A stretch of DNA of 27,535 bases, from IMG/VR virus record IMGVR_UViG_3300033067_001330, positions 1-27,535 of that record. The stretch is one strand, 5' to 3'. Below are positions 1-27,535 of this stretch, piece by piece (positions within the stretch are counted from its first letter, which is position 1; every line of letters starts with the position of its first letter). A model generated the notes under the pieces. It did not search any database. It was not told the origin of the DNA and saw nothing but the letters and a program-made list of their open reading frames with translations. Source of the stretch: a virus. Its lineage: Duplodnaviria > Caudoviricetes. Both the position numbers and the translations under genes were made by a program.

Positions 1-114
1 ACCGAACAGCTCCGCGCGGAACTCGCCCGCAAGGCCGCCGTGCGCGATCCTACGCTGTGGGCGATGCCGGGAATGCCGGACGAGCAGGCGCATCGCATTG
101 AGGAGATGTGGTGA
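1..114 (+). CDS. 3' end of a hypothetical phage gene (partial)
   Basis: Open frame TEQLRAELARKAAVRDP...IEEMW ends at TGA 112-114 and overlaps the next ATG (TGATG coupling). Confidence 0.6.
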   Translation, partial: TEQLRAELARKAAVRDPTLWAMPGMPDEQAHRIEEMW

Positions 115-563
115 TGGAACTGCCCGTCAAAGCCTTGTCAATACGCCAGCCGTGGGCGTGGGCGATACTCAATGCCGGCAAGGACATTGAGAACCGCGAC
201 TGGCCGACGCGCTTTGTTGGGCCTGTCTGCATCCATGCCGCGAAGGGCATGACGCGCGACGAATACGAGGACTGTCTGGCGACGGCCCATGACATCAGCC
301 TCACGCATCCTTTCCCGCACGGTCTGACGATGCCGGCGTTCGACGAACTGTCTCGCGGCGGCATCGTCGGGACGGCTCGCATCGAAGGCTGCGTCTCCCG
401 CAGCACCAGCCCGTGGTTCTTCGGCAAGTACGGCTTCGTGATCCGCGATGGCAGACCGTGCGAGTTCATCCCGGTCAAGGGCGAACTCGGCTTCTTCGAC
501 TGGCGCAAGAACATCATCACGCCGCAGCCGGCCAAGCAGCACGCGCAAGGGGCGCTGTTCTGA
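114..563 (+). CDS. ASCH (PUA-like) domain protein
   Basis: Motifs KALSIRQPWAWAI, GKDIENRDW, IHAAK, GGIVG and PVKGELGFF are typical of ASCH; ATG at 114 is coupled to the upstream stop. Confidence 0.9.
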   Translation: MELPVKALSIRQPWAWAILNAGKDIENRDWPTRFVGPVCIHAAKGMTRDEYEDCLATAHDISLTHPFPHGLTMPAFDELSRGGIVGTARIEGCVSRSTSPWFFGKYGFVIRDGRPCEFIPVKGELGFFDWRKNIITPQPAKQHAQGALF

Positions 564-970
564 TGCCCCGCGCGACGCAGGAATGGATCGGCAAGACCGA
601 CAACCACCGCGCACCGGGCAAGGTCCGCACTCGCGTGTTCGACCGTGAGAACGGCATCTGCCACCTATGCGGCCAGCCCATCCAGCACAAGCGTTGGGAC
701 CTGGATCACGTCAAGGCACTGATCAACGGCGGCGAAAACCGCGAGAGCAACCTGATGCCGGCGCATCAGAAATGCCACCGGAAAAAGACGCTGGCTGACG
801 TTGCCGAGAAGGTGAAGGTCGCGGCCATCCGAGCCCGCCATATCGGAGCACTGGCCCCGAAGCGCCCCATGCAAGGCCGCCAATTCCCCCGCACCAAGGA
901 GCCTCGCGCTCCAAAGCCAAGACTTCCGCCAGCACGCCTGTTTCGAGCAAAGGACGACTCCCATGCCTGA
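563..970 (+). CDS. HNH endonuclease (small McrA-like, CxxC-HNH)
   Basis: CHLCG...DLDHVKALINGGENRESNLMPAHQKCHRKKT; ATG 563 overlaps the ASCH stop. Confidence 0.88.
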   Translation: MPRATQEWIGKTDNHRAPGKVRTRVFDRENGICHLCGQPIQHKRWDLDHVKALINGGENRESNLMPAHQKCHRKKTLADVAEKVKVAAIRARHIGALAPKRPMQGRQFPRTKEPRAPKPRLPPARLFRAKDDSHA

Positions 971-1727
971 CCACTTCACAGACGAGAATGAAGGCGAGCC
1001 GGTGGCGTGGCGACACCACGGGCCGATGGGCGGCTGGATAACTACTGAGGAAAAGCAGAGTTGGTCCGAACAGCCCCTCTACGCTCATCCAGACCCGGCA
1101 GTAGAGCGGCTCGAACGCGAACTGAACTGTTGTCAGATGCAGCTTACCGATGCTGAAGCCGACCGCGAGCGCCTACAGCGGGAACTGGACGAGGCGCGGG
1201 GCATCGTGCGCAACATCTACTGGATGGCGTGCCGTTATGCCGATGGCCGGAACACCTACGCGCCCGGCATGTATAACCGCGCCATCGCCAAGGCGTACGA
1301 TGCCGGATGGTTGACGTTCGACCATACCGGCAGACGCTATGAGGTCCAGTACGCGCGCGACGGCATGTCGCCGGAGTGGAAAACTGCAGAGGAGCGCGCC
1401 ATCTCGGCCGAGGCTTCTCTTGCGAAGGCGATCGCAGAGCGAGACGAGGCACGGGCGAAAGCCGATGAGAATTGGAAACTGGCCGAATACGAGCGCCATG
1501 ACGCCAACCATTGGCATATCCAGTTCGAGGCAGCGACGAATGCGCTGAAAGACCTGACGGGCGCGTTTTCAATCTACACGGTTGAAGGCGAAGACGGCAT
1601 TCGCCTTTCGACGGGTGGTAAGGTCGTCGCGAACTACAGCGAGCATTCCGAAGGTGGCATCGCGCTTCTGCGGCTCGAAGCCCGGCACCGCGCCGCCCGC
1701 GCCATCCTCGGAGACCAGCCGACATGA
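963..1727 (+). CDS. Mosaic Ead/Eaa-like early phage protein with coiled coils
   Basis: EPVAWR...PLYAHP motif common in lambdoid early accessory proteins, followed by coiled-coil segments; overlaps neighbours in an operon. Confidence 0.7.
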   Translation: MPDHFTDENEGEPVAWRHHGPMGGWITTEEKQSWSEQPLYAHPDPAVERLERELNCCQMQLTDAEADRERLQRELDEARGIVRNIYWMACRYADGRNTYAPGMYNRAIAKAYDAGWLTFDHTGRRYEVQYARDGMSPEWKTAEERAISAEASLAKAIAERDEARAKADENWKLAEYERHDANHWHIQFEAATNALKDLTGAFSIYTVEGEDGIRLSTGGKVVANYSEHSEGGIALLRLEARHRAARAILGDQPT

Positions 1728-1954
1728 AGCTCTCTGACCTCATTGCTGCGTATGGCGACGACAAGGTTCAGTTTCAGAACCTAGACGAGTGCACAGACAC
1801 ACTCGATATGAAGGGCGGCGTTACCAAGGTCAAATTCGGCACCGAACAGCCGATCAGCCTAGACGGGCTCGAAAAGCTTGGCCTCGTGGTCTGGTTCGAC
1901 CGCCAGCGCGTGGTCGACATTGTCGCGGCCGACAAGAAAGGCTCCCAGCCATGA
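1724..1954 (+). CDS. Hypothetical phage protein (76 aa)
   Basis: ATGA overlaps at both ends, GGAG RBS, coding-like codon use. Confidence 0.75.
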   Translation: MKLSDLIAAYGDDKVQFQNLDECTDTLDMKGGVTKVKFGTEQPISLDGLEKLGLVVWFDRQRVVDIVAADKKGSQP

Positions 1955-2277
1955 TCGACGACCGCGCCGTAGAGGCTGCAATCGCCAAGTTTGCCGAATA
2001 CGGCATTGAGTTCGCATCGCCTCGCGATGGCGGCTTGGATGACCTCGAACTAGAGCGGTACAACGCTCTGTCTGACGCCCTCACCGCCGCCGCTCCCTTC
2101 CTGACACCGCAAATACCGGACGGGTGGAAACTCGTGCCGGTGGAGGCGACAAAGGAGATGATGGCCGCATTCGACGGCATGCCGTCATGGACCGAGCCGG
2201 GCGAAGAAGCTCGTGAAGTCTGGCGCGCCATGCTTTCCGCAACTCCCCCGCCACCGCAGGAGCGCACCGATGGCTGA
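1951..2277 (+). CDS. Hypothetical early phage protein with PDGWKLVPVE module
   Basis: ATGA overlap at 1951; IPDGWKLVPVEATKEM...WRAMLSA is a module common in phage early genes. Confidence 0.75.
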   Translation: MIDDRAVEAAIAKFAEYGIEFASPRDGGLDDLELERYNALSDALTAAAPFLTPQIPDGWKLVPVEATKEMMAAFDGMPSWTEPGEEAREVWRAMLSATPPPPQERTDG

Positions 2278-2743
2278 GCCGAGCTGGCTGCGCGAGTTCG
2301 TCCGCGAGAGCAATCGCATCGAGGGCATCCTTCGCGAACCGTTGCATGAGGAAATTGCCGCTACTGATCACATCATCCATTTGCCGGTGATGACGGTCGA
2401 TGACCTGAGCGCGTTCGTGGCCGTCTGCGCACCAGGCCACCGCCTGCGCGACAAGCCGAACCTCAACGTACGCGTCGGCAACCATATAGCGCCGCGCGGC
2501 GGGCCGGCAATCCGGAAGGCTCTGGAAGACCTGCTGGCGAACGCCGAGACCATCGGAGCATATCGCCTCCACGTCGAGTACGAGATGCTTCATCCCTTCA
2601 CGGACGGCAACGGTCGGTCAGGCCGCGCTTTGTGGATGTGGTGGAAGCAATGCCATGCGCCCACCTATGAACGTCGGCAAGCCGAGCGCCTGCTGTTCTT
2701 ACATACGTTCTATTACGAGACGCTTTCGGCAGAGCGGGAATGA
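2270..2743 (+). CDS. Fic domain protein (class II, minimal, 157 aa)
   Basis: Canonical HPFTDGNGRSGR Fic motif; N-terminal SNRIEG matches the (S/T)xxxE(G/N) inhibitory helix; AGGAG RBS. Confidence 0.9.
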   Translation: MAEPSWLREFVRESNRIEGILREPLHEEIAATDHIIHLPVMTVDDLSAFVAVCAPGHRLRDKPNLNVRVGNHIAPRGGPAIRKALEDLLANAETIGAYRLHVEYEMLHPFTDGNGRSGRALWMWWKQCHAPTYERRQAERLLFLHTFYYETLSAERE

Positions 2744-2913
2744 CCAGGCCACTAGCCCTCCCCGAGCGTCAAGTGACGGCCCTGTGTCGCGGAGCCGCGA
2801 AAGCCGGCCATGTTGCCGAAGTCAAGATTGGCAACATGGTTATCCGCCTTGTCCCCAAGACAGATGCACAGCCCGAGCGGCCAATTGAATCGGAAGAGGA
2901 TATCCGGCTGTGA
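2740..2913 (+). CDS. Small protein upstream of integrase, possible excisionase/recombination directionality factor (57 aa, absent from ORF track)
   Basis: MTRPLALPERQVTALCRGAAKAGHVAEVKIGNMVIRLVP...EEDIRL; ATGA overlap with the Fic stop; ends 8 bp before the integrase ATG. Confidence 0.6.
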   Translation: MTRPLALPERQVTALCRGAAKAGHVAEVKIGNMVIRLVPKTDAQPERPIESEEDIRL

Positions 2914-2921
2914 CCGAAGGC

Positions 2922-3401
2922 ATGCCGAGAAAGCTGCCTCTGTTTGTCGTCCGCGAACGCTCGCGCCACGGGCGGGTCATGTTCTTCTTTCGTCGTGGCA
3001 AGGGCAAACGAACGAGATTGCCTGATGAGTATCCGTCAGCCGAGTTCGACACGGCATACCAAGCCGCGCTGGCCGGGAAACCCAAAGTCGTCCGCGCCGC
3101 CTCCCCGTCCGACAGGCTGGAATGGCTGGTTGCCCGATTCCGGGAAAGCGGCAAATGGGCAGGCGTTTCCCCTGCCACGCGGAGGCAGCGCGAATTACTC
3201 TACCGCACGGCAATGGCTAACGGGAATCCTCGCTTCGCCGACATCGAAAAGCGGCACATGCAAAAGGCCGTAGACGAGCGAGCGGCCACCCCGGCGCTCG
3301 CAAAGAACTTCCTGAAGCCATTGAGGAATTTCGTGCGCGCCCCGCACCTTTCATCTCCCGTTCCCCTTGGTGGAGGGGTAGGCTGTGATTCGCGGCGATG
3401 A
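2922..3401 (+). pseudogene. int: Truncated tyrosine integrase (N-terminal arm-binding and part of core-binding domain only)
   Basis: MPRKLPLFVVRERSRHGRVMFFFRRGKGKRTRLP..SAEF..AYQAALAG and SPATRRQR..ATPALAKNFLK resemble the N-terminus of rhizobial phage integrases. No R...HxxR...Y catalytic domain follows, and similarity ends near 3330. Confidence 0.8.
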
Positions 3402-3426
3402 TGCTATCTCCGTTCAGAGCACGCCA

Positions 3427-3549
3427 ATGACCCGCCAAGAACAAGTCACCCTCACCGCAGGAGCCGCGATCATCGTCGCGGTTGCTGTCCTGGGCGGACA
3501 TGAAGATGTGGTGCGTTCCGAACCGCTCTATGAGCATGTCGAGAGATAG
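3427..3549 (+). pseudogene. Probable 5' fragment of a small membrane or secreted protein
   Basis: MTRQEQVTLTAGAAIIVAVAVLGG hydrophobic start, then runs into the antisense of the neighbouring remnant near 3497. Confidence 0.35.
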
Positions 3550-3664
3550 CTCAAGCGCATGACCGCAGTTCTGGCCGGCGCAGTGTGCGATTAACCCGTA
3601 GTGATGGTCGCGGAGATCGCCTAGTGTCTCGATTGCGCCTCTTGTATTTGCCCGTGTCGGTCAT
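3497..3664 (-). pseudogene. Frameshifted, 3'-truncated small Cys-containing protein
   Basis: ATG at 3664 gives MTDTGKYK. A +1 frame then gives IETLGDLRDHHYGLIAHCAGQNCGHALELSLDMLIERFG, resembling small rhizobial prophage proteins; no second Cys pair follows. Confidence 0.5.
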
Positions 3665-3681
3665 GACGCAGAGAGTGTGAC

Positions 3682-3704
3682 TTCTTTGCGGAAAATGCAA
3701 AGAA
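3682..3704. promoter_or_regulatory. Inverted-repeat operator between divergent small genes
   Basis: TTCTTTGC-N7-GCAAAGAA, a perfect 8-bp inverted repeat in an AT-rich spacer. Confidence 0.5.
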
Positions 3705-3736
3705 TGCATAGTGCTCCCGGAATCGTGGAGGGAAAC

Positions 3737-3931
3737 TTGAACGCCGCAAAACAGAAAGGTCCGCGTGAGCGCGCCGCTCGCGCCTTGTGCACGGCCCGCG
3801 GCCTACCGGAGAATACCAAATTCGAAGGCCGGCCGATGTGGGAGAGCTTTTTACCGGAGATCGATATCGTACTGAAGGCTGCGCTATCAATCGAAAACTG
3901 GAGGCGGATTCACGGCGGCCAGGAAATCTGA
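3737..3931 (+). CDS. Hypothetical protein (PRERAARALC...PMWESFL type)
   Basis: GGAGG RBS before TTG at 3737; sequence looks like small rhizobial prophage proteins; start uncertain. Confidence 0.65.
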   Translation: MNAAKQKGPRERAARALCTARGLPENTKFEGRPMWESFLPEIDIVLKAALSIENWRRIHGGQEI

Positions 3932-3940
3932 CACCGGCCA

Positions 3941-3988
3941 GAAACGCAGAAAGGCCGCCGCTCCCCGCTCCAACGGGAAACGACGGCC
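3941..3988 (-). terminator. Rho-independent terminator of the late/lysis operon
   Basis: The minus-strand RNA GGCCGUCGUUUCCCG-UUGGAG-CGGGGAGCGGCGGCC forms a 15-bp stem with G-U pairs, followed by UUUCUGCGUUUC. Confidence 0.85.
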
Positions 3989-4080
3989 AGTCTTGGGGAA
4001 TCCGCGAGCGGTAGGGATAGCCGGTCGCGGCACTCTATTGCGCGGGTGCGGGCCCGCGATCAGCGCGGTATGCGCCGATT

Positions 4081-4599
4081 TCAGGGAAGCGACGGGCGCT
4101 CCTGGTCCATGCGGTCAAGCCGCTTGTCGATGTCGGCGAAACGCTGGTCTATCGCCTTGAGGATCACGTCCTTTTCGGCTCTTGGCGTCAGATCGGCGCG
4201 GATGTCGGCAATCGCCCGCTCCATGCGTGCGCGATCCTCAGTGCCTCTCGCCGCCCTCGCCTCCAGTTCCTCGCGAGGGACCGTTCCGCCTCGTAAGTCC
4301 TTCATGTCCGCCTTGATCTCGGACAGGTTGCCGAGGACCGGGAGATACAGCGCGCCGCCTATGCCCATGAGCACAGAGAACGCCACGCCGGCCGCCGCCC
4401 AAATGACCGGCCACGGCGTCTTCTCGCTGGACCGCAGCTCATTGGACAGAGAGGTCAGGTGGCTGTTGAGACCGGCAAAGCCAGACCGCATTTCCCCTTC
4501 GAGATGGACGAAGCTCGTGCGGAGATTCGTCACTCGCTCATCGAGGGCTGCGTATCTGGCCTGTGCGTCGAAGCTGCCGTTCGTCATCTCATCCGCCAT
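4081..4599 (-). CDS. Coiled-coil single-TM lysis-region protein (XhlA-like or lysis accessory)
   Basis: Coiled coil, TM segment WPVIWAAAGVAFSVLMGIGGALY, then another coiled coil; last gene of the lysis cassette. Confidence 0.7.
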   Translation of the reverse strand: MADEMTNGSFDAQARYAALDERVTNLRTSFVHLEGEMRSGFAGLNSHLTSLSNELRSSEKTPWPVIWAAAGVAFSVLMGIGGALYLPVLGNLSEIKADMKDLRGGTVPREELEARAARGTEDRARMERAIADIRADLTPRAEKDVILKAIDQRFADIDKRLDRMDQERPSLP

Positions 4600-4629
4600 C
4601 GGCTTCGACCTCGGTCATGCGCCGCCGGG

Positions 4630-4848
4630 TTACTTGGCGACCGGCGGTTGGGGCTTCACGAGGCCGGTGACCCCGTCCCGCGTGATGTTGATGCCGAGCT
4701 TGAGCAGGCTTTGCACCAGCACGAGCGCGCCGACGATCTTGACCGTCACGGCAGCGTCGAAGCCGAACACGGTCCAGTCGAACGTGACCAGCACGCCGAT
4801 GATCAGGAAGGCGATGTTGAGGATGTTGTGGAAGAGGTTGGCGTTCAT
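4630..4848 (-). CDS. Putative holin (2 TM, 72 aa)
   Basis: Two hydrophobic segments and a basic/Pro C-terminus, directly downstream of the endolysin; AGGAG RBS before ATG 4848; an in-frame upstream ATG lies at 4914. Confidence 0.65.
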   Translation of the reverse strand: MNANLFHNILNIAFLIIGVLVTFDWTVFGFDAAVTVKIVGALVLVQSLLKLGINITRDGVTGLVKPQPPVAK

Positions 4849-4913
4849 GGCAAAAGGCTCCTGAGGTTGAGGTTCAGGGCCGGGGTCGTCCGGCATATGG
4901 TAGGGGCGCAGCA

Positions 4914-5429
4914 TCAGACCGCTGCCATTTTCAGCGCGGCAGCGCGCACCGACTTGACGCGAGATGCCCAGCCCTTGCCGAAGACCGGCCAGGTGCTCAG
5001 CCCGTGCAAAAAGGCCAGCCGCTTGTCGCAGAGGGCATTGATGACCTGTTGCCGAGGGAGCGCCCGCGCGGCCTTGAGCGTGGCAGGGCCGATCTTGCCG
5101 TCTTGGACCGCGCCGACGATTGTCTGCAGGAAGCGAGCCGCGCGCCCAACTCCGCTGTTCACGGCAAGGTCGAAGACGGCGTAATCGATGCCGTCCGGCA
5201 GTTCAGCGCCGACAACAGCATCCCAATACTGCCGGCGATAGACGACGCCCGCCTGATCGTCGGTGAGTGCCTTCAGGTCCTTTATCGTGCCGGCTGGCTT
5301 CACGTAGCGGCGAAAGGTCGCCAGCGTGACGCCCTTGTTGGTGGCCCCGCCGGGGTCTTTCGGGTTGTTGACGTAGCCGCCCTCAAATCTAAGTACAAGT
5401 TCCAAACTGCGTTTGAAGTTTCGGTCCAT
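4914..5429 (-). CDS. Endolysin, glycoside hydrolase family 108 (DUF847) with peptidoglycan-binding domain
   Basis: MDRNF...EGGYVNNPKDPGGATNKGVT, YRRQYWD, FDLAVNSG, DGKIGPATL, FGKGWASRV; GGAG RBS upstream of ATG 5429. Confidence 0.93.
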   Translation of the reverse strand: MDRNFKRSLELVLRFEGGYVNNPKDPGGATNKGVTLATFRRYVKPAGTIKDLKALTDDQAGVVYRRQYWDAVVGAELPDGIDYAVFDLAVNSGVGRAARFLQTIVGAVQDGKIGPATLKAARALPRQQVINALCDKRLAFLHGLSTWPVFGKGWASRVKSVRAAALKMAAV

Positions 5430-6006
5430 CTCTAGTAACTCCAGTGTTCTGGTACGAGGCAAGGAGCCGGTTATGATTATTGAGACTTGGGGTGCAGTAC
5501 CCGACGTGACTGGATACGAGGTATCCGATCAAGGGCGTGTCAGAACACGAGACCGCCGTGTTCCTTACAAAGACGGCCGTGTAGCCCTATTTAGAGGGCG
5601 TGAATTGTCGCTAATTCGCGGAGCGAACGGGTACATTGCTATAGTTCTACCGCAAGGACGGCGCGCTTTGGTTCATCGCCTCGTGGCAGGAGTGTTTTTG
5701 CCGAAGCCGGAAGGCTGCAACTTCATCAACCACAAGAACGGCGACAAACGAGATAATCGGGCAGAAAACTTGGAATGGGTGACAATGGCCCGGAACAACC
5801 GCCATGCGCGTGAGACTGGTCTCAACCGGCAGCATGGCGAGAATTGCAATCTGACCAACTACGGTGCGCAGCTTGTTGCCGCGTTGAAGCGTGTTCACGA
5901 GCGTTTTCAGTGCTCGAACCGCGAGCTGGCCCTTCTATTCGATATGTCCGAAATGCAAGTCGGCGACATCCTGAAAGGACGGACCCGCGCCCAAGGGTAA
6001 CAATCA
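5383..6006. mobile_element. 624-bp homing-endonuclease insertion carrying a recoded replacement 5' end of the endolysin
   Basis: AT-richer block bounded by the duplicated endolysin N-terminus: original copy at 6053-6007, replacement at 5429-5383; junction in Glu codon 16. Confidence 0.8.
5473..6000 (+). CDS. NUMOD4-HNH homing endonuclease
   Basis: ETWGAVP..GYEVSDQGRVR (NUMOD4), VHRLVAGVF, INHKNGDKRDNRAENLEW (HNH) and a C-terminal HTH; AAGGAG RBS; antisense to the late operon. Confidence 0.92.
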   Translation: MIIETWGAVPDVTGYEVSDQGRVRTRDRRVPYKDGRVALFRGRELSLIRGANGYIAIVLPQGRRALVHRLVAGVFLPKPEGCNFINHKNGDKRDNRAENLEWVTMARNNRHARETGLNRQHGENCNLTNYGAQLVAALKRVHERFQCSNRELALLFDMSEMQVGDILKGRTRAQG

Positions 6007-6053
6007 TCATACTTCCAGACGAGCCTCAGCGAGGCCGCGAAGTTGCGATCCAT
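6007..6053 (-). pseudogene. Stranded original N-terminus of the endolysin
   Basis: ATG GAT CGC AAC TTC GCG GCC TCG CTG AGG CTC GTC TGG AAG TAT GA encodes MDRNFAASLRLVWKY(E), preceded by a GAGG RBS; the frame runs on to a stop at 5907. Confidence 0.82.
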
Positions 6054-6062
6054 GGCAAGCCT

Positions 6063-6455
6063 CTAGAGTTTCGAGCCGGCTTCAAAAAAGCCGTCGATCT
6101 GCTCAGCCGTGAAGCCGAGGGCTGCAAAACCGGCCTGCATGGCCGGCTCGTCACGCTTGAATGAGCCGCTTTCGTTGAATGCGATCTGCAGAAGCTTCGG
6201 CTGCGCCGCCACCCACACGGCGACCTTCGACGTGAGACCGGAAAGCTCGAGCTGGATGAAGAATTGCCGTCGCGTCAGTGCATCCGGCCTGGCTGAATTT
6301 TCCTGCGGCAGATCGATTTCAGGCGCCGCAAAGTCCCTACCGTCATAGCTCCACCCGACGCTCACATCATCGGACGCTTCGATCTCATCGTCGCGCAATT
6401 CGTCCACGACGATGACGTTCACGACCTTGCCGTTTTCAATGATCGCTGCGCGCAT
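6063..6455 (-). CDS. Tail-fibre-associated/assembly protein
   Basis: MRAAIIENGKVVNVIVV..VGWSYDG.F..P and LTRRQF...LGFTAEQIDGFF are motifs typical of genes following tail fibres. Confidence 0.7.
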   Translation of the reverse strand: MRAAIIENGKVVNVIVVDELRDDEIEASDDVSVGWSYDGRDFAAPEIDLPQENSARPDALTRRQFFIQLELSGLTSKVAVWVAAQPKLLQIAFNESGSFKRDEPAMQAGFAALGFTAEQIDGFFEAGSKL

Positions 6456-7588
6456 CACCTGTACTCCCAGACCACGACGAGGCCCTGCGTTCCGGCACCG
6501 CCAGCGGCCGACGAGGACGAGTTCACGCCACCGCCACCGCCACCGCCTGAGCCGTAGCCGGTACCCGCGCTGCCTGGACTATTGGAACCGCCCGAGGTGC
6601 TGCTGGCCGCACCGGGCGCATCGCCGCCAGCGCCGTACGGACCGCTTGCGCCCTTGCCCGCCCTACCGAGACCGGCTGCGCCACCAGCGAGGATGTTGAT
6701 TGATTCGGTGAGGCACCAGTCGCCAGCCTGACCTTGCGTATTCACGTCGCCGCCGGACGCGGTTCCGCCTGAACCACCAGAGATAGAATTAATGGTGGTG
6801 ATGCCGCCGGTCGAGCCGCCGCCGCTGCCACCATTGGCGGTCAGGGTGTTCGTCCCGTCTGACCAAGATGAGTTGCCGCCGTTCCCGCCGGCCGCGCCGG
6901 CCGTGTTGGCGGATGCGGCACCGGCCGCGCCGATTGTGACCGTCCCTGAGGCGATTCCGGTGGCGGAGAAGAACTTGTTCGCGTAGCCGCCCGCGCCGCC
7001 GCCCGAGCCGGACGCCGCCTTGGCCGCCCCCCCAGCCTGGCCAGAACCGCCGCCGCCGCCTGCACCAATCACCTCGACGAAAGCGAACCGGGTGCGCACG
7101 TCGAATGTGTGAGTGCCGGAAGACGTAACGAACGTTCGCTTGAAAAGACTGCCCGGCCGGTATGGCGGCATATACTGGATGCATCGCCAGTTGCCTGCGC
7201 CTTCTGACACCATGATCGCAATGGCGCCGGCTTCCGTTTTGATGTTCGCGGCGTCGGGAAGGATTAGCGACGTGGCGTTGTGCGTCAGGGTCAGCGCAGC
7301 GTCGAATTCGAGGATATAGACCTGACCGGCCGCCACCGTGCCGAGCGCCGTAATGCTGGTCGTTCCGGTGATGTGGACGTAGTTGCCGGTCGCTGCCGAA
7401 AGGTCGGTCGTGGACGCCGACGCGATGTCGGCGCCCTTGAAGTTCGCCTTACCCATCTGGGTGGCGATCTGCGCCATCAATTCCCGGAAGAGGTCGTCGA
7501 TGGTGTTGGCCTGCGCCGTACCCTGGGTCGAAAGAGCGCCCAAAGTCGTGTTGCTGCCGGCCGTTGTCGACCAGTCTGTAACTGCCAT
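6455..7588 (-). CDS. Tail fibre protein with glycine-rich C-terminal domain
   Basis: N-terminal WSTTAGSNT...IDDLFRELMAQIA attachment segment, central ITGTTSITALG module, then EVIGAGGGGG...GLVVVWEY Gly-rich domain. Confidence 0.8.
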   Translation of the reverse strand: MAVTDWSTTAGSNTTLGALSTQGTAQANTIDDLFRELMAQIATQMGKANFKGADIASASTTDLSAATGNYVHITGTTSITALGTVAAGQVYILEFDAALTLTHNATSLILPDAANIKTEAGAIAIMVSEGAGNWRCIQYMPPYRPGSLFKRTFVTSSGTHTFDVRTRFAFVEVIGAGGGGGSGQAGGAAKAASGSGGGAGGYANKFFSATGIASGTVTIGAAGAASANTAGAAGGNGGNSSWSDGTNTLTANGGSGGGSTGGITTINSISGGSGGTASGGDVNTQGQAGDWCLTESINILAGGAAGLGRAGKGASGPYGAGGDAPGAASSTSGGSNSPGSAGTGYGSGGGGGGGVNSSSSAAGGAGTQGLVVVWEYR

Positions 7589-7611
7589 GATCGTGTCCTA
7601 GGTAAGTGGTC

Positions 7612-9660
7612 TCAGTAGAGACCAACGCCCTTCGAGTAGCGGTCACGCTCTGCGTCGGTGAATCCGCCGCCGTTGCGATTTCCGCCGAAGAAGCCTTCCA
7701 GCGCTCGCGAGATGTCGCCGAAAATCCCGCCAGCGCCGTTGTTGTAATGAATGCCCCTGACCGAGCCGTCCGGCCCGACGACCTCGGTCCAGCCGTAGCG
7801 GGCCGAATGACGAAGCCCCATGCCGTTTCCGAGAGACGTGTAAGTCGAACCGTTGCTTGCCGTTCCGGTGGCGCCTCGGGGGCCGTGCATGGCGCTCTCA
7901 ATGCCCTTCAGTCCAAAGCCGGTCGAAAACCGCTCGCTCTCGGGCATCGCTTCGTCGAACTGCGGGCCGAAATCAAAACCGACATCGGCACCGAATGCCG
8001 GCGACATTCCGAGGGCGAAACCGCCCAGCATTCCCGGAACGCCCAGCATCTTGCCGCCGATAAGCGCATCCTTGAGCGCCGTCTTCATATGTGGCTTGGC
8101 CTTGTCCCATGTACTGGGCGCGGCCGGCGCTTTCGGGAACGAAGCAAAGTCCATGCCCGACATCGGCGTGTTGCTGAACAAGCCTGGATCGGGCGAGACC
8201 ATGTTTGCGGGTGCCGCATTCGGGACCGGCGCAACAATATCCGCATTTATCGCGTAGGCTGGCTTCAAGTCCTGCTGTGGTAGATTGGGCGGCGCAGGCT
8301 TGGTCATTCCCGCCAGCATGTTGTCGAACGTATTTGGCGCGGCGGGCGGCGTGTCCAGCGCGAGCGAGGTGGACGCTCCCAGCGACGGTGTCAGGTTGCC
8401 TTGCGCGGACGGGTTGAAGTCGGGCGAAAAGCTCGCGTTGGTGACTGAGTATTCCGGGCGCGATAGCGCGATGTCGGGAAACGCCGCGTCTGGTAGGGGG
8501 CGATCAAGCGGGGCATCCATGCTCTGAGGCAGGTTGCGGTCATAGAACGAGTCCGGCATGAGGCCGAACTGGTGGGCTTCGGCAAACTGGTCCGCCATCG
8601 GGGACCCGATATTGCCCCACTGGTTGGCCTGTCCGGGACCGGGCTGCACCTTGTCGAAGTGCATCGCCGTGCCGCCCATGTAATTCGTGCCGAGGCCGGT
8701 GCCGAGCGCGCCCTTAGCCTGTGCTGCCTGTGCTACATCACGAAACGCTTGCGCATCGTCCCACGCATTAAGTTCGCGACCAGACGGGTCGATGATGCTG
8801 AAATCTGCCGCCAGCCCCGTTTTGTGGCGGTTCGAGCCAAATTGCGGCAGGGACCGTTCCGGGTTAGCAAAGTCGGTTTCGGTCCCGGACGTCACGTTGA
8901 CCGAATAGCCGGGGCCAAGAACGTCATGAACAGCCGCACGGATGGTATCCGTGATGGATGAGCTTGGCGCGTTCGGGCGATGAGGCCCCATGCCATAGGA
9001 TAGGTCGGCCAAATTGGTCCTGACCGACGCTTGATCGTCGGGCGACAGGTCGGACGGAACGTCCCCATAGAGCCCATTGGGAGCCAAGGCAGCGAGGCCC
9101 GGCCCCGGAACTGCCGTCGTCTCGACGCTCGACGGCGGCACGAGGTCCGAATAGGCACGCCCCGCAGGCCCGGCATTGGCAGACGGCACCATGGACGGCG
9201 AGAAGGCCCCTGTCGTGGCAGCCATCTCATAAGGCGGCGAATACTCTGCCGTGATGGCTTGAGGCACCCTGAAACCTACCGATGTCCTTATCGGGCGGTT
9301 CGCCGGATCATCGAAATAGATGTGGCCGGTCGTCTGCCCGACTTGGGCAAGGCCCGATGGAAGATTGCCGGCTGCGTCGGGCGTTGCGTAAAACGTCGCC
9401 CGGTGGACCGGGCCGTTCGTCTTCACCATGTCGAGCGCGGACTTGGCGAGAGCGCGATAGCGGTCCACACCTGCCGGGAGCGCCCTGTTATAGGCGCTGA
9501 ACTGCCCCGGTGCGGCGACGACCTCCTCCGGCGTCACGCCGAGTTTGCGCGCGCGGTTGTCGATCACGCTGGCGATCGCCAGCATGTCCCGAAAGCGCTC
9601 CTCCGGCGTGCCATAGGTTGCTTCGCCGAGGATCACATCCTCGACGGTTCTGGCTTTCAT
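7612..9660 (-). CDS. Virion ejection protein with SleB/Hydrolase_2 and M15-like peptidase domains
   Basis: N-terminal ILGEA..IASVIDNR..VVAAPGQFS..GHIYF (cell wall hydrolase); central GSNRHKTGLAADF...MHFD (HxxxxxxD/HxD zinc peptidase); Pro/Gly-rich tail. Confidence 0.75.
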   Translation of the reverse strand: MKARTVEDVILGEATYGTPEERFRDMLAIASVIDNRARKLGVTPEEVVAAPGQFSAYNRALPAGVDRYRALAKSALDMVKTNGPVHRATFYATPDAAGNLPSGLAQVGQTTGHIYFDDPANRPIRTSVGFRVPQAITAEYSPPYEMAATTGAFSPSMVPSANAGPAGRAYSDLVPPSSVETTAVPGPGLAALAPNGLYGDVPSDLSPDDQASVRTNLADLSYGMGPHRPNAPSSSITDTIRAAVHDVLGPGYSVNVTSGTETDFANPERSLPQFGSNRHKTGLAADFSIIDPSGRELNAWDDAQAFRDVAQAAQAKGALGTGLGTNYMGGTAMHFDKVQPGPGQANQWGNIGSPMADQFAEAHQFGLMPDSFYDRNLPQSMDAPLDRPLPDAAFPDIALSRPEYSVTNASFSPDFNPSAQGNLTPSLGASTSLALDTPPAAPNTFDNMLAGMTKPAPPNLPQQDLKPAYAINADIVAPVPNAAPANMVSPDPGLFSNTPMSGMDFASFPKAPAAPSTWDKAKPHMKTALKDALIGGKMLGVPGMLGGFALGMSPAFGADVGFDFGPQFDEAMPESERFSTGFGLKGIESAMHGPRGATGTASNGSTYTSLGNGMGLRHSARYGWTEVVGPDGSVRGIHYNNGAGGIFGDISRALEGFFGGNRNGGGFTDAERDRYSKGVGLY

Positions 9661-9685
9661 GGCGGTGACCTGCTATATGCGGGCG
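9651..9685 (+). promoter_or_regulatory. Putative promoter for the antisense membrane gene (extended -10 like)
   Basis: TGCTATAT at 9671-9678, 6 nt before GTG 9685; no SD, so a leaderless start is plausible. Confidence 0.4.
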
Positions 9686-9969
9686 TGCGATTTCCCTACC
9701 GAACGATGCAATTCACCGTGGCGCTGGTGGTTGGTTGCGCCTCGATCTATGCGGGCAGGAAGCTCGACTATCCGATCAATCCGATGATTATTGCCGCGTG
9801 GAGCGGCTTCGCGGCCCTTGGGTCGACGTATCTCGTTCTCTGGCTAACGGACTGGCGCGAGCGCAGGTTGGCGCGCCGATTGCAGTCCGGACGAAGCGGT
9901 GACCCCGATCCGGGCAAGGCGCTCCAGTTCAAGCGCCCGAAGCGCCTCGGCAGCACCTGGAGCAGATAG
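9685..9969 (+). CDS. Small two-TM membrane protein antisense to the ejection genes (superinfection-exclusion-like moron)
   Basis: MRFPYRTMQFTVALVVGCASIYAG...MIIAAWSGFAALGSTYLVLWLTDWRERR; fills the 9661-9843 gap and overlaps the neighbour's 3' end by 126 bp. Confidence 0.6.
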   Translation: MRFPYRTMQFTVALVVGCASIYAGRKLDYPINPMIIAAWSGFAALGSTYLVLWLTDWRERRLARRLQSGRSGDPDPGKALQFKRPKRLGSTWSR

Positions 9970-11439
9970 ACCGCCGCCCCTGATTGCGCCCGACGTGGTT
10001 TCCAGCGCTTGTTCTGTTATCCGAGGAGAGAAGAACTTCGCGGCGGTGCCGGCACCAGCCAGCCCTATCCCGAACGGGGTGCCCAATTGAGACCCGGTCG
10101 CAATTGCGCCGATGGTCGGCAGGAAAGCCGCGTTGCCCGACAGGCTGGATAGGTCAAATCCGAACCTGGACAGTGTGAGCAGACCCTTTCGTCCGTTCGC
10201 AACCTCGAGGAGAGCCGCACGCTCGGCACCCTTGAAAATACGGCCAGCATTGCTTTTGAGCAGGTTGCGAAGGCCTTGGCGGATGCCAGCCTCCTGACCG
10301 GCGGCGTAAACCTCGGCATTCCGCAGCACGCCTTCAATGCGGCGGTTCTTGATGTTGCGCAGCGCTGCGTCTTTAGCGCTGGCGCGGAGCGCATTTACTT
10401 CGTCCTGAGCGAGACCGGCGGTGCTGGTCATTGGCGCTGTCGTTTCGAAATCATCAAGCTTGTCACGCAAGATAGAGAGCGCTTTGCCTTCGATGCCCGC
10501 CGTGCGGTCGCCTTTCGCCATCGCCGCCGCCGCGTCGTCGGCAGCGGCACCGATCTGGATCGAAAGCGCGTTGATGTCGTTGAAATCGGGAACCGCGCCT
10601 TTGGCCACTTCTGCGGTCAACTCGTCAACCAGATCAAATGCCTTTGGCGCAAGCGAGCGGCGCATTCCGGCCTGTTTAAGTGCTGCCGTCATGTCGCCAA
10701 CGGTCTGACCGTAGGCCTGCGGATCGTAGGTAATGCCCGCATTGCGCAGTTGCGCATACAGATCGTCTGTCTGTTGCTTGAGCGCTTCCGCAGTCGGAGC
10801 CCCCTCGGCTGCTTGTGCAGTCGCGCTTTTGGCGGGATTGCCTGCTGCCGCGACGCCCCCGGCCAACGCGCCAGCAAAGCGAGCGTAAGGCTCGTAATCT
10901 TGGTAGCCGGTGGCACGCGCCACTTGCCCCGCTGTTTCAGACGCCAGCGGCGGAACGATCGCCATTGCCACCTTTTGGCCCATCGAGCCCGGCGAGACCA
11001 TTGCAGCCGGCGCAAACTGTCCAACCGTGCGGGCGTACTCGCCAGCCAGCGTTTGCGGCGTATGCCCGAATAGATCATCGGCGCCGGCTGCCTTTACCAT
11101 CGGATCAGTGCCGGCTTGGATTTCCTTGGTGCTCGGCAGGAAGCCGGTCGGACTGAAGCGGCGTCCCCACTTGGCCACCGATTGCTGTGTTCCCTCGCTC
11201 GCGCCAAGCTTGCCAGCGAGCCAGCCAGCCATATCCCCCTGCATCTGCGCAGCATCACCGAATTGGCCAAGTCCCGCTTCGATGCCCTGACGAACGCCCG
11301 TGACCGCGCTGCGGCCAGCATCCTCGGCCATGCCCTGCCGGACTGGAAACTGCTTCTGGATCGCCGCCTTGATTTTGTCGTCTGGCGTGCCGTCCGGGAA
11401 CTCGGCAATCGAGCCGTCCGGCAGTTCGATTTCGATCAT
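9844..11439 (-). CDS. Internal virion / DNA ejection protein
   Basis: MIEIELPDGSIAEFPDGTP N-terminus, Ala/Gly-rich helical sequence, position in the podoviral ejection cluster. Confidence 0.75.
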   Translation of the reverse strand: MIEIELPDGSIAEFPDGTPDDKIKAAIQKQFPVRQGMAEDAGRSAVTGVRQGIEAGLGQFGDAAQMQGDMAGWLAGKLGASEGTQQSVAKWGRRFSPTGFLPSTKEIQAGTDPMVKAAGADDLFGHTPQTLAGEYARTVGQFAPAAMVSPGSMGQKVAMAIVPPLASETAGQVARATGYQDYEPYARFAGALAGGVAAAGNPAKSATAQAAEGAPTAEALKQQTDDLYAQLRNAGITYDPQAYGQTVGDMTAALKQAGMRRSLAPKAFDLVDELTAEVAKGAVPDFNDINALSIQIGAAADDAAAAMAKGDRTAGIEGKALSILRDKLDDFETTAPMTSTAGLAQDEVNALRASAKDAALRNIKNRRIEGVLRNAEVYAAGQEAGIRQGLRNLLKSNAGRIFKGAERAALLEVANGRKGLLTLSRFGFDLSSLSGNAAFLPTIGAIATGSQLGTPFGIGLAGAGTAAKFFSPRITEQALETTSGAIRGGGLSAPGAAEALRALELERLARIGVTASSGLQSARQPALAPVR

Positions 11440-12587
11440 TCGAGTTCGCCGGTATTAGGGTTGTAGCGGCGGCGCGGCTTGTCCGTGGTGGCGCCACCGC
11501 CGGGAAGCGGCTGAACGGCACTGGCCGGCGCATCCTCGCCGAAGTCGCGCGCATAGGCCTGCCGGCGCGCATCCTTGGAATTGGCGAGGATAAGCTGAAG
11601 ACGTTCAAGATTGTACAGGATTTCTTGCGGGTCGTTGGCCTGGTCGAGACTGCCGAACACCGCTTGAAGCAGGAGATTTTCCTGCTCTGACACGGCGCCG
11701 AGAGCGCCGCCCGTAGGCGAGGCTTCGCGCATGGACTGAAGCTTGTCGAAGCCGACATTGGCCTTGATCGTATCGAGGCGCTGCTTAAGCCGGAAAGCCG
11801 GCGTGCCGGGGAGCGAATTTGCGAGACCGCCGACGAGTCCCGTGGTCATGTTCGGGTTCTGTCGGATCATGTCGACCGAGCGCTTGATGTCGTCGTCGAC
11901 GATTACGCGCTGGTTGTCGAGCGCGTCGAGGGCGTTGAGCGCCTTGGACTTGCGCTCCGGCGCCTGCCCCGCGTACGTTCCGGCCGCCCCACCTGCGCCC
12001 TTGTCAAAGGCTTCCTTGTAGTTCTCCTTGGGCATGTATCCGACAATCGAGCCGGAACGCTTGTCCTGAAGCGCCCAGCGGTCGCCAAGGTCGATCTTGT
12101 CCACGCCGGTCGAAGGCTTGAAGCCGGGCGGCGTTTCAATTTGCTTGAACGAGCCGTCGTTGCCAAGCGTGCCAAGCGCTGGATTGCCGTCCGGGCCCGT
12201 CCCCCAGATCGGATTCAGTGCGTATTGGGTGTCGCCCCCCATCTTCTTTTTCATGGCGACGCCAAGCACATCCTCAACCGACGCCCCCGCGTCCACGAAC
12301 GGCGCAAGGTCCGGGAACTGCCCCTCGATCAGGCTCTTGGCCCTGTCGCGCTGGCGGTTCTTGCCGATGACGCCAAACATGCTGGCGAAGCTCTCGGCAG
12401 GCGTTCCGCCCGACAGAAGGGCAGCCGCGATGTCAGGGCTGGTGAAGTCCTTGAAGCGGTCGAGGATGCTGCCGCCGCTCGCCTGCTGGGGAGGAGGAGG
12501 CGTCATAGCTGACGCCAGCGCTCCGCCGCGAAACGACTGCGGCTGACCCATCAGCATAGGCATGAGAAGACCGTATGGTGCTGCCAT
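11436..12587 (-). CDS. Internal virion / DNA ejection protein
   Basis: LDTIKANVGFDKLQSMREASPTGGALGAVSEQE motif and RRYNPNTGELE end, typical of podoviral ejection proteins. Confidence 0.75.
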   Translation of the reverse strand: MAAPYGLLMPMLMGQPQSFRGGALASAMTPPPPQQASGGSILDRFKDFTSPDIAAALLSGGTPAESFASMFGVIGKNRQRDRAKSLIEGQFPDLAPFVDAGASVEDVLGVAMKKKMGGDTQYALNPIWGTGPDGNPALGTLGNDGSFKQIETPPGFKPSTGVDKIDLGDRWALQDKRSGSIVGYMPKENYKEAFDKGAGGAAGTYAGQAPERKSKALNALDALDNQRVIVDDDIKRSVDMIRQNPNMTTGLVGGLANSLPGTPAFRLKQRLDTIKANVGFDKLQSMREASPTGGALGAVSEQENLLLQAVFGSLDQANDPQEILYNLERLQLILANSKDARRQAYARDFGEDAPASAVQPLPGGGATTDKPRRRYNPNTGELE

Positions 12588-12590
12588 GGC

Positions 12591-13550
12591 TTAGAACCCG
12601 AGCAAGTCGGCCAGACCAAGGCCGCCGCCTAGAATTTGAGCCCAATTCGTGGGCTGCTTGGTCGTGCCGGTGCTGTTGCCGATCTGCGTACCGGTCTGAT
12701 AGTTGGTGCCGTAGCCCGAAAGTCCCTGCAGCAATTGAGCGAGCGACGAGAGGTTCTTGCCCGGCGCACCGAGACGATTAGCCGTATCGGTCTGGTAGGC
12801 CGTCCCGACGTCCGCAATGGTCTTCCACGGGTCGAGCGTGGCCTGGTACATCGACGGCACAGAGGTGATCGCCTGCATCCGGCGGTCCCGGTTCGATGCG
12901 TCAATGGCCGTGCGCGAATTGAGCGCGTTGAGCCCGGTGGTTAGGCCCGCCTGACGCTGTTCGTCCATAAGCTGGTTGGCCTGCACCTGGCGGTCGCGCT
13001 CGTTCTGGTACTGCTGGTAGCGCTGTTGGGCTTCGAGGTCTCCAACGGTCCGCGCCACCTCGGTCTGCGCAAAATCGCCGCCGTACCGACCGCGCGCGCC
13101 AGCGGACATCCTGGCGGCCGTTGCCGCGTTGTCCGTCGAGCGGGCGAGAAGACGCTCGAAATTTGGGTCGGCGCGATTGAGGAATGCGCCCGACGCCACG
13201 TCGCCGAGGTTTTTTTCCGAATAGGATGGCAAGAGCGCGCGATTGGCGATTGTCTGCTGGCCGGCGCTGCGGACATCGGCGGCACCGGAGCCCAAGGCCT
13301 GGAGGCGCTTGAATGCATCTGTCAGACCCGACCGGCCGGCATAGGCTGTGTTCTTCAGACCGGTAAGCGCCTGGTTGGCAGTGCCCGACATCCCCACATA
13401 GGGATTGAGCGAGTTCGTCTTGAACAGGCTTGTCGCGCGCTTCAGGAGATCGTCGAGCGCTCCCGTGGCCTTTGGATACGGGCCATTGATGGTCGTATTG
13501 GTGTAGCCGGAATTGTTGGTCTGCGTCTGCTTCGTGCCGCCGCCGCTCAT
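12591..13550 (-). CDS. Internal virion / DNA ejection protein (gp7-like position)
   Basis: MSGGGTKQTQT start, Gln/Ala-rich, GARGRYGG, C-terminal ILGGGLGLADLLGF. Confidence 0.72.
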   Translation of the reverse strand: MSGGGTKQTQTNNSGYTNTTINGPYPKATGALDDLLKRATSLFKTNSLNPYVGMSGTANQALTGLKNTAYAGRSGLTDAFKRLQALGSGAADVRSAGQQTIANRALLPSYSEKNLGDVASGAFLNRADPNFERLLARSTDNAATAARMSAGARGRYGGDFAQTEVARTVGDLEAQQRYQQYQNERDRQVQANQLMDEQRQAGLTTGLNALNSRTAIDASNRDRRMQAITSVPSMYQATLDPWKTIADVGTAYQTDTANRLGAPGKNLSSLAQLLQGLSGYGTNYQTGTQIGNSTGTTKQPTNWAQILGGGLGLADLLGF

Positions 13551-13948
13551 AGTGGCACCTCATAAACGATGGCGACCGCGCGCGCCTCTGGATAGAGTTT
13601 CTTCATGCCGGGCCGCGCCTCATCGAGAAACCGTTCGGCCCCGCCGTCGCGGCCGATCTTCTTGGACAAATCCTGCATCTGCGGAAACCACTCCTCCGCC
13701 CGCTGGCCATAGAAGGCGAGGCCCCGCAGGACACGCCCATTGTCCTGGAACTGGAGAATGCAGGCGCCAAGAATCCGCTCTCCCTCATAGGCCACGAGGA
13801 GGAAGGCGCGGGCGGCGCGGCAGTCCTGCCACAAATGGCCCGGTCGAACCTCGCTGCCCGTCGCGGCGCAGCTCTCTGCAATCCCGTCCTTGATATGCGG
13901 CCAGATCAGATCGACGGCTCCGGGCGCCGCGCAGATTATTTCCACCAT
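13547..13948 (-). CDS. GNAT-like virion assembly protein (P22 gp14-like position)
   Basis: AFLLVAYEGERILGACI...G..RPGMKK pattern; lies between tail and ejection genes. Confidence 0.55.
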   Translation of the reverse strand: MVEIICAAPGAVDLIWPHIKDGIAESCAATGSEVRPGHLWQDCRAARAFLLVAYEGERILGACILQFQDNGRVLRGLAFYGQRAEEWFPQMQDLSKKIGRDGGAERFLDEARPGMKKLYPEARAVAIVYEVPL

Positions 13949-14313
13949 CAGGCCGCCTTTACCGCACTGGGGGTTGCGATGGCGAAATAGGCCGTGGCGA
14001 TGAGCCTGCTGTTGGCCTCCGCCACCGCCTTGATCTTGCGGACCTTCTCCTGCGTTCCGAACACATGAGGATCGTCGATCATCACCGAGTCGTCGGCGGC
14101 GATTATGTCCTGGAAATACTGGGAGTCGGTCGAACCGTCGTACGTGTAGAGTTTCAGCCGGCAGGTGTTCGCCGTATCGATATTGCAGACCCGGATACCG
14201 ACCAGCCGATGCAGCGCTTTGCCTGTCGGCGATGCCACATAAACACCGCCAGTCGTCACCGCGACGGGGATGCCGGGCTGAAGAACGCCGTCGAAGTTAT
14301 AGTTCGAACTCAT
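13948..14313 (-). CDS. Small beta-rich virion/tail protein
   Basis: Coupled to both neighbours; IRVCNIDT motif; coding-like codon use. Confidence 0.65.
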   Translation of the reverse strand: MSSNYNFDGVLQPGIPVAVTTGGVYVASPTGKALHRLVGIRVCNIDTANTCRLKLYTYDGSTDSQYFQDIIAADDSVMIDDPHVFGTQEKVRKIKAVAEANSRLIATAYFAIATPSAVKAA

Positions 14314-15830
14314 GACCTACCCGTCTGCGTCCAGACGCTTTCCTGGTCATCGATGCCGGCTAGCGAATTCCAGTCCGTGCCCTCGGGGATATTCACCCGG
14401 AACTGGTGGAACCGGCCGTCATCGAGCGTCTTGAAAATGCCGGTGCCGTCGCTCTCGGCCATGTACTCGCTCGACCAAGTGGTCGCTTGGCCTCGCCGGT
14501 CGGCTACGCCCACTTGCACGGACACGTCGGTTGGATCGAGGTCTCCCGAAAGCGACACTTCCTGCACGAGCGACCGGTAGCCCGGCGTGAGCTGGATTTT
14601 CGGCGTCTCCAGCGTGGCTTCGAGATTGGCCCCGGTGAAGAACGCCATTTTGTGGTCAGTCTTGAAGGCGCCGATGGTCGGCTTGCCGCCGGAGAACAGC
14701 CGGGAGTCGAAAGGCTGGTCTATGGCGTCAATGGACGAATAGAGCGTGGCCAGGCCGTCGATGGTAATGCCGGCCGTGGCCAGCGCGACGATCTCCTCGA
14801 CGCTTAGATCGATGCTGAACCACCGCCCCGGCCTTCCATCGGAGCCGGTCAGGACATAGTTCAGGCCTATGGTGCCGAAAGTGCCGTCCGTCTTCGGGTA
14901 CTGGACAATGACCACCTTGCGGAACGGGTCGAGGAAGGCGCGCACCGCGCCCAAATTCTCGCGGTCGACCTCGGAGGGAATGCCGTCTGCGTCAGAGCCA
15001 AGAAACCAGCGATCGACCCGCTCGTTTCCAACCGGAATGTCCTGCCCGTCCGCGAAGATGTAGAACCCGTCATCCGAGAGGTAGAAATACTGCCCCGGCG
15101 CAATGGCGACGATGCAATATGGTGCTATTGCGCCCCGCGCCTCATTGACCGTGACGATGTCGAAGCCGGCGGAGTCCGCCGTGTAGATCATCGCCTTGAT
15201 CTTGGACCGCTGGAAGACGATGGCGCCCTTATCGTTGCCAAATCCGCCCTGCACTTCGCCGCCATCCGGCAACTCCTGTTTCCAGGCGCCGCCGATGCCC
15301 CGCGTCCAAGACTCCGTGTCGCCGTAGGCCGACCATTGGAGAAAGTTTGGCTCATTGGCGAGGTTGCCCAGCACCACGAATTCCGAAGCCGTCCAACTGA
15401 ATTTTGCCTTGGGAGGACTGCCAGGCAACAGTGCGAAATTGCTGCCGCTGTTGACGTCGAGGTACTGGATGTCATCGTTGATGTTATTGGCGATCAGGCG
15501 CCCGCCAACCGGCGTGAAGCACCAGCGGTCGGTGTTCGGGACGCTATAGTTGCCGCCAGACAGGCGGGTGTAGTCAGTGAAGCCGTAGAGAGCGGTCGAC
15601 GTGTCGAGCTTGTAGAGCTTCTGCTGGGTACCTACGAAGGTCGCCCACGACCCAGAAATCGTCCTGACCGCAATGGCGCCCTTGCACGCGAGCGGCAGAG
15701 CACTCGATACCGTCGTCAAGCCGGGAAACGGCCCCCATCCGTCCGTCACCGGCTGGCAGTTGTTGATGCTCCGCGAAGCGCTCAGAGCATACCCTGAGCG
15801 ATCCGGCGCAAAGTCCGGGAACAGGATCAT
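14310..15830 (-). CDS. Tail nozzle / DNA stabilization protein (gp10 or tubular B-like beta-propeller)
   Basis: FPDFAPDR start, LQWSAYGD..W...QELPDGG, beta-rich 506 aa, follows the adaptor. Confidence 0.78.
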   Translation of the reverse strand: MILFPDFAPDRSGYALSASRSINNCQPVTDGWGPFPGLTTVSSALPLACKGAIAVRTISGSWATFVGTQQKLYKLDTSTALYGFTDYTRLSGGNYSVPNTDRWCFTPVGGRLIANNINDDIQYLDVNSGSNFALLPGSPPKAKFSWTASEFVVLGNLANEPNFLQWSAYGDTESWTRGIGGAWKQELPDGGEVQGGFGNDKGAIVFQRSKIKAMIYTADSAGFDIVTVNEARGAIAPYCIVAIAPGQYFYLSDDGFYIFADGQDIPVGNERVDRWFLGSDADGIPSEVDRENLGAVRAFLDPFRKVVIVQYPKTDGTFGTIGLNYVLTGSDGRPGRWFSIDLSVEEIVALATAGITIDGLATLYSSIDAIDQPFDSRLFSGGKPTIGAFKTDHKMAFFTGANLEATLETPKIQLTPGYRSLVQEVSLSGDLDPTDVSVQVGVADRRGQATTWSSEYMAESDGTGIFKTLDDGRFHQFRVNIPEGTDWNSLAGIDDQESVWTQTGRS

Positions 15831-16475
15831 TCATTGCCCGTAGGTGATGTCGAACGCCGAACCGGAGCCCATCAGCAGGCCGGGATCGACCTCAAGCTCG
15901 CCATTGTTCTGCCGGCTGATGTAGCCTTTGACCTCGATAAGGCCTCGCTCGAGCACGGTGGCCCATTTCCCGGTCTTGCCGTCGTCGTCGGTCAGCAGCG
16001 CGCCCCACACGATGCAGGCGGCGAGATAGACGTCGGGATGGTTGTCGAGGAGCCAGTTGGTGTCCCCGTCGTTCACGAGGCTGAAGCGCTGGCGGAACTT
16101 GAAGCGGAAAGAATAGGCGCTGTCGAGCGGGCAGTTGAAATTCAGATTGTCGCCGGCCATCGCATAGAGGCTGGGGAATGACGCCGTGGACGAGTAAGGG
16201 AACGTCCCATCCTGACGACGGTATATTTCCACCTCATTGCCACCCGTGGGCACCAGGAACAGGCCGACCGGCTCGGCGACAGAATAGCCCGATATGTCGA
16301 TGCTGCGGCTACTCAGCGTCCCGGTAAGCGTCTGCTGTGTCAGCACCTCGCCCAGCTCGCGATTGAGCGAGCTCTCGGCCAGCGTAATGCAGTCATTGGC
16401 GTTCGTGCTGATCGAGGCGCGCTTCAGCCACACACCGAGCGCGGTTTTCAGCTCACTTTTGTTCGAGAATGGCAT
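15831..16475 (-). CDS. Head-tail adaptor (gp4 or tubular A-like)
   Basis: ELKTAL..WL.R...ITLAESSLNREL and TNWLLDNHPDVYL motifs. Confidence 0.82.
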   Translation of the reverse strand: MPFSNKSELKTALGVWLKRASISTNANDCITLAESSLNRELGEVLTQQTLTGTLSSRSIDISGYSVAEPVGLFLVPTGGNEVEIYRRQDGTFPYSSTASFPSLYAMAGDNLNFNCPLDSAYSFRFKFRQRFSLVNDGDTNWLLDNHPDVYLAACIVWGALLTDDDGKTGKWATVLERGLIEVKGYISRQNNGELEVDPGLLMGSGSAFDITYGQ

Positions 16476-17161
16476 CAGTCCGCCTTGCTCCCGCCTGGCT
16501 GGCGCATCATGAATTCATGGAAATTGCCGGCGAAGGCGGTGCTCGCCGTATGGTGCACAATATCCAGATCGGGGACGATCCAGAGTTCGCCGCCGAGGGC
16601 GATCCAACGGCGGCTAAACGCGTAGTCCTCGCCGTACCAGACGCCCTCATGCGCACCGTGATTGAAAAGGTCGACGGAGGGATTGTAGGCCTTGCCGTAC
16701 ACCAGCTCCGGGTAGGCCTTCATGAAGCGCTCGACGGCTTCCTTGGTGACCTTGAGAAAGCCGGCGGGAACACGATCCGCCTTGATGCATCCGTCGCCCC
16801 GCACGATAGGCCGATGCTCAGGGCCGTCGATGAGTGCGCCCATGTACTCCTCATCGGTTTTCTTGAACCGATAGACGCCGGCAACGACATCGCCCGGCGT
16901 TTCGATGAGCTTGAGCAGATCGGTCGGTTTCCAGCTCAGGTCGTAATCCAAGAACACAATCACGTCCGCATTGGCGTCGAGCGCTTTGCGCAACATGATC
17001 GAGCGAGCCGACGAGATGTAGGGGTTGCCGCGTTCCTCGACGCAGCCTTCCTGCCACCCTGCTTCGATGATGAGCGGGATGGATTTCTCCAGCGCCGCCA
17101 TGAACGGCGCGGTTGGCCCATTGAGGGAGGGGACGCAGAAGATGACCTTGCGCGTCCCCAT
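16475..17161 (-). CDS. GT-A fold (GT2-like) glycosyltransferase in the head module
   Basis: KVIFCVP, ISSARS, FLDYDL (DxD), VVAGVY, PAGFL, GEDYAFSRRW..GG.W motifs; start taken at ATG 17161. Confidence 0.8.
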   Translation of the reverse strand: MGTRKVIFCVPSLNGPTAPFMAALEKSIPLIIEAGWQEGCVEERGNPYISSARSIMLRKALDANADVIVFLDYDLSWKPTDLLKLIETPGDVVAGVYRFKKTDEEYMGALIDGPEHRPIVRGDGCIKADRVPAGFLKVTKEAVERFMKAYPELVYGKAYNPSVDLFNHGAHEGVWYGEDYAFSRRWIALGGELWIVPDLDIVHHTASTAFAGNFHEFMMRQPGGSKAD

Positions 17162-17169
17162 TGGCTTGT

Positions 17170-17403
17170 TCAAGCGGAGCCCTTCCACAGGCCAAGGGCC
17201 GTGAGGGTGTTCATGATCTCCTGGATCACGGCCAACTGCGTTGCGCCGAACGATGCGGACACAGCGATGTTGGTGGTGACCTGGTTCGACGATGCACGCT
17301 GAGCGACCGGCGTGACACCGTAGAACGAGATGGGGTCAGAAGCGTTCTGACCGAGAATCTGGCCGGCTGGGTTGCCGTCCGAGAGCTGGGTTTCGCCAGA
17401 CAT
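17170..17403 (-). CDS. Small capsid decoration / head protein (77 aa)
   Basis: GGAG RBS; LGQNASDPISFYGVTPVAQ...LTALGL; directly after the major capsid gene. Confidence 0.7.
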   Translation of the reverse strand: MSGETQLSDGNPAGQILGQNASDPISFYGVTPVAQRASSNQVTTNIAVSASFGATQLAVIQEIMNTLTALGLWKGSA

Positions 17404-17424
17404 TGATGTTTCTCCGATGATTGA

Positions 17425-17453
17425 GGGAAAGAAGGCGGCCCGGAGGCCGCCCT
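17425..17453 (-). terminator. Terminator/attenuator after the major capsid gene
   Basis: GGCGGCC-UCCG-GGCCGCC followed by UUCUUUCCC on the minus strand. Confidence 0.75.
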
Positions 17454-17457
17454 AAGA

Positions 17458-18702
17458 TCAGGTGCCGGAGAACCGGGTGGCCAGACGCGGGTCAATCAGC
17501 TTGCGGCCGTAGAGCACGTCCAGACGCCACTTGCTGATATCGTTCACCCCGTCATAGACCGGGATGACGCGGACGCTGACGCCCTTGTAGGAGCGGCGCG
17601 AGCCACGGTCGCCGACCGCATCCGGCATTTCCATCGGGACCATCGCAAGCGCGAAGGCGTTCTTGTGGAACGCGACGTTCTGGCGATAGACGGCCGATGC
17701 CGCACCGATGATGGTGATCGTGTTGTCGTCCATGTCGGACGTGAACTCGACCGTCTGGTGCGGGCCGGAAGTGATGATCGGCGGCGCGATGGTGAGCGCG
17801 GTAGTGCCGCCGGAGGCGTGCGCCGTGGTGTCCGACATGACCACGAACTGCTGCAGGATGGTGGTCCGGCGCTTGGTCTTCGGGTTGACCATGTAGCAGT
17901 CCTGGATGGTGAAGACCTGCCCGGCAACGATGGTCGCCGAGTTGTCCCAACCGTCCGTATTCAGGGTCTGCGTCCAGGTGTCCTTGGCGGTGTCGTAGGT
18001 GACCTGCTGTGCGGCACCCTTGACCAGCGGCGTGGTGTTGTCCGCCGTACCGTAGCTCTGCGTCGGAACGACCTGGCTCATGTAGACGTCCAGACCGCCG
18101 ATGTTGCCGAGATTGCCCTGACGATAGGCCTTCTTGGCATCTTCGGAGATGTACAGGCCGGTCAGGTTGCCCAGCATGCCGGCGTGATCGTTCGGATTGA
18201 GGATCGCGAACCGATCGGCCTGCGGGATCGCCATCTCGTTCATACGCTCCGGCGCCTTGAAGAAGTCGGCGAAGGAGTCGACCTGCGTGTTCGGCGTACC
18301 GACGTAGTTGTAGACGTAGGGCAGGAACTGCGACATGCAATCGTAGGTGATTTCGTTCACCAGATTGCTGATCGCCGGACGAAGGACGCGCTCGGCAATG
18401 TCGTTGATGTCGAGCGTCAGCTCGGTCGAGGTGAACTTGAAGTCCACACCCTTCTGCTGATCGACGGTCAAGGCGACCTTGCCTTCGATGACGTCCTGCA
18501 AATCCATCGTCGCGCCGGAGCGGATGGTGAAGTCGGCAGGGCGGCGGATCGAGATCGTCGCTCCCTTGCGGTAGCCGTTGACGGTCTTGTCGTATTCGTC
18601 CTCGTAAGGACGGTAGAACGTGCTGAGAATACCCAGCTCGTTTTCGAGGATCATCAAGCTCTCATTGGCTATGACGTCCGCGGTCAGTTTGCGGTTGGCC
18701 AT
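17458..18702 (-). CDS. Major capsid protein, P22 coat family
   Basis: MANRKLTADVIANESL.ILENEL, GATISIRRP, AFHKNAFALAMVPM, RLDVLYG; strongly biased codons. Confidence 0.95.
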   Translation of the reverse strand: MANRKLTADVIANESLMILENELGILSTFYRPYEDEYDKTVNGYRKGATISIRRPADFTIRSGATMDLQDVIEGKVALTVDQQKGVDFKFTSTELTLDINDIAERVLRPAISNLVNEITYDCMSQFLPYVYNYVGTPNTQVDSFADFFKAPERMNEMAIPQADRFAILNPNDHAGMLGNLTGLYISEDAKKAYRQGNLGNIGGLDVYMSQVVPTQSYGTADNTTPLVKGAAQQVTYDTAKDTWTQTLNTDGWDNSATIVAGQVFTIQDCYMVNPKTKRRTTILQQFVVMSDTTAHASGGTTALTIAPPIITSGPHQTVEFTSDMDDNTITIIGAASAVYRQNVAFHKNAFALAMVPMEMPDAVGDRGSRRSYKGVSVRVIPVYDGVNDISKWRLDVLYGRKLIDPRLATRFSGT

Positions 18703-18788
18703 GATAGTGCTCCATCGGGCCGGAGCGGCTCTGTGGCCGCCGGCTCAGGGACAGGGCGTCGTCGCGACGCTCTATCGGGTGGTGAGGT

Positions 18789-19664
18789 TTAGCCTCCGCC
18801 GACCCCGCGCTTGCGGGCCGCCTTGTAGGCTTCGAAGTCGGTCGTCGCGAGGTTGGTGCGGCCTTGGCCGTTGGTCTTCGCGCTTACCGTTTCCGTCGCT
18901 TCAGGGGGCGGCGTTGCGGGTGTCTTGGGGGCTGATTGGCGTTTCAGGACTTCCTCGCCGATCCTGGCCAAGCGGGCGAAGTCATAGAAGATCGGGCTCA
19001 TGTACTTGGCGATGTCGGTGTCCGACAGCCCCTTGCTCTGAGCGAACTCGATGACCTGCTTGTCCATATCGGGCGACCAGCCCTTGATCTTCCGCGCGTG
19101 TTCCTGGGTTTCCTCGATGCGCTTGGTCAAATCCGACTGCGCAGCCTGAGACCGCTTGGTGTTATGCTCGGAAATCTTTCCCGTCAGTTCGCGTTCGGCG
19201 TCCTTCAGGGCTTGCAGGTGGAACCGATGCTCGGTCCACTTGCCGTAGTCTGTCTGGCGCATCTGCGCCCACTGCTCGTCCGTCAGCTTGCCGTAGCTTT
19301 CGAGCTGAGACTTGACGTTGCGCAGCGTGGCCCGCGTGTCGAGTTCTTCTTCCGTGGCCTTGGCCTGCTCGTCGAGGCGTAGGGCGCGCTCGTCGAGTTC
19401 CTTGGCTCGCGTGGAATTGGTCTGCGACTTGCGGGTGTAGTCGACGTCCATATGCTGGAGCTGGTCCAGCTTGGCCTTCAACGCTCTCGGTACTTGGTAC
19501 TGCTTGCCTTCGTACTCGAACGGATCGAGTTCGTCGGCTTCCCCGTCATCATTGCCCGTCTGGAGGCCAGTCAGGTCGAGATTGTCGAGGTCTGTGTCGC
19601 TCACGTCCGGGCTTGCTGGCGGGGTGGCCAGTTCCGGGGCGAGCGAAGGGGTTCCGTTGTCCAC
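18789..19664 (-). CDS. Scaffolding protein
   Basis: Acidic N-terminus, DYTRKSQ, coiled coil, C-terminal DFEAYKAARK; between portal and coat; AAGGAG RBS. Confidence 0.85.
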   Translation of the reverse strand: MDNGTPSLAPELATPPASPDVSDTDLDNLDLTGLQTGNDDGEADELDPFEYEGKQYQVPRALKAKLDQLQHMDVDYTRKSQTNSTRAKELDERALRLDEQAKATEEELDTRATLRNVKSQLESYGKLTDEQWAQMRQTDYGKWTEHRFHLQALKDAERELTGKISEHNTKRSQAAQSDLTKRIEETQEHARKIKGWSPDMDKQVIEFAQSKGLSDTDIAKYMSPIFYDFARLARIGEEVLKRQSAPKTPATPPPEATETVSAKTNGQGRTNLATTDFEAYKAARKRGVGGG

Positions 19665-19692
19665 GGTCTATGCTCCTTGGGAGGGTTGAGGA

Positions 19693-21732
19693 CTACTGCG
19701 CCGGCTGCGGGGCCGGCTTGTTGGCTGCGATGGTGATGGACGCCTCTGCCTGAATTTGCGCGGCATAGGCTCTCAAGCGGGCATCGGACTCGATCTTTAG
19801 CCTGGCGGTTCGCTCCTCGGAGGCGATTTCCAATTCCTTCATGCGCTCGTTCGAGGCGATCTTCTGCTCATCGGTCATGGCATTGGACTTGAGCTGCTGA
19901 TTTTCGGCCTCAAGCTGCTGAATGCGCTGAGCGCCCTCGTCGATCTGCTGCTGGACTTCTGGCGGAATTTGCGGCTGCTGCTGAGCTTCCAGCTTCTCGG
20001 CAATCTTGTCCGCGCCGGGCCAGTCAAGGTTCTTGGCCAGTTCAGGAAGAATGACCGGGGCCGACTCCGGATAGGCGCGCACCGCCTCGGTCATCGACGC
20101 GGCGGCTTCCTCACGGCGCGTGGTGAAGCTCGGCCCGGTCTCAACAGCCAGATCGTACTTGCCGGCGTTGAGGTCATGCATTCTGAGCGCAATCTTGGCG
20201 GACCCGTCCGGGTTCATGGCCGGCTTGCCGTTCGCGTCGAGTTCGGGCGCCTGGTATTCCTGATTGATGGGCTTGTTTTCCGGCATCCCATCTTCACCGA
20301 GGACGCGCACGATACGTGGTCCGGTGTAGATCTTCGGAATGAGGTCGATCAGAATGCGGCCGGTGTGCCGAATGGCGCGGTTCTTGTTGTCGATGAAGTG
20401 GAAGGTCGCGACATCCCCTTCCCGCTGCCTTGCCAGAATCGCCTTGCCGCTCGTTTCGTTAGAGCGGGCGCCAAGCGAGGCGTCGAACATGCCTATCGTC
20501 GACTTGACGTCATCGGCCGCGTTAAGCGCTTCCTGCAATGAACCTGCCGCACCGCCCATATCCATTGGCTGGCGCTGTGGCGCCGCGCCGCCGGCTGCTG
20601 CTACGACCTTCGGGTCATATTCCAGAAAGGCATGATTGCGCGAATTCGCTGTTTTCCACTCTGGACCGAGGAAAGCGCCTTTCGGCCCAATGAATGGAGC
20701 GCGCGGAGCAAGGCCGACCAGTTCCGTCGCGTTCGACCGCCAGTAATTGTACATGCGCTGCGCATCGATCGCGCTGTGGATCAGCGAACGGAAATAGCGC
20801 TTGCCGTCAACGTTGAACTCATCGCCATAGACCGGCACAATCGGGATGAAGCGGCCAGGCCATTCGGTTGTCTTCAGCACCTCGACGCCTGACATGATGC
20901 GCTGCGTGACCTTGCAGGACTTCGCAACGCGCTCTTCGGTCACTTCCACGGTGTTCGTCGCGAGAAGCGCGGCCACCTCCGGCTTTTTGGCGTCCTCCTT
21001 GTCCAAAACCGTGCCGTCACTGAGGACGATGATCGGGCGGTCGACCTTCTCCCGCTTCCACCACTCAGCGACGAGGACCTGTTTGTCGGTCCTCCAATCG
21101 CCGATCCCGGTCCATGCCGCGCCATCATCGACGCTGATCTTGGCTCGGTCGCCATACTGCGCTTCGAACTGCTTGTGCGTGAGCGTGTCGATGACGAACG
21201 CTTCGTCCCAATCCGAGCTGTCAGCTTCCGTCGAATTCGGGTCGCCATAGACCGAAAGGGGATTGGCGATGCGGCGGATCAGGATATCGAGATAGGCCGC
21301 ATCTTCGTAGGCATAGTCCAGGACAACGCGCCAGTAGCCGAAGCCTCCCCACACGGCACATTCGCTGGCCGTATCGTACGCAACATCAGCGTTGGACGTG
21401 TACTCAATGTTGCGGATCAGACCGTTGAAGACGTCTGCCGTTTCCGGATCGGCCGAGCTGTCGACCGGATGTACCGAAATGCTCGGCTTGTTCTGGCGCG
21501 CGTCGTTGATAACCTGGCGACCGAACGCCTTGAGCTTGTTGATCGTGAGCATGGGGCGATTGTCGCGCGCCCGCATGCTTTTGATGTTGTCTGGCCACTG
21601 GTTTTCCAGCAACGCGAAGTCGACATCATCGCGATAGGTCGAGTGGTTATCGTCCCATGCGGATTCGAACTCGCCGAAGGTTTTGCGGCAGAGCGAGGCG
21701 AGGTCTTCATCCTCCGATTTGACTTTTGCCAT
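19693..21732 (-). CDS. Portal protein, P22-like
   Basis: NQWP...RPMLTINKL, IPIVPVYG, DAQRMYNYW, SNETSGKAILARQREG, GKYDLAVETGPSFTTRREE; ATG 21732 is coupled to the terL stop. Confidence 0.95.
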   Translation of the reverse strand: MAKVKSEDEDLASLCRKTFGEFESAWDDNHSTYRDDVDFALLENQWPDNIKSMRARDNRPMLTINKLKAFGRQVINDARQNKPSISVHPVDSSADPETADVFNGLIRNIEYTSNADVAYDTASECAVWGGFGYWRVVLDYAYEDAAYLDILIRRIANPLSVYGDPNSTEADSSDWDEAFVIDTLTHKQFEAQYGDRAKISVDDGAAWTGIGDWRTDKQVLVAEWWKREKVDRPIIVLSDGTVLDKEDAKKPEVAALLATNTVEVTEERVAKSCKVTQRIMSGVEVLKTTEWPGRFIPIVPVYGDEFNVDGKRYFRSLIHSAIDAQRMYNYWRSNATELVGLAPRAPFIGPKGAFLGPEWKTANSRNHAFLEYDPKVVAAAGGAAPQRQPMDMGGAAGSLQEALNAADDVKSTIGMFDASLGARSNETSGKAILARQREGDVATFHFIDNKNRAIRHTGRILIDLIPKIYTGPRIVRVLGEDGMPENKPINQEYQAPELDANGKPAMNPDGSAKIALRMHDLNAGKYDLAVETGPSFTTRREEAAASMTEAVRAYPESAPVILPELAKNLDWPGADKIAEKLEAQQQPQIPPEVQQQIDEGAQRIQQLEAENQQLKSNAMTDEQKIASNERMKELEIASEERTARLKIESDARLRAYAAQIQAEASITIAANKPAPQPAQ

Positions 21733-23045
21733 CAGCTCATCCAGCCAAGAGGCCCGTGGGACATCGCGTCTTCCTCTTCCGGCTTTTCCTGCTTGGGCAT
21801 CTCGTAGGCCACGCACATGAGGCCAAAGGCGTCAGCGCCGTGGCTTGACCAGTCGTGTTCAGGGCCGAGGCCCATCTTGCGCACCGGGTCTTTCTTCTCG
21901 TGATACCAGCCGAGCGCCTTGCGGCCGCCTTCGGTGGTCTCCGCATTGAAGTGGACCGACGGGAAAAGCCGGCGCGCTGCCTCTATGCGCATCTTGGCCG
22001 CGCCCTTGCCCTGGTTCGGGATCACCAGCGTTTCAAATCCCGCGTCGTCCAACGCGCTTTCGTAGGAGACGTCGAAGACGCGATCGTGTGTCTCGCCATC
22101 GTGCGGAAGAATGCAAAGCGCTTTGCCGTAGCCCTTCTCACGAAGCCAGTTGACGTGCGTGGCAAGCGGCTGGCCGACCGCCTCGTAGTAGTCCAGCACG
22201 CGAATGTGAGCGCCGACGAACTGGCATATCCAGATCGCGCAGGCATCGGCCTTGGCTCCGGTGCCGCCGATGTCCCACACAGCGCGCAGGGTCATCAGCG
22301 GATCGCGCGCGACGTGCCCTATGCGGTTTTGTGCCTTTGCCTCTGCCAGTCCCGTGGCGAAGTAGGCACCATCGACAACCGTCACGTAACCGCCTTCCCA
22401 GATGTGGTCGTACTGATCGGGCTGGAGACGAAGGCAGTCGTCGCGCTCTTGCTTGAGAACCGCCGGGAGCCACGGATTGTCCCGCCAATTGGCCTCGACC
22501 ACCACAGCGCCGGTTGGCATTGCCGTGCCACTCAACAGCAGGTCGACTGGGTCATTGTCGAAGCGGCGGTTCCACGAGAACCAGAGTTCAGAGCCGTCCT
22601 CGCGAATGGTCGGGCGAAGCAGGTTGAGCGAGTGCTGCGTTGCAGTCTGCGCTTCTTCCCACCAGGCCCGCTTGAACTTCTCCAGCGACTTGACCGACTC
22701 TGCGGTGTAGTCCTGCATGCCCTTGAAGATGATCACGCCGTCCTTTGGCGTCTCGATCACATCGCGGAAGACCTTGAAGCCGTCCGCCTCGCCCAAGCGG
22801 TATGAGGCCAGCTTGTCCTCGATCAGCAGCTTGGCCGATTGCGTGAGGTCTTTCTGCACCTCACGAATGCAGACCGAGCGAAGCCCCTCGCCAGTCAGTC
22901 CCGGCTCGGCAAGGCTGTCCTCGACGAGGAGGCCGGCGAAGAAATGCGACTTGCCCGACCCGCGCCCGCCTCTTGCGCCTTTATACCGAGCTGGCTTCAG
23001 GAGCGGTTGGAATACCCGCGCCGTTGGGATTTGCAGGATCGACAA
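21732..23045 (-). CDS. terL: Terminase large subunit
   Basis: Walker A GGRGSGKS, WWEEAQ Walker B, nuclease WDIG and HDWSSHGADAF. Confidence 0.96.
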   Translation of the reverse strand: MSILQIPTARVFQPLLKPARYKGARGGRGSGKSHFFAGLLVEDSLAEPGLTGEGLRSVCIREVQKDLTQSAKLLIEDKLASYRLGEADGFKVFRDVIETPKDGVIIFKGMQDYTAESVKSLEKFKRAWWEEAQTATQHSLNLLRPTIREDGSELWFSWNRRFDNDPVDLLLSGTAMPTGAVVVEANWRDNPWLPAVLKQERDDCLRLQPDQYDHIWEGGYVTVVDGAYFATGLAEAKAQNRIGHVARDPLMTLRAVWDIGGTGAKADACAIWICQFVGAHIRVLDYYEAVGQPLATHVNWLREKGYGKALCILPHDGETHDRVFDVSYESALDDAGFETLVIPNQGKGAAKMRIEAARRLFPSVHFNAETTEGGRKALGWYHEKKDPVRKMGLGPEHDWSSHGADAFGLMCVAYEMPKQEKPEEEDAMSHGPLGWMS

Positions 23046-23502
23046 TCACTCGCTCGATACGTTCGACGCGATGCGTCTGCTCAATCGGCCCGCCGTCTGG
23101 TCCGCTCAATTCCTGGCTCAGCTTCTCGCCGTAGACCTTGGGGCGCAATTTGCCGGCCATCCATTTGCGAGCATCGATGCGAAGGCGCGAGCGCTGGATA
23201 TTCTCGCCATTGGCGATCCAACCCGCATCATCTTCGCCACGGCGCTCCATCCAGTCGTTGCGGGCGTTGTCGGCGATGTCGAGCACATCGTCGAAAAGTG
23301 CATCGGCCTGCGCTTCTCTGGCTCGCGTGTATTGGTCGCGAAATCCTTCGTGGATGGCCAGCCAGCGGAACACCGTCGATTTGTTCGGCATCCCATCTTC
23401 AGCGCAGATCGCGCGAAGGCTCTCACCATCCGCCAACCGTTCGCAGATAACATCTGCGATCTGTTCGGTGAAATCGCTTGGCCGGCCGCTGTGGTCAGCC
23501 AT
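22981..23502 (-). CDS. terS: Terminase small subunit
   Basis: GRPSDFT...ICERLADGESLRAIC...STVFRWL...RLRIDARKW.AGKL.PKVYG; overlaps terL by 65 bp. Confidence 0.92.
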   Translation of the reverse strand: MADHSGRPSDFTEQIADVICERLADGESLRAICAEDGMPNKSTVFRWLAIHEGFRDQYTRAREAQADALFDDVLDIADNARNDWMERRGEDDAGWIANGENIQRSRLRIDARKWMAGKLRPKVYGEKLSQELSGPDGGPIEQTHRVERIERVIVDPANPNGAGIPTAPEASSV

Positions 23503-23601
23503 CCGCTTTTCTCTCGGCAATGTTATGGATTGGGCGCGGCGCGGTGAAATCCGCCGCCAGGAGGCCGGGGCTTCCCCAGACGCCTCAAATCACCTGAGCT
23601 G

Positions 23602-23630
23602 GATATATTCCTAGGAATTTGTTCTGTCAA
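23602..23630 (-). promoter_or_regulatory. Sigma70-type late promoter upstream of terS with palindromic operator
   Basis: Minus strand TTGACA-N17-TATATC; the perfect palindrome ATTCCTAGGAAT (23607-23618) lies in the spacer/-10 edge. Confidence 0.75.
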
Positions 23631-23659
23631 TGCGCCTGCATTCCAGTCGAGGCGGTAGG

Positions 23660-23692
23660 TTGACAAAGCGCGAATATCAATTATGTTGATAT
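23660..23692 (+). promoter_or_regulatory. Sigma70-type moron promoter with inverted-repeat operator
   Basis: TTGACA (23660-65)-N16-TATGTT (23682-87); ATATCAA-N5-TTGATAT (23674-23692) straddles the -10. Confidence 0.75.
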
Positions 23693-23738
23693 CTAGCAGC
23701 CAGCACAGGGCCGACTGACCTCCAAGGGGAGAAGACCA

Positions 23739-23966
23739 ATGACGAACATTGACTACGTCACCACCCACGCTGCAGCCGTCCTCTGCCTGTCCAAAATGGA
23801 CAATGACGAGCGCTACGGCGAATTTGGTGCGGCGCTGGACCTCCACGCCGCGAATTACCGCGATGTCATCAACGGCCGCATGACCGATGAGGGAGAAAAC
23901 GACCATTTCTTCCGCCAAACCGAGCGTTTCTTTCGCTGTCACGGCCTTCTGGTGGAGCGCTCATGA
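23739..23966 (+). CDS. Small acidic hypothetical protein (anti-CRISPR/anti-defence candidate)
   Basis: 75 aa, 13 D/E versus 8 K/R, GGGGAG RBS, first gene behind a strong promoter and coupled (ATGA) to an HTH gene. Confidence 0.75.
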   Translation: MTNIDYVTTHAAAVLCLSKMDNDERYGEFGAALDLHAANYRDVINGRMTDEGENDHFFRQTERFFRCHGLLVERS

Positions 23967-24565
23967 GCGCCGCCGATTGCGGGCGTCTCCTGGCGCTAAT
24001 CACGCGTCTTGGCCTCTCCCACAGAGAGGCCGCAGTCGTTTGCGGCCTTGGCCACGAAACCCTCTCGCGCAAGCTGGCCGGCAAGGATCGCTACGAAGTG
24101 CGCGAGGAGGAAATTGCTGCGCTCCAAGCGCTTAGCGACATGGTCGACGCAAGCGTGGAGGCCTCCATAAAGGCGATGCAGAAGCAGATGAAGACCGCGC
24201 CGGCCCCGCTCGATGAGGTTGATTCGATGGTCCCGATCCGCATGGTCCTCTACAGGTCGGACAAAGACCTGCCGGCCAGCGCGGCCGGATATCGCTTCGC
24301 CAGCGTTCACCGGATGGCGGTCTCCCGCATCCTGGCCGACCCGTGGATCAAAAAACATTCGACGGGGGTGCCGTTCGACCGCGAAAGCTACGAGACGTTT
24401 CTTGCGGGCCGCCGCGACACGTCCGCTGCTCGCGCCGAATGGGCTGCATTGCAGCCGCTCTCGCGGTTCGGCCTGAAGCTCGCCACCGGCAGTATCGGAT
24501 GGGCTGTCCTCAAGGAAACCCCGGCGAAGACGGCCAAGGTCAAGCGCGGAGTGAGCAATTTTTGA
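23963..24565 (+). CDS. HTH protein resembling Aca2/DUF1870 (YdiL) family with C-terminal extension
   Basis: LGLSHREAAVVCGLGHETLSRKLAG (XRE-like HTH), a long helix, then MVLYRSDKDL...SVHRMAVSRI, similar in layout to DUF1870. Confidence 0.65.
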   Translation: MSAADCGRLLALITRLGLSHREAAVVCGLGHETLSRKLAGKDRYEVREEEIAALQALSDMVDASVEASIKAMQKQMKTAPAPLDEVDSMVPIRMVLYRSDKDLPASAAGYRFASVHRMAVSRILADPWIKKHSTGVPFDRESYETFLAGRRDTSAARAEWAALQPLSRFGLKLATGSIGWAVLKETPAKTAKVKRGVSNF

Positions 24566-24641
24566 GCAGCAACCATCGACCATCGACATGATTTGAGACC
24601 TAGCGGTAGCGACAGCCAGGCCGCTTACCTGATCATCCTCG

Positions 24642-24791
24642 ATGCTGGCTCGCCGCGTAGTCGTTGGCGGCCAGGAGGCGCTGCGCATCACCAGCGCCGG
24701 CACCTATAGCGGCCTGCTCGCCGGCCGGCCGACACCGTACGAGTCATCGCTTCGGCGGCTGATGACCCTGATCGACTCATGCCGCCGCTAG
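24642..24791 (+). CDS. Possible small ORF or remnant (49 aa)
   Basis: MLARRVVVGGQEALRITSAGTYSGLLAG... with GC3-rich codons fills the gap; no clear RBS. Confidence 0.25.
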   Translation: MLARRVVVGGQEALRITSAGTYSGLLAGRPTPYESSLRRLMTLIDSCRR

Positions 24792-25310
24792 ATGCTTGTC
24801 CAGAGGCACGCTGATGGTGCCCGCGATGTCGAGCTGATCCACGATTTTCTGGAGTTCCGGCTGGCTCTTGGCGAGCTTGCGCAGGTGTTGACGGGCTTTC
24901 TTACTTTCCGCCAAGAATTCGATTTCCGTCGTCCGCTCCGCGTCGAACAGCTTGAGCACGTCGAGGAAGTCGATTGCCAGTGGCTTATCGAAGGAGCCGA
25001 CGACGCCCGCCACGCCGGGCATGTCTATCAGTTTCGGCCAATGCGGATCGCGGACGAAGACATACCCTACGATGAGCGCAAAGCGACGCTGCTTCCACAA
25101 GTAGGGCTTCAGCCGATCGCGCATCAGCCGCTTTTCGACCGGCATGTAATAGGTGATACCGGCGTCTGTCAGGACACGCTCGATGGCGCTCATATTCGGG
25201 TTGAGGCTGGGGACGATGCGGTAGCCCTTGCGGCTGCGCGTCTTCTCGACCGCGTATTCGCGTTGAGGGAGCTGCGCGCCGGGCTCGGTGCGGATTGCGT
25301 ACCACGTCAT
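24777..25310 (-). CDS. NusG-like (NGN domain) transcription antiterminator, phage late regulator
   Basis: MTWYAIRTEPG...IERVLTDAGITYYMP...ALIVGYVFV...PGVAGVVG; in the Q-equivalent position before the late genes. Confidence 0.82.
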   Translation of the reverse strand: MTWYAIRTEPGAQLPQREYAVEKTRSRKGYRIVPSLNPNMSAIERVLTDAGITYYMPVEKRLMRDRLKPYLWKQRRFALIVGYVFVRDPHWPKLIDMPGVAGVVGSFDKPLAIDFLDVLKLFDAERTTEIEFLAESKKARQHLRKLAKSQPELQKIVDQLDIAGTISVPLDKHLAAA

Positions 25311-25314
25311 TAGG

Positions 25315-25518
25315 TCACCTGTGAGAAGGGCTCTCTTGGTCGGCGAGTTCTTCGGCCTCCATGCGAATGACGCGCTGGCCCAATTCGCCACCACGCTCCT
25401 TTGCAATCTGCCGAACCGTGTGTTGGATTGCTGAGTGCTTCATGAACGCATTGAACGCAAAGCTTTCGATCATCGCGACCGTCAACATTTCCAGCTCACG
25501 CAAGGGGTCGTGCTTCAT
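25315..25518 (-). CDS. Hypothetical protein (67 aa)
   Basis: AGGTG RBS-like sequence, fills the operon gap. Confidence 0.55.
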   Translation of the reverse strand: MKHDPLRELEMLTVAMIESFAFNAFMKHSAIQHTVRQIAKERGGELGQRVIRMEAEELADQESPSHR

Positions 25519-25548
25519 TCGGTCACCTGCTTTGCTTCACGTGGAACA

Positions 25549-25956
25549 TTACAGACTGCGCAGTGAGCGGCCCATCTTGGCGCGCTTGGCGACATAGGCT
25601 CGCTTGCCGTGCAGTATCGTCGTGTGGTCGCGGCCGCCAAGAAAACGCCCGATCCGAACCGCCGAGTGCGTCGTGAGCCGCAGCGACCAGTAGGCGACGA
25701 ATTGGCGGGCCATGACCACGCGCTCGGTCCTCCTTGCGCAACGCAAGTCAACGCCGGTCACACGAAAGAGCCGACACGCCCGCCGCTCGATGCGCTGATA
25801 TTTGGTCAACGGAATGAGCTGGACGACTGGCTTCGGACGCGGGCGGGCGGCTTCGTGCTCGGCCAACAGACGCTCGTGCAGATTCCGCACAATCTGCGGC
25901 ACATTGGTTCGACCGGCTATGCCACGTTCCGTATTTCGAGACGACGCAACGAACAT
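25549..25956 (-). CDS. DnaA C-terminal (domain IV) HTH protein
   Basis: RRTERVVMARQFVAY...IGRFLGGRDHTTILHG matches the Bac_DnaA_C signature; AGGAG RBS. Confidence 0.85.
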   Translation of the reverse strand: MFVASSRNTERGIAGRTNVPQIVRNLHERLLAEHEAARPRPKPVVQLIPLTKYQRIERRACRLFRVTGVDLRCARRTERVVMARQFVAYWSLRLTTHSAVRIGRFLGGRDHTTILHGKRAYVAKRAKMGRSLRSL

Positions 25957-25965
25957 GGCGAACTC

Positions 25966-26484
25966 CTACGCTGCTGACTTTTCGGGCTTAGGAATGGGTT
26001 TTGCCGGACGCCATGTCGGGTCAGGTCCAAACAGGTCGCCGATCTCTGGTCGGTCATCGAGCGGACCTGGACACCAAATCGAGCCGCGCGGATGGATACC
26101 TCGATCAATGAGGCCGAAAGCGTAGTCCTTCGTGCATTTGCGTAGCAAAAGCTTGGAAGCCGGCTGGCGGTAGTAGTAAATCCGGCCCGTATAGGCCTTC
26201 GTCGCCGGCCGCGACGGAAGCGTGCGACGGACAATGTCGGCAAGCTCCGGAGGATGCGGGCAGAATTTCTTGCTGAGGTCTTCAAACTCACCGCGAAGGA
26301 AGCGCCGGATGCCGTGCGCAATCGCCTCGATAGGGAAGCCCTGCAAGGCACCGATGTACCCCATGACCGCCTTCTCAGGGTCGGTTCCGCGCGGGAAGGG
26401 CATGGAGTTGAACAAGATTTGCAGCGCCGCCGCGATCTGTTCGTTCGTAGCCGGCGACGATTGTTGGACCTGTGTGTGCTGCAT
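25966..26484 (-). CDS. Replication-associated protein (helicase-loader position)
   Basis: YIGALQGFPIEAIAHGIRRFLRGE....FCPHPPELA pattern; overlaps the initiator 3' end; start uncertain. Confidence 0.6.
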   Translation of the reverse strand: MQHTQVQQSSPATNEQIAAALQILFNSMPFPRGTDPEKAVMGYIGALQGFPIEAIAHGIRRFLRGEFEDLSKKFCPHPPELADIVRRTLPSRPATKAYTGRIYYYRQPASKLLLRKCTKDYAFGLIDRGIHPRGSIWCPGPLDDRPEIGDLFGPDPTWRPAKPIPKPEKSAA

Positions 26485-27073
26485 CGGACTCGCCATTGAT
26501 GATGCGATTGAGAACCGCGTTGTATCCATCGCCCTGATGTGGCGCGGGAGGCGCTGCGGCGCGCGGTGCCTGGGTGATGTTGCGGCGGTACCAGACGCGC
26601 CACGTTGCCGGCCAATCGAGCTTCAGGCCCTCCTTGCCTGGCTTTGCCCGCCAGTAGTCGCAAAAGTTCGCCGCTTGGCGCTCTGCATCCTGTCGTTGAA
26701 CGCCATCGGCAACCGCCGCTTCGATGTCCGGAGAAAAGTCGTCGGGAATGCGCGTCCCTCGGTGCGACCGAGCCGCAGGCGAGGTATCTTTCTTCCCTTC
26801 CTTGTTTCCAGATATCTTCTCTGTAGGAAGGTTATCCAATCCGCGCGCTATGCCCTCGCGCGAGTCGTTAGCTAACGTTTGCAAACGTTTACTAACGTTA
26901 GGCTCACGTTTGTTTTGCCACCGATGCCACCTCTCGCGGCCTTTTGCCTTTCTGGCTTCATCTGCATCGACGAGCGCTTTGGCCTCGGCATCCATCAGAT
27001 CCAGCACGCCAGCAATCTGCTCGGTCGACAAACCGAGCGCGGCTAGTGCGCGAAATCGCTCGGCACTGTTCAA
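26375..27073 (-). CDS. Phage replication initiator (O-like position, DnaT-like C-terminal domain)
   Basis: RGTRIPDDFSPD...FCDYWRAKPG...KLDWPATWRVWYRR; contains internal repeats, as lambda O does. Confidence 0.75.
   Translation of the reverse strand: MNSAERFRALAALGLSTEQIAGVLDLMDAEAKALVDADEARKAKGRERWHRWQNKREPNVSKRLQTLANDSREGIARGLDNLPTEKISGNKEGKKDTSPAARSHRGTRIPDDFSPDIEAAVADGVQRQDAERQAANFCDYWRAKPGKEGLKLDWPATWRVWYRRNITQAPRAAAPPAPHQGDGYNAVLNRIINGESDAAHTGPTIVAGYERTDRGGAANLVQLHALPARNRP
26867..26912. repeat. Tandem 10-bp palindromic iterons, probable replication origin
   Basis: GTTAGCTAAC GTTTGCAAAC GTTTACTAAC GTTAGGCTCAC GTTTG inside the initiator gene, next to a pyrimidine-skewed AT-rich tract (about 26785-26840). 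Confidence 0.75.
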
Positions 27074-27453
27074 GCCGCCACCCTCCCCCGCACGGGCACG
27101 CCAAACGAGCGCAGCGCCTCTACAGCCTCATCCAGGCTGCGCACGACCGCCTGGCTGCCATTGCCAGCCGTAAGCCAGTCGCTCCATTCTGTTTGGTCAG
27201 GAGATAGCCGGCCGCTCGACGACTTGACTTCAAGCGCCGCAAACCACCCGTCATTGCGCAGGACGAGCAGATCAGGTGCGCCGGGCGTCAGTCCTTCGCG
27301 TTTCAGCCGCGCAATGGTCCTTGGATCGGCCTGAAACCGACCGTTGGGTATCGAAATGACCCTGTAGCTCGGCGGAAGCTCGTCGCGCAAAAACGAGACG
27401 ATAGCGCACTGAGTGCGGCTCTCCTCCCAGAATGAGCGGTTGTCGCGCGCCAC
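27070..27453 (-). CDS. VRR-NUC domain nuclease (Holliday junction resolvase-like)
   Basis: ESRTQ..IPNG..LKREGLTPGAPDL...LEVKSSSGRLSPDQ. Confidence 0.9.
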   Translation of the reverse strand: MARDNRSFWEESRTQCAIVSFLRDELPPSYRVISIPNGRFQADPRTIARLKREGLTPGAPDLLVLRNDGWFAALEVKSSSGRLSPDQTEWSDWLTAGNGSQAVVRSLDEAVEALRSFGVPVRGRVAA

Positions 27454-27456
27454 GTC

Positions 27457-27535
27457 TCACCCCGCCACGTCGCATTCATAAGGATCGGCGAGGCCAAGGC
27501 GCTTGCTGCGTTCTTGCGAAATCCAGCGGAGCACC
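27457..27535 (-). CDS. 3' end of a hypothetical gene (partial)
   Basis: Frame VLRWISQERSKRLGLADPYECDVAG ends just before the VRR-NUC start. Confidence 0.45.
   Translation of the reverse strand, partial: VLRWISQERSKRLGLADPYECDVAG

Follow-up and report, generated by a model that had tools for sequence, protein, structure and literature searches.

An antisense NUMOD4-HNH element at the start of phage GH108 endolysin genes, most likely a homing element that replaces the gene start

I-HmuI of Bacillus phage SPO1 is a nickase encoded in a group I intron of the DNA polymerase gene. Duplicated gene ends are known from fungi, with Allomyces atp6 and Ophiostoma rps3 as further cases beside those described below. 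In fungal mitochondria, a free-standing endonuclease ORF can lie between a gene and its partial duplicate, as set out in excerpts of PMC7487136 and PMC6279837; these excerpts concern LAGLIDADG or GIY-YIG enzymes, organellar genes and mostly C-terminal duplications, and one from PMC7487136 mentions a duplication with the N-terminus of atp9. For phage T4, passages of PMC2988022 describe seg and mob genes that home without an intron beside an essential target gene and co-convert its flanks. They cut hundreds to thousands of base pairs away, are inserted between genes and, all but segD, are co-oriented, while segG contains the gene 32 promoters, which are signals needed by the downstream host gene. 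The same passages cover Aeh1 mobE in nrdA and T4 mobA in gene 60, where both halves of the interrupted gene are expressed and reassemble; the string 'duplicat' is absent from PMC2988022. Both intronless homing, in T4, and endonuclease-linked duplication of gene ends, in fungal mitochondria, are already known.

Full-text searches, with most subscription papers outside their scope, did not find the layout reported here described for phage endolysins. The accessible parts of PMC4162613, PMC3653736 and PMC12386605 hold nothing closer to it, and those of a phage HEG survey (10.1101/2023.03.23.533998), whose supplements may list such neighbourhoods, hold no word starting with 'lysin'. The accessible parts of PMC12893723 give Acinetobacter HNH and endolysin families without linking them. 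Here we describe an antisense NUMOD4-HNH gene at the start of a GH108 endolysin gene, a real and recurrent element that is most likely a homing element replacing the gene start.

Anatomy of the locus and comparison with known systems

The window, by which we mean the whole stretch of 27,535 nucleotides analysed, is the late region of a P22-like phage transcribed from the minus strand, with P22 coat, portal, terminase and tail fibre genes. Its closest named endolysin relatives come from Aminobacter, Mesorhizobium and Sinorhizobium, pointing to a host among the Alphaproteobacteria; blastn against annotated phages gave no close relative of the region. The initial annotation had proposed that the endolysin start is duplicated 624 bp apart with the upstream copy broken off, and both starts were confirmed on the minus strand, at ATG 6053 and ATG 5429. 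The upstream copy (codons 1-15, 6009..6053, minus strand), a displaced start that we call the stub, encodes MDRNFAASLRLVWKY and matches the 5' side of empty alleles. The working start, or replacement (codons 1-15, 5385..5429, minus strand), encodes MDRNFKRSLELVLRF and continues into EGGY, with which the endolysin body begins (4914..5384, minus strand; GH108 and PG_binding_3 by Pfam; PDB 7dnp and 2ikb). The working ORF is full length at 171 aa, with a Glyco_hydro_108 domain containing the EGGY motif, named as catalytic in an excerpt of PMC13284979, and a PG_binding_3 domain. Each start has its own candidate RBS, as had been claimed: an RBS-like GAGG (6060..6063, minus strand) that overlaps the stop of the upstream 131-aa gene (6458-6063), and GGAG at 5442-5439.

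Stub and replacement agree in 9 of 15 residues and in 23 of 45 bases. The reported switch from a GC-rich upstream to an AT-rich downstream copy is evident from GC3 over the 12 codons preceding the Glu position, which is 0.92 in the stub and 0.33 in the replacement, with 0.76 in the endolysin body. As a bare DNA repeat the duplicated start is weak (a 15-nt, 87% two-copy family), and its significance therefore rests on the HNH family and the empty alleles.

An intact NUMOD4-HNH gene does lie on the opposite strand, running from ATG 5473 to TAA 6000 (5473..6000, plus strand) and encoding a 175-aa, I-HmuI-like protein with a C-terminal three-helix domain (Pfam, PHROG, 1u3e, model). It is flanked by 8 nt on the stub side (6001..6008, minus strand) and by a shared spacer of 43 nt (5430..5472) that contains the HNH RBS AAGGAG (5461-5466, plus strand) and the endolysin GGAG (minus strand). 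These flanks leave no space for an intron core, in agreement with the initial annotation, and an Rfam search of 4800-6600 returned one chance-level match only and no intron; an intron or other structured RNA in the insert was thus rejected. The 8 nt occupy the register where eight other full stubs have E-G(G) codons and could be a decayed or replaced E-G-G remnant. By analogy with the Obolenskviruses discussed below, the element probably reaches past codon 15 through the E-G-G codons to about 5376.

The window protein shares with I-HmuI the NUMOD4, HNH_3 and C-terminal helical domains and a similar length; unlike I-HmuI, it is encoded antisense at an endolysin start and is not embedded in a self-splicing intron core. 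As with T4 seg and mob genes, neither intron nor intein is involved and the mobile gene adjoins an essential gene, but the putative target is the insertion site itself, within a coding region, and the element carries host codons. Nor is the position strictly intergenic, since in 9 of 17 elements the interruption falls within the coding region, at E-G. Like mobE and mobA, the HNH gene has entered an essential phage gene at a site critical for function, and splicing plays no part, but here the upstream piece is a dead stub and the complete protein is encoded downstream. The two host fragments are not both needed as separate polypeptides, the downstream ORF being full length and the stub absent in 6 of 17 elements. 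An element-linked duplicate of a host gene end that restores the whole ORF is found here as in the fungal mitochondrial type; unlike in those cases, the enzyme is an HNH protein, the gene is antisense, and the duplication is a 5' replacement with a new RBS in the lysis gene of a P22-like phage. Annotation misses this layout entirely because the endolysin looks whole.

Three minor features of the window may be recorded. Sequencing runs X8, X15 and X17 contain a variant of the spacer that lacks one base between the new RBS and the ATG (5437-5438). An integrase-like ORF (2910-3549, phrog_1) matches over only ~125 residues, ends early and may be broken. A second HNH gene (563-970), of the ordinary phrog_333 type, lies among small plus-strand genes, and no duplicated start was noticed there.

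An HNH clade linked to GH108 endolysins

The HNH gene of the window scores above the Pfam cut-offs for both NUMOD4 and HNH_3. I-HmuI (1u3e) is its sole significant PDB match by sequence (E 1.7e-5) and also its sole significant fold match (E 3.7e-6, TM 0.50; model mean pLDDT 86.6). Positions N87, H88, N96 and N109 (alignment-query numbering), which we take to be the active-site His/Asn positions, are invariant across 15 sequences and align with I-HmuI. Domains and intact active-site positions point to an I-HmuI-like HNH endonuclease.

In a FastTree phylogeny, these HNH proteins form one clade with support 0.997 (31 tips against 24 other NUMOD4-HNH proteins, the latter drawn from the best 25 of 71 candidates). 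Twelve tips lack context, and 18 of the 19 with context are GH108-linked. Merging of near-identical loci leaves 17 distinct elements and one exception (L244), so that 17 of 18 distinct clade members with context stand head-to-head with a GH108 endolysin. Scans with the HNH protein and its alignment, in which the best 80 loci were kept per alignment scan, gave at least 243 HNH loci, the window included; 13 of these have the GH108 neighbour head-to-head, and all 13 fall within the best 15 by E-value. The HNH gene was absent from all 80 loci found endolysin-first (0/80). A motif scan found both genes in 11 of 13 pattern matches, and a second degenerate pattern gave no contigs beyond those already found. 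Two loci were excluded from the counts, L083 (an HNH fragment at a contig end) and L331 (a pattern match without HNH).

Named hosts of the elements include Microvirga, Tabrizicola and Acinetobacter. Pairwise identities range over 36-75% for the HNH proteins and 28-58% for the endolysin bodies. On an endolysin tree of 75 tips, the 16 HNH-linked bodies are dispersed, with 12 label changes. The correlation between HNH identity and body identity is weak (Mantel r 0.24, p 0.04) and indicates some co-descent.

Individual loci show further variation. In L244 (1016-1684; = L327), an antisense HNH gene of the same clade follows a lysozyme that is not of the GH108 type and precedes a small ORF whose start is AT-rich, which may reflect a switch of target by the same trick. 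In L001 (1985-2007), only ~18 nt separate the endolysin ATG from the HNH ATG and there is no Shine-Dalgarno sequence, so the HNH gene may be leaderless there; the L001 replacement reads E-G-S, as in the Obolenskviruses, its sister branch in the tree. In L323 (1670-1700), the last HNH codons are read antisense from a truncated stub, the nuclease ending inside the displaced endolysin start. L083 (2001-2354) is a 100% identical piece of the window's HNH gene that ends a Caulobacter MAG contig and is fused to unrelated DNA, probably an assembly chimera.

Stubs, recoded starts and empty alleles

Among the 17 elements, the stub is full in nine, short in two and not evident in six. It is thus not obligatory, and the three states are interleaved on the HNH tree. 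All nine full stubs break off 7-11 nt past the beginning of the Glu codon and abut the HNH stop, and eight of the nine retain the E-G codons; inserts in elements with full stubs measure 598-643 bp. An insertion inside the catalytic Glu codon, as initially proposed, is disfavoured by this constant junction, which, together with the retained E-G codons, indicates that the element probably brings its own Glu codon. The break in the window probably follows the E-G codons directly. From the stubs, the nick site can be predicted with a margin of about 5 nt. Every full stub has a different sequence, with GC3 above that of its replacement in each case. The stub of the window has Trp where 115 of 115 relatives have Leu, and this stub is therefore probably decaying.

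Each of the 17 elements has codons ahead of the Glu that are richer in AT than its endolysin body. The difference in GC3 between start and body averages -0.36 in the 17 filled loci and -0.02 in 57 HNH-free endolysins (p 2e-9), although the p-values given in this study overstate independence because the loci are related and the controls (the usable ones of 80 after anchoring and duplicate removal) were retrieved using the endolysin of the window. Across the EGG codons, GC3 rises again. Codons for the same residue are spelled differently between stub and replacement in 36 of 57 cases, and amino acid identity between stub and replacement is 0.53 within a locus versus 0.34 across loci (permutation p 0.0002), which makes the replacements look lineage-sourced. 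The expectation that homologues share both the junction and one recoded 45-bp block thus held only in its first part: the junction is common to all nine full stubs, and a single shared 45-bp cassette was rejected, each locus having its own recoded block.

Empty alleles that are continuous across the site, as predicted, were found in four of eight runs. Contigs in X7, X8, X15 and X17 run from a stub-like start into the body, with joints from 5384 to 6018 or 6019 and 9-10 other letters just before the Glu codon; an exact empty joint was not found in the first four of the eight runs examined. The nearest three relatives without the replacement start (79-84% identity) begin stub-like. The wider set of 115 relatives speaks against our reading, 71 being closer to the replacement, 9 closer to the stub and 35 tied, in a comparison made with a query that had the replacement start and in which the Trp deprives the stub of one match. 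Filled and empty alleles both occur among related phages. These continuous alleles, with a stub-like start followed by the body, and the recurrence of the layout across the HNH clade uphold the two central proposals of the initial annotation, namely a splicing-independent element at the EGG motif and the supply of a new RBS and divergent first codons by that element.

A contig in X3 joins the AT-rich start and its RBS through 25 letters to a variant of the upstream gene and contains neither HNH gene nor stub. HNH-free relatives with an AT-rich start had been named in advance as evidence against an element-borne start, and this one HNH-free, stub-free allele is such a case in part. We read it as probable nuclease loss because native starts are not AT-rich, although it may instead be a donor allele. 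Contigs in X2, X4, X5 and X7 leave the window near 5437-5449 and could be HNH-free or carry another insert; X3 alone among these runs is shown to be HNH-free.

X15 and X17 are labelled as RNA, and their insert-skipping joints could be taken to mean that the insert is removed at the RNA or ribosome level, by an intron or a gene-60-like bypass, with the stub as the true start. The joints carry 9 other letters and 17 differences over 134 body bases, the same form occurs in DNA run X8, and both runs are marked as probably DNA; they therefore represent another DNA allele, and splicing was rejected as their cause. Removal at the RNA level is scarcely credible, given also the lack of intron-core room and of an Rfam match, the complete downstream ORF with its RBS and the six elements without a stub.

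Cultured Acinetobacter phages and a proposed homing cycle

A tblastn search of annotated phages found the HNH gene in 18 Acinetobacter phage records. All 18 also appeared in the lysin search, where the gene is carried by 18 of the 35 phage records with an AbP2-type lysin. Five HNH records were opened, and all are Obolenskviruses with the same layout. We compared alleles from five filled, six empty and two unusual phages. Over bases 1-48, filled alleles are 1.00 alike among themselves and 0.66 alike to the empties; from base 49, filled alleles are 0.85-0.98 alike among themselves and 0.87-0.95 alike to the empties. Base 48 closes the codon two after Glu, which is the place where stubs end in other elements. 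This boundary appears homing-like, since an invariant block on different bodies would be expected from repeated homing.

The two unusual phages, LZ35 and SPA, have a second, unrelated antisense HNH-like nuclease at the same spot before a GH108 endolysin. It is intact in LZ35 (L359:520-1137) and frameshifted and decayed in SPA (L353:460-1280), and the endolysin start beside it is almost native. Two or more nuclease families thus use this spot as a hotspot.

An ordinary intergenic homing gene upstream of the donor's native endolysin, placed like the T4 seg and mob genes next to their targets, could produce much of this picture. The replacement would then be the 5' end that the donor already had, and the stub would have arisen incidentally from repair on one side and not as an evolved rescue, an account that overlaps our preferred explanation and differs from it only in the origin of the new start. 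The six elements without a stub, the higher within-locus identity of stub and replacement, the HNH-free X3 allele with its AT-rich start and the almost native start beside an unrelated antisense nuclease in LZ35 all fit such an origin. We consider it unlikely, though to be taken seriously, because native starts in the 57 controls are not AT-rich relative to their bodies and all 17 filled starts are, and because the Obolenskvirus filled alleles lack a stub, yet their recoded block ends exactly at codon 16.

The data were also weighed against passive mosaicism, in which there is no site preference and one old insertion was shuffled by recombination in the EGG-DPGG region, with only viable products surviving. 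This region is the most conserved DNA of these genes (many unrelated contigs align at 5324-5385), the HNH-body correlation is weak, and the HNH gene of L086 has a premature stop, all as shuffling would have it. Nevertheless, the 15 aligned sequences do not vary at the active-site positions, and most changes are synonymous (11 synonymous and 1 non-synonymous codon between the AbP2 and A72 HNH genes). The presence in 18 of 35 Obolenskvirus records, with different bodies behind an invariant 48-base block, fits drive better, and mosaicism is improbable.

Taking together the observed anatomy, the clade-wide association with GH108, the fixed position of the junction, the empty alleles and the abrupt right-hand boundary seen in cultured phages, we favour, with a probability of about 0.8, a start-replacing element. 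It would comprise a free-standing antisense NUMOD4-HNH gene, a spacer, a new RBS and the AT-rich first ~16 GH108 endolysin codons, likely spreading as a homing endonuclease that would nick uninterrupted genes at or just after E-G-G. By analogy with I-HmuI, the HNH protein would nick empty alleles at the E-G-G codons. During repair the recipient would acquire a copy of the element; exchange would take place in the conserved body on the right and within the few conserved bases at E-G on the left, turning the recipient's former start into a new stub. The RBS and codons of the element would restore the whole enzyme, the endolysin would be translated from the new RBS without splicing, and the recoded start would escape cutting. 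Later, stubs may decay or be deleted, and the HNH gene may break or be lost while the replacement start stays. On this mechanism, a homing endonuclease can occupy the most conserved codons of an essential gene with neither intron nor intein; near a gene start, 16 carried codons suffice. For some endolysins studied as antibacterials, it would mean that the N-terminal catalytic segment differs in origin from the body.

On its other strand, the recoded start would form the upstream part of the HNH promoter, which would keep the start AT-rich. A TATAAT-like box on the HNH strand is present in 12 of 17 spacers (8 perfect) versus 5 of 57 controls, and is lacking in the window's own spacer. A promoter overlapping the replacement codons is thus a plausible reason for their AT-richness, beside escape from self-cleavage. 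TATAAT-like matches occur on the sense strand too in 5 of the 17 spacers, so AT-richness explains part of the signal. No promoter or terminator was found in the window's insert, a scan of L346 gave two promoter-like sites, at chance level, and no terminator, and folding at either start is no better than in shuffled sequences, giving no sign of RBS occlusion.

A broader interpretation, to which we give slightly less than an even chance, is that one specialised clade of start-replacing homing endonucleases has spread through the GH108 endolysins of alpha- and gammaproteobacterial phages without splicing. The 5' block would be dual-coded, for helix 1 and the catalytic Glu on one strand and for the nuclease promoter on the other; invasions would leave stubs as cut footprints, losses would leave nuclease-resistant N-termini, and selfish cycling would thereby rewrite the catalytic end of the lysis enzyme. 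If this holds true, conserved coding sites could be occupied in a third general manner, in addition to introns and inteins.

The phage might instead keep the cassette for its own benefit, as a weapon against co-infecting relatives or, through antisense transcription, as a means of tuning when lysis occurs. Purifying selection on the HNH gene and the head-to-head promoter geometry are compatible with such domestication, as is a strong hairpin at the 3' end of the AbP2 HNH gene (z -4.35; L346:2000-2055, with flanking A and T runs; Obolenskviruses). This hairpin is not called as a terminator, and a patchy distribution, broken nuclease copies (L086, SPA) and the occurrence of empty alleles in shared habitats are typical traits of a selfish element, which makes domestication distinctly improbable. 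Should the Obolenskvirus hairpin stop late transcripts, expression of the endolysin would depend on read-through or on a separate promoter. For the homing reading, the cultured phages AbP2 (with the element) and IME-AB2 (without it) make homing directly testable. In Obolenskviruses, the element also trims three codons off the upstream gene.

Follow-up and report, generated by a model that had tools for sequence, protein, structure and literature searches.

Between the gene of a NusG-like antiterminator and that of the terminase small subunit (terS), the phage DNA analysed here carries two genes, encoding a small orphan protein of 75 aa (ORF75) and a helix-turn-helix (HTH) regulator of 200 aa (ORF200) which very probably represses its own synthesis. 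Our leading, though tentative, interpretation is that of an autorepressed, inserted cassette of the acr-aca design with a cargo most likely devoted to counter-defence. An autorepressed cassette with exchangeable cargo is supported because a relative of the regulator keeps the operator core with different upstream genes and because two related phages are devoid of the cassette. Exchange of the cargo is observed for two loci. ORF75 is quite possibly an anti-defence factor of some kind and is unlikely to be an anti-CRISPR in particular.

The window, that is the whole stretch of 27,535 nucleotides, is linear and, as a virus record, about 66% complete; its gene matches include a portal, a scaffold, a major head protein, an endolysin and an integrase-like protein. 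The best annotated matches of its terminase are found in EBPR podovirus 2 (66.6%), Sulfitobacter phage phiGT1 (65.3%) and a Bradyrhizobium phage (59.7%). On account of the integrase-like and structural gene matches and of these terminase relatives, the window probably belongs to a temperate phage of an alphaproteobacterium. The labelled runs containing the stretch are freshwater and wastewater metagenomes. The 163-aa integrase-like ORF (2910-3401, + strand; phrog_1, E 7.5e-6) is short and might be fragmentary. Next to the endolysin gene lies an HNH endonuclease gene in antisense (5413-6000, + strand).

The features of the cassette and its surroundings are collected in Table 1. An earlier reading, made from the letters alone and hereafter called the sequence-only reading, had described an antisense two-gene cassette between antiterminator and terS, and this organization was confirmed: ORF75 and ORF200 occupy the + strand, the NusG-like gene and terS the - strand. 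The HTH gene overlaps the 75-aa ORF, the stop of the latter and the start of the former forming an ATGA at 23963-23966. The promoter TTGACA-N16-TATGTT and the repeat ATATCAA-N5-TTGATAT over its -10 were likewise found in place. The promoter is the only sigma-70-like site in 22500-25500, a region in which shuffled sequences yield 0.7 +/- 0.8, and its match, taken alone, is within chance. The arms of the repeat (23674-23680 and 23686-23692) are perfect, and it is one of 22 pairs of at least 7 nt in 1.7 kb; taken alone, it is within chance as well. A scan of the cassette region found no terminator-like site. The operon layout of the acr-aca kind, with one or more small genes followed by an HTH gene behind a strong predicted promoter, is present both in the window and at the second locus (L085/L086) described below.

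Table 1. Positions of the cassette, its predicted control elements and the flanking genes in the window.
Feature	Position	Strand	Remarks
Terminase small subunit (terS), left flank	22981..23520	-	Pfam Sf6_terminase, E 1.3e-46
Conserved late-leader element	within 23563-23630; CAGGTGATTTG ... GGGGAA.CCCCGGC part 23563..23596	-	Common to cassette-less phages
Divergent probable late promoter to terS; left border of the probable insertion	23602..23630	-	TTGACA 23625-23630, 17 nt, TATATC 23602-23607; read by eye
Cassette promoter, sigma-70-type	23660..23687	+	-35 TTGACA 23660-23665, 16 nt, -10 TATGTT 23682-23687
Predicted operator, inverted repeat ATATCAA-N5-TTGATAT over the -10	23674..23692	.	Core TATCA-N7-TGATA 23675-23691
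Predicted 5' leader, two weak hairpins	23694..23738	+	Second hairpin 23720-23731 pairs the Shine-Dalgarno sequence
ORF75, orphan cargo protein, 75 aa, predicted three-helix bundle	23739..23966	+	
ORF200, HTH regulator, Aca2/YdiL/SO3848 two-domain fold with C-terminal extension	23963..24565	+	Predicted model
NusG-like antiterminator, right flank	24777..25310	-	Pfam NusG, E 2.2e-5; phrog_25909, E 1.3e-42

The direct family matches of ORF200 consist of a weak one to HTH_31 (E 0.027) and one to phrog_2328 (E 3.7e-4), and a PDB sequence search returned nothing useful. A profile search gathered 95 proteins at E<=0.001, 15 of which at E<=1e-30. An AlphaFold2 model built from 21 sequences (pLDDT 85) was compared by Foldseek with Aca2/DUF1870, as the sequence-only reading had suggested. 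Both domains match, with SO3848 ranking first (E 1.6e-6, TM 0.63/0.76) above Aca2 (E 3.8e-3 to 5.1e-2), and the aligned regions cover residues 3-165 for SO3848 and 5-136 for Aca2. VIA scored the model at Z 16.5 over 153 aa (rmsd 2.7) against SO3848, at Z 10.4-10.9 over 112-116 aa against Aca2 (7B5J: Z 10.9, 112 aa, rmsd 2.5) and at Z 9.8 against YdiL, other HTH proteins reaching at most 8.3 on about 60 residues. The Atlas structure search returned DUF4447 (TM 0.68/0.80) and Aca2_YdiL (0.64/0.80). The model displays the architecture of the superfamily, namely an N-terminal HTH, a long backbone helix and a small alpha/beta C-terminal dimerisation domain, to which about 35 C-terminal residues, modeled with low confidence, are added relative to SO3848. 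ORF200 is predicted with good confidence to adopt the Aca2/YdiL/SO3848 fold.

The position of ORF200 within this superfamily was evaluated with family profiles and a tree. Among the 66 of 96 homologues included in a Pfam scan (best 5 families each), at least 12 pass the cut-off of PF08965 (Aca2_YdiL) and at least 14 that of PF14590 (DUF4447); the Aca2 of phage ZF40 reaches 46.6 bits against a profile built from 77 of the homologues (140-225 aa). ORF200 itself has no match to Pfam Aca2_YdiL (gathering score 23.8) at E<=1 and none to DUF4447; of its 21 nearest relatives, none matches Aca2_YdiL at E<=0.01 or DUF4447 among the best 5 families of each. Direct profile comparison of the near clade alone with Aca2 was not significant (hhalign probability 5%). 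A quick tree with 78 rows groups the near clade into a single branch (26 rows, SH-aLRT 99) and places Aca2 outside it, on a branch that is long and unsure. The recognition helix reads TLSRKLAGK in ORF200 versus ARSWQYWESGR in ZF40 Aca2. Residues R30, Q33, Y34 and R39 of Aca2, which matter in repression according to the available text of PMC8633003, align with E32, S35, R36 and K41 of ORF200, where the serine and the arginine are kept in 18 of the 21 near relatives. Since ORF200 is nearest to SO3848, is without a Pfam Aca2_YdiL match and differs in its recognition helix, it represents a separate clade on the SO3848/DUF4447 side and not Aca2 proper. The Aca2/DUF1870-like HTH protein announced by the sequence-only reading therefore stands as to its two-domain fold and falls as to Aca2 membership, in view of the greater nearness of SO3848/DUF4447, the missing PF08965 match and the different residues at the repression positions. 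Five homologues (P0026-P0029 and P0069), of about 530 aa except for one of 345 aa, contain two or three Aca2/DUF4447-like units in tandem.

Two known systems provide close points of comparison. SO3848 of Shewanella oneidensis (PDB 2OX6, matching Pfam DUF4447, PF14590) is the best structural match to the ORF200 model, at 15-16% sequence identity, and resembles it by a longer C-terminal domain with extra helices (PMC8434428, available text). In the same text, SO3848 and YdiL are the only full structural matches of Aca2, both being chromosomal proteins of no known function located outside prophages; ORF200, in contrast to SO3848, resides in a phage cassette. The acrIF8-aca2 operon of the Pectobacterium phage ZF40 (PF08965, Aca2_YdiL/DUF1870; PDB 7B5J and 7VJO-Q) has the two-domain regulator fold in common with the ORF200 model, the same succession of a promoter with inverted repeat, a small gene and a repressor gene, and the same antisense position just before the late genes. 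It differs by the size of Aca2 (116 aa versus 200 aa for ORF200, at 12-20% identity) and by an unrelated operator sequence, and ORF75 is unrelated to its AcrIF8 (shuffle p 0.56).

The evidence for the operator originates from a second locus. A metagenome scan confirmed regulators of the clade at 3 of 313 pattern matches (L084, L085 and L086). L084 is almost the same phage as the window, with a single, synonymous difference in 906 cassette bases, and L085 and L086 encode one and the same protein (P0018, 36% identical to ORF200, from the other main branch of the clade), so that a single independent relative locus is available. The L084 record differs more elsewhere, with 43 of 524 bases changed in the NusG-like gene and, upstream of that gene (2484-3482), a sequence unlike that of the window, with two small ORFs on the + strand and an ORF resembling a transposase (ISL3-like by eye). 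P0018 carries the recognition helix TLSRKLAGK, identical to that of ORF200, and its promoter consists of TTGACA followed by TATCA-N7-TGATA, the core of the window repeat. Even when one mismatch is tolerated, the 27.5-kb window contains this core a single time (0.13 expected); it is found once in 579,031 bases of control loci and behind none of 143 control TTGACA sites. It was defined post hoc, after the pair had been seen, and is present at 2 of 2 independent loci, two loci being all there are. Its recurrence behind TTGACA at a 36%-identical homologue places the repeat above chance. Since an identical helix accompanies identical half-sites and spacing, and ZF40 combines a different helix with a different repeat, conservation provides good evidence that the repeat at 23674-23692 is the predicted operator of ORF200; the operator proposed by the sequence-only reading thus behaves as expected at the level of sequence conservation.

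Elsewhere, the searches were negative. The promoter-operator pattern gave 52 matches in viral contigs, nearly all in AT-rich loci and with no clade member nearby, and these were discarded as chance or as sites of other regulators. No locus of the regulator clade was confirmed in viral contigs (three alignments) or genome contigs (two), and none was found in annotated phages and plasmids, where the one match obtained was HTH-only and to a distant homologue. The operator core is missing from the records of the two cassette-less phages, L082 and L083.

The genes preceding the regulator at the second locus differ from those of the window. Upstream of P0018 at L085 lie two genes, one for a protein of 84-98 aa (phrog_8389, function not known, E 3e-6) and one for an acidic orphan of 101 aa (pI 4.4) which overlaps the regulator gene by ATGA as in the window. 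Neither resembles ORF75 or matches known Acr or defence families. The sequence-only reading had proposed to look beside homologues of the regulator for variable small upstream genes, which are seen here, or for known acr genes, to which none of the three cargo proteins of the two loci has a match in Pfam, NCBIfam or PHROGs. The first L085 protein is 47% identical over 60 residues to the product of a gene preceding a different HTH gene in L031, and cargo therefore appears to move between regulators. This phrog_8389 protein (motif IVRET.KA ... DVWFP.SQIE) thus comes first ahead of different HTH regulators in two phages (L031 248-1020, - strand; L085 143-439, + strand), which makes it a recurring cargo and a second anti-defence candidate.

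ORF75 looks like a real gene because it is preceded by a Shine-Dalgarno sequence and because its GC3 of 0.73 exceeds a GC of 0.58. The small acidic ORF of the sequence-only reading is thus present, its acidity being just mild (pI 5.15; 13 D+E versus 8 K+R). The protein is hydrophilic (GRAVY -0.53), and a single-sequence model of low confidence (pLDDT 66; 0.84 for the Atlas model) predicts a three-helix bundle. That reading had been unable to assign a family, and the searches agree. Homologues of near length were limited to ORF75 itself, none was found among longer proteins, viral contigs or plasmids, Pfam, NCBIfam and PHROGs returned no family, the Atlas gave no usable match, and fold searches retrieved generic helical bundles only (best Z 6.6). 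A phage match at E=4 was ignored, and a resemblance to the L031 cargo (script score, shuffle p 0.0015, one of four comparisons) was not reproduced by BLASTP. In the absence of a homologue, family or informative fold match, nothing ties ORF75 to defence. Its designation as a candidate anti-CRISPR lost ground further, as the searches showed no known acr gene next to clade members or at the insertion site and as a known acr is found upstream of 35 of 1,223 DUF1870 proteins only (PMC9410906, available text). The latter figure understates the odds for a phage operon because it counts known acr genes alone and includes chromosomal copies.

The cassette is most simply regarded as an insertion of about 1.1 kb (23631-24776), judging from sequence comparison with L082 and L083. 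In these two phages, whose NusG-like proteins are 64-65% identical to that of the window, the site is devoid of cassette; the NusG-like stop overlaps a -35-like hexamer and is followed directly by the late promoter and by the leader element that precedes terS in the window. The element (CAGGTGATTTG ... GGGGAA.CCCCGGC ... TTCACCGC) is also located at about 1880-1960 of L082 and 4550-4630 of L083, where a further 300-400 nt of non-coding leader are conserved. It is conserved in all three phages sharing this NusG-like antiterminator, and the remaining terS loci did not show it. By analogy with RfaH and ops, a NusG paralogue with its loading site, the element may be the loading site of the phage NusG paralogue.

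The site itself is not specific to this cassette. The survey covered 80 terS loci, of which 63 have at least 1.5 kb upstream and 56 were retained after removal of near-copies. The 84 antisense ORFs found upstream of terS in these 56 relatives include HicA and HicB at one locus (L046), BrnA at two (L037 and L077), HTH genes at six (five by Pfam or PHROGs, L030 by a profile built for the present analysis) and DUF2158 at three (L020, L048 and L081), and no anti-defence family. The space between antiterminator gene and terS is a general accessory-gene site, toxin-antitoxin modules included. Other antisense cassettes of a small gene and an HTH gene occur before terS in L025 (1651-2442, -), L030 (2936-3481, -), L036 (2885-3286, -), L048 and L081, with inverted repeats in the promoters of the first two.

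This diversity favors the main alternative to a counter-defence cargo, in which the same autorepressed cassette would carry a moron gene serving some other end, for example superinfection exclusion, a prophage-encoded defence directed at rival phages or modulation of the host in the lysogen; it is possible, but doubtful. The many unrelated antisense accessory genes held by the same site in relatives, with HTH genes at 6 of 56 loci and DUF2158 at 3, are in keeping with it, as is the persistence in contigs of two studies of an almost unchanged ORF75 after ORF200 has been cut, which would suit a gene tolerated when switched on. ORF75, being hydrophilic, differs from membrane-bound exclusion proteins. 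A tight autorepression by a repressor of this fold, a hairpin at the ribosome site and a pulse design would moreover fit a factor acting at entry better than one needed throughout lysogeny, if Aca2 biology is a guide. From the literature, most Aca2-fold proteins are without a known acr neighbour (PMC9410906, available text) and less than half of 450 genes regulated by Aca1 or Aca2 have an assigned function (PMC13551039, available text), both of which suit a cargo of another kind. In favor of counter-defence, Aca-regulated operons carry acr as well as other candidate anti-defence genes, and more than 420 acr genes are counted among nearly 1,900 Aca-regulated genes, many of which are unannotated (same text of PMC13551039).

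The contigs in question were drawn from six runs of mixed samples, and parts without contig cover were not counted as evidence. Most of the cassette is covered, in pieces, in run X7. In a contig of DNA run X6, positions 23633-23981 are inverted, leaving the promoter, leader and ORF75 intact and cutting ORF200 after codon 7; RNA run X17, which belongs to that study too, has an identical junction. Two runs from another study, X8 and X13, have ORF200 broken off after codon 24 and continue in a common foreign sequence; X8 retains ORF75 in full, preceded by different upstream sequence, and in X13 foreign sequence adjoins the late promoter. The variant sites fall at 23633-23985, 24034, 24756 and 24793-24804 (runs X6, X8, X12, X13 and X17). 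The inversion has 4 bp of microhomology, some variants have an alternative sequence in place of the cassette promoter and most of ORF200, and the foreign sequence left of 24756 is common to four runs. Near its end, the NusG-like gene in X6/X17 carries an insertion, apparently with 12 bp duplicated, which suggests a decaying prophage.

ORF75 therefore persists in these contigs without an adjoining intact repressor gene, an observation which bears on a type II toxin-antitoxin pair, with ORF75 as toxin and ORF200 as an MqsA/HigA-like antitoxin and repressor. Modules with HTH antitoxins (MqsRA, HigBA) and the HicAB/BrnTA morons resemble the window by a coupled two-gene operon, with the small gene first and a repeat over the promoter. 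The toxin-first order with a coupled HTH gene, the presence of HicAB or BrnA at the same site in 3 of 56 relatives, the weak matches of ORF200 homologues to MqsA_antitoxin and Xre-like-HTH, and NatRT at Foldseek ranks 10-11 (E 0.11) with the ORF200 model all point in this direction. MqsA and HigA, though, align with the HTH part of the model only (58-64 aa, Z about 7), no toxin family or fold matched ORF75, and the partner is not fixed, the upstream genes being wholly different at L085; the invariant pair that would have spoken for such a module is not seen. The loss of ORF200 after codon 7 (X6/X17) or 24 (X8/X13) with ORF75 retained argues against a lethal toxin, weakly so given the mixed samples, an intact ORF200 piece also present in X6, and prophage decay. 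A toxin-antitoxin pair is accordingly improbable.

Least probable is a phage regulator with targets elsewhere, for instance at the divergent late promoter, and ORF75 as incidental passenger or antirepressor: the two -35 boxes stand back to back, 29 bp apart, Aca proteins are able to control neighbouring operons, and SO3848 and YdiL are found without acr genes (PMC8434428, available text), but the operator core occurs only once in the window (in a record about 66% complete), the palindrome of the late promoter differs from it in sequence, and the cassette-less relatives keep the late leader. This palindrome, ATTCCTAGGAAT, is a perfect one of 12 bp at 23607-23618 in the spacer of the probable late promoter, and is a possible site for another regulator. 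The late promoter is not part of the sigma-70 scan list, its -10 being devoid of the last T.

A second level of control could reside in the leader RNA, by analogy with Aca2, which binds two small hairpins and blocks translation (PMC13551039, available text). The 45 bases before the ORF75 ATG are predicted to fold into two such hairpins, the last base of the second lying 10 nt ahead of the final base of the start codon. An identical arrangement and spacing are predicted for the ZF40 acrIF8 leader, folded from 6 nt past TATAAT up to the second ATG within the annotated gene. The predicted stability of the window leader does not exceed that of shuffles (z 0.18), and a second hairpin arises at any Shine-Dalgarno sequence preceded by CUCC. 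The leaders of the window and of L086 have 24 of 48 positions in common; without the last 16 nt, their likeness is modest, 10 of 1,606 background leaders scoring as high (shuffle p 0.015). The consensus of these two sequences contains 7 pairs, 2 of them compensatory. Rfam returned no match for the leader. A scan with the shared leader motif gave 28 matches, none with a clade member and most in the coding sequence of one phage family, and was dismissed as chance. Control of the leader RNA by ORF200 in the manner of Aca2 is possible, with more doubt than confidence.

Under the preferred reading of an autorepressed counter-defence cassette, the following course of events can be proposed. Upon phage entry or prophage induction, the repressor would be absent and the near-consensus promoter would fire. 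ORF75 would be made first and ORF200 next, presumably coupled in translation through the ATGA overlap. As a dimer of the Aca2 and SO3848 kind, ORF200 would place its TLSRKLAGK helices on the TATCA and TGATA half-sites and occlude the -10 region, so that the cargo would be delivered as an early pulse. It may in addition hold the ribosome site shut by binding the two-hairpin leader, as Aca2 does, and ORF75 would most likely act against a host defence. In its boldest form, in which the clade would be a new Aca family of the SO3848 type repressing both DNA (TATCA-N7-TGATA) and a two-hairpin leader RNA through a helix unrelated to that of Aca2, with ORF75 as a new helical anti-CRISPR or anti-defence protein, the proposal is unlikely. 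The cassette is like an acr-aca operon in design, and the clade can be called aca only with a validated acr or anti-defence cargo tied to it.

Aca genes are the main handle on new anti-CRISPR and anti-defence proteins. As the Pfam models of Aca2 and DUF4447 both miss the present clade, pipelines relying on those models would skip it. The available literature on SO3848/DUF4447 yielded no functional test for the SO3848-type branch, and no alphaproteobacterial guilt-by-association work was found in the literature searched; published tables of Aca2 homologues and motifs could hold clade members. The clade brings a precise predicted operator, and its orphan cargo, carried by a phage that probably infects alphaproteobacteria, is exchangeable. 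If autorepression alone holds true, the cassette would be one more accessory cassette of known design. If the activity of the cargo is true as well, the larger SO3848-type branch would gain a role and three new cargo candidates would become available. Should the clade prove to be a new Aca family, its approximately 26 members would mark fresh counter-defence genes and the SO3848/DUF4447 proteins would receive their first function.
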